The translations under genes and the position numbers were made by a program. This document shows positions 1-64,000 of a DNA stretch of 64,000 nucleotides, one piece after another. Source of the stretch: Nitrospirota bacterium (lineage in GTDB: Bacteria > Nitrospirota > UBA9217); contig CAVUCU010000001.1 in the NCBI GenBank assembly GCA_963740085.1, forward strand, positions 352,001 to 416,000, read 5' to 3'. The notes under the pieces are model-generated. The model was not told the origin of the DNA. It ran no database searches and was given only the letters and a program-made list of their open reading frames with translations. How positions within the stretch are numbered: position 1 is the stretch's first letter; each line of letters begins with the position of its first letter.

Positions 1-972
1 GCCGGCAAAGGGATCGTTGATGGTCTTGAACACCAGGGCGGCCAGGGGTTCATCCGGGGACGGTTTGCGGACCGTTTCATTACCTGTCTTGGGATCTATG
101 CCTTTGATCTTTACGGCGTTGGCATGCTCCACCGGTGACGGGAGACACATGAGAATCATGTCGAGGAGCGGCTGGGTCCCCATGTTCTTGACCGGAGAAC
201 CGCAGAGCACCGGCAGCAGGCCGCCCCCGATGGTACCGTGCTTGAGGCCGGCGATGATTTCCTCCTGGGAGAGATCTCCCTTATCCAGATATTTCTCAAG
301 AAGGCTGTCATCGGTCTCGGCGATCTGCTCCACCAGCTTTTTCCGGTAGGCCGCGGCCTCATTCTGCATGTTCGCGGGAACGTCTTTTTCCTCGAACTTT
401 CCGCTTCCGTCCCTGGCGAAGAGCAGCGCCTTCATTTTGATAAGATCAACAACGCCGGTGAAATTATCTTCAAGACCGATCGGCAGTTGGAGCACGAGGG
501 AGTTCTTGCAGAAATACTTCTCCATATCGCCCACGGCCCGGAAGAAGTCCGCCCGCTCCTTGTCAAGCTTGCTGACGAACGCTATGCGCGGGATCTCGTA
601 ATCGCAGGCGAACTTGTAGATTTTTTCGGTCTCGGCTTTTACGCCCGAGATCGCGGAAACGATGAGAATGGCGCCGTCGACGGCGCGAAGGGTGCCTCTC
701 GCTTCCTCAAGAAAATTGATATATCCGGGGGTGTCGATGATATTGATACGAACGCCTTTCCAGTTGGCGAATCCGAGCGAGGAGGTGATGCTTATCTTCC
801 GGGTCATCTCTTCCGGCTCGTGCATGAACACGGAGTTCCCCGTATCCACGCTCCCCATGAGGTCAACGGCGCCGGACGTGAACAAGAGCGCATCGGCCAG
901 CGAGGTCTTACCGGCTGCCCCATGAGACAGGATCGCGATATTGCGGACTTCCTTGACGTCAACATTCGACAT
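1..972 (-). CDS. fusA: Elongation factor G paralog (EF-G2-like), 5' part; runs off the window start
   Basis: Manual translation (not in the ORF track): MSNVDVKEVRNIAILSHGAAGKTSLADALLF... ending ...PLAALVFKTINDPFAG. G1 motif present. SD GGGAGGAG upstream of ATG 972. Confidence 0.9.
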   Translation of the reverse strand, partial: MSNVDVKEVRNIAILSHGAAGKTSLADALLFTSGAVDLMGSVDTGNSVFMHEPEEMTRKISITSSLGFANWKGVRINIIDTPGYINFLEEARGTLRAVDGAILIVSAISGVKAETEKIYKFACDYEIPRIAFVSKLDKERADFFRAVGDMEKYFCKNSLVLQLPIGLEDNFTGVVDLIKMKALLFARDGSGKFEEKDVPANMQNEAAAYRKKLVEQIAETDDSLLEKYLDKGDLSQEEIIAGLKHGTIGGGLLPVLCGSPVKNMGTQPLLDMILMCLPSPVEHANAVKIKGIDPKTGNETVRKPSPDEPLAALVFKTINDPFAG

Positions 973-1187
973 AGACAACTCCTCCCGTGAACAAAAATTT
1001 TGCCGCTTATACCCATACGATCGACGTCCGACCGTCGATTCTCACTGAAAAGCTGCAAAGCCCCGAGACCACGGGGATAAATTGTGCGGACAAAATACTT
1101 TTTAAACTCTTTACCCCTCCGAGTTCCCGCTATATTAAGTTTGATGAATACAAGATTTCTCTGAGTTTTGATTGCAGAATTTTGGCG

Positions 1188-1454
1188 TCACCATATTTCG
1201 GACTTTATTTTCCCTGCCTGTTTGATCAGAACATCAACGACGGCTTCGTTGAACAGGTTGGAGTCCTTGCGGATAACTTCGTCCACCATGCTTTCGTAAT
1301 ATTTCTTTCCTTCGGCAAGCTCCTCGGTCAGGATGTCGAACAAGCTGTCCTTTTCGATGCCCTCTTTGACCTTTGCCTGGTTGTACAGGAGGATGTCGGA
1401 AAGGATGGTCCTCGCAAGTCTCTTGGCTTCATCTGGTTTTACTATCAATCGCAT
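1188..1454 (-). CDS. Small conserved protein resembling myxobacterial RomX
   Basis: 88 aa with AKRLARTILSDILLYN...GIEKDSLF...EG...KSEIW pattern and C-terminal Trp. Upstream TTGATA-N17-TATCAT promoter. RomX similarity is from memory, not a search. Confidence 0.6.
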   Translation of the reverse strand: MRLIVKPDEAKRLARTILSDILLYNQAKVKEGIEKDSLFDILTEELAEGKKYYESMVDEVIRKDSNLFNEAVVDVLIKQAGKIKSEIW

Positions 1455-1515
1455 AGGCTACGCCCCACATGATAAAATTTCGACAACTACCTATCAATGA
1501 AATCCAAATCGTGTT

Positions 1516-1944
1516 TCACTCCAGGATCTCGACGATAACCGGCTTATACTGCTGTGTTTTTTCAACTTTTTTATTATACATCCTGATAAAGAGAAAAGAT
1601 ACCGCCATGCTCACCATCCCTGCGATGAATGCCCAGAGATCGGAAGAGGATTCCGTACCGTACCGCAGGCCGAGGTTCTTGCCGACGATGGCAGCTGCAA
1701 CAAAGACCGTCATAGGGATGCCGTAAAGAATGATGGACGCCTTCAGATATACTTGCGGGGCAAGCACCACCTTCACCTTCTGTCCCTTTTTTGCCCCGAG
1801 CGGGTTCGATGCTTCCATGTACTCCTGCTCCCCGGGATGGCATATTTCGGAAGCGGAACATTTCTCGCATGCGCTCTTAGCAAGAATGGAAACCTTGGCG
1901 ATATCGCCCGTCACTTCAGCTACGATGCCTTCTTCTTCGATCAT
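1516..1944 (-). CDS. SoxR-reducing system RseC/MucC family membrane protein
   Basis: MIEEEGIV...KSACEKCSASEIC motif, LYGIP, two C-terminal TM helices. Confidence 0.85.
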   Translation of the reverse strand: MIEEEGIVAEVTGDIAKVSILAKSACEKCSASEICHPGEQEYMEASNPLGAKKGQKVKVVLAPQVYLKASIILYGIPMTVFVAAAIVGKNLGLRYGTESSSDLWAFIAGMVSMAVSFLFIRMYNKKVEKTQQYKPVIVEILE

Positions 1945-1967
1945 GCTCCATCCTTGATGAACGCAGG

Positions 1968-3610
1968 CTAAAGCCTGCTTCTACCGGTTTCTTTAACTCT
2001 GATCCCCGAACTCCGAATTTTTTTATTCTTCGCCGCCCTCAATAGTTTATACTCGATGCTGTCCACCAGCGCCTGCCAGCTGGCCTCGATCACGTTCTCG
2101 GACACGCCGACCGTGCCCCACTTGTTCTTTCCGTCGCCGGACTCGATCAGCACCCGCACCCGCGCGGCCGTGCCCTCCGCCGCTGTCAGAACACGCACTT
2201 TATAGTCGAGGAGCCGGACATTCTCCAGACCCTTGCCCGGGAAGTACTTGGGAAGGACCTTCCGAAGCGCCTTGTCAAGCGCATTCACCGGACCATTCCC
2301 CCATGCGGCTGTGTGCTCCACGTTTCCACCTACCTCGACAGTGACCGTGGCCTCGCTCACCGGATTGGGGTCTACCTTCCGCTTTTCCGTCAAGATACGA
2401 TAGTCGATACGGTCGAACATGGAAAAAACCGACTCGTAGCTGTGACCCGCGCGCAGCATCAGGAGTTCCAGCGACCCTTCCGCGCCTTCGAATTCGTATC
2501 CTTCGTTCTCGAGCTCCTTGATCTTCCTGAGTATCACCCCGAGTTCCGGGCTTTGCCTGGTGAGCGGGATCCCGAGCTCTGCCGCTTTCTGGAGAATATT
2601 GCCCTTCCCCGCCATGTCGGACACCAGAATGCGCCTTCTATTCCCCACCAGCTCCGGCCTCACATGTTCATAGGTTAGAGCATTCTTCGACATTGCGTCC
2701 ACATGGATGCCCGCCTTATGAGCAAAGGCGCTGTCGCCAATGTAGGGTTGCCGTTTGCGGTGCTGCATGTTGGCGATCTCGTCCACATAGCGGGACACGT
2801 CACGAAGCTTTGCCAGATTGGCGTCCGAGATGCAGTCCATTCCCAGCTTGAGCTTCAGCGTCGGGATAAGGGAGCAGAGATTGGCGTTTCCGCAGCGCTC
2901 GCCGTAGCCATTGACGGTCCCGTGGACCTGGACCGCTCCCAGCCTGATCGCTGTCAGTGAGTTCGCCACTGCAAGTTCCGCATCGTTGTGCGCGTGGATC
3001 CCGAACGGGATAGCAATCGACTTTTTCACCCGGCTGATGATCTCCTCGACCTCATGGGGCATGGTACCGCCGTTCGTGTCGCACAGAACAAGACAATCCG
3101 CGCCCGCGCCCTCCGCAGCGAGGAGCGTCTGAACCGCATAGTCGGGGTTTGCCTTATACCCGTCGAAAAAATGCTCGGCATCATAGACCACCTCATCCAT
3201 GCGTTTCCTGAGAAATGCGACCGATTCTTCGATCATATCGAGGTTCTCGCCGAGCGTGGTCTTGAGCGCCTTGAGCACATGCAGGTCCCAGGTCTTGCCG
3301 AAAATGGTCGCCACCGGTGCGCCGGACGCAACCAATGCCTTCAAGCTCAGGTCATCGGACACCTTGATCTTTGCGCGGCGGGTCGACCCGAAGGCCGCCA
3401 GCCTGGCCTTTCTGAGCCTGACGCGCCGCATTTCCCTGAAGAACTCGATATCGCGAGGATTCGAGCCCGGCCAGCCACCTTCGATATAATGGACGCCAAA
3501 CTGGTCTAGTTTCCGCGCAACACGGACCTTGTCCTCGACCGAGAAGTTCACGTCCTCGGCCTGCGCCCCGTCACGGAGCGTGGTATCGTATAGGTAGAGA
3601 GTTGTTTCAT
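1968..3610 (-). CDS. cimA: Citramalate synthase, with an apparent 2-nt frameshift just after the start codon
   Basis: YDTTLRDGAQ, EGGWPGSNP, HAHND, GERCGNAN and AHKAGIH motifs plus C-terminal regulatory domain. ATG 3610 is out of frame with YDTTLRDG; removing one CT from ctctct gives MKQLYLYDTTLRDG. Confidence 0.9.
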
Positions 3611-3706
3611 AATCGTATTTCGAATTGCAGATTGCGGAATGCGGATTGAGAGCCTGAAGCAGACAGGGGTCCTTATATTCGGCGATCCGAAATCTGACAT
3701 GATCCG

Positions 3707-4936
3707 CTATACGTCAGCGCGCGCCTTATCCATCTCGAATGTCTCATGGAGCGAGCGTACGGCAAGTTCGGTATATTTCGCATCGATCACAATGGAGATC
3801 TTGATCTCCGACGTGCTGATCATCATGATATTTATGCCCTCTTTGGCCAGACAGGAAAACATCCTGGCGGCTACACCCGAGTGAGAGCGCATGCCGACAC
3901 CGACGATCGAGATCTTTGCGATATCCTCCTTAACGGTCACGCCCTTGGCGCCGATCTCGGCAACGACCTTCTTCATAAGTTCTGAGATTTTCCTGGAATC
4001 CGTCTTCGGCACGGTAAAGGACATGTCCGTCAACCCGCCCTCGCCGATGTTCTGGATGATCATGTCAACGACGATGTTGTTCGCCGATATTTCATTGAAT
4101 ATCTTCGCTGCCACACCGGGCTTGTCCGGAACGCCCGTTACCGTCACTTTTACCTGGTTCTTATCATACGCCACACCCGACACCACCACTTTTTCCATAT
4201 CAGAATCCTCCTTGGTCACAAGGGTCCCCGGGTTGTCGTTGAAACTTGAGAGCACCCGTATGGGAACATTATATTTTTTTGCGAACTCGACGGAACGGGT
4301 CTGGAGCACCTTGGCGCCGAGACTCGCCAGTTCAAGCATTTCGTCATATGAGATCTTGTCCAGTTTCCTGGCCTGTGGCACCATGTTCGGGTCCGTGGTA
4401 TACACGCCGTCCACGTCCGTGTAGATGTCACAGAGGTCCGCCTTGAGCGCGGCGGCGACCGCCACGGCTGAAAGGTCCGACCCGCCGCGTCCCAGGGTCG
4501 TCACATCGTCGGACGTTGCGCTGATTCCCTGGAAACCCGCGACCACGGCGATCTTGCCTTCCTTTATCGCCTGTTTGACCCGCTCGCCTGAGATCTTCTC
4601 GATCCTCGCCCTGGTATGGACGCAGTCGGAGATGATCCCCGCCTGCCTGCCGGTGAAGGACTGCGCCCTGTGCCCCAGCGACTGGATCGCCATGGCCAAC
4701 AGTGAGATGGTCACTCGCTCGCCCGTGGACACCAGCATGTCCAACTCCCGCGGGTCCGGGTTCTCGCTCACCTGATTGGCAAGGTTGATGAGCTTGTCGG
4801 TCTCGCCGCTCATGGCCGACAGGACCACCACGACATCATTGCCTTCTTCTTTGGTCCGGACAACACGTTTTGCCACGTTCCTGATCCGCTCTGGATTCCC
4901 CACGGATGTGCCGCCGTATTTCTGAACGATAAGCAA
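3707..4936 (-). CDS. lysC: Aspartate kinase
   Basis: [18 protein letters not shown] and DVDGVYT motifs, two ACT domains. TTG start with GGAGG 6 nt upstream. Confidence 0.97.
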
Positions 4937-4970
4937 TCATGACCTCCGTTATAATAAAAACTGCTTTTAA

Positions 4971-5046
4971 CCACAGAGATCGCAGAGAACAGGATTGTAA
5001 AGCCTGCGTTTTGAATCTTAAGTGCTTTTCTCAGCGTCCTTTGTGG
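4971..5046. repeat. Miniature palindromic intergenic repeat (CCACAGAG/CGCAGAG type)
   Basis: Imperfect inverted arms ccacagagatcgcagag ... ctcagcgtcctttgtgg around an AT-rich spacer. Confidence 0.55.
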
Positions 5047-5055
5047 GAAACCTCT

Positions 5056-6285
5056 TTATTCTTTCAAAAAATAATCCATCAGCGTATAGCCTTCTTTGAA
5101 AACCAGCGCATCTTTGCGGTCTGCTATCTTCTCATCATAGGGAACAGGTCCGCCCTTGCGCTCCTTTGTATTGTCGTAGATCACGAAGGGCACGGGATCC
5201 GCCGTATGGGTCCTGAGCTCGACCGGAGTGGGGTGGTCGGGAAGCGACAGGATGCGGTATTCGTCGAACTGCTTCATGCCATGGATGATGTTCCCGACCA
5301 CGAATTCATCAAAGTCCTCAATGGCCCTGAGCTTGTTCTTGAGATCGCCGGTATGTCCCGCCTCGTCGGGCGCCTCTACGTGGAGGTACACGATGTCTTT
5401 GGTCTTAAGCGCCCAGAGCGCATGCTCGGCCTTGCCCACGTAGTTGGTGTCGATCCAGCCCGTGGCGCCCGGCACGTTGATCACATCAAAGCCGGCATAA
5501 ATACCGAGGCCCTTCGTAAGGTCCACCGCCGAGATCATGGACCCTTCGAGGCCGTACTTCTCCCTGAAGGTCGGCATGGTCGGCCGTTTTCCCTGCCCCC
5601 AGAGCCAGATGCTGTTCGCCTGTCGTTTTCCGTTCTCCTGGCGTGCCTTGTTCACCGGATGAGCGAGGAGCAGGTCAAGGGACGACTCCATCAGGGCATT
5701 GATGATATCGTCGCCTTCGCCGCACGGAAGATAGTCCTGAATGTCCTTGTCCTGAATATCGTGAGGTGGCGTGCATTCGATCTTGTCTTTGCCGCCCTTC
5801 CATACCATGAGATGGCGGTAGCTTACGCCGGGATAGAAACGGATGCGGTCACTGCCGAGTTTGCTGTCGATCTCCTCTATGAGCAGCCGGGCCTCCTGCG
5901 TCGTGATGTGACCCGCGCTGAAGTCCTCCATGATCGCTCGCCTTCCCTTGCCCGTTGAGGGAGACTTGCCGCTGATGATGCGCAAGGTCACGAGATTGCA
6001 GCGAAACGCGATATCGTTCGGCGCGAGCTCCACACCGATGCTTGCCGCTTCGAGCGGCGACCGGCCGGTAAAGTACTTCCGCGGGTCATAACCCATCACC
6101 GAGAGGTTGGCCACGTCGCTGCCAGGGGGGAACCCTTCCGGCACCGTGTGCACCATGCCCACCTGCCCGAGCGTCGCGAGCTGGTCGAGGTTCGGCGTCT
6201 TCGCCGCCTGCAGACACGTCTTGCCCCCAAGAGCCGCATGCGGCCTGTCGGCCATCCCGTCACCAAGTAAAATGATATATTTCAT
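5056..6285 (-). CDS. apgM: Cofactor-independent phosphoglycerate mutase, ApgM family (subgroup proposed to act as homoserine kinase)
   Basis: GDGMAD, PGSDVANL, HVEAPDEAGH and PDHPTP metal motifs. Located between hom and lysC. Confidence 0.88.
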   Translation of the reverse strand: MKYIILLGDGMADRPHAALGGKTCLQAAKTPNLDQLATLGQVGMVHTVPEGFPPGSDVANLSVMGYDPRKYFTGRSPLEAASIGVELAPNDIAFRCNLVTLRIISGKSPSTGKGRRAIMEDFSAGHITTQEARLLIEEIDSKLGSDRIRFYPGVSYRHLMVWKGGKDKIECTPPHDIQDKDIQDYLPCGEGDDIINALMESSLDLLLAHPVNKARQENGKRQANSIWLWGQGKRPTMPTFREKYGLEGSMISAVDLTKGLGIYAGFDVINVPGATGWIDTNYVGKAEHALWALKTKDIVYLHVEAPDEAGHTGDLKNKLRAIEDFDEFVVGNIIHGMKQFDEYRILSLPDHPTPVELRTHTADPVPFVIYDNTKERKGGPVPYDEKIADRKDALVFKEGYTLMDYFLKE

Positions 6286-6304
6286 GAGAGACCTTATCGT
6301 TCGT

Positions 6305-6484
6305 TACGAATCAAATTCTTCTCAAAACAGCAAGAAATTTTCTTGCAGTAGCCTATGAAAGAAAAGCGGCCACTTAGGACTTCCGCAGAGCCCGCAGAGA
6401 AAAATCTAAAAATCTGGGTAAAAAAGAGTTCAACGTTTTGATTCAACTCAGCGTCCTCCGCGTGCTCTGCGAGATACGCCTTTT
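6305..6484. repeat. Dispersed MITE-like palindromic repeat carrying a 34-nt insertion
   Basis: Shares tacgaatcaaattctt start and ctctgcgag...cgcctttt end with the copy at 36890-37077. Confidence 0.7.
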
Positions 6485-6488
6485 TGCG

Positions 6489-6731
6489 TTATGAGCTTTC
6501 AAAATCACCTTCAATGGCATCAACCTTCACGCCTCGTTCCCTGAGATACGCGATCCCCTCTTCGAGCTTCTTTTCCGTCCCTTCGAACTCCAGAACCACT
6601 TCGCCCACCGAGTCTGTGATCCTGGCCCGCCTGATATTCGGCATCACGTTGAACTTCTTTGCCATGGTGAAGATCACGGGCTCCTTGATCAGTTCCTTCG
6701 GAAAGATCAGTTTTACCCTCTTCGTCGTCAT
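6489..6731 (-). CDS. Stand-alone NIL domain protein
   Basis: MTTKRVKLIFPKELIKEPVI...PNIRRARIT...GEVVLEFEG. SD GAGGAGGT before ATG 6731. Confidence 0.85.
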   Translation of the reverse strand: MTTKRVKLIFPKELIKEPVIFTMAKKFNVMPNIRRARITDSVGEVVLEFEGTEKKLEEGIAYLRERGVKVDAIEGDFESS

Positions 6732-6858
6732 AGGCACCTCCTCGCGTCGAAGAATACGAAATGGAAAGGACATAACGCAAAATTATTGAGCAATGACTTC
6801 TCGGCCCTCGTTTTTTTTTGCAATTTGCATTTTGAAATTTAAATCGTTGGCTTACTAT

Positions 6859-7131
6859 CTATCCTCCCGCGATAGCCGGCACGATCGAGATCGTGTCTCC
6901 GTCCTTCAGCGCTGTCTCTTCCTTGTCCAGAAAACGGATGTCCTCGTCATTCACGTAGACGTTGATGAACCGCCGGATCTTGCCGCCTTCCGACAACCGC
7001 TCCTGCATGCCAGGGTAGTCCCTCTCGAGCGCGTCAACAAGCTCTTTGACGTTCTTTACCTTGCACTCCACTTCCGCTATGCCTTTCGTCAGACTTTGCA
7101 GCGGCGTCGGAATTCTCACTTTGATTGCCAT
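6859..7131 (-). CDS. MoaD/ThiS-family ubiquitin-like sulfur carrier protein
   Basis: VRIPTPL, INVYVNDEDIRFL and a free C-terminal AIAGG. Confidence 0.93.
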   Translation of the reverse strand: MAIKVRIPTPLQSLTKGIAEVECKVKNVKELVDALERDYPGMQERLSEGGKIRRFINVYVNDEDIRFLDKEETALKDGDTISIVPAIAGG

Positions 7132-7402
7132 ATCACTCCTCCCGATCTCCATAATCCTGGAAACCAATACAAACACATTTGCTTCGATACCTATTTGCCC
7201 CTCACTCATTCCCACCGCTCGGGACGGGCTTTATCCTCTCCGCAGCGGGGAGAAAGGGATACCAGACAGAAGACAATTATTATTTCGTTCGTATTAGAGA
7301 ATAGAAATTAAGTGTTTGAGGAACTGCCTTAATCCCCGGATCACTTTCTGTGAATGTTACTGCTTCAGCGGCTTCTCGATTTCCCGGTGATCGGCATCGG
7401 CC

Positions 7403-7828
7403 CTAGAGAACGGTCAATACGATTTCGCTTACCTTTCCTTCCTGGATCGAGAAACCCCTGGCGACCGGCTTCGCGCGGTCCATGAGGGTAACAATGACGT
7501 ACACGGCATCGGGATAGTTCGGCAGCTGCGTCCCGGGCCAGTACGCCTGATTCACGTCCACGCTCGACGGATAGGCCTGGCTGTGCGGATGGGAATGGAA
7601 CAGACCGATCAGTTCGAGTCCTGAATCCCTGATTTCCTTCATCACGCGAAACTGCTCTTCCGGGTCCATTTCATAATAGTCAGGGCCCGGCTTCGCGTTC
7701 ATCATGCAGTAGGCCTTTTCCACCCTGCCGTCTTTGCCACCAAGCATTCCGCAGGCTTCGTTCGGCGCTGCCGCAAGACAGTGGTCAAAAATAGTTTGAA
7801 GGTCGGATTTCTTGATGATCAATTCCAT
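7403..7828 (-). CDS. JAMM/MPN+ (M67) metallopeptidase, Mec+-like
   Basis: PNEACG and FHSHPHSQAYPSSVD JAMM motif. Confidence 0.92.
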   Translation of the reverse strand: MELIIKKSDLQTIFDHCLAAAPNEACGMLGGKDGRVEKAYCMMNAKPGPDYYEMDPEEQFRVMKEIRDSGLELIGLFHSHPHSQAYPSSVDVNQAYWPGTQLPNYPDAVYVIVTLMDRAKPVARGFSIQEGKVSEIVLTVL

Positions 7829-7914
7829 GCCATTTACCTCAGAGGCGCAGGAAGGGACTCTCAACTTCTCTGATCCTTACTGTTCCGCAATCCGAAATCG
7901 GCAATCCGAAATTC

Positions 7915-8718
7915 CTAATGGCTCATAGAGCAGAACTGCTCATAATCGATCAGTTCCGTGATCGTCGGATGTGCGCCGCATACAGGACAGTCTTTATTCC
8001 GGGGCACTTTTACCGTGCGGAAACTCATATCAAGCGCATTCCACAAGAGGAGCCTGCCCTTCAACGGCTGCCCGATCCCGAGGATGGCCTTGATCACCTC
8101 GGTGGCCTGGAGCGTCCCCACCACTCCGGTGACCACGCCGAGGATGCCTGCCTCCTGGCACGATGGCACCATGCCGGGCGGCGGAGGGACCTCGAACAAG
8201 CAGCGGTAGCACGGCCCGTCACCGGGATAAATGCTCATCACCTGGCCTTCGAACCGGAAGACCGCCGCGCTGATAAGCGTTTTTCCCTGCATCACGCAGG
8301 CATCGTTCACGAGGTAGCGGGTCGGAAAATTGTCGCTTCCGTCCACCACGATATCATAGTCCTTGATAATGTCCATGATATTCTTTGACGACAGTCGCAC
8401 CTTGTGCGTCACGACCTTTACATCATGGTTCAGCGTCTCGTACGTCTCTTTTGCCGAATCGGCCTTGAGCACCCCGATACGGCTGGTGTTGTGTGCGATC
8501 TGGCGCTGAAGGTTCGAGAGCTCCACGTGGTCATTGTCGATCACGCCGATGGTGCCGACGCCTGCCGCGGCGAGATAGTACCCGACCGGCGAGCCGAGAC
8601 CGCCGGCGCCCACAAGAACTACTTTGGCGTTCAGTATCTTCTCCTGCCCTTCCCCGCCGACTTCCGGGAGCAGGATGTGCCTGCTGTATCGCAGTATCTG
8701 GTCTTCAGTGAAATCCAT
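7915..8718 (-). CDS. moeB: MoeB/ThiF family adenylyltransferase (no rhodanese domain)
   Basis: RYSRHI, GAGGLG, SNLQRQ, CYRC, CQEAG and CPVC motifs. Confidence 0.92.
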   Translation of the reverse strand: MDFTEDQILRYSRHILLPEVGGEGQEKILNAKVVLVGAGGLGSPVGYYLAAAGVGTIGVIDNDHVELSNLQRQIAHNTSRIGVLKADSAKETYETLNHDVKVVTHKVRLSSKNIMDIIKDYDIVVDGSDNFPTRYLVNDACVMQGKTLISAAVFRFEGQVMSIYPGDGPCYRCLFEVPPPPGMVPSCQEAGILGVVTGVVGTLQATEVIKAILGIGQPLKGRLLLWNALDMSFRTVKVPRNKDCPVCGAHPTITELIDYEQFCSMSH

Positions 8719-8807
8719 CACGAACTCCGTTCGAATGCAAAATGCAAAGTGGAAAATGAAAAATTAAACTTTCCCAAACTTTGAAATTTGCATTTTACAT
8801 TTTGCAC

Positions 8808-9068
8808 TTAATTTTTTTTCTTCTCTTTATCTTTCCGGACAAACACGTGCCACTCTTTTTCACCTGTCTTGTCGATCCTCAGGACCTTCTGTCCCTCGTT
8901 CTCCATGCTTCTGGGCACGTTCTCTGTCGCCGGCTGATGATCGAAGATGATCTCAAGGACCTCGCCGAGGTTCATCTTCTCGATCGCCAGCTTCGAACGC
9001 ACAAAGGTGTACGGACAAACCTGGCCTTTGAGGTCGATGGTTTTATCTATTTTTATGTCGTCAGTCAT
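8808..9068 (-). CDS. TusA/SirA family sulfurtransferase
   Basis: IDLKGQVCPY motif; 86 aa. Confidence 0.9.
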   Translation of the reverse strand: MTDDIKIDKTIDLKGQVCPYTFVRSKLAIEKMNLGEVLEIIFDHQPATENVPRSMENEGQKVLRIDKTGEKEWHVFVRKDKEKKKN

Positions 9069-9181
9069 GAGCACCTCCGTTGCAATACACCAAATCACAA
9101 GACGCAAATCGCAATAAATTTCGAACGTTCTCCGATACTTGTATTTTGGAATTTTGTTATTTTGCGATTTGCGATTCTCTC

Positions 9182-10495
9182 TTATCCCTGTTTCCCTTCT
9201 TCCACCCTGATCACCATCGTCGGCCCTGCCACGCAGTCCATCCTGTTGATCTCATCGAGCGCCCTGCGCACGTCGCGCTCGACCGCCTCGTGGCTCATCA
9301 TCACCAGGGGGACGGCCTCGGCAGCGCCGCGGCCCTTCTGTATGACGGACGAAATGCTGATATTGTTCTTGCCGAGCACGCCGGAGACCCTCGATAGGAC
9401 CCCGGGTTTGTCCCTGACCGAGAAGCGCAAATAATAGCAGGAGAGGATATCGTCCATCGCGCGGATCTTCAGCACCGAACGTTCACGGAAGGCCACGAGC
9501 GGCGACCGGTTCACGCTGCCTGCAAGAATGTCTCTGCCTATCTCGATGATATCGCCCACCACCGCGCTGCCCGTAGGCATGTCGCCCGCGCCTCGCCCGT
9601 AGAACATCGTGGAACCAACTGCGTCGCCCACGATCGAAAGCGCGTTGAAGACGCCATCCACCGCGGCAATGGGGTACTCCCCGGGAAGCATGGTCGGATG
9701 CACCCGCGCCTCGACCTCGCCATCCACCATCTTGGTGATCGCCAGCAGCTTTATCTTGTAACCGAGTTCTTTTGCGAAATCGATATCCAGCGGCGTGATC
9801 TTCGAGATCCCCTCGGTATAGATATCGTTGAACTTCACCGGTGTTCCGTAGGCAAGCATGGTAAGCACCGCGAGCTTATGCGCCGAATCGATGCCTTCGA
9901 TATCGAACGTGGGATCAGCCTCGGCATACCCCTTGGCCTGGGCCTCTTTCAGCACCTCATCGAACTTCCTTCCCTCATTCGTCATAAGCGTCAGGATGTA
10001 GTTGCAGGTGCCGTTCACGATGCCATGGATGGACTGAATATTGTTCGCGGCGAGCCCGTTTCTGACGGCCGCAAGGATCGGAATACCGCCGGCAACCGAT
10101 GCCTCGAACCCGACCGTGACTCCAGCCTTCTCCGCTGCCGCGTAGATCTCCTCGCCGTGCACCGCCAGGAGCGCTTTGTTCGCCGTCACCACATGCTTTT
10201 TGTTCCTGAGCGCCTCAAGGATGAAATCCCTGGCGGGCTTGTACCCGCCGATCAGCTCGACTACGATGTCGATTTCAGGGTCAGTGATCAGCGATTGTGC
10301 ATCGTTCGTGAGCTTCACGTCGCCCAATTTTATACCCCGGTCGCGTTTGGGATCGAGGTCCGATATCTTTTTGAGGACAACGGGGGCTCCGAGCCTTCGT
10401 TTAATGATATCAGCGTTATCGATCAGGATGCGGGCCGTGCCCGTACCCACCGTGCCAAAGCCGATGATACCCACGTTGATTGATTTCTTGGTCAA
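9182..10495 (-). CDS. hom: Homoserine dehydrogenase with C-terminal ACT domain
   Basis: GFGTVG, VTANKA, FEASVAGGIP, NGTCNYIL and GYAEADPTFD motifs. Confidence 0.97.
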   Translation of the reverse strand: MTKKSINVGIIGFGTVGTGTARILIDNADIIKRRLGAPVVLKKISDLDPKRDRGIKLGDVKLTNDAQSLITDPEIDIVVELIGGYKPARDFILEALRNKKHVVTANKALLAVHGEEIYAAAEKAGVTVGFEASVAGGIPILAAVRNGLAANNIQSIHGIVNGTCNYILTLMTNEGRKFDEVLKEAQAKGYAEADPTFDIEGIDSAHKLAVLTMLAYGTPVKFNDIYTEGISKITPLDIDFAKELGYKIKLLAITKMVDGEVEARVHPTMLPGEYPIAAVDGVFNALSIVGDAVGSTMFYGRGAGDMPTGSAVVGDIIEIGRDILAGSVNRSPLVAFRERSVLKIRAMDDILSCYYLRFSVRDKPGVLSRVSGVLGKNNISISSVIQKGRGAAEAVPLVMMSHEAVERDVRRALDEINRMDCVAGPTMVIRVEEGKQG

Positions 10496-10822
10496 GTTCC
10501 GATCCTCTTTTCCTGAGGTGATATTGATGATAATAGCAAAGACACAATGCGGCTGGGACCCATGATCCTGCCGAAACGCTCAGGCAGCTCTAACCCGTTA
10601 TTTTTCATAGAATTTTTTATAACCAGGCTGATCAAAAAGCGAAACTGATAATAAAACACTATGTACCTTTTGTCAATAACAAATACTTATAGAACGCCCT
10701 CAGCACGGCCTTTTGAAGACGTGACCTCCAAGAAAAAGCTTGATTTATCAGACCGCCTGTGATAAGTTTCATCTCTTAAAACTGAGTAAGGTCGATTCCC
10801 GGACAGGATACGAAGCGGGATT

Positions 10823-10870
10823 ACTCCTTGCTCCCTGCGTGCCAGCAGGGGGCTATAACCCATGAGGAGG
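10823..10870 (+). promoter_or_regulatory. S6:S18-binding ribosomal protein leader RNA
   Basis: ACTCCTTGCTCCCT...AGGGGGC..AACCCATGAGGAGG: anti-SD CTCCT, inner hairpin and CCC just before the SD, directly upstream of rpsF. Confidence 0.7.
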
Positions 10871-10879
10871 CAAACAATA

Positions 10880-11248
10880 ATGCATCTGTACGAATCAATA
10901 TTCATCATCAACGCCAACCAGACCGACGAAGAGATCGCCAACGTGATCAAGAAGATGCAGGAAGTGGTCGCGAAGCAGGGCGGCGAAATGATCAAATTTG
11001 AGGACTGGGGCAAAAAGAAGCTTGCCTATGAGATCAAGAAGCAGAAGCGCGGCCACTACGTGTTTTTCCAGTTCAAGGCTGCGCCCGGCGCGGTAAGCGA
11101 ACTCGAGCGCACATTCAAGCTCACCGATTCGGTGATAAAGTTCCTGACCGTAAAGCTCGAAAAGGAACTGCGCACCAGGCCGGCCCCGAAGCCGAAGAAG
11201 AAGGACCTCGCCAAGGCAGCGGCAGAGGCGGGACATGCCGCGGCATAG
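10880..11248 (+). CDS. rpsF: 30S ribosomal protein S6
   Basis: YESIFI, WGKKKLAYEIKK and GHYV motifs. Confidence 0.97.
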   Translation: MHLYESIFIINANQTDEEIANVIKKMQEVVAKQGGEMIKFEDWGKKKLAYEIKKQKRGHYVFFQFKAAPGAVSELERTFKLTDSVIKFLTVKLEKELRTRPAPKPKKKDLAKAAAEAGHAAA

Positions 11249-11333
11249 CCCCTGACCACCGGTCACATTCGTCCGATCCCCCGCATGCACTTGGAAAAGA
11301 TGCATGAGGACATCGTGAAAATCGAGGTAACCC

Positions 11334-11747
11334 ATGACAAGCTTCAATAAAGTGATCCTGCTGGGCAATCTCACCCGCGATCCCGAGGTGCGCTACACGC
11401 CGAACGGCAGCGCGGTTGCGAGCTTTGCCATCGCGATCAACCGAAAGTATAAGCATGGTGAAGAGACCAAGGAAGAGGTCAGTTATTTCGACATCGTCGT
11501 GTTCGGCAAGCAGGCCGAGAACTGCGGGCAATATCTCAACAAGGGAGACGGGGCACTGATCGAAGGCAGGCTGCAGCAGCGCCGGTGGGAGGACAAAGAT
11601 TCCGGTCAGAAGCGAAGCAAGATAGAAGTGGCCGCGCAGTCGGTGCATTTCATGCCGAAGCGCTCGTCGACCGGCCAGGGCGGCGGTCACAGCCAGTCTG
11701 AACCTGCGTCCGAAACACCCGTGGATGAGGGAGAGATTCCCTTCTAA
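11334..11747 (+). CDS. ssb: Single-stranded DNA-binding protein
   Basis: NKVILLGNLTRDPE and acidic C-terminal EIPF. Confidence 0.97.
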   Translation: MTSFNKVILLGNLTRDPEVRYTPNGSAVASFAIAINRKYKHGEETKEEVSYFDIVVFGKQAENCGQYLNKGDGALIEGRLQQRRWEDKDSGQKRSKIEVAAQSVHFMPKRSSTGQGGGHSQSEPASETPVDEGEIPF

Positions 11748-11790
11748 CCGCTTTTTGAAAACTATTAATTACTAAGAGGAGTTCACTATT

Positions 11791-12093
11791 ATGGCAGCGT
11801 ATCCAGCACGTTCTTCAGAACGGCCTTCTGACTCGAGAGGCAGCAGAGGAGACAGTAGAGGCCCGAACAAAAGGCGTTTCCAGGTCCGGAAAAAGGTTTG
11901 CCGGTTCTGCGTCGACAAGACCCCTTTCATCGATTACAAGGACATCAAGACGCTCAGATTCTTCGTCACCGAGCGTGGCAAGATCCTTCCCCGCCGCATC
12001 TCCGGCAACTGCGCGCGGCATCAGCGCGAGGTCACCGTTGCGGTGCAGCGATGCAGGAACATCGCGCTCCTGCCCTTCTCGGGGGAGAAGTAA
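11791..12093 (+). CDS. rpsR: 30S ribosomal protein S18 (Zn-binding type)
   Basis: CRFC, IDYKD and [19 protein letters not shown]. Confidence 0.97.
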
Positions 12094-12131
12094 ACCGGGC
12101 GCGGAAGCGAATTCAGTTTGATTCAGATCCC

Positions 12132-12180
12132 AGGGAAACCCGGCGGTTACTCATCAGTGACCCTGAGTTTCCCTTTTTTT
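12132..12180 (+). terminator. Probable intrinsic terminator after rpsR
   Basis: GGGAAAC...GTTTCCC stem followed by T7. Confidence 0.6.
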
Positions 12181-12381
12181 ATTATTTGACTATCATGAAA
12201 AGTAACTACTCGGATTGGCCGCAAAAGAACGCAAAGATCTCAAAGAAAAAACCTGCAACCATGTATTTTGTTTTAATTCTCTCTGCGATCCTTGCGTTCT
12301 TTTTCGCGGCTAACAGCTTTTTACCTGAATTTATCCGTGTCCATCCGTGGTTAAGCATGTCTTGATTATCTGGAGATCGCT

Positions 12382-13314
12382 ATGAACTACCGCGCCATCC
12401 TCATCGCCACCATACAGACCCTCGGGCTTTTTGTTTCCGGGTTCGTCATCCCCCTGCTCGGTCAGATGGTCGCCCTGTTCACGCCCGTGCCGCTCATACT
12501 CATCTATGTCCGGAACGGCAAGCAGGCAGGACTGCTAACGCTCGTCGCGTCAAGCGTCGTCATGTTTCTCCTCGGCGGATGGCAGGCCGCGGCCATTCTC
12601 ATTCTCAGTTTCGGCCTGATGGCCATCGGCACTTCGGAAGGCATTCGCAGGAACTTGAAACCCGAACAAACCTCACTCCTGGGCGGACTTCTGCCGATAG
12701 CGGTGCTGGGTGCGATCGTTGTGTTCTATCTCGTCCGGGTCGGCAATAACCCGATCACCGAGGTAGAGGCCTATCTCCGGGAGATCATAGCCAATTCAGC
12801 AAAGACCTACACGACCATGGGGCTCACGGAAATGGCGGCCGTGGTCTCATCCATCCCTGACTCCTTTGTCTATTATCTGACAAGGCTCATCCCCAGCATT
12901 ACCATTGCCACCTCGGTGACGCAGGCTGCCTGCTGTTTCGGCATTGCGCGCGCCATCCTCATGCGAAATCCAGGACCGGAACCGTTGCCCGCACAGCCCT
13001 CGCTCGCAGTATGGCACGCGCCGGACTCATGGGTATGGGGCCTCATCGCGGCCCTTGCCCTCATCATCTTCCCCGGGGAGACGCCGAGGTTCATCGGGTG
13101 GAATATTGCCATTCTGTTTGCCGTGCTCTATCTCGTGCAGGGCAGCGTTATCGTGGAGAACTATCTCCGAAAGACGGGCATCAGGGCCTTTGGCCGCGGC
13201 CTGATCCTCGCGCTCATCCTGGTCATGCCCTCCGTCGTTTTCGTGATCGCCCTCGGCGTCGTAGATATCTGGGCGGACTTCCGCAAAGTAAGGGGGCCCG
13301 TCGCGATTTCGTAG
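12382..13314 (+). CDS. DUF2232/YybS family membrane protein
   Basis: Multi-TM protein with YLVQG and GVVDIWADFRK end; canonical position after rpsR. Confidence 0.85.
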   Translation: MNYRAILIATIQTLGLFVSGFVIPLLGQMVALFTPVPLILIYVRNGKQAGLLTLVASSVVMFLLGGWQAAAILILSFGLMAIGTSEGIRRNLKPEQTSLLGGLLPIAVLGAIVVFYLVRVGNNPITEVEAYLREIIANSAKTYTTMGLTEMAAVVSSIPDSFVYYLTRLIPSITIATSVTQAACCFGIARAILMRNPGPEPLPAQPSLAVWHAPDSWVWGLIAALALIIFPGETPRFIGWNIAILFAVLYLVQGSVIVENYLRKTGIRAFGRGLILALILVMPSVVFVIALGVVDIWADFRKVRGPVAIS

Positions 13315-13384
13315 ATCTTCGCTCCGTGCGGTGCAATAACGTGATCGCGTGGTTAAACAGAACAAGAACGAAAAGGAGGATCGG

Positions 13385-13810
13385 ATGATGATTCGTAGAA
13401 TTCTCTGTCTGGTTATAGCTGGTTCGATACTGTCAGGCGGTATTGCCATCGCGAGCAATGCCGGAAAAGAAAAGGCTGCCATATCCGCGGCCAAGAAATG
13501 GCTCGCAATTGTTGATGCAGGGGACTATGCAGCAAGCTGGAAAGAAGCCGCTGCTTTCTTAAAGAATACCGTCAAGCCCGAGCAATTGGAGCTATCAATG
13601 AAGGCGACCCGCAAGCCGCTCGGCAAAGTCACGTCAAGAAAAATGAAGACGAAAAACTACAGGACCTCTCTGCCCGGCGCACCCGATGGAGAGTATGTTG
13701 TCATCCAGTTCGAGACGTCCTTTGAGAACAAGAAAAAATCGATTGAGACAGTGACGCCCATGAAGGACAAGGATGGAAAGTGGCGTGTCTCCGGTTACTA
13801 CATAAAATAG
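13385..13810 (+). CDS. DUF4019 domain secreted protein
   Basis: Signal peptide; WLAIVDAGDY, LPGAPDGEYVVIQF and WRVSGYYIK. Confidence 0.85.
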   Translation: MMIRRILCLVIAGSILSGGIAIASNAGKEKAAISAAKKWLAIVDAGDYAASWKEAAAFLKNTVKPEQLELSMKATRKPLGKVTSRKMKTKNYRTSLPGAPDGEYVVIQFETSFENKKKSIETVTPMKDKDGKWRVSGYYIK

Positions 13811-13825
13811 CACCCTTCTCTGCCA

Positions 13826-16069
13826 TCATGTCCGGTTCTTCAGGAAAGCCTTCTTCAGGTCGTTGATGTCCGGCTGCGGTTTTTGGGGCTTCTGCTGCGG
13901 CTGCGTCTGCGACCGGTCCTGCTTCGGTCTGTCCGGATCCTTCTTTAATGACAGCGATATCCTTTTCCTTTTCACATCGACCTCAAGCACCGTTGCCGTC
14001 ACCTTCTGGTTCACCTTCACCACCTCGTTGGGATCTTTGATGTAGCGGTCTGAAAGCTGGCTGATATGCGCAAGGCCGTCCTGATGCACGCCGATATCGA
14101 TGAACGCGCCGAACGCGGTGATGTTCGTGACCACACCCGGCAGCTTCATTCCTGGCATCACGTCCTCGATCTTCTCCACATTGTCGGCAAAACTGAAGTT
14201 TTCGAACTGTTCCCGGGGGTCTCTTCCCGGCTTGGCAAGCTCAGCCATGATGTCCTTTAACGTCGGCAGGCCGATCGTATCGGTCACATATTTATCGAGA
14301 TCTATCTTTTTTCGAAGTGCGTCGTTCCGCATCAGGTCCGGCATTGCGCAGTTCAGGTCCTTTGCCATGGCATCCACGATGGGATACGCCTCAGGATGCA
14401 CCGCGCTCGCGTCGAGCGGATTGGAGCCGTCACTGATGCGCAGAAAACCTGCCGCCTGCTCAAAGGTCTTCGGCCCCAGCTTGTTCACGTTTTTCAATTC
14501 CTCACGTGATTGGAACGGGCCGTGCTGATTGCGATGTTCAACGACATTCCCGGCGAGCTGCGGCCCAAGGCCGGAAACGTACATCAGCAGTTGTTTACTC
14601 GCCGTATTCACCTCGACGCCGACAAAATTCACGCAGCTCATCACCACGTCATCGAGGCTCCGTTTGAGCGCGGGCTGGTCAACATCGTGCTGGTACTGTC
14701 CCACGCCGATGGACTTGGGGTCGATCTTTACCAGCTCTGCCAGGGGGTCCATGAGCCTGCGTCCGATCGAGACCGAGCCGCGTACCGTAAGGTCCTGATC
14801 AGGGAACTCTTCCCTCGCGATCTCGGATGCTGAATAGATCGATGCGCCGCTCTCGTTCACCATCACGATCTGGACCTGCGCCGGCAGGCCGAGCTGCCTT
14901 GCAAAGGCCTCGGTCTCTCGGCCCGCGGTCCCGTTGCCGATGGCGATCGCCTCCACGTCATAGCGCTTGCAAAGTTCAATGATCTTTGCTCCCGCCTCTC
15001 CTGTGTTCTTTTCGGAAAAATGCGGATAGATTACGTCAGTGTGGAGCAACTTTCCCTGCCGGTCGATGCAGACCACTTTGCACCCCGTGCGGAAACCTGG
15101 ATCAATGGCAAGAACGTTCTTTTGACCCAGGGGCGGGGAAAGCAAAAGCTGGCGTATATTCTCTGCAAACACACGGATCGCCTCTGCATCGGCCCGCTCC
15201 TTGGTCGCGACCCTGGTCTCCGTTTCCATGGACAACGACAGGAGCCGTTTATAGCAGTCATGGACCGCGAGCTTCACTTGCTGCGCAGCAGGATTGTCCC
15301 CCTTTACCACCAGGTCCTCGAGCAAACCAAGGGCATCTTCCTCGGGCGGAGTGGCGCGCAGGATCAGGAATCCTTCCTTCTCTCCCCGCCTCATGGCAAG
15401 GATCCGGTGGGACGGAGCGGACGAGATCGGCTCCTGCCAGTCAAAGTAGTCCTTGTATTTGATCCCCTCTTCTTCTTTTCCAATGATCACTTTGGTCCTG
15501 AACCGGCCCTTGGAAGCGAATAGCTCACGCATCTTCGCGCGAACATTCTGGTCCTCGTTCACCCATTCTGCGATGATGTCGCGCGCGCCGCTCAATGCGT
15601 CTTCCGCGGTCTCAACACCCTTCTCTTTGTCCACGAAAGCAACGGCCTCGGCAGCAGGGTCGACGGATATCTCCTGCGAGAACAGCCGCAGGGCCAATGG
15701 CTCGAGCCCCTTCTCCCGGGCGATCGTCGCTCTTGTGCGCCGCTTTGGACGAAAGGGAAGATAAATATCCTCAAGGACCGTCAAGGTCGCAGCTTTAAGG
15801 ACCTCTGCCTTCAGTTCCTCGGTCAGCAGACCCCTTTCTTCAAGGGACTTCAGCACCGCCTCACGCCGTTTGTCCAGTTCCCGGAGCTGTGCCAACCTGT
15901 CTCGGATCGCGAAGACCGCGACCTCGTCAAGCGAGCCGGTGGCCTCCTTCCGGTAGCGTGAGATGAACGGCACCGTAGCACCCTCGTCAAGGAGCGCCGC
16001 GCAGGCTTGCACCTGTTTTTCGGACACGTTGAGCTCTGCGGCAATGATGCTGATATGTCCTGTCGTCAT
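13826..16069 (-). CDS. tex: Tex family RNA-binding transcriptional accessory protein
   Basis: GATVPFISRYRKE, DPGFRTGCK, GASIYSAS, IGVGQYQHD and C-terminal S1 domain. Confidence 0.95.
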   Translation of the reverse strand: MTTGHISIIAAELNVSEKQVQACAALLDEGATVPFISRYRKEATGSLDEVAVFAIRDRLAQLRELDKRREAVLKSLEERGLLTEELKAEVLKAATLTVLEDIYLPFRPKRRTRATIAREKGLEPLALRLFSQEISVDPAAEAVAFVDKEKGVETAEDALSGARDIIAEWVNEDQNVRAKMRELFASKGRFRTKVIIGKEEEGIKYKDYFDWQEPISSAPSHRILAMRRGEKEGFLILRATPPEEDALGLLEDLVVKGDNPAAQQVKLAVHDCYKRLLSLSMETETRVATKERADAEAIRVFAENIRQLLLSPPLGQKNVLAIDPGFRTGCKVVCIDRQGKLLHTDVIYPHFSEKNTGEAGAKIIELCKRYDVEAIAIGNGTAGRETEAFARQLGLPAQVQIVMVNESGASIYSASEIAREEFPDQDLTVRGSVSIGRRLMDPLAELVKIDPKSIGVGQYQHDVDQPALKRSLDDVVMSCVNFVGVEVNTASKQLLMYVSGLGPQLAGNVVEHRNQHGPFQSREELKNVNKLGPKTFEQAAGFLRISDGSNPLDASAVHPEAYPIVDAMAKDLNCAMPDLMRNDALRKKIDLDKYVTDTIGLPTLKDIMAELAKPGRDPREQFENFSFADNVEKIEDVMPGMKLPGVVTNITAFGAFIDIGVHQDGLAHISQLSDRYIKDPNEVVKVNQKVTATVLEVDVKRKRISLSLKKDPDRPKQDRSQTQPQQKPQKPQPDINDLKKAFLKNRT

Positions 16070-16242
16070 GGTGTTCCTTCTTGAGAGCGATAAGGCGGGT
16101 AGTGTAGCAAAAGGGATGGAGGATGTAAAGAAGAGAAGAGCGCGGGAGCGATTTGACCGCTTTCTTTGTAAACATGAAAGCGGCCACATCCGAACCGAAA
16201 CAACTTCTTGACCCTCCTCTACCTTTCAGATACACTTTTTAC

Positions 16243-16320
16243 ATGCTGAAAACCATTGACGAAATACGAGACACGATCATCAGCAAATATGACCCGGACA
16301 GGATCATCCTGTTCGGGAAG
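16243..16320 (+). pseudogene. Truncated minimal nucleotidyltransferase (MNT antitoxin-like) fragment
   Basis: MLKTIDEIRDTIISKYDPDRIILFG breaks off exactly at the FGS motif. TTGACC-N17-TACACT promoter immediately upstream. Confidence 0.6.
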
Positions 16321-16335
16321 AATTATATTGAACCT

Positions 16336-16366
16336 GTTGGGTTTCACTTTGTTCTACCCAACCTAC
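16336..16366 (-). repeat. GTAG-tagged REP-like palindrome
   Basis: Minus strand reads GTAG-GTTGGGTAGAACAAAGTGAAACCCAAC, an imperfect hairpin. Confidence 0.65.
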
Positions 16367-16557
16367 AACTAAAAAATATCCACTCACGGTTATCCATTCA
16401 CGGTTCTTGACATCTCCCCGAATCAGGCCTATATTCTTCCTGGATAATTTCTTCTTTAAACGAATTACATTTTCGTTAATCTCTTCTTGTCGGATTAGTG
16501 CTGCAGCCCGAACACGGTTGGCATGTTCTAATGGATACGCGTGTGTAAGGAGGATTT

Positions 16558-17409
16558 ATGTTGCCTGAGGTCAACAAACCGTTTATGAAGATTATGCTTT
16601 TGGTTTTCCTCATTGCAGGCAACCTGCTTTACTCCGCAGCAATGGCTGAGGAGGTTTTAACAATAGGCGGCGTCGGCAGTTCGCTGGGATCTATGCGGAT
16701 AATTGCAGATGCATTTGAGAAGTCTCATCCGCACGTAACAGTTAAAATACTCCCCAGTTTGGGCAGCACCGGAGGTATCAAGGCTGTGTTGAGCGGCACC
16801 ATAGATATCGGGCTGAGCGGCAGGTCGATGAAGGACGATGAACGCCGACAGGGTTTCATTGAAACAGAGTATGCAAAGTCGCCCTTTGTGTTCGTTACCA
16901 ACAAGATCAGCGCGGTGACTGGTTTGACGATCCATGAACTTGCGGAAATCTATGAAGGGAAAAGACAGGCCTGGTCCGACGGTTCCCGAATTCGTCTGGT
17001 TCTCCGTCCAGTTACTGACGTTGATACCAGTATGCTTGAAAGTATCTCTCCGGAAATGAGTCGGGCAGTTAAAATTGCATCATCCCGCCCGGGGATGATA
17101 GTGGCAATTACAAATCAGGAAAGTGACGCAGCAGTGGAAAGGATTCCCGGTTCGCTGGGGACATCCACATTAACCCAGGTAATTTCTGAGAAAAGAAATT
17201 TGAAAATATTGTCCCTCGATGGCGTAATGCCTACCGTCAGGAATCTCAGACAAGGGTCATACCCTCTGGTAAAGAGGTTTCTTATCGTCACAAAAACAAA
17301 ACCATCTCCACTTGCTCAAAGGTTCATTGATTTTCTCAGGGCCAACGACGGCAGGAAGATATTGGAAGGAACAGGAAGCATTGTTATTGCCGGTACCGGG
17401 AGTCGGTAA
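16558..17409 (+). CDS. PstS-like periplasmic substrate-binding protein
   Basis: Signal peptide; GSTGGIKAV, DIGLSGR, LAEIYEGK..W and GSYPLVK. Confidence 0.85.
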   Translation: MLPEVNKPFMKIMLLVFLIAGNLLYSAAMAEEVLTIGGVGSSLGSMRIIADAFEKSHPHVTVKILPSLGSTGGIKAVLSGTIDIGLSGRSMKDDERRQGFIETEYAKSPFVFVTNKISAVTGLTIHELAEIYEGKRQAWSDGSRIRLVLRPVTDVDTSMLESISPEMSRAVKIASSRPGMIVAITNQESDAAVERIPGSLGTSTLTQVISEKRNLKILSLDGVMPTVRNLRQGSYPLVKRFLIVTKTKPSPLAQRFIDFLRANDGRKILEGTGSIVIAGTGSR

Positions 17410-18203
17410 TGCAGGTAAAAAAGACAAATCAACATAAGGTGATTATCTGGCTAACCGGTATTATTATTACAAGTGTTGCGATCACCATCCCCCTGGGATA
17501 TTTTTATATTTCTTATAATCACTTGCAGGGGCATCTTGAGGCTGAAGCAGAAAACACTGCGAATATCATCACACAGATAATCAGTGCAAATCCGCAATAT
17601 TGGGAATTTGAGCAAGTACGATTAAAAGAATACCTTTCCCATCGTCCGCAATTAGGCTATAAGGAGATACGTCGCCTGGTCAATGCTAAAAATAAGATCG
17701 TTGCCGAAAGCGCGGACGCGGTAACGTCTCCGGTCTTAACATCGTCGTTTGCTGTTAGGGATGCGGGAATGGTTGTTGGAAAGATTGAAATATCCACTTC
17801 TCTGATGCCCCTGATGAAGCAATCCGGGCTCTTACTGCTCTTGACATTGTCCTTCGGTTTCGGGCTATTCTTGGCATTCTATTTTGTTCCGATTCAAACG
17901 CTGCGCAACGAGGAAAAACTGCGGCTTCAGGCGGAGGCAGAAAAGAACGAAGTCATTGCTGAACTCACAGAAGCTGTTTCCAAGATCAAAACCCTGAGCG
18001 GGATGCTTCCGATCTGCGCTTCGTGCAAGAAGATAAGGGATGACACAGGTTATTGGGAAGAGGTCGCATCGTATATTACCAAGCATACCGAAGTTTTATT
18101 CAGCCACGGGTTGTGTCCGGAATGTGAAAAAAAGACGTATCAGGACTTGGAGGCATTTTTAAAAGACGATAAATCTGAACCCGGGCAGAAGCAGTCGGAA
18201 TGA
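17409..18203 (+). CDS. Two-TM sensor-like protein with C-terminal Cys/His-rich domain
   Basis: TM-periplasmic-TM, coiled coil, then LPICASCKKIRDD.GYW...FSHGLCPEC. No kinase or cyclase domain. Overlaps the upstream stop by 1 nt. Confidence 0.75.
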   Translation: MQVKKTNQHKVIIWLTGIIITSVAITIPLGYFYISYNHLQGHLEAEAENTANIITQIISANPQYWEFEQVRLKEYLSHRPQLGYKEIRRLVNAKNKIVAESADAVTSPVLTSSFAVRDAGMVVGKIEISTSLMPLMKQSGLLLLLTLSFGFGLFLAFYFVPIQTLRNEEKLRLQAEAEKNEVIAELTEAVSKIKTLSGMLPICASCKKIRDDTGYWEEVASYITKHTEVLFSHGLCPECEKKTYQDLEAFLKDDKSEPGQKQSE

Positions 18204-18272
18204 GAAAGAGAACCATCAAAACGTTCGGGGCCGGTAATTGTTATTTCCTTTACTTAACATACAGGAAGGCTT

Positions 18273-19189
18273 TGGGGTCAAGTCTTGAAATATAAGAATA
18301 AGTATGCTATTGTGTTTCCATGGCTCGACCGCTAAGAATAGAATATCCAAATGCCGTCTATCATGTCACCTCCCGAGGGAATGCGCGGAACAATATATTT
18401 CTGAGCGACCAAGACCGGGAGAATTTTCTCCTTGTTCTTGGCGCCGTCGTCAAGAGGTTCCACTGGTTCTGCCATGCCTGCTGCCTCATGGACAATCATT
18501 ACCATCTTATGATAGAAACCCCCGATGCCAATCTTTCCCGAGGGATGCGTCAGCTTAATGGCGTTTATACGCAGAAATACAATTGGTGGCACAGCAAAAC
18601 CGGTCACATATTCCAAGGACGATATAAATCGATTTTGGTTGAAAAAGAAAACTATCTCTTAGAACTGTGCCGCTATGTGGTTTTGAATCCAGTGCGGGCA
18701 AATATGGTTGAAAAGCCGGATGCATGGAAATGGAGCAGCTACGAAGCGACTGCTGGTTTAAAGTCCGTCCCTGATTATCTGACCGTTGGCTGGATTCTGC
18801 GGCTGTTCAGTAGCAACAAAAAAGAGGCACAGAGACGATATCGCACATTTGTGAGTGAGGGAATACAGGCGGGCTCGCCATGGGGTGATCTGCAGGGTCA
18901 GATACTCCTGGGCGAAGAGGGATTTATAGACAAGTTCAAGGATCATTTAACGGACAAGGAGAAAATTAAAGAAATCCCGCGAGCGCAACGCTATGTGAGC
19001 CGGCCACCATTGTCAAAACTTTTCTCGGCAAACGAAAAAATCTCCATGAGAAACAAACATATTTCCACTGCTCTTGTTAAATATGGCTATACGCTGAAAG
19101 AGATTGCAGACCATCTCGATATCCACTATACTACGGTCAGCAAGGCGATGAAGGTTAGGTGAATAGTGATAATTCAAGACCTGACCCCA
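18273..19189 (+). mobile_element. TIR-bounded HUH tyrosine transposase element (TIRYT/RAYT-like)
   Basis: 17-bp inverted repeats TGGGGTCAAGTCTTGAA (18273-18289) and TTCAAGACCTGACCCCA (19173-19189), 1 mismatch, enclosing a single gene. Confidence 0.8.
18320..19162 (+). CDS. Y1 (IS200-like/REP-associated) tyrosine transposase with C-terminal HTH
   Basis: YHVTSRGN, MDNHYHL (HUH), FQGRY, RYVVLNPVRA, WSSY; C-terminal LKEIADHLDIHYTTVSK. Confidence 0.9.
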   Translation: MARPLRIEYPNAVYHVTSRGNARNNIFLSDQDRENFLLVLGAVVKRFHWFCHACCLMDNHYHLMIETPDANLSRGMRQLNGVYTQKYNWWHSKTGHIFQGRYKSILVEKENYLLELCRYVVLNPVRANMVEKPDAWKWSSYEATAGLKSVPDYLTVGWILRLFSSNKKEAQRRYRTFVSEGIQAGSPWGDLQGQILLGEEGFIDKFKDHLTDKEKIKEIPRAQRYVSRPPLSKLFSANEKISMRNKHISTALVKYGYTLKEIADHLDIHYTTVSKAMKVR

Positions 19190-19238
19190 TTGATTTCTTT
19201 GTGGCCACGTACGCATCGCAGAATCAGCGAGGTGAATT

Positions 19239-20363
19239 ATGTCCAAAGTCTATTTCTCCACCGCACGTACCCTCAGATGGGACTATAGCCACAGTGTTCC
19301 GGGAAAACTGGAAACCCTGCTCAATAAAATGAACTTCTCGGAACGGTTCATTGAGGACGAATGGGTCGCCATCAAGATGCATTGGGGCTCTCACGGCGCG
19401 TTCCGCATCGTCCCGCCGGTCATGATCCGCAAGGTGGTTAACGCCGTCAAGGCGGCAGGGGGAAAACCCTTTGTCACGGACACGGTCAGGATCATGGGCC
19501 TCGACTATATAGAAGTGGCGAACCAGAATGGATTGAACCACCTCTCCTGCGGCGCGCCGGTGGTGCTGGCTGACGGACTCTACGGCAAGGACAGCATCCT
19601 GGTCAAGGCTGGGCCGCTCCTCGGGGAGATCGCGGTGGCCTCGGCAATTCATGATACACCGGCCATGGTCGTCTGCTCGCACGTCAAGGGGCACATCAAC
19701 TCTGGATATGCCGGTGCGCTCAAGAACCTGGCCATGGGCTGCGTAAGCTCCAGCCATCGAAAAGGAGGCTGGAAAAAAGGGCGCGGCGCGATGCACTGCC
19801 ACGGCGAGATGGGTCTCCAATGGAATGCCGAGAACTGCACCTTCTGCGAGCAGTGCAAGAACATTTGCCCTCTCCACGCCATCGATTTCAAAGAAGGAAC
19901 ATTTGTCGTGGACCAGAACAAGTGCTGGCATTGCGGCCGGTGCAGCAGGGTCTGTCAGGAAGGCGCCCTCACACTTCCCCAGGACGATGTAACGTTCCAG
20001 AAAAGCCTTGCCGAATCCGCGGCGGCCGTGCTCTCCACCTTTAAGAAGGGAAAGGTCGTGTATGTCAACTTCCTGTTCCAGATCCAGCCAGAGTGCGACT
20101 GCATGCCTGTTGCCGATGTGCCGGTGATCCAGGACCAGGGCATTATGATATCCGACGATATCGTGGCCATTGAGCAGGCATCGCTCGATATGCTCAGGGC
20201 CGCCACTCCCCTGCCCCAGTCCGCGGCAGACGAAGCCGGCATCAAGCCCGGTGACGACATCATGTTCAAGCTCAACCCGCGTCCGATGCAGGTCCAGATC
20301 GATGAAGCGGAGAGGCTGGGATTGGGAACGAAGAAGTATGAATTGGTGAGCATAGAACCGTGA
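19239..20363 (+). CDS. DUF362 domain Fe-S protein with 2x[4Fe-4S] insert
   Basis: VAIKMHWG, SHVKGH, GALKNLAMGC, CTFCEQCKNICP, CWHCGRCSRVC and PECDC. Confidence 0.88.
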   Translation: MSKVYFSTARTLRWDYSHSVPGKLETLLNKMNFSERFIEDEWVAIKMHWGSHGAFRIVPPVMIRKVVNAVKAAGGKPFVTDTVRIMGLDYIEVANQNGLNHLSCGAPVVLADGLYGKDSILVKAGPLLGEIAVASAIHDTPAMVVCSHVKGHINSGYAGALKNLAMGCVSSSHRKGGWKKGRGAMHCHGEMGLQWNAENCTFCEQCKNICPLHAIDFKEGTFVVDQNKCWHCGRCSRVCQEGALTLPQDDVTFQKSLAESAAAVLSTFKKGKVVYVNFLFQIQPECDCMPVADVPVIQDQGIMISDDIVAIEQASLDMLRAATPLPQSAADEAGIKPGDDIMFKLNPRPMQVQIDEAERLGLGTKKYELVSIEP

Positions 20364-20400
20364 GAATAACAGTAGACAGAAGTCAGCAGTGAACCGATTA

Positions 20401-20440
20401 CCTGACTCCTGATTCCTGACTTCTGACTTCTGACTCCTGA
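20401..20440. repeat. Degenerate heptamer tandem repeat, (CTGACTC/T)n
   Basis: cctgactcctgattcctgacttctgacttctgactcctga; complementary units (cagaagtcag) just upstream. Confidence 0.7.
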
Positions 20441-20454
20441 AAGGTTTTTAAAAA

Positions 20455-21882
20455 ATGTCCAAACGCACAAAGATCATCGCCACCATCGGACCGGCGTCAA
20501 GCTCTGCCGCGGTCATTGCAAAGCTCATCCGGGCCGGCATGGACGCGGCAAGACTGAACTTCTCTCATGGCGACTGGAATGACCATACCAGGCGCATCAG
20601 GCTCATCCGTCAGGAGGCTGAAAAGGCGGGGAAACAGATCGCCATCATCCTGGACCTGCAGGGCCCGAAGCTGCGTGTGGGAAACATCAAGAACGATGCC
20701 GTGACGATCAAGCGGGGAGATTCGATCACGCTCACGACAAAAAAGGTCCTCGGAACAAAAGACCTGGTATCGGTGACCTATCCGCGCCTGGTGAAAGATT
20801 TGAAGATCGGCAACCGCGTGCTCCTGGACGACGGCAGGCTCGCGCTCACGGTCCTTTCAAAAAGCACGGCCGGCCTGCGGTGCAAGGTCACCGGCGGCGG
20901 CATTCTCAGGAGCCACAAAGGAGTCAACCTGCCGGGAACAATACTTTTGCTTCCCTCTCTCTCCCGTAAGGACAAGGCAGACCTCCGATTCGGAATCGCC
21001 CACGATGTGGACTATGTCGCTCTTTCTTTCGTTCGCACCGCCAATGATATCAGCGCCACGCGCCGGTTCCTGAAAGCGCACGGTGCGGACATCCCGGTCA
21101 TTGCAAAGATAGAAAAACCCCAGGCCATCCACAACCTCGACAAAATCATCCTTGCTTCCGACGGGGTGATGGTCGCCCGGGGGGACCTGGGGGTGGAGAT
21201 GTCTCCTGAACAGGTGCCGCTGCTCCAGAAAAGGATCATCGAAGCCTGTAACCGGGCTGAAAAGCCGGTCATCACGGCAACACAGATGCTCGAAAGCATG
21301 ATTGAGAACCCTCAGCCGACGCGGGCCGAAGCGTCGGACGTGGCAAACGCGATCCTCGACGGCACAGACTGTGTCATGCTCTCCGGCGAGACTGCAATGG
21401 GGAAATACCCTGTCCAGACCGTCGAGGTCATGGCACGGATCGCTGAGCAGACCGAGGCTTCGGTGGCTCCCCGGGCTCCGAATACCGATCTGTCCGGCCC
21501 TGATGAAAGCGTGGCGCATGCGGCATGCCGGGCCGCCGAAGAACAGCATGCAAGGGCCATCGTCACGTTCACGCAATCAGGCTCCACTGCCCTCATGGTC
21601 TCGAAGCACCGGCCGAGGATGAGAATCATCGCGCCGACGCCGTTCGACCAGGTCGCCAGAAAGATGTCGCTCTACTGGGGTGTGACCCCCATCCTCCTGA
21701 AGAGCAAGCGCACCACCGACGACATGATCGCAAGCGTGGAGCGCGCCATGCTCTTTATCAAGCTGGCCAAAAACCACGACCTGATCGTGATCACCGCGGG
21801 CGTACCCATCGGCGTGGCCGGCAGCACGAACATGATGAAAATACATCGAATCGGCGAGGTTAAAAGTCTTGAATCCCGATAA
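20455..21882 (+). CDS. pyk: Pyruvate kinase
   Basis: TKIIATIGP, RLNFSHG, DLQGPK, MVARGDLG, ATQMLESM and MLSGET. Confidence 0.97.
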   Translation: MSKRTKIIATIGPASSSAAVIAKLIRAGMDAARLNFSHGDWNDHTRRIRLIRQEAEKAGKQIAIILDLQGPKLRVGNIKNDAVTIKRGDSITLTTKKVLGTKDLVSVTYPRLVKDLKIGNRVLLDDGRLALTVLSKSTAGLRCKVTGGGILRSHKGVNLPGTILLLPSLSRKDKADLRFGIAHDVDYVALSFVRTANDISATRRFLKAHGADIPVIAKIEKPQAIHNLDKIILASDGVMVARGDLGVEMSPEQVPLLQKRIIEACNRAEKPVITATQMLESMIENPQPTRAEASDVANAILDGTDCVMLSGETAMGKYPVQTVEVMARIAEQTEASVAPRAPNTDLSGPDESVAHAACRAAEEQHARAIVTFTQSGSTALMVSKHRPRMRIIAPTPFDQVARKMSLYWGVTPILLKSKRTTDDMIASVERAMLFIKLAKNHDLIVITAGVPIGVAGSTNMMKIHRIGEVKSLESR

Positions 21883-21887
21883 AGGAC

Positions 21888-21923
21888 AAAAAAAAGCCGG
21901 GACCTGTATGCAGGTCCCGGCTT
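21888..21923. terminator. Intrinsic terminator between convergent genes
   Basis: AAGCCGGGACCTG-tatg-CAGGTCCCGGCTT stem with an A8 tract on the left (U-tract on the minus strand). Confidence 0.8.
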
Positions 21924-21945
21924 CAATCAACAAGATCAAATATCA

Positions 21946-22251
21946 TCACTCCTCCGAGTAGTTCGGGTTCGCCGGTTTTCCGTTCTTTCCCAAATATTCC
22001 TGACTGAACGCCGGAATCACGCCCGCCTGGCCATTCTGGGGATGGATCATGAAGCGGTAGGACACGAGTTGTCCAACGGTCTCCATCATATGGTTCCAGC
22101 CCTTTTTAAACAGCGAGCATTCGTTATTGTAGCAAACCCAGAGATAAGGTGAATCCCAGTCAAGGTAGCGTGAGTCCATCTGCTCCATGACCTCTTTGCA
22201 GTGCGGACAGCTCGGGGCTTCCGTGACCTTCCATTCTTTTGTATCCATCAT
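21946..22251 (-). CDS. Small zinc-finger-like hypothetical protein
   Basis: CPHC...VCYNNEC; TTGCAA-N17-TATTAT promoter and GGAGG SD upstream. Confidence 0.7.
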   Translation of the reverse strand: MMDTKEWKVTEAPSCPHCKEVMEQMDSRYLDWDSPYLWVCYNNECSLFKKGWNHMMETVGQLVSYRFMIHPQNGQAGVIPAFSQEYLGKNGKPANPNYSEE

Positions 22252-22317
22252 AAAGACCTCCATCAGTTATGGCACATAATACGACCCCGGCCCCCTGATT
22301 GCAATAGTGAATTCATC

Positions 22318-22891
22318 TCAATAATTCTCAGCCCAGAGTTCAAAGAAGCTCTTGGGATGCAGGCACGTCGGGCACTGATCAGGCGGTTCCGTACCTTCGT
22401 GATGATAACCGCAGTTCCTGCAGATCCAGGTCGAGGGTGCATCCTTTTTGAAGACCTTCCCCTTGTTCACATTTTCAAGCAGCTTGAGATACCTTTTTTC
22501 GTGCTCTATTTCAACCTTTGAAATATACCTGAATGCCGCCGCCACATCGGGAAAACCTTCGTGCTGGGCAACGTCCGCACCACCGGGATAGAGCTTCGTC
22601 CATTCCTCATGCTCCCCCTCCGCCGCGGCTTTCAGGTTCTCGGCCGTAGTGCCGATGCGGCCCTGCCGGAAAGGTCGCCGTAAATTCCACCATTCCTCCT
22701 TCGAGGAACTTGAAGAACCGCTTGGCATGCTCCTTCTCGTTCTCAGCGGTCTCGAGGAAGATGGCTGCTATCTGTTCATATCCTTCTTTCTTCGCCGCGC
22801 TCGCGAAGAAGGTGTAGCGGTTTCGTGCCTGCGATTCCCCGGCAAACGCCGCAAGCAGATTTTTTTCCGTTTTGGTCCCTTTGAGCTTCAT
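22318..22891 (-). CDS. rbr: Rubrerythrin, split by a +1 frameshift near 22661-22663
   Basis: AFAGESQARNRY and EKEH in one frame; EGEHEE, EIEH and CRNC...CPTC in the other. Removing one G from gcagggccgc restores FPAGRIGTT. Confidence 0.9.
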
Positions 22892-22918
22892 GGTTCCCTC
22901 CATCTCCTAACAAGTCCG

Positions 22919-24091
22919 TCATCCCCGAGTGCTTCTATCGGGAACAGGGTGTTGGCTTTCATTTTTCCGCATCCTTCCGGGCAGCCCCATTCTCGAAATG
23001 AGGATGTCGGCCCGCGCAAGCAGAAAGTAGCTGATCCGCTCTTTCAGTTTCTGCGTCCACGGCCTCTTGCGCCACTCTTCAACGCGGATACGGACCGCCT
23101 GTTTGAGGTCATCCTCGAAATCCGCGCGGGCCCGTGCTGCGAGTGCCGGGTCGCTCACGACGACCACCAGCTCATAGTTGAAAAATCCGCTCCGGATATC
23201 GAGGTTCGCGGAGCCCGCGACGACGGTGTCGCCGGCGACCGCGAGTTTGGCATGCATCATCGACGGGACATATTCCCAGACCTCGACCCCCGCCCGCAGC
23301 ATCCTGCCGTACAGGCCCCGGGCCGCCCACCGCGCGATCGGAACATCGGTCTTCTGCGAAAAGAGAAGCCGCACCCGCACCCCGCGAATGACCGCGCGTT
23401 TGAGCGCCCGCAGCGTCCTGCCGTGCGGATAGAAATAGCCCATGGCAAGATCGATCTCGGAATGCGCATCCTGGATGACCTGGCGGTAGGCGTTTCGGAC
23501 CGGCCGCATGGGATTCTCCGGCCCGCTTTCAAAGAACCGAACGTTCTTCCCGCCTGCCGTTCTCTTCCTGCGGACAAATCTGAGACGGTGCAAAAAAACC
23601 CTGAATGGCGAATCGGCCTCCCCCCGCATTCGAAGGAACGACCGCTTCAGCCAGGCCACGTCTGTTCCGGCGATCTCAAGCATGTTGTCACGCCAGGGCA
23701 ATTCCCCTCGCGCGCCGCGATAGTATTCGTCGGCAATGTTCATCCCGCCGAGGTAGGCTACACGATCGTCAACAAGAAGCAATTTACGGTGGTTCCTGAA
23801 GAACACGACGCCGCGCGCGAGAGGACGGAACCACTTGACCGAGCCGCCCGCGGTGATAAGCCCGTCCCAGAATGTGTTCGGGAGGTACAGGGACCCCCAG
23901 GAATCAACGAGCACGTCGACCAGGATCCCTCTTTTGGCGGCGGCCGTGAGATGATCACGAAACTCCCTCCCGGTCTCATCGTCGGCGATAATGTACATCT
24001 CGACCGCAATGCAGCGCGATGCCTCCTGTATTGCCGCGAACATGGCAGGGAAGGCCTCTACCCCGTTTTTGAGGAGACGGACGGTGGTCAT
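22919..24091 (-). CDS. Cardiolipin synthase / phospholipase D family (ClsB-like)
   Basis: NHRKLLLVDD...GGMNI, WRD and MHAKLAVAGD...GSANLD. Confidence 0.85.
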   Translation of the reverse strand: MTTVRLLKNGVEAFPAMFAAIQEASRCIAVEMYIIADDETGREFRDHLTAAAKRGILVDVLVDSWGSLYLPNTFWDGLITAGGSVKWFRPLARGVVFFRNHRKLLLVDDRVAYLGGMNIADEYYRGARGELPWRDNMLEIAGTDVAWLKRSFLRMRGEADSPFRVFLHRLRFVRRKRTAGGKNVRFFESGPENPMRPVRNAYRQVIQDAHSEIDLAMGYFYPHGRTLRALKRAVIRGVRVRLLFSQKTDVPIARWAARGLYGRMLRAGVEVWEYVPSMMHAKLAVAGDTVVAGSANLDIRSGFFNYELVVVVSDPALAARARADFEDDLKQAVRIRVEEWRKRPWTQKLKERISYFLLARADILISRMGLPGRMRKNESQHPVPDRSTRG

Positions 24092-24208
24092 GAAGGAAAC
24101 TCAAAATGCAACGTGTAAACTGCAAAATGCAAACTGACAGTGTGCAATCCTCCATCCATTTTTTTTATTTTTGCATTTTGCATTCTGCCTTTTGCATTCA
24201 CTCACGAA

Positions 24209-24682
24209 TTACACATTCTCGAAGGTGTAATCAACCTTCACTTTCAGGTCTTTTCTGAGTGAATGATACACGGAACAGTACTTCTCCTGCGAAAGCGAGA
24301 TGCCCCTCTCAATTTTTTTTGCCGTGAGGCCGGTCCCGGTAATGGAAATGACCATCTCGATGGAGGTATAGTACTGGGGCGGCGTGGGGTTGCGCTCTCC
24401 CATAATATCCATCTTGTACGACTTGATCTCGACTTTCATTTTTTTGATGAACGACACCATGTCGATCGCCATGCAGCCCGCCAAGCTCAGGAGGAGCGTT
24501 TCGGTCGGCGAGCAACCCCACTGCTGCTGGGCGTCGAACTCCACCTCGTATCCGCGGTTTGTCCTGCCCACGAAGATCAGGTCCTTGTCCCAGGTGAGGG
24601 TCGCCTTGTTCACCTGTGAAACCTTGGATTTGTAGGCATCGAGAGATTCTTCCAGTTCCTTTATTTCCTTTGATTCGGACAC
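24209..24682 (-). CDS. OsmC/Ohr family protein
   Basis: SPTETLLLSLAGC and EKYCSV. Probable GTG start after GAAGGGAG. Confidence 0.85.
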   Translation of the reverse strand: MSESKEIKELEESLDAYKSKVSQVNKATLTWDKDLIFVGRTNRGYEVEFDAQQQWGCSPTETLLLSLAGCMAIDMVSFIKKMKVEIKSYKMDIMGERNPTPPQYYTSIEMVISITGTGLTAKKIERGISLSQEKYCSVYHSLRKDLKVKVDYTFENV

Positions 24683-24876
24683 GTGACGACTCCCTTCTAT
24701 TTTTTTCGTTGTGCGTAACTGCTCAGGTCGTCGCAAGGCGCATGTGCAATAAAGATTGCGCTTCCCGAGCTGATTTCTGTCATTTGGAAAATCCAGGCGT
24801 GCGAATACTCATCTATGCCGGTAATACCCATCATCCCGGCGCACGTGCGACAAAGCGAAGTAACTGACCCGAGTAA

Positions 24877-25206
24877 TCACCGTCGCTCTTTGAATTTTTC
24901 ATTGAGCAGCTGAATAGCCTCGTTTTCTTTGCCCAATTCCGCCTTTAACACATAGGTCTTGATCGCTCCGGCCTCAGCACCGAGCGAAAAGGAATCATAG
25001 GTTGCACGAATGCCGCGAGAGCCGAGATAGGTCACGATCTCCAGCATGTAGGAATCATCATAACCGGCCCCGATATCCGCCCTGAAGATCTCAACATACT
25101 CGACATCATCCCCGTTCATGGGCTGGTCCGGTGAGCCCTTCTTCCAGACATCGCCGTACTCCCACCCTTCGTCGTCAACGGGATCAGTTCCGGGTTTTGT
25201 ACTCAT
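24877..25206 (-). CDS. Hypothetical protein
   Basis: 109-aa ORF immediately preceded by a near-consensus sigma70 promoter. Confidence 0.65.
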   Translation of the reverse strand: MSTKPGTDPVDDEGWEYGDVWKKGSPDQPMNGDDVEYVEIFRADIGAGYDDSYMLEIVTYLGSRGIRATYDSFSLGAEAGAIKTYVLKAELGKENEAIQLLNEKFKERR

Positions 25207-25211
25207 AGTGA

Positions 25212-25303
25212 ATAGTAATTGAGAGATGCGTCACTGTCAAATAAAAAATCTTGATACCCTTCAGAACAAGAGGGTTGACAGGAGACCAGACATTGGGTAG
25301 TAT
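25212..25303. promoter_or_regulatory. Back-to-back divergent sigma70 promoters
   Basis: Minus strand: TTGACA(25240-25235)-N17-TACTAT(25217-25212). Plus strand: TTGACA(25275-25280)-N17-TAGTAT(25298-25303). Confidence 0.75.
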
Positions 25304-25310
25304 CCGGTCC

Positions 25311-25514
25311 ATGATAGAAACCATCAGCTTCCTTTTCGGACTGGGCTTCAGCCTCCTTGTCTATTTCCTTTCCATCAGGCCCCTCAACCAGCCTTGGCCA
25401 AAAAAAATGCTCTATTTCTTTTTCTCGCTCATCGGGATAACCGGCACTGTTTTCCTGATCGGGGTAATGATGGCCCACATGCTCAGGAAACTGGGGGTCA
25501 TTTCTTCGCTGTAG
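25311..25514 (+). CDS. Small two-TM membrane protein
   Basis: 67 aa, two hydrophobic segments; ATG follows the -10 box after 7 nt. Confidence 0.6.
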   Translation: MIETISFLFGLGFSLLVYFLSIRPLNQPWPKKMLYFFFSLIGITGTVFLIGVMMAHMLRKLGVISSL

Positions 25515-25641
25515 TGAAATAATCCGGGGAAGATCAGAATAAATTAGGGGTGGTCCCCTGGTTATAAGACGGAACCTTGACGAGGTATATGTAAAGCTTG
25601 TCCTTCAGCCCTTCGTTGTATCGCCTCGTTCAAAGGTCTAT

Positions 25642-26016
25642 CTACTCAAGCGCATCACGCGCGATCTCGCGGACCCCGGGATGGTCGTCATGCAGGCATC
25701 TTCGCAGTGCATCGATTGCAGACGCATCCTTGATAATGCCGAGCACCGAAGCGGCGTCCCCCCGCATGGTCGGACTCTCATGTTTCAAAAGCTCGATGAT
25801 CCCCGGAACCGCCGCCATAAGTTCCTTCCGATGTTCAACAATAAGTTCTTCCACTAGCGCCGTGGCCCCAAGCCTCACCCGGAGGTTCTCATCACCCAAC
25901 ATATCGGGAATGAACCGGTAGAGAGAGTCGTCCTGCTTGAGTAAAGCAATAATATTTTCGAGGAAGCCATTTCCCATGTACTCGATGAGCATGGCCCTCA
26001 TTTCAATGTCGTTCAT
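25642..26016 (-). CDS. HEAT-repeat protein
   Basis: DENLRVRLGA, ESPTMRGDAASVLG and DDHPGVREIARDAL repeats. Confidence 0.8.
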   Translation of the reverse strand: MNDIEMRAMLIEYMGNGFLENIIALLKQDDSLYRFIPDMLGDENLRVRLGATALVEELIVEHRKELMAAVPGIIELLKHESPTMRGDAASVLGIIKDASAIDALRRCLHDDHPGVREIARDALE

Positions 26017-26143
26017 AAGAGAAATTATTTATATCAAGTGATCTTATAGTAAATTGCTAGATATTACATCAGTACGATGCGGAAAGCTTCATTTTTTTCG
26101 TACTTGAAGATATATGACAGAAAGAAAGTAGTCACTCTCCGAA

Positions 26144-26770
26144 TTATCGTTCAGCAGTCACAATGTTCTTCACTCGCTTCAGCCGGTAGAAGGACTCGCG
26201 CTCCCGTTCGCCGATATACTGGGTAATGGTCCGGACCTGTTGCTTGAGGCCGGGCAGGACCATCTCCTCAAGTACCTTGACCCTTCTGGTCGTTCGCATG
26301 ATCTCCTCCCCAAGCCGCTTGAGCTTGCTCTCGTACTCGGCCAGGTGCAGCATGGACTCCAGCAGCTTTTCAAAGAGCGCGGTCCCCTCTTCAAGGTGCA
26401 GGGTGGCGCCGAATTCGTCGTATCCGCGCTTGTCAGGGTCCCTGAGAGGGACATCGTGGAAAAGAATATCTTTATACCGCAGTCCCCAGATGCTTTTTTC
26501 TATCACGTCAATACCGAAATCCCGCTCTGTGGCGATAACGATCGACTCAATGTTCTCCCTGCCCTCATGTCCAAGCGACAGCGCAAGTTCGCGGAGCGCC
26601 TTGCCGTAGGACTGTCTGATGTCCTCACGGGACCGGAGGAACGGCAGCGTTGCGGCAAGGAACTCCTTGATCAGAGCCTGCTTCCTCGCCTTCAGGATGC
26701 TGATGCTGTTCACGACGGAACGGGACTTTTCTTTTAACAGCAGCAGATTCGTGCGCGTAGGATGTATCAT
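26144..26770 (-). CDS. atpD: V/A-type ATP synthase subunit D
   Basis: PTRTNLL and TRRVKVLEEMVLP...ERERESFYRLK; last gene of the operon. Confidence 0.92.
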   Translation of the reverse strand: MIHPTRTNLLLLKEKSRSVVNSISILKARKQALIKEFLAATLPFLRSREDIRQSYGKALRELALSLGHEGRENIESIVIATERDFGIDVIEKSIWGLRYKDILFHDVPLRDPDKRGYDEFGATLHLEEGTALFEKLLESMLHLAEYESKLKRLGEEIMRTTRRVKVLEEMVLPGLKQQVRTITQYIGERERESFYRLKRVKNIVTAER

Positions 26771-26780
26771 CTTTTACCCT

Positions 26781-26847
<67 letters not shown>

Positions 26848-28176
26848 TTACACGACCTCCAGTGAGAATTTCTTCATCAGCGCGAGTCCGGCATCAAGGG
26901 TTTCCGCCACCGTTCGCCTTGTTCCGCCCTGGCCCACGAACTCTTTTTCAAACGTGTCGGCAAAGTCGAGCATCAGGATGTCCGCTTTGGTCATACCGTC
27001 ACGGCCCACGATGGCCTCAAGCCTGCGCAGGTCCCGTCCCTTTGCGTAGTATTTATAGAGATGGTTCGAGACCTGCCGGTGATCGGCCCGCGTCCGGCCT
27101 TCGCCGATGCCTTTCTGCATGAGCCGCGACAGGCTCGGCAGAACGTCCACGGGCGGGAAGATCCCCTTCTGGTGAAGCTCGCGGGAAAGCACGATCTGGC
27201 CTTCGGTGATATACCCCGTCAGGTCCGGGATGGGATGGGTGATGTCGTCCTCGGGCATGGTCACGACCGGCAGCATCGTCACCGAACCCTCGCGGCCGTA
27301 GATCCGTCCCGCGCGCTCGTACAGCGACGCCAGGTCCGAGTACATGTAGCCGGGGTACCCGCGCCTGCCGGGAAGCTCCTCCCGTGCGGTCGAAATCTCA
27401 CGCAGGGCATCGCAGTAGTTCGTCATGTCGGTGATGATCACGAGGATGTCCATGCCCTTTTCAAAGGCGAGATATTCCGCCACGGTCAGCGCGAACCGCG
27501 GCGCCAGCAACCGCTCCATCACCGGCTCGTCAGCCATGTTCACGAAGGCCACAAAGCCCGTCCGCATCTCTTCAAGCGTTTTCAGGTAGAAGGAATATTC
27601 ATGAAAGGTGAGGCCCAGGGCGGCAAAGACCACAATGAACTTTTTTGAGCTGCCGGCAAGGTGCGCGTTCCTCAGGATGGAGGCGACAACCTCCTTGGAC
27701 GGCAGTCCCGCGCAGGAGAAGACAGGCAGCTTCTGTCCGCGCACGAGCGTATTCAAACCATCGATGGTGGAAAAGCCGGTCTCAATGAAATCCTGCGGCC
27801 GGGCACGGGCAGCGGGATTGATCGGCGCGCCGGTGATCGGCATGCGTTTCTCCGGGATGAACATCGGGATGCCGTCCTTGGGCTCACAAGATCCGTTGAA
27901 GATCCTTCCTACGATGTCCGGCGAAAGGGGGACCTTCTTGACGGCATCGACAAAAGAGACCGTCGTGTGTTCTATGTCCAGTCCCTGCGTAGCGCCATAC
28001 ACCTCGATCAACGCCGTATCGCCGTCGATCTCGAGGACCTCGGCCTCCAGATGCCGGTTATCCGGGGTATGGATGGTGACCATTTCGCCGATCCTGGCGC
28101 TCTGAACGTTCTGCACAAACAAGAGCGGACCGGCTATCGTGGAAATGGTCTGGTATAGGTGTTCGGAAAGACGCAT
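26848..28176 (-). CDS. atpB: V/A-type ATP synthase subunit B
   Basis: TLVRGQKLPVFS, PGRRGYPGYMYSDL, DDITHPIPDLTGYITEGQI and SLSRLM. Confidence 0.95.
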   Translation of the reverse strand: MRLSEHLYQTISTIAGPLLFVQNVQSARIGEMVTIHTPDNRHLEAEVLEIDGDTALIEVYGATQGLDIEHTTVSFVDAVKKVPLSPDIVGRIFNGSCEPKDGIPMFIPEKRMPITGAPINPAARARPQDFIETGFSTIDGLNTLVRGQKLPVFSCAGLPSKEVVASILRNAHLAGSSKKFIVVFAALGLTFHEYSFYLKTLEEMRTGFVAFVNMADEPVMERLLAPRFALTVAEYLAFEKGMDILVIITDMTNYCDALREISTAREELPGRRGYPGYMYSDLASLYERAGRIYGREGSVTMLPVVTMPEDDITHPIPDLTGYITEGQIVLSRELHQKGIFPPVDVLPSLSRLMQKGIGEGRTRADHRQVSNHLYKYYAKGRDLRRLEAIVGRDGMTKADILMLDFADTFEKEFVGQGGTRRTVAETLDAGLALMKKFSLEVV

Positions 28177-28209
28177 ACTCGCAAGCTCCGAATTGCAGTA
28201 TCTATGATC

Positions 28210-28325
28210 TACCGCGGAGGCGCGGAGACGCGGAGAAATTCAAATTTAAAAATAATCACGATTCTCTCTGCGCGTTTGCCTAAGTGGCCGCTTTTCTTTT
28301 GAAGGCTACTGCGTCTCAGCGGTTA
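28210..28325. repeat. Miniature palindromic repeat carrying a 28-nt variant of the micro-insertion
   Basis: accgcggaggcgcggagacgcggag ... ctctgcg..[cctaagtggccgcttttcttttgaaggc]..ctgcgtctcagcggt. Confidence 0.7.
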
Positions 28326-28350
28326 AGTTCGACTTATTGCATGTCCCTCA

Positions 28351-29985
28351 TTATTGATGACTTGGCTGTTGTGATTTTAATATTTCCTCCAGAGAACTCC
28401 CCTGTTTCAGTTTCTCGACGGCCTGATCATAGAAATCGAGGATGCCCTTCATGAGCGCGAGCGTCTTCTCGGGAAGAGAGAAGGCATCATCGCTGTAGGC
28501 ATTCTGCTGGAGGAACTCGGTCCGGATCCGTTCGGCCGTCCGCATCAGCAGGCGATCGGTATCCTGGAGCCCCTCGGCGCCCACGATCTCGGCGACCTCG
28601 CGAAGTGATTCCTCCTCCTGCAGGATCTGCCTGCTTCGCTGGAGCAGCACCCCCCACTCCGGTGATATCTTGGTCCGATAGTGCTCCGCCACGTCACTTG
28701 CGTAAAGGGAATAACTCTGGAACCAGTTTATCGCAGGATAATGTCTCCGGTGCGCAAGCGCGGTATCGAGCATGAGAAAGGAACCGGTCGTCCTGAGACA
28801 GGCCTGCGTGACCGGCTCGGTAAAATCGCCGCCCGGAGGCGATACCGACAAGATCATGCTGAGCGAGCCTATTTTGCCGCTCAGTGTTTCGACCACGCCC
28901 GCGCGCTCGAGAAATCCGGACAGCCGCGAGGCAAGGTAGGTCGGATAACCCTCCTCACCAGGCATCTCCTCGAGAGACGCCGATATCTCCCGCAGGGCCT
29001 CAGCCCACCGCGACAGGCTGTCCGCGAGGAACAGTACGTGATAGCCCATATCCCGGTAGTACTCTGCCATGGTGACGGCGGTATAGATCGAGGCCTCCCG
29101 CGCCGCCACGGGCATGTTCGAAGTATTGACCACCAGGACCGTCCGTTCCCGCAGCGGCCGCTTGGTCCAGGGGTCGCGCAACTCCTCGAATTCGGCGATC
29201 ATGTCCGCCATCTCGTTCCCGCGCTCGCCGCACCCCACGTAGACCACGATGTCCACATCGGAAAACTTTGCGATAGACTGCTCGAGGATCGTCTTCCCGG
29301 TGCCGAACCCGCCCGGAAAGATCGCAGTACCCCCCCGCGCGAGCGGGAAAAGAAAATCAATGCTTCGTTGGCCGGTTATGAGCGGCTGGGCAGGCGCGAA
29401 TTTCTTCCGGTAGGGCCTCGCGGTCCTCACCGGCCATTCATGACAGCCGGGGATCTCCTTACCGTCTTCAAATTCGCCGAGCGGCTCGTTCAGGCTTATG
29501 TCGCCGTCAACAATGGAGGAGACCGTTCCTCCCGCCTCTGAGCCGCACAGGAGATAATGTTTGAAAGACCCCTCTTCAACGTAACCCATAATGGTCCCGA
29601 GGGACGGCACGTCGCCTTTCTTCAAGACGGGCGTGAACCTCCAGCGCTTCATATAATCCAGCGCATACATTTCCCTGCCGCCGGTGATAAAGGGCCCCAT
29701 GACTTCCCTGAGTCGCTCCAGGGGACGCTGAAGCCCGTCGAACATACCGCCCAGGAGGCCGGGGCCCAGGCGCACCGTGAGCGGCATGCCCACACCTTTT
29801 ACCGGTTCCCCCACTGCAAGCCCGCGGGTGTCCTCATAAACCTGGATCACGGCTTTTTCTCGCTCCAGTCGCACTACTTCTCCGGTAAGCATGACATGGC
29901 CCACATACACGCGCTCGTAGAGTTTGAGCCCTTTGAGGTCCACGCTCACGGTCGGTCCTGATATCCGCTGGATCTTTCCGTTCAT
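28351..29985 (-). CDS. atpA: V/A-type ATP synthase catalytic subunit A
   Basis: Walker A PGGFGTGKT, GCGERGNE, NTSNMPVAARE and SRWAEALRE. Confidence 0.96.
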   Translation of the reverse strand: MNGKIQRISGPTVSVDLKGLKLYERVYVGHVMLTGEVVRLEREKAVIQVYEDTRGLAVGEPVKGVGMPLTVRLGPGLLGGMFDGLQRPLERLREVMGPFITGGREMYALDYMKRWRFTPVLKKGDVPSLGTIMGYVEEGSFKHYLLCGSEAGGTVSSIVDGDISLNEPLGEFEDGKEIPGCHEWPVRTARPYRKKFAPAQPLITGQRSIDFLFPLARGGTAIFPGGFGTGKTILEQSIAKFSDVDIVVYVGCGERGNEMADMIAEFEELRDPWTKRPLRERTVLVVNTSNMPVAAREASIYTAVTMAEYYRDMGYHVLFLADSLSRWAEALREISASLEEMPGEEGYPTYLASRLSGFLERAGVVETLSGKIGSLSMILSVSPPGGDFTEPVTQACLRTTGSFLMLDTALAHRRHYPAINWFQSYSLYASDVAEHYRTKISPEWGVLLQRSRQILQEEESLREVAEIVGAEGLQDTDRLLMRTAERIRTEFLQQNAYSDDAFSLPEKTLALMKGILDFYDQAVEKLKQGSSLEEILKSQQPSHQ

Positions 29986-30302
29986 ATTTTTAATCTCACA
30001 TGATATCCGATCGCCCGCCTGATAAGCCGCGCAGCGTAGTCCTCAACCTCTGCCGGTGGTTTTTCGGGTGACGGGAGCACCAGCAGGATCCCCTGCCACC
30101 CCTGCTCGATCTCCCGGAGCCGCTCTTCAGGCATGCCCTGAAGCAGGCGTTCATCGATGATAATGAGCCCGGTGTCGGGCTCTGTCATGGTCTTTTTAAG
30201 TGTTTCTTCCGCGTCAACCGCTTTCACGGCATACTGGGGAACGCCGCTCAGGCTGAACCCGTACGACGCATCCGGCGGAGTTATGAAGGAGATCGTTTTC
30301 AT
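29982..30302 (-). CDS. atpF: V/A-type ATP synthase subunit F
   Basis: GFSLSGV, LIIIDERL and IRRAIG; operon position. Confidence 0.85.
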   Translation of the reverse strand: MKTISFITPPDASYGFSLSGVPQYAVKAVDAEETLKKTMTEPDTGLIIIDERLLQGMPEERLREIEQGWQGILLVLPSPEKPPAEVEDYAARLIRRAIGYHVRLKI

Positions 30303-30312
30303 AAGAAACACC

Positions 30313-30480
30313 TAACCCGGAACCGAAAGGGCATCTCTCGCAGAGCACGCGGAGGCCGCGGAGTTACGTCAAAACCTTTAAGTCTTGGTTTTAACCCAGA
30401 ATCTTTTTTAGCTTTTCTCTGCGAACTCTGCGCCTCTGCGAGAAATATTCTTTCCCTTTTGAGCAAAATTTAATTTATAA
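30313..30480. repeat. Dispersed MITE-like palindromic repeat (copy without the micro-insertion)
   Basis: taacccggaacc..tctctcgcagagcacgcggaggccgcggag ... ctctgcgaactctgcgcctctgcgaga. Confidence 0.7.
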
Positions 30481-30493
30481 TAAAAGAGTTACC

Positions 30494-31435
30494 TCACTGC
30501 ACCAGTTCAGCCGCCACCGCCTCCCGTTCAAGGTCTTTGGTATGATGCAGTATGCTCAGGTTCATCGCCTCGATCGAGCACCGCCACAGATAATCCAGAA
30601 TAGAAGCAATGCCGAAAGGGTCTCTTCCCTCTTTTCTCAGCCACCGCGTCATGCCGCGGTACAAGGCAAGCTCGATCGATGTCGGGTCCGGCCGTTCCAC
30701 GGCAACGCCGGTACATTCACGGACCAGCAGGGCCACTGCGGGGAGATCATCCTTCTTCACGATAGTGTTCAACCTCATTTCAGAGATCGTGCCACCGGCA
30801 ATGAACTCCGGCTTGACCTTGAATCCAAGCCGCAGGTATTTATACAGACCCAAGATATTCCGCGCATCGATGAGCCGGGAAAAGAACACCTTCAGAAGTT
30901 GATGGAGATCGGAGTCGATCACTACAGACAGATAGGTTCCGACAAGGCGCTGTTCAACAGCGCGCAGTCCGCCCGATTCCAGAGACTTGCCAAGCCCCGC
31001 AAATCGACCCGAGAGAGATGAGAAAAGACGTTCTATCCCGCTCACGGCGGCCGGAAGATCAGGGCTGAACAGGAGCACTTTTTTGACCTCATCAGAGAGA
31101 AGGCTCCTGTCAAGAAGCTCGTTGATCGGGCCGGTCTTCTGGTCAACGAGATGTCTGAGGCAAATCAGGATGGTCCTGAGTTCCGTGTACAGGAAAAAAG
31201 GAAAAAAGATATCCCGGAGCCCCTGGTTCATCTGCGAATGCACCCACTGGTATTCAGCCGTGAGATTTCTCCAGGCCGCGTCGGCTGTCCTGTCTGTCGG
31301 CGGCGGCTCGTACAGCGCGGGCTCGAAGAGAAGCGGCTTCCAATCCCTGATCAGCCGAGACCGTCTGCCCCTGATCCTCGACAACAGATACTCAGCGGGA
31401 TATCCGGGGTCAAGGCGTTTACTGAGTAGCTCCAT
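30494..31435 (-). CDS. atpC: V/A-type ATP synthase subunit C (d)
   Basis: YLLSRIRGRRS N-terminus, IDARNI and LDYLW..EAMNL; between subunits E and F. Confidence 0.8.
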   Translation of the reverse strand: MELLSKRLDPGYPAEYLLSRIRGRRSRLIRDWKPLLFEPALYEPPPTDRTADAAWRNLTAEYQWVHSQMNQGLRDIFFPFFLYTELRTILICLRHLVDQKTGPINELLDRSLLSDEVKKVLLFSPDLPAAVSGIERLFSSLSGRFAGLGKSLESGGLRAVEQRLVGTYLSVVIDSDLHQLLKVFFSRLIDARNILGLYKYLRLGFKVKPEFIAGGTISEMRLNTIVKKDDLPAVALLVRECTGVAVERPDPTSIELALYRGMTRWLRKEGRDPFGIASILDYLWRCSIEAMNLSILHHTKDLEREAVAAELVQ

Positions 31436-32000
31436 CGGATATCTCCTCGTAAGCATCACTGATCAACAGCGGCAGAAGGTCCGCCCATGCCAGTTCCAGC
31501 CTCTTCTCGAAGGTGTTGATGACTCTGATCCTTCCATCCGCAATCGCCGCATCCACACCTCCCGAGATCGTCTCCTCGGGCACGATCTCCGCACCGGGAA
31601 GAAGCTTTCGGGCAAGTTCGATGTCTGCAGGATGGACCCGCACCCGCTTCCACGGGAGGGCCGGAAGTTCCCGCACAAGTTTTTCAAAGATCGCCGGATA
31701 ACCGTCATGCCTCAACTGTGCAAGCGACGCATGGACGATCGAGAACAGCCGGTCAGAGAGCCTTTTTTCCGCGGCAAGTCTGACCGCCCGCACCCGGCTT
31801 CCTGCCTCCGCGCGGGCCCGTCGGGTTTCCTCGTTCTCGGCAGCGGCAAGCTCATCAGCATAGTGCCTGCTCAATTCCGCGAGCTGTTTGACAAGGGAAG
31901 CCTCTCTGGACTCCGCTTCCTGCTCAGCGTCCTTCCGGTGAAGCCGAATACTTTCTTCACCCGCTCTTCGGAGCGACTCGATAAGCTCCCGGGAGCCCAT
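31419..32000 (-). CDS. atpE: V/A-type ATP synthase subunit E
   Basis: Coiled-coil N-terminus and ISGGV...RVINTFEKRL. Confidence 0.85.
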   Translation of the reverse strand: MGSRELIESLRRAGEESIRLHRKDAEQEAESREASLVKQLAELSRHYADELAAAENEETRRARAEAGSRVRAVRLAAEKRLSDRLFSIVHASLAQLRHDGYPAIFEKLVRELPALPWKRVRVHPADIELARKLLPGAEIVPEETISGGVDAAIADGRIRVINTFEKRLELAWADLLPLLISDAYEEISDGATQ

Positions 32001-32001
32001 T

Positions 32002-32226
32002 TTATTTCACCGTGAAGAGGATCATGGTCGATACCACAAAACCGAGGATCACCATGGTCTCGGGAATGGCCACCAGGATCACGATGGTACCGGTAAGCTC
32101 CGGCTTTTCCGCAAGCGCCCCGGCCCCTGCTGCCCCGATCTTCGACTGAGCCCAGGCCGTGGCAAGGGCTGTGAGGCCGATGGCAAGCGCAGCGCACAAC
32201 GCAACGAGAACTTTTTCGAGATTCAT
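32002..32226 (-). CDS. atpK: V/A-type ATP synthase proteolipid subunit K (c), single hairpin
   Basis: AWAQSKIGAAGAGALAEKP and AIPETMVILG; SD AAGGAGG. Confidence 0.92.
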   Translation of the reverse strand: MNLEKVLVALCAALAIGLTALATAWAQSKIGAAGAGALAEKPELTGTIVILVAIPETMVILGFVVSTMILFTVK

Positions 32227-32259
32227 ATGCACCTCCTTGTATGTAATTGTTACTCTTTT

Positions 32260-32560
32260 ACCACAGAGTCACGGAGAAACATAAATTCCTGACCCGGATC
32301 AGCCGAAAGCATAAGGGCGTCTCTCGTAACCTGCTCTTGCGATAACGCGGGCACAGGCAGAGCTCGCGGAGGACGCGGAGTTAAATAAAAATCCTGAAGT
32401 CTTGGTTGTAACCCATTATTTTTTAAGCTTTTCTCCGCGAACTCTGAGGAAGTCCTAAGTGGCCGCTTTTCTTTCATAGGCCACCGCGAGAAAATATTTT
32501 CCCCATTTTGTTTTTGTATATTATTCATTTTCCTTCGTGACTCCGTTCCTCCGTGGTGAA
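32260..32560. repeat. Nested set of miniature palindromic repeats
   Basis: Outer ccacagagtcacggag/ctccgttcctccgtgg pair, inner MITE-like copy and two small internal hairpin insertions. Confidence 0.65.
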
Positions 32561-32565
32561 ATCCT

Positions 32566-34443
32566 TCATTTCTTGAGCGGCTCGAACTTCCTTCCTCCAT
32601 GCTCCATGAACTTGCTGAAGAACTCAACGTAATGGAGCCTGAGCGAGTGTATCGTCGGCGAGAACACGCCGAGAATGATATTGAGCACATGGATAAGGCC
32701 GGCCACAAAAATGCCGGTCACGATGTCGCCGGTCAGGCCGCCCAGATTGTTCGCGACAAAGGCGAGCAGCACCGACGTGAGCCCGATCGCCATGATACGG
32801 ACATAGGAAATGATGTTTCCAATGCTTTTTAAAAGCTCAAGCGGGGCCAGCAGTCCTCCGGTAAAGAACAGGAGCGGCGTCAAGAACAGGATGGCGATGA
32901 TGACCGGCCGTGAAAGATATGCGGGGAAGACCCCGAAGAAGGATGCGAGAACAACGATCAGGCCCAGGATCATGGCGATGCTCAGGAGCTTGTATGCCGC
33001 CTCTTTTTTTTTCTTCTTCTTGAAGCCCGTGATAACGCCGAAAACAAGTCCGAGGAGCACGTGGCCAACGCCCACGGCAAGGGCAAAGAAGATCATGGGG
33101 ACGATCGCGGTCCTGCGTTCAACGCAGAGCGGCTGCATATGGAAAAGCCGTTCAGGGACGTCGCCGAAGAATTCTCCGAACAGAACGCCGAAGAACATCG
33201 CGTACAGAGAAGCGACCATCAATATCCTGGCCCCATCCCTGACATATTTCTGACGTCTGAATTTCCTTATCAGGAAGAATGAAAGTGCAGCGAGAAACAG
33301 GCCATATCCCGCGTCACCGAGGATCATCCCGAAGAAGACCGGGAAAAAAATGCCAATGAACGGGGTCGGATCGTAGGAGGTATAGGCCGGCAGCGGCAGC
33401 ATGCTCGTGAAGATCTCGAAGGGCTTAAAGTAAGGAGGGTTTTTCAGGATGATCGGTACGTGGTCCAGGTCTTCTTCGCGAAGCTCCTTCTCCGCCAGTA
33501 CGACATCCCCGTGAAATGCCTCCGCCAGGTCCGCTCTTGCCTTCTTCACGTTCTGTGCAGCCATCCAGCCGTTGATGAAGAAACACATCCGCGTTTCAAA
33601 CGCCGCCGCCGTCGTGAACAGTACGGACAGGCGGTCATCGATCCATTCCCGCACGCTGCGGTAGATCGGCGTCCATTGCCGGGCAAATTGGGAAAGCCCG
33701 GCATTGATCCGCTCGAGCTCCGCGGAGACCTCCGCGATCCTCTTCTTGACGTAGCTCACTTTTTCCGTGAAACTGAGACCTGCAAACGAGGGGGGGAAGA
33801 TAAGCTCGGGCACCTGCTCATCGCTCAGGGTCTTTTTCACCTTGTCGGCAATGTTCTTTTCCACCGTAATAAGCCCCACAAGCGTACCATCCCCTGCTGT
33901 CTCGGTTACGAGTTCATATTTCCAGTCGGTGATGCGCGAGAGAGCTTCCTTGAGATGGTCCACCATGTCGGGCTCCCGTATGGTCAGGCCGATGAAATCA
34001 ATGTCCGGTGTTTCTTCAACCCTTTCGATGAGAGGCGCGAGAGTGCCCAGAAATACGGCATATCGCCCGAGTTCCTGTTGCTCTTTCTGAAGCAATTCCT
34101 TCCGCCCGATCTTGTCCGTGATCAGGACACGGTGCCGCTCGACGATCGCAGCCACGGAATCAATGACCGGCCGCGGATCGAGGTAACTGTTCCTGACTTG
34201 CAGCTTGGGAAGCTGAGACAACAACTCCCCGATCTTGGTACGGAGTTCCTCGAGAAACAGGCGTTCAAATACCGACTTTTCATCAAGCATAAACGAGCGA
34301 ATATCCTCCTCATGGCCTTCTTCGATAAAACCCACGGTTGCCGGTTCGATCTGAAATACACCAAGGTTGCGCAGGCAGGCAAGCACCTCCTGAAGCAGGT
34401 CTTTCGCCCCAACGATCTCGACCTTTGCCATGCGGACGATCAT
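32566..34443 (-). CDS. atpI: V/A-type ATP synthase subunit I (a)
   Basis: DPTPF, GDAGYG, SYVRIMAIG (essential Arg) and LRLHYVEFFSKF. Confidence 0.95.
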   Translation of the reverse strand: MIVRMAKVEIVGAKDLLQEVLACLRNLGVFQIEPATVGFIEEGHEEDIRSFMLDEKSVFERLFLEELRTKIGELLSQLPKLQVRNSYLDPRPVIDSVAAIVERHRVLITDKIGRKELLQKEQQELGRYAVFLGTLAPLIERVEETPDIDFIGLTIREPDMVDHLKEALSRITDWKYELVTETAGDGTLVGLITVEKNIADKVKKTLSDEQVPELIFPPSFAGLSFTEKVSYVKKRIAEVSAELERINAGLSQFARQWTPIYRSVREWIDDRLSVLFTTAAAFETRMCFFINGWMAAQNVKKARADLAEAFHGDVVLAEKELREEDLDHVPIILKNPPYFKPFEIFTSMLPLPAYTSYDPTPFIGIFFPVFFGMILGDAGYGLFLAALSFFLIRKFRRQKYVRDGARILMVASLYAMFFGVLFGEFFGDVPERLFHMQPLCVERRTAIVPMIFFALAVGVGHVLLGLVFGVITGFKKKKKKEAAYKLLSIAMILGLIVVLASFFGVFPAYLSRPVIIAILFLTPLLFFTGGLLAPLELLKSIGNIISYVRIMAIGLTSVLLAFVANNLGGLTGDIVTGIFVAGLIHVLNIILGVFSPTIHSLRLHYVEFFSKFMEHGGRKFEPLKK

Positions 34444-34760
34444 GAGACACCCGGCAGGATTGTATGAATATGGTGCGCCACAATTCGTGCCAACGTATCG
34501 GTTTCGAGACGCGCGATCCGGTCAGCCTGCTCTTCAGCCTGCTTCACCAAAGCATCGGCCCGGGTCGCCGCTTCCCGCGCCAACGTTTCCCGTGCCTGCC
34601 GGAATGAGGCCGCAAGCTCTTCCTCCTCTCTGGCCCGGCGTTCATCTATTTCCCGTCTGCGGGTCTCAATCCAGGCACGCGTCATCTCCTGCGCCTGCTC
34701 GAGAGATTGCTGGATCTCCTTTTCCACGCCGATGATTTCCCGCAGAATATTGTGTTCCAT
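34440..34760 (-). CDS. V/A-type ATP synthase peripheral stalk subunit G/H-like
   Basis: 106-aa coiled coil, first gene of the operon, 4-nt overlap with atpI. Confidence 0.75.
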   Translation of the reverse strand: MEHNILREIIGVEKEIQQSLEQAQEMTRAWIETRRREIDERRAREEEELAASFRQARETLAREAATRADALVKQAEEQADRIARLETDTLARIVAHHIHTILPGVS

Positions 34761-35008
34761 ATTTATATTCTATCAGATTAATTATATTTTCGAGCTTCTT
34801 CCAACTGTTTACAACATTTTGTTTATTTTACGTATTTTATTATAGGGAAAATAGAATATGCCGCTTCCCCGTCCATGCATGGCCTGTATCCTCCGGTGCG
34901 AGTTCTGTTTCACTGCTGAACATGTCCAGTACCGGCAGCATGCTATTTTTTTTATAGTTGTCTGGCAGGGCTCTCTTGTGATAGGCTATAAATATCGGGG
35001 GGGGGTTC

Positions 35009-35596
35009 ATGGTGACCTTTAATGGAGTAAACCATCTGGCCCTGGCCACGGGCAACATGGACGAAACCATCAGGTTTTGGAGGGATCTGCTTGGGATGCG
35101 GTTGATCGCCGGGCTCGGCAAGCCGGGCTACCGGCAGTACTTTTTTGAGATCTCCCGGCATGACATGATCACCTTCTTTGAATGGCCGGGGATCGAACCA
35201 GTTGTTGAAAAGGAGCATGGGAGACCGGTACGCGGGCCTTTCATCTTCGACCACGTCTCGATCGGCCTGGAGACCGAAGATGACCTTTGGCAGCTCAAGG
35301 ACCGGATTAACGCGGCCGGCATCTGGGTATCCGAGGTCATTGACCACGGCTTCATCCACTCGATCTATTCGTATGATCCGAACGGCATCCCCGTTGAGTT
35401 CAGCTACCATGTGACAGGAACAAATGTACGTGACCAACCGTTAATGGCGGACCGGGAGCCTACACCGGCCGCGCAGGAAGGATCGGAACCACAATTCGAA
35501 AAATGGCCGCGCGTTGACAAACCAACGCCAGTAAACGAGCGAAAGGTTTATCCCGGTGCGGGAAGCGAGCTGTTTCATGGAAAAAAGAAAACGTAA
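35009..35596 (+). CDS. VOC/glyoxalase family protein
   Basis: GVNHLAL, FDHVSI and SIYSYDPNGIPVEF. Confidence 0.85.
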   Translation: MVTFNGVNHLALATGNMDETIRFWRDLLGMRLIAGLGKPGYRQYFFEISRHDMITFFEWPGIEPVVEKEHGRPVRGPFIFDHVSIGLETEDDLWQLKDRINAAGIWVSEVIDHGFIHSIYSYDPNGIPVEFSYHVTGTNVRDQPLMADREPTPAAQEGSEPQFEKWPRVDKPTPVNERKVYPGAGSELFHGKKKT

Positions 35597-35658
35597 AAAG
35601 ATTTTAGCCGCAGAATACCCCTACTTCACAGACTTTGCAGACACTCGGAGCGGAAAAT

Positions 35659-36816
35659 ATGCTCGACGTCATTATTGCCGGCGCAGGACCTGCCGGTTCC
35701 ACCTGCGCCCGTGAATGCGCCCGGGAGGGGCTCAAGACCCTCCTCCTGGACAAGGACCCCTTCCCGAGATCAAAACCTTGCGGCGGCGCGGTCTCCCAAC
35801 ATGCCCTCTCCCTCCTTGACTTTACTCTGCCCGAGCACATTATCGAAAAAGAATGTTTTGGCGCACGGGTGCACTACGGCGGCAGAAGTATTGAAATGCA
35901 GAGTAAATACCGATATGCAGTACTCGTGAGCCGTGAACGTTTCGATTCTTTTCTTGCTGAAAAGGCCGTTGAGGGCAAGGCGCGGTTCGTGACGGGAGAA
36001 AAGGTCGTTGCCGTCCAGGAAGCAGGCGACGGCGTGACCGTCGTCAGCGAGAAGGCAACCTACCAGTCACGTTTCCTCATCGGGGCAGACGGTATTCACA
36101 GCCGTGTAGCTCTCGCACTGAGGCGGCCGCTTGGCAAGTCTGAGATGGCCCTTGCCCTGGTCTCGCGCGTCCCTGCGGACGACGACATGATAGACCGACG
36201 CCAAAACAGGACACTTGACATGCATTTCGGCATTGCACCTCAGGGATATGGATGGCTGTTCCCTCATCGGGGGTATTACTCGGTGGGCATGATGGGTCTT
36301 GCCTCAATGGTTGAGGACCCCAAAACAATGTTGTCCGATTACGCTCATGCCTTGGGCATGGACCTCTCTGCTGTACAGGGTCACTTTATTCCATTGGGCG
36401 GTACAAAAAGGAATGTTGCATCAAACAGGATCCTGCTGGTCGGCGACGCGGCCGGGTTTGCGGACCCTTTTCTCGGCGAAGGGATAGCGCATGCCGTCCT
36501 CTCCGGCCAGCTGGCCGCACGGGCGATCATTGACAGCATAAGGGACAAAAGAAGTCCCGCCTCGGCAGCAGCCCGCTATCGCCGGGAAAGCGAACAGCAC
36601 ATAAGAAAAAACCTGGTGGTAGCGCTCCGCATGACAAAGCTGCTTGACAGATATCCTGATCTCTTCCTTCGCATCTTCTTCGATCAACCAAGGGCACTGG
36701 AACGCTATCTGGACGTCGTAGGCGGCAGGATCGAGTACCGGTACTTTCAGCAATGGTTGCTCCTTCGAACGCCCTGGTATCTGCTATCAAGCTTTATCTC
36801 GAAGGCCGGGAAATGA
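35659..36816 (+). CDS. Geranylgeranyl reductase family FAD-dependent oxidoreductase
   Basis: GAGPAG, RSKPCGG, GADG, GYGWLFP and LVGDAAGFADPFLGEGI. Confidence 0.88.
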   Translation: MLDVIIAGAGPAGSTCARECAREGLKTLLLDKDPFPRSKPCGGAVSQHALSLLDFTLPEHIIEKECFGARVHYGGRSIEMQSKYRYAVLVSRERFDSFLAEKAVEGKARFVTGEKVVAVQEAGDGVTVVSEKATYQSRFLIGADGIHSRVALALRRPLGKSEMALALVSRVPADDDMIDRRQNRTLDMHFGIAPQGYGWLFPHRGYYSVGMMGLASMVEDPKTMLSDYAHALGMDLSAVQGHFIPLGGTKRNVASNRILLVGDAAGFADPFLGEGIAHAVLSGQLAARAIIDSIRDKRSPASAAARYRRESEQHIRKNLVVALRMTKLLDRYPDLFLRIFFDQPRALERYLDVVGGRIEYRYFQQWLLLRTPWYLLSSFISKAGK

Positions 36817-36889
36817 TATTCGTTTCAATTCAGGGGCCGTCATTGCGCGCGTTGCGATTTTGTGAGAGATAAGCCTGCCTTTCATCAGG

Positions 36890-37077
36890 TACGAATCAAA
36901 TTCTTCACTACAGGGGATAGATTTTCTCGCGGAGGCGCGGAGTTCGCGGAGAAAAACTCAACAATGTTCAAGATTAAAAACAAGACTGATTCATTATGAT
37001 TTATTACAAGATCATCAAGGCTGAGGTTTTAGTTTAACTCCGCGTTCTGCGTACTCTGCGAGAGAGACGCCCTTTTT
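36890..37077. repeat. Dispersed MITE-like palindromic repeat
   Basis: tacgaatcaaattctt..tctcgcggaggcgcggagttcgcggag ... ctccgcgttctgcgtactctgcgaga..cgcctttt. Confidence 0.7.
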
Positions 37078-37095
37078 AGTTCTGACTTGACCGGG

Positions 37096-37434
37096 TCAGG
37101 ACTTGGCGTTTTCTTGTATCTCAAACAACGGCTCGTGGATCGACTCTCCCTTGCAAAGCGGGCACTTGCCGGGCTTCTTCAGCCACTCCCGCTTTGAAAA
37201 CTCAAATCAGCACTTCTTACATTCCGCAGGAGTGACAACCAGATGCCTCCCCGATGGTGTACTCGATTTCCTGATATGCTCAAGATGACCGTAGACCTCC
37301 TTTTCGGAGATCCTGACAGCCGCTGACAGCTCCCTGGCGGACCGTGGCCCCTCTCACAGCGCAGACACGATCTCGTGACGGATCGCATCATGCATCTTCA
37401 CAGGAACAAATGGTTCTTTCGGTTTCTCTTTCAT
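37096..37434 (-). pseudogene. HTH + Zn-ribbon transcriptional regulator (COG3357-like) with two in-frame TGA codons
   Basis: Manual translation: MKEKPKEP...SAL*EGPRSARELSAAVRISEKEVYGHLEHIRKS...PAECKKC*FEF...KPGKCPLCKGESIHEPLF. TGA at 37356-37354 and 37209-37207. Confidence 0.8.
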
Positions 37435-37616
37435 CGATGCCCCTGGATAACATTATCTGGATAACATTATATCGTAAAATCGAATACGTAATCCTGTCTT
37501 TTACCCATTGTTCAAAATCGTGCTATATTTGTATAATTAACGTTTGTCCTCTCCCCCGAACCTTCTTTCATGTCCCCCATCCTTGACAGAGCCCTGTTCT
37601 TTGCTACAATTGAACT

Positions 37617-37847
37617 ATGATACGCTTTTTTGCCGTTTCCGGAGAGAACTGCCGCGATTGTCACGGTCAGAAAGGCGCGCGAGGATTCATAGACCCGAAG
37701 GCCTTTTCAGAATCAGTGCACGGCGTTTTCGAATGCACCAAATGTCACGTCAGCATCGCCTCATACGCGCACGGCAAGGTCGCGAAGTTGAACTGCGGCA
37801 TCTGCCACTTCCTGCATGCAGTTGGTGCGGTTTCTTTAACGGGGTAA
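37617..37847 (+). CDS. Small protein with three CxxCH motifs (cytochrome c3-like, possibly a fragment)
   Basis: CRDCH, CTKCH, CGICH and SVHG; no signal peptide; TTGACA-N16-TACAAT promoter 6 nt before the ATG. Confidence 0.6.
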   Translation: MIRFFAVSGENCRDCHGQKGARGFIDPKAFSESVHGVFECTKCHVSIASYAHGKVAKLNCGICHFLHAVGAVSLTG

Positions 37848-37850
37848 ATC

Positions 37851-38495
37851 GTGAACAAGACCGAAGTGCTGTGCGACAGGGACAGGGCAATGCTTGCCGC
37901 ATTCAGCAAACGCGCGTTCGCACACATCACCGGCCGGTCGCTCAAGGCCCTGCCTCTTCCCTTTGTCAGCGAATATATGAACGCGAATATCATGAAAGAG
38001 GTTGAAAAGGACCGGATCATCATTGAGCAGGCGGCGGCCGCTTTCAAGGCCGGTACACGCATTGAAGAACTGGCAGTGGACGATATTATTGAAATGACCA
38101 GGACCGTGGACAAGGTCTTCGTCAAAGGGCTCATGATCCCGTCGCTGGTGATCAAGGTGAGATATGAAGACATCGCGGATATCAGAAAAAAGAGGATCAG
38201 ATGCCTTGCAAAAGCGGTCTTCAGCCTGATGGATAATTGGACGGATTCGCTCTCATTCGAGACCAGGATACGGCAGGTCTATTCTGAGCAGGAATTCAAA
38301 GCAATCATGACCGAGTTCCTCCATTTATACAATCAGGAAGTCAGGGCGCTCAGCAGATCGATCAAATTCCTGAATCTCTTCAGCACGGCAATCGAGTTCT
38401 TTGCCGACATCATCTTTGAGGTCATGGAAGCGGCGGCAAAAGAGCAGACGGCGGATTGCTTAATAAATATATTCGGAGAGAAAAGCGATGCCTAA
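37851..38495 (+). CDS. Hypothetical protein, translationally coupled to the radical SAM gene
   Basis: 214-aa ORF overlapping the next ATG by 8 nt; no family recognised. Confidence 0.7.
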   Translation: MNKTEVLCDRDRAMLAAFSKRAFAHITGRSLKALPLPFVSEYMNANIMKEVEKDRIIIEQAAAAFKAGTRIEELAVDDIIEMTRTVDKVFVKGLMIPSLVIKVRYEDIADIRKKRIRCLAKAVFSLMDNWTDSLSFETRIRQVYSEQEFKAIMTEFLHLYNQEVRALSRSIKFLNLFSTAIEFFADIIFEVMEAAAKEQTADCLINIFGEKSDA

Positions 38496-40239
38496 GCCGG
38501 ACCTCATACTGCTTCATCCACCGAGCGTTTTCAAGTTCAGAGAGCTGCCTCTCTTCTTCGGTCCGGTCAGTGATGTCGTGCCCTCGTCGGCAATATTTGA
38601 GATCTATCCCATCGGGTTCCTCACCCTGTCCGACTACCTTGACCGGCACGGCATATCGGTGCGGATCATCAATATTGCCTTGAAAATGCTCCGGAACGCG
38701 TCATTCGATCCGGGGCCGTATATCCAGCGGCTTGATGCCATGGCCTTCGGGATCGACCTCCACTGGCTCCCCCATGTAGACGGCAGCCTGAGCCTGGCAG
38801 AGCTCGTCAAAAAACACCATCCGGACACCCCGGTCATCCTCGGCGGACTCAGCGCAACCTATTATCACGAAGAGATCATGCGCGACTATCCTTTTGTGGA
38901 CTTTATCGTCTGCGGCGACTCCACCGAGGAACCACTCCGTCAGCTCATGGAAGCGATCCGTTCCGGTTCAGGGTATGAGAACGTACAGAACCTGGTCTGG
39001 CGGGACAGGACGGGAAGCATGAGGGTGAATGATCGGACCTTTCAACCGAAGGACCTTGATTACGTCAACTTCAATTACCCCCATCTCCTGAAGATGGCGA
39101 TCAAATATCTCGATCCGACCAGTTCCATCCCGTTCAAGTACTGGCTCAGTTATCCGGTCACCGCCATCTTCTCGGTGCGGGGATGCGGTCACAACTGCGG
39201 CACCTGCGGAGGCTCCCTTTCCGCCTTCAACAAGGTCTGCATGAGAAAACAACCCATCTTCCGGTCCCCGGAACTCGTTGTAGAGGATATCCGCACCATC
39301 GCCGAATACACGGGCGCGCCCATGATCGTGCTGGGCGACCTGCTCCAGGCCGGACGGGATTACAGCAACCGTTTCCTGAACGCCATAAAGAAGCACCGCA
39401 TCAGGAACGAGATCTGCATCGAGTTCTTCAGCCCCCCGCCCGTTGATTTCCTCGAAAAGGTCGCAGATTCAATAACAAACTTCAACGTCGAGATATCGCC
39501 GGAATCACACGATGTCGCCGTCAGAAAGACCTTCGGGAAGGACTACAGCAACGCGGCGCTGGAACAGATGATCGAAACGCTCATTCGCCTCGGGTGCAAC
39601 CGGATCGACCTCTTCTTCATGGTCGGACTTCCCCATCAGGACTACGCATCGGTCATGGAGACCGTGAAATACTGCGGTTCTCTCCTTGCGCATTACGGCG
39701 GCAATGGAACGCGGGGCAGGGTCCTCCCCCTGCTTGCGCCGCTTGCGCCCTTCATCGATCCCGGCAGCAGCATCTTTGAGGACCCGGAAAAATACGGATA
39801 TCGTTTCTTCTCCCGGACCTTGAAAGAACACCGGCAGGCCATGCTGATGCCGAGCTGGAAATATTCGCTGAACTACGAGACGAAATGGATGACGCGCGAT
39901 GAGATAGTGAAGGCCACCTATGACGGGGCGCTGGCACTCCTCGAGCTGAAGGAGCGGTATGGGGCAATCAAAGCAGGGAATGCGTCGAGGGTGCGGGACC
40001 ATCTCCAGCGTGCGATGCGGTTGAACGAAAAGATCACTGACCCGGGAAATATCGACGATGCGCTGCGCGAAGAGATCTTCAGCCTGAACACCGTGGACTC
40101 CATCAGCGGCAAGCACGAACTCGACTGGTCAATCAAGGGGTGGAAGGTGAATGTGCTGAGCTTGTTAAAACTGCTGTTAAAACCCGCAAAAAAAGACCCC
40201 GGCAAGCCGCTCCTGCCGTTCACGGGCAATGAACCTTAA
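38488..40239 (+). CDS. B12-binding domain / radical SAM protein (Ta0216, TIGR04190-like)
   Basis: LLHPPSV...GPVSDVVPS..FEIYPIGF, GIDLHWLPH, GGLSAT, RGCGHNCGTC (CxxxCxxC), ISPESHD and PFIDPGS. Confidence 0.85.
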   Translation: MPKPDLILLHPPSVFKFRELPLFFGPVSDVVPSSAIFEIYPIGFLTLSDYLDRHGISVRIINIALKMLRNASFDPGPYIQRLDAMAFGIDLHWLPHVDGSLSLAELVKKHHPDTPVILGGLSATYYHEEIMRDYPFVDFIVCGDSTEEPLRQLMEAIRSGSGYENVQNLVWRDRTGSMRVNDRTFQPKDLDYVNFNYPHLLKMAIKYLDPTSSIPFKYWLSYPVTAIFSVRGCGHNCGTCGGSLSAFNKVCMRKQPIFRSPELVVEDIRTIAEYTGAPMIVLGDLLQAGRDYSNRFLNAIKKHRIRNEICIEFFSPPPVDFLEKVADSITNFNVEISPESHDVAVRKTFGKDYSNAALEQMIETLIRLGCNRIDLFFMVGLPHQDYASVMETVKYCGSLLAHYGGNGTRGRVLPLLAPLAPFIDPGSSIFEDPEKYGYRFFSRTLKEHRQAMLMPSWKYSLNYETKWMTRDEIVKATYDGALALLELKERYGAIKAGNASRVRDHLQRAMRLNEKITDPGNIDDALREEIFSLNTVDSISGKHELDWSIKGWKVNVLSLLKLLLKPAKKDPGKPLLPFTGNEP

Positions 40240-40468
40240 AAGAGTATTTAGACACGGAAGAATCGGATTCAACATATGATAAAAGCGGATTAATATAGAG
40301 TCTATCTTCGTTATAGCCCGTCAGCCTCCGTGTGAAGCGCTTTTCTGGTAAATAAAAATCCGATGTTGTCCGACTCTTGTCCGCATTTATCCGTGGCAAA
40401 TGCCGTATCCAGGATGGTCCCGCATATTGCCGGACGACTGATGCCGCACTCCTGTCTCAGAACAATCC

Positions 40469-40768
40469 TTACAACTTGAGCACATTTTTAAAAAACCTGT
40501 TCATGATAAGACCACCGGCAGCGCCAATCACAGCGCCAAAACCAGCCAGGAACACCATCACCATGGCGAGAACGAGCCCGACCGCGAAAACGTTCTGTCC
40601 CCATGCCGGTCCGAACATCCTGGTCACATCCTTGGCTGCCGCGTCCCACCAGGTCCCCTGCAAAGAACCGGAGAGGAAAGTATCCATGGACAGCGCCGTC
40701 CCAAGCGTAGCCAGGGCGCCGATTGCCGCACCGATGATGACCGCCTTTTTAAGTCCTGGATCGCTCAT
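40469..40768 (-). CDS. Small membrane protein
   Basis: Gly/Ala-rich TM segments, GTWWDA; SD GGAGGAG. Confidence 0.7.
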   Translation of the reverse strand: MSDPGLKKAVIIGAAIGALATLGTALSMDTFLSGSLQGTWWDAAAKDVTRMFGPAWGQNVFAVGLVLAMVMVFLAGFGAVIGAAGGLIMNRFFKNVLKL

Positions 40769-41091
40769 CGCGCTCCTCCTCCCCTGGCCCGCGCCCTTTG
40801 GCCGCGACTAATTCCAAATCAAACAATTTTTCAGATTCCGGAGGATAGCAACCAGACGTTCCGGTTGCATCCTTCCAGCTATTACGATTCAGTGCTGCCA
40901 GCGAGGCTCGTGTAGATGAACAAGGGGATCGCTAGCCCCCTCGATAACACCGAAAATCCGTTATTGAATAGCCCCATAGATAACACCGGATTTGCGGCGT
41001 TCTCTAGTTTAGCAATGATTATGCCATGTTGGTTTCAATACTCAAGACAAAAATATATTCCTGATTCACGGCGATGTCCGGTCAATCCGGA

Positions 41092-42243
41092 TCAGTTCAT
41101 ACTGCCTTTTTCCAGCAGATCATAGATCGCCGTATAAAGACGCCACCCTCCCAGGGCATACCGTTGGTACAAATGGTACAGTGCGCTTGCCGACGGCTCG
41201 AAAGGGCCGCTGTGCATGAGCTGCGGCAGGAGCGCAAGATGTACCTGACTCTTGTCGACCACGGCATCGGCAAGCCTCATGCTCTCCGTATAGGGGATGG
41301 AATAATCATCAATCCCGTGGATAATGATGAATGAGGCTTTGATATATTTTATCGCCCGTGACGGAGACAGCTGATAGACATATTCCCTCACCCGCAACGG
41401 GAGGTTCTCATAGAGCGGGGTGAAGCGTTCCTGGTCAATATTAACGAGAAAAGCATGAAGCGCCTTGCCCTCCGGACCGAGGGATTTTGCAAGCGATTCG
41501 GCGGCTGCAATCTCGTATCGGTTCCGCTTTTCGACGATCGTCCTGAACTTTTCGCGGTCATCTGACGAACGCAGAAGATCGAGATTCTTGTATGCGAGCA
41601 TCCATCTGAGCGAGGATTCCGGCCTGACGTATCCCCGATATCCCCCGTACTCATAAACACCGGTCAGCGCGAAGGACAGCACATTGCGGAGGTCGTAATA
41701 CCCTCCGACGGTAGCGACCACGCTGACCTTGTCGCGTATCCGCGGGTCCGCCGAGGCCAGCAGCAGAGGCCCCGCCCCGCAACTTATGCCCATCATGCCC
41801 CCTCGAGATCCGGCATGCACCAACCCGCTCAGGTACAGGAAGCTTTGGACGATGTCCTCGGCGTCGGTAATCCTGATCCGAAGGGTCTTCACGCCCTCGA
41901 GATCGGGAACCAGGACAAGGAATCCTGCCCGCGCCAGATCTTTGGCCAGGAGCACGAGTCGTTCATCATCCTTGCCCAGCGGGTTCACGCCGTGAACGAG
42001 GAGCAGCGGGAACTGTCTGCCTCGCCGGTGAGGACGATAGAGATCGGCGTGAATTATCCGACCCCCGTTCCGAACCATCACCTTCGTCTTCATCGGTCCG
42101 TCGATGAGTTTCCCCATTATGGCCTTCTCCGGGGAACGCACGCTGTCGATAAGGATGAGAAGGCTCAGGCACCCCCGCTTGATCTGGGCGGAAAACAGGA
42201 ATCCGATGATGACAAGCGCGGAAAAGAAGATGATCTTTTTCAT
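41092..42243 (-). CDS. Alpha/beta-fold hydrolase with N-terminal anchor
   Basis: LVHG, GISCGA (GxSxG), IHGIDD and late His. Confidence 0.75.
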   Translation of the reverse strand: MKKIIFFSALVIIGFLFSAQIKRGCLSLLILIDSVRSPEKAIMGKLIDGPMKTKVMVRNGGRIIHADLYRPHRRGRQFPLLLVHGVNPLGKDDERLVLLAKDLARAGFLVLVPDLEGVKTLRIRITDAEDIVQSFLYLSGLVHAGSRGGMMGISCGAGPLLLASADPRIRDKVSVVATVGGYYDLRNVLSFALTGVYEYGGYRGYVRPESSLRWMLAYKNLDLLRSSDDREKFRTIVEKRNRYEIAAAESLAKSLGPEGKALHAFLVNIDQERFTPLYENLPLRVREYVYQLSPSRAIKYIKASFIIIHGIDDYSIPYTESMRLADAVVDKSQVHLALLPQLMHSGPFEPSASALYHLYQRYALGGWRLYTAIYDLLEKGSMN

Positions 42244-42326
42244 GATAACAAACCTTCAGCCATCATCGGCTTTATTCTGTCTTCTGTCGTCTTGCTCCTG
42301 ATGTCAACCCCCGGACCCAGTACGCT

Positions 42327-42980
42327 TTATTTCAATATCACTCCGGTCTTGCGGGACCACAGCAGCAGGTCCAGGTGGTCCATGTCGATGCCGATCTCTT
42401 TGGCGAATTGTTCAAGCTTTGTCTCGATCGCGAGGTAGCCCGCGCGCGTCGTCGGACGCATACGCGAGCTGATCACCCCCATCTCGCGGAGGCTGTTCAG
42501 AATGTGTTTGTCAAGAATAGCATAGCCGGGAAAACCGATATTGCGGAGAAAATGGCTCGCTTCTTTATATCCTATCCCTTTTATGCCCTTGTTCTTCGCG
42601 AAAAAATCGCGACGGGCGTCGCGACATTCGAAAGAACCGATCAACCGTTTGAGCTTCCGCCCGCATGTCTCATCGAGATATTCCCTTGTATGGACGATGT
42701 AGGACGGCCGCAGGCGCCAGAACCTGACGCTGTGCGCTCGTGCGCGCTGCCGGAGTTCCTTCTCGGTGCCGCTTCTGAGGATATCCTTGAGCGCCTGCAC
42801 CGTGCGCATGCCCATTTTCGCGCTGCTGCCCGCGGTGAGGATACAGTAGCAGAGTTCTTCGAAGATCGCCCGGTCGCCCTTCTCGTACACTTTCCTGAAC
42901 TCGGCGAGCCGTTGAACAATCAGTGGTTTTTTTATCCGGTAGTCCCGCCTCAGCTCGTTAATGAGTTCTCTTCCAGGCAT
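42327..42980 (-). CDS. ogg: 8-oxoguanine DNA glycosylase/AP lyase (OGG2 type)
   Basis: ELCYCILT, KGIGYKEASHFLRNIG, AILDKH and LDLLLW..KTG. Confidence 0.9.
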   Translation of the reverse strand: MPGRELINELRRDYRIKKPLIVQRLAEFRKVYEKGDRAIFEELCYCILTAGSSAKMGMRTVQALKDILRSGTEKELRQRARAHSVRFWRLRPSYIVHTREYLDETCGRKLKRLIGSFECRDARRDFFAKNKGIKGIGYKEASHFLRNIGFPGYAILDKHILNSLREMGVISSRMRPTTRAGYLAIETKLEQFAKEIGIDMDHLDLLLWSRKTGVILK

Positions 42981-43326
42981 TATAACCGCCCTTCAGGTTG
43001 ATGCAGTTCTTGTAACCCATGCCCATCAGCCGCTTGATGGCCCAGATGCTCCGGTTGCCGTTCTGACAATACACGACCAGCTCTTTGTCCTTTTTGAGCT
43101 TCTTGATCTTGTCACCGATGTCCGACAACGGCACGTGAACCGAACCCGGGATGTGCCCTCTCTCGTATTCCTTGTCCGTGCTGACATCGAGAATTATCAT
43201 GCCCTTTTTCCGATCGAGCTCCTTCGGCGAGATCTGCCGGATCCCCCAGCGTCCCATAACACCGAACAATTTGAAAATAAGATAGATCGCGATTATGCTT
43301 ATCAGTATCGTTGATGCTGTATCCAA
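42958..43326 (-). CDS. Membrane-anchored rhodanese domain protein
   Basis: N-terminal TM, GHIPGS, YCQNGNRS and LKGGYNAW. Confidence 0.85.
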   Translation of the reverse strand: MDTASTILISIIAIYLIFKLFGVMGRWGIRQISPKELDRKKGMIILDVSTDKEYERGHIPGSVHVPLSDIGDKIKKLKKDKELVVYCQNGNRSIWAIKRLMGMGYKNCINLKGGYNAWKRTH

Positions 43327-43444
43327 GATGACCCCCTCCTATAGGCCCGGAGTGCAGCCAATCCCGCCTTCGATTGTGCTGTTCCGAACTCTGAACTGTT
43401 CGACTCATGCTCATTGATCCGACTTTGCCCGCATCGTGAGCCGG

Positions 43445-45691
43445 TCAAACGACATCGCGAGTGTCAGTCGAATGATCCGAACTACGAACGCTGTGCTCCG
43501 GACTCTGAAATTCCGTGCTCTTCGCCGCTACCGGCAGTTCTATCGTGAACCGCGCGCCGCGCGGGTCGTTCTGTGACACGCTGATCATACCGCTGTGGTC
43601 CTTGATGATCCTGAGAACGATAGCCAGGCCCAGTCCGCTCTTCTTCTTCTTTCGTGAAAAATCCGGCTGGAACAGCTTTGGCACATCCTCAGCCGCTATT
43701 CCCGGCCCTTCATCGGCGATATCGATCTGCGCCATGCCGGAAGAGGCCATCTTCGCCGTAACCAGGATCTTGCCCTTGCCCTCCATGGCCTCCACCGCGT
43801 TTTCAAAAAGATTAATGAATACCCGTTTGATCTGCTCACGGTCAAGGAAGACCTCCGGCAGGTCCGGCATGATGTCCTTCACGAACACAATATCCCTGTG
43901 CGCACCGCTGTAAAGCTGCACCACGCTCTCAAGCACCGGCGCGAGAGGTTGAAGTGTCGGGTTAGAGCTCGGCATGCGGGCGAAGTTCGCGAACTCGTCC
44001 ACGAGCTTCCGCAGGCCGTCGGCCTCGTGTACGATTGTCAGGCTGCACTCGTCGAAGACGGCATTGAAATCCGGGGCGCCTTCCGCGTGTTTCTTGCGCA
44101 GCCGCTCGGCGGAAAGCTTGATGGGGGTGAGCGGGTTCTTGAACTCGTGGGCGATCCGTCTCGCCACGTCCTGCCAGGTCTCTGCCTTCTTGGCGCGCAG
44201 CAGTTCCGTGAGGTCATCGAAGGTGATGACCGAGCCGATGGGTGTTCCGCTGCCGTCCCTGAGAGTGGAGATGCGCATCCGGAGGGTCAGCATCCTGCCC
44301 CGCACGTTGAGCGATAATTCCTCCTCTGCGCGGCCCTGACCCTGCTCAAGCTTGCGGAACAGACTGCGTATCGGATCCAGCTCGAGGAACCCGAAGGCCT
44401 CGTCGTACCGCTTGCCGAGCACGTCCTGCTCCTGGATGCCGATGATCTCCGATGCCGATTGGTTGACCGTCGTGATCCTCCCTCCCCGGTCAATGGACAC
44501 GACCCCGGTCTCGATATTCGAGAGTATCGTCTTCTTGTAGTTGATCTCCTGCTCGACCTGCTCCCGGGAGTACTGGAGGTCATGGGTCATCTTGTTGAAC
44601 GAGGCGATCAGAACCCCTACCTCGTCATCGGACTTTTCATCGATCCGGTAATCGAACCTGCCCGCCGCCACCGCTGCGGTCCCCTCGGCCAGCTTCCTGA
44701 TCGGCACCGTGATGCCGGCCGCCACGCGAAGCGCCACCCAGATCGCTGCGAGGAGAAGCGCCAGCGTGACAGAAAGGAAAGCGAGCCGGTAAGACAGCTT
44801 TATCGGGTCTTTCTTGCTGAACGCCGACCGGTACTGTGCATACCCTTCTCGAATACTATCCGACTTTGCAGCCAGGCTCTCGGGAATATAAAAACTGACG
44901 GCGACCGCCGCAGCAACTCGCTTTCCTTCTCCTGATGGTAAAGGTTCGTAAAGCGGGACGATTGCCCGCATGATGTCGCCCTTCCTCGGCGACCCCGTCA
45001 CATCTGCCGCCTCCTCTCCCGCAAAGGCCCTGTCCACGAGATCGGCAGACGTCTGGGTAAAGGTTTTCGGGGGATACTGACGCGTAACAACGACCACTGC
45101 CCGCTCGCGGGGGGAAGTGAAAAGTTCGATCGAGCCCAGGCCGTACTCCACGGCCTTCCTCGTCAGATAATCCTTGAGCACCTGATTCTCGAACTGGGGC
45201 AAGAGCCTGGCGTCGGCCATCTGACTGCTGATCTGTCTGCTGAAAACAGTGGCCTCTTTCTGGAGACGATTGTAATACTCCTGGGCGACCGAGACCGAGT
45301 CCTTAAGTGAGTTCTCGATCCTGAGGCTGAAAAGTCGTTCGATGCTCCTGGTGAATATCCCGCTCCCGATCAAAAAGAGGAGCACCGGCGGAATGAACGA
45401 CAGGCTGACGAAGGCGAAGACCAGTTTGGTCCTGAACCGCGCCCCCAGCACTCCCTGTCTCCGCTCCATCCAGAGTTTCCAAAGACTCCGGGCCATCATA
45501 AAGATGACCGCTGCCAGGAGCAGGATGTTCGCATTGATGAGTATGAAGATCAGGATATTGTCGGATAGCGGTCCTTCAAAACCGCGGTATTGGAGCTCAA
45601 GCACAATGGCGAGAGCGGTCAGGAGGAGAAAAGAAACGAGATAGAGCACGCCCCTCCACCCGCCATTGCCCTCTTGAGTGATCAACCTCAT
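43445..45691 (-). CDS. NtrY-like sensor histidine kinase (HAMP-PAS-HisKA-HATPase)
   Basis: WQDVARRIAHEFKNPLTPI, NLFENA, DEGPGI and GLGL; start taken at MRLITQ (45691). Confidence 0.9.
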   Translation of the reverse strand: MRLITQEGNGGWRGVLYLVSFLLLTALAIVLELQYRGFEGPLSDNILIFILINANILLLAAVIFMMARSLWKLWMERRQGVLGARFRTKLVFAFVSLSFIPPVLLFLIGSGIFTRSIERLFSLRIENSLKDSVSVAQEYYNRLQKEATVFSRQISSQMADARLLPQFENQVLKDYLTRKAVEYGLGSIELFTSPRERAVVVVTRQYPPKTFTQTSADLVDRAFAGEEAADVTGSPRKGDIMRAIVPLYEPLPSGEGKRVAAAVAVSFYIPESLAAKSDSIREGYAQYRSAFSKKDPIKLSYRLAFLSVTLALLLAAIWVALRVAAGITVPIRKLAEGTAAVAAGRFDYRIDEKSDDEVGVLIASFNKMTHDLQYSREQVEQEINYKKTILSNIETGVVSIDRGGRITTVNQSASEIIGIQEQDVLGKRYDEAFGFLELDPIRSLFRKLEQGQGRAEEELSLNVRGRMLTLRMRISTLRDGSGTPIGSVITFDDLTELLRAKKAETWQDVARRIAHEFKNPLTPIKLSAERLRKKHAEGAPDFNAVFDECSLTIVHEADGLRKLVDEFANFARMPSSNPTLQPLAPVLESVVQLYSGAHRDIVFVKDIMPDLPEVFLDREQIKRVFINLFENAVEAMEGKGKILVTAKMASSGMAQIDIADEGPGIAAEDVPKLFQPDFSRKKKKSGLGLAIVLRIIKDHSGMISVSQNDPRGARFTIELPVAAKSTEFQSPEHSVRSSDHSTDTRDVV

Positions 45692-45890
45692 AGTATCGGA
45701 AGAATACCAAAAAGACCCGCCAAAAGCAAGGTCTGGTTTTGGCCGTTGTTTGATTAATTCTCTTGACAAACAAGAGGTTTCTCGTATATCTTCTAAGAAA
45801 ATAATCCGCAAGAAGACCCGATCCCCGTTCACCGGGGAGGATGACGGAAAAGAAAAAACTATCAGTTGCCGGGAACATAAGGAGGCAGGA

Positions 45891-47204
45891 ATGACCACAC
45901 GGTGGAAACACTCCATACTATCGCTTTATATCGTTCTTATCCCCATGCTCTTCTCCTGCGCTTCTCATATCCAGCAAGATAAAGAAGGAGTACCTCCTGC
46001 GGCGGCTGCGCCGCAGGTTGAGGCGCCTGCGCCTGTAGCAGAATCCGCGGTAGTCGAGCCCGCGCCCGCAATACCGGAATCCGCGCCCTCTGCGACCGCC
46101 CCTGCAGCAATAGAAATTGCGCCCGTTGAGCCGGCGCCCGCGGCAATGGAAACCGAGGCGGTCGAGCCCGGACCCGCAATGGAACTTCACCCCTATACCA
46201 TCAAAAAGGGAGACACTCTCTGGGACATCGCAAATGCTTTTTTCAAAGACCCCTTCCTTTGGCCTTTCATCTGGAAGGCAAACCCGGCCGTCACCAACCC
46301 GGACCTCATCTTCGCCGGGAACAAACTGATAATCCCCGGTCTCGCGCCGATCCAACAGGCATTGCAGGCTGAAGCAGCGCCGACGGAGCCGGCTGCCGAA
46401 AAGCAGGAACCCGCCAAAGAGGCGGCGCCCGTCGAAGGGCTCGAGTCAGCCCATGTTACCAGCCCGAAACCGGTCCCCCCCGGTGCTGCCGAGGAGATGC
46501 CGGCAGGGGGAAACAGACTCATCATGCCCGAGGAGCAGATCTATCCTATTATCGACAAATACGCCATGCTCAGTGCGGGTTTCGTGAGTGATGAAAAAAC
46601 AGGAGACATCATCTCCGGGTCGCCGGAGAATGGCAAATCAGTTTTCGGTTACGATGACATCGTGTATGTCTCGATGCGCGATGCCGAAAATGTAAAGATC
46701 GGGGACAAGTTTCTCGTTTATACCCACAAACAAGATGTCAAACACCCCAAAACAGGCAAGAACTTCGGGAAACTCATCAAGGGACTCGGCATACTCCAGA
46801 TCACGGCCAAGGACCCCGCAGCGAAAGTTCTTACCGCGCGGATTACGCTCTCCTTCGATGAGATGGAAAAAGGCAACATGCTGACCCCCTATCAGGAGCC
46901 GACGCTTATCTATTATTCATCGCAAAAGAAGGCCAAGGACATTTCGGGCTATATTCTCGAAGTAATGGACAGGCGCAGCATCAATGCCCAGACCGATGTC
47001 GTGTATCTTGACAAGGGCACTGCGGACGGTGTTGAACCCGGAGACCGATTTATCGTATATGACGAACCAACCAAGCGGGGCTTCCCGCGAAAAGTGATCG
47101 GTGAAGTACAAGTGATCCTTGTGAAAGAGAAGACCTCGACCGCGGTAGTTAAAAAAAGCTCCGAGCCCATGGGCAGAGGCAATGCTGTTGCTTTCGAACA
47201 ATAG
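45891..47204 (+). CDS. LysM peptidoglycan-binding lipoprotein
   Basis: Lipobox LFSC, Pro/Ala-rich linker and YTIKKGDTLWDIA...NPDLIFAG. Confidence 0.85.
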   Translation: MTTRWKHSILSLYIVLIPMLFSCASHIQQDKEGVPPAAAAPQVEAPAPVAESAVVEPAPAIPESAPSATAPAAIEIAPVEPAPAAMETEAVEPGPAMELHPYTIKKGDTLWDIANAFFKDPFLWPFIWKANPAVTNPDLIFAGNKLIIPGLAPIQQALQAEAAPTEPAAEKQEPAKEAAPVEGLESAHVTSPKPVPPGAAEEMPAGGNRLIMPEEQIYPIIDKYAMLSAGFVSDEKTGDIISGSPENGKSVFGYDDIVYVSMRDAENVKIGDKFLVYTHKQDVKHPKTGKNFGKLIKGLGILQITAKDPAAKVLTARITLSFDEMEKGNMLTPYQEPTLIYYSSQKKAKDISGYILEVMDRRSINAQTDVVYLDKGTADGVEPGDRFIVYDEPTKRGFPRKVIGEVQVILVKEKTSTAVVKKSSEPMGRGNAVAFEQ

Positions 47205-47313
47205 GGTCTGGCATGCTGCCAGGCGTATTTTCCGGGTCTTTTCCGCTGGAGTGGCCGGGTTTTACTTGGATTTACGGATGAAAAGCAGATATTTCAGCAA
47301 AGACCGACAGCCG

Positions 47314-48054
47314 CTATTTGATTGTCGGTGACGCATTCGGATCGAAGGGATTCGTTCTCACGGCAAACGAGAACAGGTATGGGTAGTCGTGCTTCAGATG
47401 TCTCATGTAGGCAAGCCATTCGACAATGAGGATGGCATAGGCCCGCTTGATATCTCCGGCTATGTGCATGCCGTCCGCCGGCGGCAGATTCCGCAAGTCT
47501 TCGCGTACAGCCAGTTCCTCGGACAGATGGAACACCGCCCAGAGAAGTTCGGTAAAGGTCTCGTGCTCGAGCAGGTTTGGATTCTCGAGCAATCCGAGCA
47601 GAAATTTCCGCTTCCCCGTTAAAATGGTTTTGAGCGCCTCCAGATCACTGCCGGCATACTGTATCCCGAATTCATTGCCGCGAACCCGCTTGATAACAGC
47701 CGCAAACTGTCGGTCCGTCCAGTCCCCCTGTATCAAAAGCTCTTCTCTGATCCCGTCGATATTCTGATCGAACGCTGCGAATGACCTGAGAAGCGTTGTC
47801 CCCACCTCGCTGAAGAACGTTCCGATGACCATGTTCAGTTTGTTCAACATCGAGAGCTTCTCGCGCACATTCAGCAGTTGGTTCAGGATCAGGGTGACCA
47901 GCAGGACCTGAATCGGGATAAAAGCGAGGTCCTGAAACAAGTAAAAGTACGTATCTCGCGGCGAATGAAAGATCCTGATCTGGACATCGTACAGGATGAC
48001 CGACACTGCCACCAGCATTATTCCTAATATAATCTGCCATTTTACGCGATTCAT
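47314..48054 (-). CDS. Conserved hypothetical membrane protein
   Basis: Two N-terminal TMs; LNMVIGTFFSEVG, LENPNLLEHE and YPYLFS..VRTNPF. Confidence 0.75.
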   Translation of the reverse strand: MNRVKWQIILGIMLVAVSVILYDVQIRIFHSPRDTYFYLFQDLAFIPIQVLLVTLILNQLLNVREKLSMLNKLNMVIGTFFSEVGTTLLRSFAAFDQNIDGIREELLIQGDWTDRQFAAVIKRVRGNEFGIQYAGSDLEALKTILTGKRKFLLGLLENPNLLEHETFTELLWAVFHLSEELAVREDLRNLPPADGMHIAGDIKRAYAILIVEWLAYMRHLKHDYPYLFSFAVRTNPFDPNASPTIK

Positions 48055-48124
48055 CCCCGGTCTCCCTCACCGTATAGAAACAATCAGGATTCTGATATAC
48101 CCCGCATGAAAAATCAACCGACGA

Positions 48125-48661
48125 CTACTTCATAAAGAGAAAAAAACCGTTTAAGAAATACAGCAGGCCGAAGACACCGGCCCCCATGCCGATGAACCAG
48201 AAAAACTTCTTTTTCATTAGCGCTGCGATGGACGAGAGAAGGATAGCGATCTGCAGGAACATTGCGGCCAGGCCGAATGCACCTGAGTGTATCTGGGCAT
48301 CGTCGCGCCGCTTTTCCAGTCCCTCTGCCTTGGTCTTTATCTCTTCCTTTTCCTTTTCGTACCGGTCTATCTTCTCCTTGTATGCTGATATCCGCTTTTC
48401 GTAATCAGCTGCCAGCGCGCGGGACATTCCTTTGTTCATCTTGAGGTCCATCTCGAACTTCTCCCGCTGCAGATCATAGACATATTCCTTAATGCTCTTG
48501 GACTGGTAATAGGCCCATTGGTCCGAGGCCTGGGCCTGGTACATTACCGAACGGGTCGAGAACCCGCCGCCTTTGAGCGTCGAGAGCGTTGCGCACACGG
48601 CAAAGATCACCGTGGTGAGCGCGAGATAACTGAGCCATGTTTCTTTCTTGTCTTCAGCCAT
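48125..48661 (-). CDS. DUF4337 family membrane protein
   Basis: ASDQWAYYQSKSIK, coiled coil and LQIAILLSSI. Confidence 0.85.
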   Translation of the reverse strand: MAEDKKETWLSYLALTTVIFAVCATLSTLKGGGFSTRSVMYQAQASDQWAYYQSKSIKEYVYDLQREKFEMDLKMNKGMSRALAADYEKRISAYKEKIDRYEKEKEEIKTKAEGLEKRRDDAQIHSGAFGLAAMFLQIAILLSSIAALMKKKFFWFIGMGAGVFGLLYFLNGFFLFMK

Positions 48662-48809
48662 AAAAGACCTCCGGTAACTGAAATGATGATTGAGAGGTCA
48701 CATACTACCCAAAATCGACGGAGGAGTCAACAAAACCCTGCCATAAAGCAGACCGGTTCGTTGAAATCTCCGGGAGAACATGATACATTCAAATCAGGGG
48801 AACAGGGAC

Positions 48810-49898
48810 ATGATCATCGGCGTACCCAGGGAGATCAAGATCGAGGAATTCCGCGTAGGACTGACGCCGGTCGGCGTGCGGGAGTTGGTGCGGGGTGGTC
48901 ACACGGTCCTGGTGGAAACGGATGCCGGAGAGGGGAGCGGATTCCTCAATGATTCTTACCGTAAGGCGGGCGCGGAAACAGGACCGAGGGAAACGGTCTA
49001 TAATAGGGCCGAACTGATCGTGAAAGTCAAGGAGCCTGTTTCGTCTGAATATCCCCTGCTGCGCGAAGGCGTCGCCCTCTTCACCTATCTCCACCTCGCG
49101 CCCAACCCGGAACTGACAGGACTGCTGCTCGCTAAATTGGCGACAGGCCTCGCGTATGAGACGCTTGAACGCGGCGGCAAACTCCCGCTCCTTGCCCCCA
49201 TGAGCGAGATCGCCGGCAGAATGGCGCCGCTCATGGCCGCGTTCTATCTCCAGAAGTTCAAAGGCGGCTCCGGCGTCCTTCCCACGGGCGTCTCAGGCGT
49301 ACGACCGGGAAAGATCGTGGTCCTCGGCGCAGGCGTGGTCGGCACAAACGCTGCCCGTGTCGGTATGGGGTTGGGCATGGAAACCGTCGTGATCAACCGG
49401 GATACGACCGGCCTGCAGCGGATAGATGAGCTGTTCAAGGGTCGCGTAAGGACGCTGCCAATGACCGCCCACGCGCTGGAGGAGGAGATCGTGGACGCCG
49501 ATATCATCGTCGGCGCGGTGCTCGTTCCCGGCGGCAGGACGCCGGTCCTGATCACGAGGGAAATGCTCGGCACTATGAAGAAGGGCTCGGTGATCGTGGA
49601 TGTATCCGTGGACCAGGGCGGGTGCGTCGAGACCTCTCGGCCCACAACCCATGATGATCCCGTGTTCGTCGTGGACGGCATCGTGCATTACTGCGTGGCC
49701 AACATGCCGGGCGCCTATCCCCGCACCTCTACCCTGGCGCTCACGAACGCGACGCTCCCGTATATAAAATTACTGGCGAACATGGGGATCGAAAAAGCAA
49801 TAGCTCAATCCGCCGAGATCAGAAGTGCGTTGAACACCTATCAGGGTAAGATCATGAACACGGCACTCGCGGAGTCAATAGGGGCAAGAGGAACGTGA
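48810..49898 (+). CDS. ald: Alanine dehydrogenase
   Basis: IGVPREIK, KVKEP, FTYLHLA, PMSEIAGR, DQGGC and YCVANMPGA. Confidence 0.96.
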   Translation: MIIGVPREIKIEEFRVGLTPVGVRELVRGGHTVLVETDAGEGSGFLNDSYRKAGAETGPRETVYNRAELIVKVKEPVSSEYPLLREGVALFTYLHLAPNPELTGLLLAKLATGLAYETLERGGKLPLLAPMSEIAGRMAPLMAAFYLQKFKGGSGVLPTGVSGVRPGKIVVLGAGVVGTNAARVGMGLGMETVVINRDTTGLQRIDELFKGRVRTLPMTAHALEEEIVDADIIVGAVLVPGGRTPVLITREMLGTMKKGSVIVDVSVDQGGCVETSRPTTHDDPVFVVDGIVHYCVANMPGAYPRTSTLALTNATLPYIKLLANMGIEKAIAQSAEIRSALNTYQGKIMNTALAESIGARGT

Positions 49899-50380
49899 AA
49901 ACTTCCACATTTAAATCCAATAACGAAATGTAGATATCACCAATAATCATGCAGTGGTGTTGACGAAAATTCAATGCAGAATACTGCGTGAAAAAGTGCA
50001 TATGAACGCGTGGATCGCGCGCCGCCTTTTCGGCGCATCGGTAAGGTTATTTTTTGATTGCTTCAGAAACCTTCCCGATCACTTCAACCAACGGCACCTA
50101 CAAACATGCAATCGAGGTCAGATGAACTTTCTGTAAGATTAGGGTTAAAAGCGGCAGCTAAGCGGTCAGTGCGTAGCACCATCCGTCTCGTGATCATATA
50201 GATATTTTTGCCGCAGATTTTCTCATTACCAATTTGAGCCTGTTCTTGGCCACAGAGTCCCTCGATGTATGTAGTCCAAAATGGACAAGCCGAGCAAAAC
50301 GAATTACTCAATATAAGCGACGATCCGTGTTATTCTCCCGTAACTATCCGGTTTATTTAAACAACTTTTTCTCTACAAAA

Positions 50381-50396
50381 TGGCATCGCATTTGCA
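50381..50396 (+). promoter_or_regulatory. Sigma54 (-24/-12) promoter upstream of the glmS paralog
   Basis: TGGCAT-CGCAT-TTGCA matches TGGCAC-N5-TTGCA; preceded by an AT-rich stretch. Confidence 0.7.
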
Positions 50397-50572
50397 ACTT
50401 TGGTAGTATGGAAATCACCGGCGCATATTGTCATTCACCACAAGGATTTCCACTTGACTCACATAGATACCCAATGTATTGTGCCAGTTGAGTGAAGGAG
50501 ATCGCCTATTCAACCGGGATATCAATGCTGTTGTAGACATTATGAGAATTGGCAATTCGAAGGTGAGGGATC

Positions 50573-52642
50573 ATGAGTGGAATCGTCGGATATGTTGGGA
50601 AAAAGAATTCTTTGCAGCTTCTCTTTGATGGCCTTACCCGTTTGGAGTACCGTGGTTATGATTCGTCAGGTATTGCATTTAAGAACGGATCGGGAATCGA
50701 GGTTTACAAAACTCCGGGCAAGCTGAAGGACCTCCAGAAGATACTGCCGAACCCATTACCGGCTATTACGATAGGTATCGGCCACACGCGATGGGCCACC
50801 CATGGGGCGCCATCTGTAGCCAATGCCCATCCGCACACCGTAAAAGGCGTCTCTGTGGTACACAACGGCATCATTGAAAATTACCGCGAGCTAAGGAGCG
50901 AACTGGCGTCTGCAGGACATGTTTTCACATCCCAGACGGACACGGAGGTTGTACCTCAGCTCATTACTCGCTATCTCGACCGCGGTCTTCCGACCGAGGA
51001 GGCGATCCGGCGAGCGATCGCTCACCTTCGCGGGGCTTATGCTCTGGGGATCATACACGAGGGCACGCCGGATACGCTGTTCGCGGTCCGGAACAACAGC
51101 CCGCTCGTCATTGGAATAGGCACGGATGCACAGTACCTCGCGTCCGATGTTGCCGCGCTCCTCCCCTATACGAAGAACTTCATTCATCTTGAAGACCGGC
51201 AAATGGCCGTACTTACGAGCAGTGGCGTCGATCTAAAGCATGCCGAATCTCTGGAGACTCTGCAGCTTGAAGGGAAAATCGTAACAGTCGACTGGACGCC
51301 TGCAATGGCCGAGAAGCAGGGATACGATCACTTCATGCTCAAAGAGATATACGAGCAACCCCAGGGTGTCATGGATACCCTGCGGGAGTGGACCGACGAC
51401 ACGAACAGTCTCATGGAAGAGATGGGCTTCGCGGGTGCCATCAAGGATCTCAGGCGGATCCATATCGCAGCCTGCGGTACGTCGTACCATGCAGGTCTCG
51501 TAGGCCGATACATGATCGAGAAGTTCGTGCACATCCCCGTGGCCGTGGACATTGCCTCGGAGTTCCGGGACATGTGCCCGATCATCCCGAAAGGAACTGC
51601 ACTCATCACCATTACGCAGTCCGGAGAAACGGCCGATACCGTCGCAGCACAGCGCGAAGCGAAGAAAAAAGGAGCGAGGACCTTGACGATCTGCAATGTC
51701 GTCGGCAGCACGACCACGCGCGAGGCTGATTCGGTCCTTTACACGCGCGCGGGGCAGGAGATCGGAGTGGTATCCACCAAGGCCTTCACCGCCCAGCTCG
51801 CCGCCCTGAGCCTCCTGGGTATTGCCCTGGGGACCAGGAAAGGCAAGCTTAGCGCCCTCGAGATCCAGACGCTCAGACCATTCCTGCTCGATCTGCCGAG
51901 GCTCATTCGACAGGCGCTCCAAACCGATGAAAAGGTTAGGGAGATCGCACAGACCCTGGCGAACGCGAAAAGCATGCTGTACGTCGGCCGGGGGATCAAC
52001 TATCCCGTTGCGCTCGAAGGCGCTCTCAAGATGAAGGAACTCGCCTACATTCACGCGGATGGATATCCGGTGGGAGAAATGAAGCATGGCCCCATCGCGC
52101 TGATCGAGGACGGGGTTCCCGTTGTATTCCTGGCAACGATCGACGGCCTGCATGAAAAGATCCTGTCGAACATCGCGGAGGTGAAAGCGATGGGAGGAAG
52201 GATCATTGTGGTCACGGATTCACCCGCCGCCTTCCGCGACACGGTGGATGACATGATCGTAGTGCCGTCGACACATCCTGCGCTCGTTCCTTTTGTCACC
52301 GTTGTACCGCTGCAGCTCCTTGCATATCATGTCGCAGTGATCAAAGGCTGTAATGTAGACCGGCCGAGGAATTTGTCCAAAAGCATAACCGTCGATGACA
52401 AGTGCCAGAATATCGGTTGCAGCTATTCCCGATATTGCCGCAAAAGCATATCCTGCGTGGCTATCACGCCGGATCAGAAAAAGAGCATCGCTAACAGCGT
52501 GGCCCGGATGACAAATGTCAGTAACTGGGCGCAATTGTCCCTTTCCAGCCTGCTTGAATCCAGCGGGCAGCAACTGCAGAAAGAAGTACACAGGGAACAG
52601 GCCTCGAAGGGGTTAGGTACCTGCTTCGAGTCTCCATACTAG
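50573..52642 (+). CDS. glmS: Glutamine--fructose-6-phosphate aminotransferase paralog (Cys1->Ser; C-terminal read-through)
   Basis: MSGIVG (not MCG), EYRGYDS, GHTRWATHG, QSGETADT, EMKHGP and RPRNLSKSITV, followed by about 80 extra residues. Confidence 0.88.
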   Translation: MSGIVGYVGKKNSLQLLFDGLTRLEYRGYDSSGIAFKNGSGIEVYKTPGKLKDLQKILPNPLPAITIGIGHTRWATHGAPSVANAHPHTVKGVSVVHNGIIENYRELRSELASAGHVFTSQTDTEVVPQLITRYLDRGLPTEEAIRRAIAHLRGAYALGIIHEGTPDTLFAVRNNSPLVIGIGTDAQYLASDVAALLPYTKNFIHLEDRQMAVLTSSGVDLKHAESLETLQLEGKIVTVDWTPAMAEKQGYDHFMLKEIYEQPQGVMDTLREWTDDTNSLMEEMGFAGAIKDLRRIHIAACGTSYHAGLVGRYMIEKFVHIPVAVDIASEFRDMCPIIPKGTALITITQSGETADTVAAQREAKKKGARTLTICNVVGSTTTREADSVLYTRAGQEIGVVSTKAFTAQLAALSLLGIALGTRKGKLSALEIQTLRPFLLDLPRLIRQALQTDEKVREIAQTLANAKSMLYVGRGINYPVALEGALKMKELAYIHADGYPVGEMKHGPIALIEDGVPVVFLATIDGLHEKILSNIAEVKAMGGRIIVVTDSPAAFRDTVDDMIVVPSTHPALVPFVTVVPLQLLAYHVAVIKGCNVDRPRNLSKSITVDDKCQNIGCSYSRYCRKSISCVAITPDQKKSIANSVARMTNVSNWAQLSLSSLLESSGQQLQKEVHREQASKGLGTCFESPY

Positions 52643-52699
52643 TGACAAGCGCTGCTTGACTCTCGGCGCAGTAATGGCTCTAGCCGACAAGGAGGGGCT

Positions 52700-52885
52700 C
52701 TGAAGACCATATTATCTGCCATACGGGCAGCATTTGCGATCGTTCTGATGCTGGTGGGTTTTGCAGCCGGCTTTCTTTTCGGTCGGGCGGACCATCGGAT
52801 TTCCTTTTTTTGGCATGATTTCTCCTTGTTGACTCCAGCCAATCGTGACTTAAATCACATCAAAAATTCATGCACTTCCCTATAA
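52700..52885 (+). pseudogene. Possible decayed small membrane-protein gene
   Basis: AAGGAGG SD followed by CTG and KTILSAIRAAFAIVLMLVGFAAGFLFGR; no canonical start at that position. Confidence 0.3.
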
Positions 52886-52903
52886 TGAAGTTACTCATGA
52901 GGG

Positions 52904-53311
52904 TTGCTTATGGCGTTATTCATTGGTCTTAAAAAATATTCAGTAGCGTTATTTTTCATCATGATCTGCGCATATGCTTCTCTCGCTGCAGCGAATGACC
53001 CGGGCGTGTCTAATACGGTAGCCCAGACAATTCATCCAGCGGATGACTCTCCCCAAAAAATCTCCCTAGGGATTAACAGCGACTGTTTCACTGGCTATTT
53101 CACTAAATTCAGAAGTGTGAGCGCCGCTCTCGAACGCAAGGATATGCCTATCGTCTCGGTGAGTGAATCCTTTGAAGATACCGTTGCCATTACACTCCAC
53201 AAAGACGGCGATAAGGGCATATGGAGTCTTGCTCCGTCGCTCGGCAAATATAGTTTTAACTTATTGGATGATATCAAGAATTTTCAGGTGGTGCTGAAGT
53301 ACAGGTTCTAG
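52904..53311 (+). CDS. Hypothetical secreted protein
   Basis: Signal-peptide-like N-terminus (ASLAAA) and C-terminal LKYRF. Confidence 0.5.
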   Translation: MLMALFIGLKKYSVALFFIMICAYASLAAANDPGVSNTVAQTIHPADDSPQKISLGINSDCFTGYFTKFRSVSAALERKDMPIVSVSESFEDTVAITLHKDGDKGIWSLAPSLGKYSFNLLDDIKNFQVVLKYRF

Positions 53312-53472
53312 TCAGGAATCATTTTCATCATTGTTTCTTTTTCTGATCACGCAGGATTACAGCATTTTTCCGGGATCCCCCCTGGCAATTCCTAATTGAA
53401 ACGCGCACATAAATTTCTTACGAAAACAGTGCAATCTTCAGAAGAACATCGCACTTCTTCCGTCATTAATAA

Positions 53473-53709
53473 TCAGGGTTCATGAATTTTGTGACAGGCA
53501 AGACATTGTTCCTTCGGAGGATGAGTAGTTTTCAACGGTGCCTGCTTGCCCGGCGCATGACAGGTTACACAGCTTTCCAGCAGCGTTATAGTACGCTGGT
53601 GAATAGTATCGTCGGGGATATACGGGGCCTTTTTACCCCGCGATGAAATAAAGAAAAGAACGGCGACGATGACACCGGCTACCAATATTAACGACCATGT
53701 ACTTTTCAT
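53473..53709 (-). CDS. Small membrane-anchored diheme cytochrome c
   Basis: N-terminal TM; APYIP..H, CVTCH, TH and CLACH. Confidence 0.8.
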   Translation of the reverse strand: MKSTWSLILVAGVIVAVLFFISSRGKKAPYIPDDTIHQRTITLLESCVTCHAPGKQAPLKTTHPPKEQCLACHKIHEP

Positions 53710-53745
53710 GTTACCCCTCTTTTGACCCTTCTCTTTCCTGCTTTG

Positions 53746-54063
53746 CTACATCGTGTTAAGAAGCTTGTAATACTCCTTTATCGTTCGAATGGATGCCAGC
53801 GTTGATTGGAACAATATCCAGCTGAGCGCAAGGATCACGATCGTGAGCCCGATCTTCCATCCGCGCGCCGTATTGGGACGCCACCAGATCAGCGGCAATG
53901 CCAGGGGACCCACGGTGCAAACCGCTATGATAATGAATGATTTTCGGAAATACCATTTGATCGTCGTAGATAGGCGGGAGGACGCATTGAGGAATTCGCC
54001 GCAGTGCCTGCACTTGATCGCCGCGTCTTGGATCTCTTCAGCACAAAAAGGGCACTTCTTCAT
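53746..54063 (-). CDS. Zinc-ribbon membrane protein
   Basis: KCPFCAEEIQDAAIKCRHCGEFL followed by two TMs. Confidence 0.8.
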   Translation of the reverse strand: MKKCPFCAEEIQDAAIKCRHCGEFLNASSRLSTTIKWYFRKSFIIIAVCTVGPLALPLIWWRPNTARGWKIGLTIVILALSWILFQSTLASIRTIKEYYKLLNTM

Positions 54064-54157
54064 AACTCATTTCCCTGGTCGAACTCGGCGGACGAACAGC
54101 GTATCCTTCCACAAACACGATATCAGATATATCTGATAAAAACAAGTAGCTTGCAAT

Positions 54158-54185
54158 AAAAAAGCCCCTCGATCGAGGGGCTTTT
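54158..54185. terminator. Intrinsic terminator after the multiheme cytochrome
   Basis: AAAAAAGCCCCTC-gatc-GAGGGGCTTTT. Confidence 0.8.
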
Positions 54186-54210
54186 GATGCGGACCTTGCC
54201 TTGGACCTCT

Positions 54211-56625
54211 TTATTCCCAACCCTCTGCAACAACCTTCTTCGCCCTCTTATGCGGGAATTTTTCCATCAGCTTGCCGATCGGCAATTTTTCGTCTCCCGC
54301 TCTCATGAAATGGAGCAGTGTCACTGATGCCCAGTAATCATGGTAATACTCCGTTCCCTCAAGCTGGACAGGCACACCCTTGTCATTCACGCGATGACAG
54401 GCGGAGCAGGTGACCGGTCCCGCGTATTTCCCGTCGGGGCTGAACTGGAGCGCCTGCTGATGCGACGTGACGTCGACGCTCCCGTCCGGCCCTTCATCAC
54501 GAACAGGGTACAGCCCGTGGATCGATTCGTGGCAGGACTGGCAGGCGATGGAACCGTGAGCCTTCGAGTATCGATAGAGAGAATATTTGTTCGGCTGGTC
54601 GATCGGGAAGTAGGTCCCGCCCTCGCTTTCGACAAACGGCGCAAGGTGGCAGTCGGCGCAGTGCGGCTCACCCGCAGCAAGCCACCAGTCCTTGCCCGCC
54701 GAAGCACCGTCATAGGGCACGGGATCGCCTTCCTTCGCGTTCCAGGCGAGGAGCTTGAGCTTCCCCGCGCTGTCCTTGGATGCCTTTACAAGCGTCGCTC
54801 CCGTATGTTTCCCGTAGTATGATAACAGCGGATTTCCCTCGGCCCCGACAACGGGATCGGCGAAATAGGTCCTGAATTTTTTCTTATCGCCGTTAGCCAC
54901 GGCCTTCATGATCTTCGCGAGCGGTTTATCCCGCAAGGTCTTGCCCTCCTGGGTTGCGGCATTCGTGAGATCATCGTAGTTGTACAGCTCGTGAGCAAGC
55001 TGGTTATGGCAGTTGGAGCAGTACAGGCCCCTCATTTCCTTGATCGGCTTTCCCCTCTCGTCCTTCATGCTCACTTCCTTGAGATACCACGTCCCGATCT
55101 TGTTCAGGAAGAAGGGAGGCTTGACCGCGGGGTTCGTGTGCGCGTCCCTCCTCAGGTAGCATCCTCCTCCGGCAACGCGCAGATCGGAGTTCGTGAAACG
55201 CGGATTTCCTTCCTTGTCCAGGATCCAGTAGGGATTCGTTTCATCGTTCATCTTTTCCTGCTGCCAGTGAGTGGGATGACAGGCCTGGCAGCTCTGGGTC
55301 CTTCCCGCCTTGTCCGGCATGGGGACGAACGACGCATGGGCCGCGTGGATCGCCTCGGTGAGGGGCTTGGCCTTTACCGCTTTGTATCCGGTAGCCGTCG
55401 GCCGCGGCGACTGGAGGTTGCCGCTGACATTGTCGCCGTGGCAGTCGGCGCAATTCACCGGCCCCACTGAGCCGAGCCGGTTGAAGGCCACACCTGGATT
55501 ATAATCCTTGAGGAAGGCCGTTCCATTGAACTTGTCGTGCAGTTCAAGGACGTTGATGGACGATTCTGACAGCCGGGCCATGAACTCCGACATGTCGGGA
55601 TAGTTCTTCTTCCAGTAGGCGTACTCCTTGTCGAACAGGGTCAGACCATCCTTCCGTGACATTCGGGCGGCCTTTCCCTCACGCGAGTGACAGTCGTAAC
55701 AGTTCGGAAGGTCCACGGGATTCGTGCCGAAAAATTCGACCGGCTTTCCATTCGCCATGACCGGCTTGCCGCTCTTATCGTCGAGCCTGACCAGGGAGTA
55801 TTGAAAGGGCTGAAAGTCTTTTTGCGAGATTGTGCGCATGGTCCCTTTTCTCCTGCTGTCGTTGAATGCCGTAAGGGGGAGACCCAGCGCATCCCAGAGA
55901 TAGGACGCCGTGAGCGTAAGCTGTATGTTCCTGACCTCGGGGATCAAGGAATCGGTAAAGACCTTGTTCCCGCCCGTGCTTCCTGCATAGGCCAGAGAGC
56001 CTCCGGCGAGACTCTTACCGGTAGGGCCCGCATCCATCGGTACCTGGATCTGTTTTCCCACGAAGAGCCGTTTCGCATCCGACCAGTCGGGAGGGATCGT
56101 CCCTTCGAGATCCTTGTATATGAAGAGGTGCGTCCACACATAGTTCGCCATGGAATCACCGGGACCGTTCATTCTGCCGTTCCCGTACACGTCCTTCGGC
56201 ACCTGCCAGAACTTCATCTTGTTGCCTTCGCTATAGCTGTTGTCCCTGACCGAGTACGTGAGCGATAAGCCGTCGTCCGGCGACAGGAGATGGGGAACTT
56301 CCCCTTTCATCGCGGTCCTGACGGCCTGGGCCTGGATGCTGTTGTAGGGCGGGATGACGCAGCAGTAGGAAATGTCGAAGCCCACGCAGTGCATGCCAAG
56401 TTCATAGTTGATGAATATGGCGTAGGGGTCCCGCGGGTCATAGAGCGTCACGGACTTTCCCGAGCTGTCCTTGACCGGGATCTGATTTAAGGCTGAAAGC
56501 TGGAACCGCGGCGTTCCGTCGCCGGCGCCGCCCTGTTGCGAGCCGGCAAAAGGAGGATAACCGATGATGAACGCGGCTGACAACAAAAACAGAAACACAG
56601 TACTGAAAATCTTTTTTCTTTTCAT
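54211..56625 (-). CDS. Secreted multiheme c-type cytochrome (7 CxxCH)
   Basis: Signal peptide; CYDCH, CADCH, CQACH, CSNCH, CADCH, CQSCH and CSACH; N-terminal LGMHC...CCVIPPYN. Confidence 0.88.
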   Translation of the reverse strand: MKRKKIFSTVFLFLLSAAFIIGYPPFAGSQQGGAGDGTPRFQLSALNQIPVKDSSGKSVTLYDPRDPYAIFINYELGMHCVGFDISYCCVIPPYNSIQAQAVRTAMKGEVPHLLSPDDGLSLTYSVRDNSYSEGNKMKFWQVPKDVYGNGRMNGPGDSMANYVWTHLFIYKDLEGTIPPDWSDAKRLFVGKQIQVPMDAGPTGKSLAGGSLAYAGSTGGNKVFTDSLIPEVRNIQLTLTASYLWDALGLPLTAFNDSRRKGTMRTISQKDFQPFQYSLVRLDDKSGKPVMANGKPVEFFGTNPVDLPNCYDCHSREGKAARMSRKDGLTLFDKEYAYWKKNYPDMSEFMARLSESSINVLELHDKFNGTAFLKDYNPGVAFNRLGSVGPVNCADCHGDNVSGNLQSPRPTATGYKAVKAKPLTEAIHAAHASFVPMPDKAGRTQSCQACHPTHWQQEKMNDETNPYWILDKEGNPRFTNSDLRVAGGGCYLRRDAHTNPAVKPPFFLNKIGTWYLKEVSMKDERGKPIKEMRGLYCSNCHNQLAHELYNYDDLTNAATQEGKTLRDKPLAKIMKAVANGDKKKFRTYFADPVVGAEGNPLLSYYGKHTGATLVKASKDSAGKLKLLAWNAKEGDPVPYDGASAGKDWWLAAGEPHCADCHLAPFVESEGGTYFPIDQPNKYSLYRYSKAHGSIACQSCHESIHGLYPVRDEGPDGSVDVTSHQQALQFSPDGKYAGPVTCSACHRVNDKGVPVQLEGTEYYHDYWASVTLLHFMRAGDEKLPIGKLMEKFPHKRAKKVVAEGWE

Positions 56626-56948
56626 GACAACACCCCCTCATCTTGGATGGTTTGCAAATGCATTGATTTCGGTTAGACAGAGATCCGCTTCTGAAAAGAA
56701 CTTATAAAAAATACCTGACAGAAACGCCGTATTTAACTATCCCAAATAATTATCGAGTCCTGATACTATAGTATCTAGTTGATGAATTTGCTCCTTACTG
56801 CAGAAGGTCTTATTTTTACTATAGCAGATATGATAGGGAGTGGTTTGGCCGGAATGTCAAAAATGCATGGTGTTTATATTTTTGATAAAAGTATGCACGA
56901 AGAACGAGAGCAACCTGCTTGAAGCCCGACAAGGCCGCGTTCAAATCC

Positions 56949-57401
56949 TTACTGATCACTGCTATGCTTCGGATATTGGGCGAATTCCAGAATAATTCCA
57001 TCAGGACCGTAAAAATATACCAGCTTCTTTCCGGTTTTTTCCCAGACCTGGATGCTGCTTTGGAATTCGACTCCTTCGGCCTCGAGACGCTTGACCTCCT
57101 CTTCAATATCGTCCACGGCAAAGGCCATATGACGAAACCCGAGCTGATTCGGTTTGCTCAACCCGGGGTCCCTTCCCCCGACCGGCGAGTAGTACTGTAT
57201 CAATTCTACCTTCGTCGCGGAACCGGGCAAAGACAAGCCGACGAATTCAGCATCGAAATCGGGAAGACCTGTGACGATGGTGAACCGCTCACCTGAAATA
57301 CGTGAGGATATCTCTTCTTTGAAACCGAGTTTCATGAAAAAATCTTTTGCCTTCTGAAGGTCGCTCACAACGACGTTGATATGGTCCAGTTTTTTTATCA
57401 T
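56949..57401 (-). CDS. VOC/glyoxalase family protein
   Basis: LDHINVVV, VELIQY, GFRHMAF and YFYGPDGIILEF. Confidence 0.85.
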   Translation of the reverse strand: MIKKLDHINVVVSDLQKAKDFFMKLGFKEEISSRISGERFTIVTGLPDFDAEFVGLSLPGSATKVELIQYYSPVGGRDPGLSKPNQLGFRHMAFAVDDIEEEVKRLEAEGVEFQSSIQVWEKTGKKLVYFYGPDGIILEFAQYPKHSSDQ

Positions 57402-57448
57402 GTTTAATTCCTTATTCCGGAATTTAGCGGGCCGGTCGATTGATCCCC

Positions 57449-58180
57449 TCAGGTATCGCGAAGCGGATCCCTGCTCTTCCCGTCGAGAAAGTCTTTGTAC
57501 AGCTTATAATGCGCGGTCTCTTCATAGTGCGTCTTGTTTATCCGAACATCGTCAAAACTGTAAATGACGGCTCCGGGACACGCCAAAAGAAGCGGAGAAT
57601 GGGTCGCCAGGATGAATTGAGCCTGACCGGTCCTGCTTAACGTGTCCAGCAGCTGAAGCAGCTCCAGCTGGCTGCGCGGCGAAAGCGCTGTTTCGGGTTC
57701 ATCGACCAGATAAAGGCCTTTCCGCTGATACCGGCTCTTGAAAAACGACATGACCGACTGGCCATGCGACTGTGTCATCAAAGACCTGCCTCCGAAGTAT
57801 TCAAGCTGCCCGGGATCATTTGCAGCCCACTCATCGAGCAGTTGGGCAAAATGATGAAAGATGTCGGAACCGAAAAACGAACCGGGGACCGGATCAGCCG
57901 TCCATTCGACCGACAAACAATGATGGAATTTGTCCTCATAGGGATTGTATTGATAGCGTTTCCTGTCCTGGTCACGCCAGATGTAAATACCGCACGCCTG
58001 CGATATCGCTTCCAGAAGGGTTGATTTCCCCGTACCGTTCTCGCCGACGAACAGGGTGACCGGCGTGCTGAATGAGATGGTTTGAGCAAGGCGAAAAATG
58101 GGGAGGTTAAAGGGGTATCGATCCCCGTCAGGATATTTTTCCGGATGAAGTGTTACGCTTTTTAGATGCAATGAGCACAT
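57449..58180 (-). CDS. ABC/AAA-type predicted ATPase (COG3910-like)
   Basis: GENGTGKS, QSHGQS, LVDEPETALSP and ATHSP. Confidence 0.85.
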   Translation of the reverse strand: MCSLHLKSVTLHPEKYPDGDRYPFNLPIFRLAQTISFSTPVTLFVGENGTGKSTLLEAISQACGIYIWRDQDRKRYQYNPYEDKFHHCLSVEWTADPVPGSFFGSDIFHHFAQLLDEWAANDPGQLEYFGGRSLMTQSHGQSVMSFFKSRYQRKGLYLVDEPETALSPRSQLELLQLLDTLSRTGQAQFILATHSPLLLACPGAVIYSFDDVRINKTHYEETAHYKLYKDFLDGKSRDPLRDT

Positions 58181-58192
58181 TCCTTTTTGACA

Positions 58193-59752
58193 TCAGGTCA
58201 ACAGCAACTGATTATCCTTCGACCTGCTCTCCCCCACGCTCGAGACAGTGATCGCCGGCCTGCCGAGCACCGGGCATTTGGCCTCGCAGATGCCGCAGCC
58301 TATGCAGAGTTCAAGGTCCACGCGTGGCTGCTGCAGGGTCAGGACTCTTCCCTTGCGGTCGCGCACCTGAACCTTCTCGAACCAGATGGCCTTCTTTGGC
58401 GTGGGACAAACCTCTTCGCACATGATGCACGGCGTGGCATGTGCCCAGGGAAGACAGCGTCCTTTATCGATCATCGCGAGACCAAGCTTGACCTTGGATT
58501 TTTCGTCGAGCGTGAGCTTTTTGATCGCTCCGGTCGGGCAGACCTGTCCGCACAGCGTGCAGCGGTATTCGCAATACCCGATGCGCGGCACGAGCACGGG
58601 AGACCAGACGCCTTCCACGCCCGCTTCCAGCAGCGTGGGTTGAAGTCCGTTCGTGGTACAGACCTTCATGCACTCACCGCACTTCACGCACCGCTTGAGG
58701 AACTCTTTTTCCTCGAGCGATCCCGGCGGACGAATGAGCCCGGGGTTCCTGGAATTCGCCTTGGTAAGCGGCGTAATGCGCAGGAACGGAACAACCGCTA
58801 TTCCGCCGATCACAGACGTGACGATCCTTCTCCTGCCGAGGTCCATGGCCGCTGTCGGCTTCTTCCTGCTGAAACCGAAACTGACCGCGTTCTGCGGGCA
58901 GACATCGTCGCAATTCCAGCAGGTGAGACATTCCGTGTCCTTCCATTTTTCTTTTTGATCAGGCGACGCGTTCCCCTGGCAGACCGTGCCGCAGGCCCCG
59001 CACTCCGTGCAATCCTCGCTCACGGAGCGTTTGAGCAGCGAGAACCTCGACAAAAGACCGAGGAGCGCGCCGAGCGGACACAAGTACTTGCACCAGAACC
59101 TTTTCTCGATCAAGTTCAGACCGAGGACGACGAAGAAGATCGTGCCGATGAGAACGTTCTGATTGTAGAAGGACTGCTCAAAGGAAAGCACGGTCTTCTT
59201 CAGGAGGGTGAAGACCGGTTCGGAGAGGGCCGCGGCGCCGAGAGGATTTGACGCATAGATCGTGTCGAAGGCCGCGCGTATCCCGTAATTGAAGGTCGGG
59301 TAGACGCCAATGGAGAACGAACGAATAAGGAGAGACAACGGGTCCATGATCCCGACGGGCTGGAGCGTGAAGATTGCCGATGCGATCATACCGGTCAGGA
59401 TATAATATTTGATCCGGTACCAGCCCCTGCCCCGGTGAGCAGCCGCCTTTTTTCTGATCGAACCAACCATATTGTTCAGCGTGCCGAGCGGACATGCCCA
59501 CCCGCAGAATACCCTGCCGAAGAGAAGCGTGATGATCATGGTGATGATCGAGAAGTAGAACGCCTTTGCCGCGGCATGGGCGGAGAGGAGCGTTGAAACG
59601 AGAATAAGCGGGTCAAAATCGAGAAAAAGCCGCACGGGATAGCCGAGTTCATCATTCCCCTTGGACTCGGTCTGGATGAAAAGGAAGAGAAAGAGGAGGA
59701 GGAATAATCCCTGTACGAGCCTGCGCGCGTTTTTAATGGTAACGAATCGCAT
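58193..59752 (-). CDS. Membrane polyferredoxin (NapH/MauN-like fused to NapG/MauM-like)
   Basis: GRVFCGWACPLG, RFWCKYLCPLG, IRPPGS and multiple CxxCxxCxxxCP motifs. Confidence 0.88.
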   Translation of the reverse strand: MRFVTIKNARRLVQGLFLLLFLFLFIQTESKGNDELGYPVRLFLDFDPLILVSTLLSAHAAAKAFYFSIITMIITLLFGRVFCGWACPLGTLNNMVGSIRKKAAAHRGRGWYRIKYYILTGMIASAIFTLQPVGIMDPLSLLIRSFSIGVYPTFNYGIRAAFDTIYASNPLGAAALSEPVFTLLKKTVLSFEQSFYNQNVLIGTIFFVVLGLNLIEKRFWCKYLCPLGALLGLLSRFSLLKRSVSEDCTECGACGTVCQGNASPDQKEKWKDTECLTCWNCDDVCPQNAVSFGFSRKKPTAAMDLGRRRIVTSVIGGIAVVPFLRITPLTKANSRNPGLIRPPGSLEEKEFLKRCVKCGECMKVCTTNGLQPTLLEAGVEGVWSPVLVPRIGYCEYRCTLCGQVCPTGAIKKLTLDEKSKVKLGLAMIDKGRCLPWAHATPCIMCEEVCPTPKKAIWFEKVQVRDRKGRVLTLQQPRVDLELCIGCGICEAKCPVLGRPAITVSSVGESRSKDNQLLLT

Positions 59753-59859
59753 GGTCTTTCATCGTTCGGATACCTCTCCTAATCACCGCACCTATTGATC
59801 CCACCTGGCCGCGGAGGTATTGGAAAGGTTATCACTTGCACCAACTTTTGCCAGTGTGG

Positions 59860-60762
59860 CTAAACCTGCAATTTTTTAATCTTCAACTTATTCAGATCCA
59901 TCTGCCCGAGCCCAAGCTTGTGGCCGATCGTCACATATCCAAGATCGCTCCCTTTCATGCCGAACAACGTGGCGCCGTAGGAGTCGATCGCGACCGGGTC
60001 GAACCCGACGATGACGGTATCAAGCTTCTTCACATCGGCAAGGCTGCCGCCCTGGGGACCGTTGGCCGTCAGGATGCGCACGGCATCAAGGATCGTGAGC
60101 GTGGGCTTGATCTTCATGGAGAGGTCGACCAGGCTTTCGTCCAGCTTCTGGTGGATCTGTCTCCGCGACCCGCCCATAACGCCCATCCAGTTCTTCATGG
60201 ACATCGTGAGCTTCGCAAGACCGTGGTGCTTCGCGATCGGGATGTTGATCACCTTGTCCGCCTCAAAGACATCGGTATACAGCGGCCAGGACTTGAGCGC
60301 AACTCCCCTGATATCCATGTCCTTGAACTTCCGTTCGTCCATATAATCCACATCCGCTCCCAATGCCTTTGCTGCGGACGCGATGCCGCTCTGGACGTAG
60401 CACCGCCGGGGATCGTTCACCGGCCGGTCGAAGACCTTCACTTTTTTGGCCCCCGCCTCAAAGCAGAGTTTAACCACGGCCGCGACCACCTCGGGGTTCG
60501 TATTCCCGGCCTGTTCAGGCGTCCGGTCCCACCCGATGTTCGGCTTTATGACGACGATATCGCCCCGGGAGATGAACTTCTTGATCCCGCCCATAGCGTC
60601 AAGCGCCGCCATCACGATCTTCTCGGGAGACGCTCCGTGCGCCACGACAAGGTCCGGCCTGGCCGTTTTCTCAGCAGCCTCGGCAAAGGCGTTTAATCCA
60701 TTGGGGAGAGAAAATCCCGCACCGGTCAAAGCCGCAAGTTTAATAAACGTTCTTCTGTCCAC
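59860..60762 (-). CDS. Tat-exported DUF362 domain protein
   Basis: MDRRTFIK twin-arginine signal, IKPNIGW, NTNP, KHH..MKNWMG and NGPQGG. Confidence 0.88.
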   Translation of the reverse strand: MDRRTFIKLAALTGAGFSLPNGLNAFAEAAEKTARPDLVVAHGASPEKIVMAALDAMGGIKKFISRGDIVVIKPNIGWDRTPEQAGNTNPEVVAAVVKLCFEAGAKKVKVFDRPVNDPRRCYVQSGIASAAKALGADVDYMDERKFKDMDIRGVALKSWPLYTDVFEADKVINIPIAKHHGLAKLTMSMKNWMGVMGGSRRQIHQKLDESLVDLSMKIKPTLTILDAVRILTANGPQGGSLADVKKLDTVIVGFDPVAIDSYGATLFGMKGSDLGYVTIGHKLGLGQMDLNKLKIKKLQV

Positions 60763-60765
60763 AGG

Positions 60766-62137
60766 TCACCTCACCTTTCCCCTGGCAAGCGATGCGAAAA
60801 TGCCTCCGAAACAGAGCCCCGAGAAGATCATGAACGCGGTTTTCATGCTCAAAAGAAATTGCGGATAGTATTCAGGTGTGATGCGCGCGCTCCCGATGGA
60901 CAGCGAGAATACGACCATGGCGATGCCCATGCTCAGCATCTGTCCGATCAAGCGCATGGTGCCAAGAGTAGATGAGCCCACACCATAGAACTTTTTCTCG
61001 ATGGAACTCATCACCGCGTTCGTGTTCGGCGACGAGAACAAGGCGAACCCGAAGCCCAGGAGCATCAATCCCGTAACGATGAATCCGATGTGAGCCTCCC
61101 GGTCAATGAACGTGAACAGGAACAAACCTGCAACCGTAAAGCCCATACCGATGGAAGCAACGACCCTTGGTTCCATTCTATCAGAAAGTCTGCCGGCAAA
61201 GGGAGAAAAGATGGCCATGACCACGGGCTGGGAGATCAGGATCATGCCGGCGTGCTGGGGTGTAAAACCCTTGATATACTGGAGATAGAGGCTCAGGAGG
61301 AACGTGACGGCATACGTGGCGCTGTAATTAATCAGCGCCGCAAGATTGGAAAAAGCAAAGGCAGGGTTGCGGAAGAAGAGATCCATGTTCAGAGAGAGGA
61401 CTCGCCGCCCTTCTGTCCCAGACAACGAAGAGCAGGCACCCGACTGAGCCGACAAGAATGGACCATACCCCGGAAATTGCAGGCAGGAGAGAAAGCCCGT
61501 ACATGAACGCGACAAGGGTAAAGGCATAGAAGAGAGAGCCGATGGCATCGAACTTCTCTCCCTGTGCCTCAGCCCACTCCCTGTTCAGCTTTGCGACGAC
61601 TAGATAGATCACGAACAATCCCAGCGGAACATTCACCAGGAAGATGCTTCTCCATCCGAACTGATAGGTCAGAAATCCCCCGATGACGGGACCGAGCGAG
61701 AGTCCGAGGTAGACGGCAGCCACATTGATCCCGAGCACACGCCCGCGCTCGGAAGCGGGAAACACCGAGGTCAGGATCGCCATGCCGGTCCCGAAGATCA
61801 TCGCGCTCCCGAACCCCTGCAGGACACGGAGCGAGATAAGCACCGCGGCTGACGGGGAAAAGGCAAGAGCGAGCGAAGAAAGCGTAAATATCCACATGCC
61901 GTAAGCGAAAACCTTCTTCCGGCCGTGGATGTCCGCCAGCCTCCCGAAGGGGACCAGGAACATGGCCGCGGACAGGATGTACGATGCGGGGACCCAGCCC
62001 ATGAGCACGGCGCTCATCTGGAATTCTTTCCCGATTGCAGGGAGTGCGATATTGATGGACGAGACCATGAAGGGGGTGAGGAAAGAGGCGAATGTTGCTA
62101 TAAGAAGGGCCGAACGTTTTAGGGAGGTGTCGTTCAT
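60766..62137 (-). CDS. DHA2-type MFS transporter, split by a frameshift near 61391-61398
   Basis: INIALP, GRLADIHGRKK, GRLSDR and FSSPNTNAVM distributed over two overlapping ORFs; the break lies in a (CT)4 run. Confidence 0.88.
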
Positions 62138-62173
62138 AATCGGTGTTGTGGGACGTAAAGAGCAGGGACCACC

Positions 62174-62392
62174 CTACCTGAATTTATTGATGATGAACAG
62201 GACCAGGCTGATGATAATGCTGATAACAATGCTCGTGGCCAGAGGGAAGTAAAACGTATAATTTTCTTTTTTGATCAAGATATCTCCGGGAAGCTTTCCC
62301 ACAAATGGCAATCGCGGTAAGACCAGAATCGCGAGGCCGACCAGGATCAGGACCACCCCGATGATAATTATAACCTTGGCCGTCTCTCCCAT
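62174..62392 (-). CDS. DUF2905 family small membrane protein
   Basis: GKLPGDI...FYFPLATSIVIS. Confidence 0.88.
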   Translation of the reverse strand: MGETAKVIIIIGVVLILVGLAILVLPRLPFVGKLPGDILIKKENYTFYFPLATSIVISIIISLVLFIINKFR

Positions 62393-62614
62393 GACAACGC
62401 CCCTGCCCCGAACAAGCCGGGAAATCTTTTAGCCATAGAATTCATGTCAGGCTCAAAGAAAAACCAGCTCAATTGTCTGAATATGATTCATTCTTCCAGT
62501 TTTGTGTCCTTGGCCTGTACCCGGCGCTTACGAGTGCGCATGCAAGAGTGCAGGGTATGCTTTTTGCGGCAAAATATTCTTTTCCTTTTGACTAGAATTT
62601 GACTTCGTAGAAAA

Positions 62615-63457
62615 CTACTCCGTGAAGAAATCGAGTATTTTGGCGAGCGTAACGCGCATTTCCCGCCGGGGCACGATCGCATCGATCATGCCGTGCTCCT
62701 GCAGGAACTCTGCCCGCTGGAACCCGGCCGGCAGCTGCTGCTTGATCGTCTGTTCGATCACGGTGGGTCCGGCAAAACCGATGCGGCTCTTCGGCTCCGC
62801 GATGATGATATCCCCGAGCATGGCAAAGCTTGCCGTGACCCCGCCGAAGGTAGGATCGGTGAGCACCGAGATGAAAGGAAGACCGGCCTCGCCCAGCCTC
62901 GCCGCAGCGGCAGAGGTCTTCGCCATCTGCATGAGCGAAAGGATCCCCTCCTGCATCCGTGCGCCGCCGGACGAAGCCACTGACACGAAGGGCGTCCTTT
63001 TTTCGATGGCGCGCTCAATGGCACGGGTGATCTTCTCACCCACCACCGAGCCCATGCTGCCGCCCATGAATTCGAAGTCCATGACCACCAGTGACACGGA
63101 CTTCCCGCCTATCTTTGCCTCGCCGGAAATGATCGCGTCCTTGAGCCCTGTCTTCTTGCGGCTGCTCTTCAGCTTGTCCTTGTAGTCTTTAAAGTTAAGG
63201 AAATCTCTTGGCGAAAGCCCGTCCTCCACTTCGAGAAAGCTGCCCTCGTCCACCAGATACGGGAGGCGCTCCGAAGCCGAGATGCGAAAGTGGTAGTCGC
63301 ACTTGGGGCAGACCTTGAAATTCTTATCCACCTCTTTGCGGTAGATAATTTCCTTGCAATTGTCGCACTTGACCCAGAGCCCTTCGGGAATTTTCACCTT
63401 TTTTGCCGGTGTTTCCGGTGTGGTGCCCCCGGGTCGTTCTTTTTTAAACCAAGCCAT
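62615..63457 (-). CDS. accD: Acetyl-CoA carboxylase carboxyltransferase beta subunit
   Basis: LWVKCDNC...CPKC, FMGGSMG, SGGARMQEG and GGVTASFA. Confidence 0.97.
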   Translation of the reverse strand: MAWFKKERPGGTTPETPAKKVKIPEGLWVKCDNCKEIIYRKEVDKNFKVCPKCDYHFRISASERLPYLVDEGSFLEVEDGLSPRDFLNFKDYKDKLKSSRKKTGLKDAIISGEAKIGGKSVSLVVMDFEFMGGSMGSVVGEKITRAIERAIEKRTPFVSVASSGGARMQEGILSLMQMAKTSAAAARLGEAGLPFISVLTDPTFGGVTASFAMLGDIIIAEPKSRIGFAGPTVIEQTIKQQLPAGFQRAEFLQEHGMIDAIVPRREMRVTLAKILDFFTE

Positions 63458-63587
63458 AGTTCTCCTGCAAAGACTAAATTCGAACTTCTAAATTCTGAAC
63501 AATATCAAATGAGTAAAATTCAGATCGTTTTGAATGCTTGTATCAGGCATCTGTGTCGAACTTCGTCCTTGGAATTTCGACATTGTG

Positions 63588-64000
63588 TTAAAATTTATAC
63601 GTCTTCCCTTCCTGCAGAACCTTCACATTTTTCCGGCCCAGGGCCATCAATTCGCTGATCACCTTCTTTTTATGGACAGGCTTTATGTGGCAGATGTAGA
63701 CCGGCACGTCGTTGTCTATCCGCGCCTTCATGAGGTCCTGATGCAGCTGTCGAGGGGTAAAGTGGCCGCTCAGACTGGCGAGGCCCTCAAGTCTGTTCGG
63801 GAACGACGTATCGACGATGATTGCGTTGAGATTCTCTGCTTTGGCTGCTTCCTTCCAGAGTCCTTCGTTCGGACCGGTATCGGCGCTGTAGATGAACGCC
63901 GACCTGCCGTCGCTCACAAGGAAGCCGACGGCGGGGACCGGATGGTTCATGGGGACCGCCTTTACCTTCAATCCGGCGATGTTCACCGTCCTCCCAACCG
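63588..64000 (-). CDS. Metallo-beta-lactamase-fold cyclic nucleotide phosphodiesterase-like protein, 3' part
   Basis: NHPVPAVGF, YSADTGP, TSFPN, SGHFTP and CHIKP; start lies beyond the window. Confidence 0.75.
   Translation of the reverse strand, partial: VGRTVNIAGLKVKAVPMNHPVPAVGFLVSDGRSAFIYSADTGPNEGLWKEAAKAENLNAIIVDTSFPNRLEGLASLSGHFTPRQLHQDLMKARIDNDVPVYICHIKPVHKKKVISELMALGRKNVKVLQEGKTYKF

Follow-up and report, generated by a model that had tools for sequence, protein, structure and literature searches.

What a set of ubiquitin-like sulfur-relay genes is doing within an aspartate-pathway operon is the question raised by a 64,000-nucleotide stretch of a Nitrospirota bacterium genome, hereafter the window. 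An earlier note had proposed a carrier-dependent route to homocysteine or cysteine from a co-oriented hom-tusA-moeB-JAMM-moaD/thiS(GG)-NIL-apgM-lysC-cimA array, and open reading frame, Pfam and NCBIfam analyses found all of the named genes on the minus strand, with lysC and cimA lying just beyond the span 5056..10495 given in that note. The features are:

10648..10676, minus strand: putative sigma-70-like promoter 5' of hom, a consensus match only (11/12 positions)
9182..10495, minus strand: hom, homoserine dehydrogenase with a C-terminal ACT domain (Homoserine_dh, 221 bits; NF004976, 558 bits)
8808..9068, minus strand: TusA-family sulfurtransferase, 86 aa from MTDDIK (PF01206, 75 bits)
7915..8721, minus strand: MoeB/ThiF/MoeZ-core E1-like adenylyltransferase, 268 aa (PF00899, 281 bits)
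7403..7828, minus strand: JAMM/MPN+ metalloprotease (Mec/HcyD-like), Prok-JAB, 141 aa from MELIIKK (PF14464, 78 bits)
7132..7402, minus strand: spacer of 271 nt between the JAMM and carrier genes, the site of a 410-aa MetM-like gene in relatives
6859..7131, minus strand: ubiquitin-like sulfur carrier (ThiS/MoaD family, MetO/CysO/HcyS-like), 90 aa, C-terminus PAIAGG followed by the stop
6489..6731, minus strand: stand-alone NIL-domain protein, 80 aa (PF09383, 64.7 bits)
5056..6285, minus strand: HomK (TIGR02535/ThrB2), ApgM-like homoserine phosphotransferase (TIGR02535, 563.8 bits, cut-off 446.3)
3707..4936, minus strand: lysC, aspartate kinase with two ACT domains (Pfam and NCBIfam)
1968..3551, minus strand: cimA, citramalate synthase (TIGR00977, 744 bits)

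The open reading frames of TusA, JAMM, carrier and NIL extend to 9107, 7864, 7215 and 6773, with likely starts at 9068, 7828, 7131 and 6731, respectively. Sigma-70-like sites across the region did not in total exceed those in shuffled sequence.

The MoeB protein matched the MoeZ and PRK08762 profiles over the adenylyltransferase part only and hence has no rhodanese domain; it has two CxxC pairs together with the cysteine of PSCQEAG. A TusA gene, with its conserved Cys in GQVCPYT, is conserved beside it, so that the rhodanese-free E1 with a TusA neighbour previously suggested was borne out in both parts. The JAMM protein, single-copy in the genome, has an intact E...HxHx7Sx2D motif. Between 1 and 80 extra residues beyond the GG were observed in 72/79 related carriers, indicating that trimming is the usual JAMM task; the claim that the protease releases product and does not mature the carrier therefore fails as a general rule but stands for the window carrier, one of the few that end at GG and need no trimming. 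Since dedicated MoaD-MoaE and ThiS-ThiG genes are encoded elsewhere in the genome, the cassette protein is not the one that carries sulfur for Moco or thiamin. Besides MoeB, the genome encodes a single ThiF-family protein, in a nif cluster; as the only general E1, MoeB would be retained together with TusA for Moco and thiamin regardless, which counts against a homocysteine relay. Carrier and NIL genes are adjacent in every locus showing both and form a single fused reading frame in one (L095).

Related loci numbered 231, and the best 80 of these were fetched for layout comparison. Among the 80, 28 loci have the window's layout and no MetM-like gene (set A), 18 (L026 included) have a MetM-like gene within the window's full hom..cimA layout (set B) and 30 are Thermodesulfovibrionales-type loci with a MetM-like gene (set C). 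The MetM of these relatives, so named from family and cassette layout, is a 410-aa Zn-ribbon ThrC paralogue encoded immediately upstream of the carrier in 48 of the 76 classifiable Nitrospirota loci among the best 80 of 231. Since a canonical short ThrC (335 bits, TIGR00260) is also encoded in the operon in 20/30 set C loci, the in-cassette paralogue is not the housekeeping threonine synthase. Synteny had been suggested as the means of finding the missing partner enzyme, and it yielded this ThrC-paralogue PLP enzyme inside the cassette of relatives, in support of the proposed carrier-thiocarboxylate route to homocysteine from phosphohomoserine. JAMM, carrier and NIL genes were each present in 28/28 set A loci and hom in 25/28, the remaining loci being cut by contig ends; TusA adjoined MoeB in 25/28 set A and 17/17 set B loci. 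Set A identities to the window were 87–99% for MoeB, 73–96% for the carrier, 69–96% for NIL and 56–91% for JAMM. Because this order recurs among the best 80 of 231 related loci the arrangement is not due to chance, and the cassette is indeed conserved next to hom.

In the window genome and 28 relatives MetM is absent whilst all five helper genes (TusA, MoeB, JAMM, carrier and NIL) are intact. No MetM remnant was found in the spacer, and a search across the 98.5% complete window genome found no MetM elsewhere. MetM presence changes at least five times on the tree, where MetM-bearing and MetM-less sets are interleaved, and carrier and MoeB similarity across sets is about that within sets. The window JAMM protein has an 8-residue insertion, WPGTQLPN, C-terminal to the JAMM motif; the 8-residue insertion was observed in 27/28 MetM-less cassettes as against 2/16 and 0/13 in the MetM-bearing sets.

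PMC13759103 and its preprint describe conversion of O-phosphohomoserine to homocysteine by MetO, Mec, MoeZ and MetM, call MetM "often misannotated" as threonine synthase and report that for Dissulfurispira, a member of the Nitrospirota, GapMind predicts a diverged Mec from gene context. The Streptomyces albulus proteins are those of Hasebe et al. 2024 (Appl Environ Microbiol), as described in PMC13759103 and PMC12172450. The route termed uncharacterised in the earlier note had thus been described in 2024, and GapMind 2026 includes it (PMC13759103); the kind of cassette is already known, and what is new is a MetM-less lineage with intact helper genes. With S. albulus the window shares a GG-ending ubiquitin-like carrier, an E1-like enzyme, a JAMM hydrolase and a presumed O-phosphohomoserine skeleton, and its relatives likewise hold a ThrC-family synthase beside the carrier. 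In contrast to S. albulus, the window genome has no MetM, its E1 is rhodanese-free, unlike MoeZ, and adjoins a TusA gene, a conserved NIL protein is present in addition, O-phosphohomoserine would come from HomK rather than ThrB, and the cassette lies within a hom..lysC operon. The S. albulus metM gene is reported to have a SAM riboswitch upstream, whereas an RNA-element search of the window operon found neither this nor any other known RNA element tying it to methionine, which counts against a homocysteine relay.

From gene identities, domains, conserved layout and the presence of the MetM-like ThrC paralogue in relatives and its absence here, all observed directly, we infer every biochemical step of the following scheme. 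In the reading we favour, which is quite possible if somewhat short of probable, the five genes flanked by hom and homK represent the sulfur-delivery half of a MetM/MetO-type homocysteine pathway with a cystathionine gamma-synthase (CGS) as likely acceptor. TusA would carry persulfide to MoeB, which would adenylate the 90-aa carrier at its C-terminal Gly-Gly, leading to a carrier thiocarboxylate; a PLP enzyme would then join the carrier sulfur to O-phosphohomoserine, made by HomK from the hom product, and the JAMM protease would cleave homocysteine off the carrier and, in most relatives, also trim residues beyond the GG. The likeliest role for the NIL protein is to sense methionine and so restrain the relay. 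In the MetM-less lineage the thiocarboxylate would be consumed by a plant-type CGS encoded beside a plant-type threonine synthase on another contig. CGS is proposed by elimination, because the genome encodes no other Cys/Met-family PLP enzyme; without MetM, the genome lacks the enzyme that defines the published pathway, which counts against the scheme.

The ApgM-like protein, phosphoglycerate-mutase-like and previously raised as a candidate homoserine kinase, is identified as the homoserine phosphotransferase HomK by its above-cut-off match to TIGR02535 ("proposed homoserine kinase"), the function of the TIGR02535/ThrB2 family in producing O-phosphohomoserine being taken from PMC13759103. The window protein, above the TIGR02535 cut-off and encoded near hom, showed no difference from Bacteroides thetaiotaomicron HomK/ThrB2 BT2402; according to PMC13759103, GapMind calls HomK from proximity to hom and the proposed specificity residue of BT2402 is E299. 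A genome check suggested earlier showed that genes of the canonical Met route are missing: in the 98.5% complete genome there was no MetA, MetX or MetY, no ThrB match above cut-off and no DUF39 (HcyBio), for which control genomes gave hits, whilst ThrC-like, CysE and CysK genes were present. Neither the genome nor 34/36 relatives examined yielded a MetE- or MetH-type domain, and this counts against a homocysteine relay.

The single ThrC-like gene of the genome is on a contig other than that of the cassette, and the one true PF01053 gene is immediately downstream of it. Their best solved relatives are Arabidopsis threonine synthase (1e5x; 557 bits, next 193) and tobacco CGS (1qgn; 363 bits, next 286), respectively, the latter an O-phosphohomoserine-using enzyme. 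This adjacent pair, each nearest a plant enzyme, recalls the plant O-phosphohomoserine branch; unlike that branch point it is in a bacterial operon, without a PF01053-family cystathionine beta-lyase. CGS was present in 46/46 set A and B genomes and 13/33 set C genomes; 18/20 CGS-less genomes have MetM in the cassette, the other two loci being cut by contig ends, and no genome among those examined lacked both. CGS orthologue identity was 90% within set A and 84% between sets A and B (37/40 fetched sequences used), and in an alignment of 37/40 sequences one column, and no indel, separated sets with and without MetM. CGS is equally conserved with and without MetM and so gives no sign of adapting to a new sulfur donor. 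Plant CGS uses cysteine, and the enzyme here could simply do the same, CysE and CysK being present, which counts against thiocarboxylate use. Also against CGS as acceptor, its gene is frameshifted in the assembly (contig 5, position 350310); the base concerned is missing from a near-identical short-read contig (depth 3) and from one relative's contig, which offers slender support for an assembly error. The closest precedent for a PF01053 PLP enzyme using a carrier thiocarboxylate is reportedly the Wolinella succinogenes HcyS/HcyD/HcyF/MetY system, said to have been described by Krishnamoorthy and Begley in 2011, in which the JAMM protease trims the carrier and releases homocysteine. That system reportedly employs O-acetylhomoserine and a MetY-type sulfhydrylase, whereas the window genome has neither MetX nor MetA and its PF01053 enzyme is plant-CGS-like and on another contig.

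In the Mycobacterium tuberculosis CysO/CysM/Mec/MoeZ system a carrier thiocarboxylate and JAMM hydrolase operate with a phosphorylated amino-acid acceptor (structures 3dwg, 3dki). The window carrier might similarly feed CysM, with homocysteine then made from cysteine and O-phosphohomoserine via plant-type CGS and some beta-lyase, and the placing of the cassette in an aspartate operon would reflect the onward use of cysteine sulfur for methionine. Cysteine use by plant CGS fits this reading, as does a second CysK/M-family gene on contig 1 (1248404-1249309; TIGR01138 cysM, 349 bits, below the cut-off of 394), orthologues of which (75–83% identical) lie directly after lysC in six Thermodesulfovibrionales-type loci (L071, L078, L085, L090, L092 and L096) and, at 68% identity or above, occur in 59/80 genomes from all three sets (best 80 of 231 loci). 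We nevertheless consider it unlikely: in none of the 46 loci from the window's clade does CysM lie close to the cassette, which differs further from the M. tuberculosis system in its homoserine/aspartate context and rhodanese-free E1; CysM was not found in 7/29 MetM-less genomes, some of which MAG incompleteness may account for, as against 0/29 for CGS; and its best solved relatives are ordinary CysK/CysM (263–252 bits), with the thiocarboxylate-using M. tuberculosis CysM lower at 221 bits. Moreover CysE and CysK already provide a canonical cysteine route, and no second PF01053 gene is present to act as beta-lyase.

It is more doubtful still that after MetM loss the carrier, JAMM and NIL proteins were turned to another process, such as sampylation/urmylation-like conjugation or tRNA thiolation, with MoeB and TusA kept for Moco/thiamin. 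The status of MoeB as sole non-nif ThiF-family gene would fit, the JAMM insertion specific to MetM-less cassettes fits a changed substrate, and the top NCBIfam names are SAMP1 for the carrier, SAMP-activating E1 UbaA and, for the protease, desampylase; however, these matches are all under curated cut-offs (50.5 against 60, 345 against 450 and 78 against 130, respectively). Furthermore, in no MetM-less locus have the genes left their position between hom and homK, NIL, which is more specific to MetM cassettes than any other component, has been kept at the identities given above, and the interleaving and similarity of MetM-bearing and MetM-less sets mean that a change of function is not evident. 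A methanogen-type aspartate-semialdehyde sulfurtransferase route (MA1821/MA1822-like), marked by the NIL protein and with the carrier as sulfur donor, is close to refuted. The shared NIL domain and automatic homologue names such as "L-aspartate semialdehyde sulfurtransferase ferredoxin" recall it; the link drawn to it in the earlier note was not upheld, given the absence of DUF39/HcyBio from a 98.5% complete genome with control genomes positive, an 80-aa NIL protein having neither ferredoxin domain nor cysteine, and the O-phosphohomoserine-type enzyme (ThrC paralogue) in the cassette of relatives.

The NIL domain of the cassette is the sole one in the genome, and its profile matches the C2 domain of MetN (3dhx, E 1.3e-5), with the invariant Asn32 aligning with MetN N295. 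By its sequence the protein most likely resembles a methionine sensor, as a homologue of the methionine-binding C2 domain. In E. coli MetNI (PDB 3dhx, 3dhw) this domain is fused to an ABC ATPase, whereas the cassette protein stands alone; according to PMC6233128, N295A abolishes L-methionine binding by MetN, and it is this methionine-binding Asn that is invariant in the 80-aa protein.

Pfam and NCBIfam bore out all of the gene assignments that the earlier note had made for the cassette (hom-TusA-MoeB-JAMM-carrier-NIL-ApgM-lysC-cimA), which occupies the minus strand of the window as listed below.

Features of the cassette (window coordinates, strand, assignment)
10676-10648, minus: promoter-like site upstream of hom
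10495-9182, minus: hom (Pfam and NCBIfam)
9068-8808, minus: TusA-family gene (Pfam and NCBIfam), its CP cysteine readable in the translation
8721-7915, minus: ThiF/MoeB-type E1, 268 aa (PF00899, 281 bits)
7828-7403, minus: JAMM/MPN+ protease with intact HxHx7Sx2D motif (PF14464, 78 bits)
7131-6859, minus: ThiS/MoaD-family carrier, 90 aa, ending AIAGG-stop (PF02597, 61 bits)
6731-6489, minus: NIL-domain protein, 80 aa (Pfam NIL, 64.7 bits against a gathering score of 24)
6285-5056, minus: phosphoglycerate-mutase-like gene, HomK (TIGR02535, 'proposed homoserine kinase', 563.8 bits against a cut-off of 446.3)
Next in order after HomK, minus: lysC, cimA and rseC (Pfam, NCBIfam)

Both CxxC pairs of the E1, and the region of its active-site cysteine, are readable in the translation of its gene. 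The protein aligns only to positions 14-275 of the 392 in the profile of MoeZ, the E1 of the Streptomyces albulus pathway, and matches the adenylyltransferase part alone of the PRK08762 profile, indicating that, unlike MoeZ, it has no rhodanese domain; the TusA gene adjoins it. The HomK assignment combines a score above the curated TIGR02535 cut-off with the proximity of hom, and a member of this family, BT2402, is described as replacing homoserine kinase by complementation, from which work the family name HomK comes, and E299 of BT2402 is the specificity residue proposed there (PMC13759103). An Rfam E-value scan of window positions 1-12500 detected no riboswitch, the sole match being sR33 at chance level (E 0.78). 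The cimA frame (1968-3551, minus strand) has no earlier in-frame start codon, and it begins at profile position 19 of TIGR00977 (526 positions); the N-terminus may be shortened, or a sequencing error may have affected it. At several related long-read MAG loci, the hits to hom, lysC and cimA were split.

The kind of system represented here is already known. Accounts of the S. albulus pathway from 2024 describe MetM, a ThrC-like enzyme that turns O-phosphohomoserine and the thiocarboxylate of the carrier MetO into homocysteine, together with the JAMM hydrolase Mec and MoeZ (PMC13759103, PMC12172450), and the cassettes of the window's relatives have this MetM/MetO/MoeZ/Mec architecture. The window shares with it a ThiS/MoaD-fold carrier with a C-terminal Gly-Gly, an E1-like adenylyltransferase, a JAMM hydrolase and, via HomK, a predicted supply of O-phosphohomoserine, but the genome differs in lacking MetM. 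A diverged Mec has been predicted by GapMind (2026) in the Nitrospirota member Dissulfurispira thermophila from gene context and prototrophy (PMC13759103). The cassette is real and conserved, a relay of the MetM/MetO type with TusA and NIL, here without MetM.

One genome per species was scanned for relatives, giving 231 loci, and the best 80 of these, nearly all from Nitrospirota MAGs, were fetched and classified by mapping onto them the proteins of the window together with other candidate enzymes from the genome. Among these best 80 of 231, 28 loci have the window's layout (set A), while 17 loci, together with L026, which was misfiled by an identity rule and is counted with them, have this layout plus a 410-aa gene between JAMM and carrier (set B). 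A further 30 are of Thermodesulfovibrionales type, in which the 410-aa gene is followed by carrier, NIL, in some cases ThrC, HomK and lysC (set C), and the other four of the 80 are cut by contig ends and could not be classified. The product of the 410-aa gene is a PLP enzyme of the ThrC family whose N-terminus carries a zinc ribbon (PRK08197, approximately 300 bits; TIGR00260, approximately 275 bits). A canonical short ThrC (335 bits) is present in the same operon in 20 set C loci, and set B genomes have a different ThrC elsewhere, indicating that the in-cassette paralogue is not the housekeeping threonine synthase. The earlier note had looked to synteny across relatives for a missing partner, and this is where one was found, a MetM-like ThrC paralogue being present in the cassette of 48 of the 76 classifiable related loci. 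When the relatives' MetM-like protein was used as query, the best 120 homologues, mostly from Nitrospirota, were either unnamed or called 'threonine synthase', one of three misleading names attached to cassette members, the others being 'phosphoglycerate mutase' and 'ABC-type methionine transport ATPase subunit'. Genome G034, the source of locus L030, has two MetM-type ThrC paralogues (contigs 14 and 10; 276 and 273 bits to TIGR00260) besides a plant-type ThrC, representing either a duplication or a mixture of strains.

The window's own genome is 98.5% complete and contains five PALP-family genes, namely cysK, a cysM-like gene, two trpB genes and one ThrC-like gene. Probing it with the MetM-like protein from related locus L027 revealed no MetM, the sole match being the ThrC-like gene at 25% identity, and no MetM remnant was detected in the 271-nt spacer between JAMM and carrier. 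With the window's own, set A comprises 29 genomes, and none of them gave a MetM-type match (27 have exactly one ThrC-family match and two have none), whereas all 18 set B genomes did; as most of these genomes are MAGs any single absence is weak, and it is the counts that bear the argument. On an IQ-TREE tree of HomK, LysC, NIL and carrier (37 rows, 984 columns), which by itself is silent on the direction of change, the distribution of MetM requires seven changes, at least five of them forced by well-supported branches. Because MetM occupies the identical position in set C, the outgroup, loss or allelic replacement is the likelier direction. The helper genes show no decay once MetM is gone, with set A identities to the window of 87-99% for MoeB, 73-96% for carrier, 69-96% for NIL, 75-96% for TusA and 56-91% for JAMM, and in the intergenic spacers of the 28 MetM-less loci the ribosome-binding site was the sole conserved element. 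New here is this MetM-less form of the relay, which keeps TusA, MoeB, JAMM, carrier and NIL. The methionine pathways of many anaerobes have yet to be mapped in full, and as the relay of the 2024 MetM/MetO pathway outlives MetM in some lineages, the consumer of the thiocarboxylate becomes a directly testable question. The locus also isolates two conserved partners for biochemistry, a TusA replacing the rhodanese domain and the NIL protein.

A search of the genome for metA, metX and thrB, proposed in the earlier note, returned no MetA, no MetX and no ThrB over the cut-off, and no second NIL, JAMM or HomK gene was detected. Unlike the Wolinella HcyS/HcyD/HcyF/MetY system, therefore, this genome has neither MetX nor MetA for O-acetylhomoserine, and its one PF01053 gene is CGS-like, scoring above the cut-off of no equivalog model. 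This gene, the only true PF01053 member, lies outside the window on contig 5, directly downstream of the genome's only ThrC (348378-350977; L016:8378-10977 in the fetched region). The closest solved structure to ThrC is Arabidopsis threonine synthase (557 bits; runner-up 193), and that to an intact orthologue of the PF01053 gene is tobacco cystathionine gamma-synthase (CGS; 363 bits; runner-up 286), an enzyme that uses O-phosphohomoserine. An extra base near contig 5 position 350310 (L016:10310) breaks the reading frame of the CGS gene. As this base is lacking in one near-identical contig from short reads (depth 3, no mismatches) and in one contig of a relative, and as orthologues are intact in other genomes, the frameshift is likely an assembly error; sequencing runs X1 and X4 yielded no contig over the site. 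All 46 genomes of the window's clade have the ThrC-CGS pair, and an O-phosphohomoserine branch point comprising HomK, plant-type threonine synthase and CGS is predicted across a clade of soil and sediment Nitrospirota.

As CGS occurs in every one of the 46 genomes of sets A and B, simple complementarity between CGS and MetM within the window's clade was rejected. In set C, 13 of 33 genomes have CGS; of the remaining 20, 18 have MetM in the cassette and two have a locus cut by contig ends, and in no examined genome were both missing. The pattern is what two routes leading to a single product would give, so that MetM can be lost where CGS exists, and it leaves the retention of carrier, JAMM and NIL unexplained. 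The window's genome, and 34 of the 36 related genomes checked, gave no hit to either a MetH-type (PF02574) or a MetE-type (PF01717) domain. As the PF01717 control likewise failed to pick up Methanosarcina, which has a methionine synthase described as MesC type (PMC7857596), an enzyme resembling MesB may be present and have escaped detection.

From the Gly-Gly end of the carrier the earlier note had argued that the protease releases product and does not mature the carrier. The window's carrier does stop at GG, as do those of seven relatives and unlike that of the Wolinella system with its residues after GG, and product release by JAMM would be plausible. However, 72 of 79 related carriers extend past an invariant PAIAGG by 1 to 33 variable residues (L095 aside), indicating that trimming is the common role of JAMM. 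Tails in the L023-L102 carriers vary in length and sequence even among close relatives (R, RG, TR, CC, KGVS, up to 33 aa). At locus L095 (9725-10240) the carrier ORF runs in frame past GG into a full NIL domain of 80 residues, either a natural carrier-NIL fusion needing a JAMM cut or the result of a stop codon lost in the MAG. Among sequences with a query coverage of at least 85%, an 8-residue insertion, WPGTxLPN, shortly after the JAMM motif is carried by every set A protease but L062 (27 of 28), by two of 16 from set B (L047 and L083) and by none of 13 from set C; the insertion thus co-varies with MetM loss.

For the 80-aa NIL protein, 1671 homologues of comparable length were found, and most of the best 120 are more than 75% identical to it. 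Its gene comes after that of the carrier throughout, and cassettes with and without MetM alike have kept it. The family profile hits MetN in its C2 domain (3dhx, E 1.3e-5), cysteine is absent from the protein and its homologues (20 aligned), and the invariant Asn32 aligns with MetN N295, substitution of which by alanine is described as reducing L-methionine binding to undetectable levels (PMC6233128). We read the NIL protein as a regulatory partner of the relay that probably senses methionine. Prediction of a complex of MoeB, carrier and NIL, with NIL as the scored partner and the chains supplied as alignments, gave no answer (score 0.00 in two runs) and speaks neither for nor against binding. 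The earlier note had also connected the NIL domain with the methanogen aspartate-semialdehyde system, a link that found no support, as no PF01837 (DUF39/HcyBio) match was found in a genome search in which three control genomes matched and, unlike in MA1821/MA1822, the NIL protein has no 4Fe-4S ferredoxin domain fused to it. Clusters with a similar 80-aa NIL occur in Chloroflexota.

In the relay, all steps of which we infer, a TusA persulfide would hand sulfur to the MoeB-bound carrier acyl-adenylate, giving a carrier thiocarboxylate, which a PLP enzyme acting on O-phosphohomoserine would consume to form homocysteine that JAMM would then free. The plant-type CGS is favoured as the acceptor since no other O-phosphohomoserine-type gamma-replacement enzyme remains in the genome, since every genome of the clade has it, and since there is a precedent in Wolinella, where a PF01053 enzyme reportedly uses a carrier thiocarboxylate. 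The absence of any CGS signature of MetM loss beyond one alignment column, in an alignment from which a motif filter dropped three of 40 fetched sequences, weakens this reading. The main rival acceptor is CysM, orthologues of which, 75-83% identical to the genome's own, directly follow lysC at the end of the cassette operon in L071, L078, L085, L090, L092 and L096 (set C) and occur in 59 of 80 genomes. However, these are six distant loci only, and CysM is missing from seven of 29 MetM-less genomes and is not specifically similar to the thiocarboxylate-using mycobacterial enzyme. Moreover, CysE and CysK already provide the standard cysteine route and, unlike in the Mycobacterium CysO/CysM/Mec/MoeZ system, the CysM paralogue here lies approximately 890 kb from the cassette on the same contig.

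A third reading, in which the carrier would now serve protein conjugation or tRNA thiolation, draws on the 8-residue JAMM insertion and on matches to the archaeal SAMP/UbaA/JAMM1 system, although all of these fall below cut-off (SAMP1, 50.5 against 60; UbaA, 345.3 against 450; desampylase, 78.3 against 130). Returning to CGS as the favoured acceptor, a fuller proposal, possible although rather doubtful when taken as a whole, is that an O-phosphohomoserine-using plant-type CGS takes sulfur from a ubiquitin-like protein thiocarboxylate, as a third kind of PLP acceptor after MetY and MetM, and that this made MetM dispensable and led to its loss at least five times, with the JAMM insertion gained for the new adduct and the stand-alone NIL protein acting as a methionine-sensing regulatory subunit of the relay.

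Elsewhere in the genome are MoaD-MoaE and ThiS-ThiG pairs and a third MoaD-like gene beside an aldehyde ferredoxin oxidoreductase. Given these dedicated pairs, the cassette carrier is not the Moco or thiamin carrier, and the cassette MoeB, as the sole E1 outside the nif cluster, is probably shared. The second ThiF-family gene, within that cluster (contig 7, 207670-208422; L103:7670-8422), looks HesA-like, and its neighbours include homocitrate-synthase-like, radical SAM, ferredoxin, two P-II, NifX-like and NifE/N-like genes.
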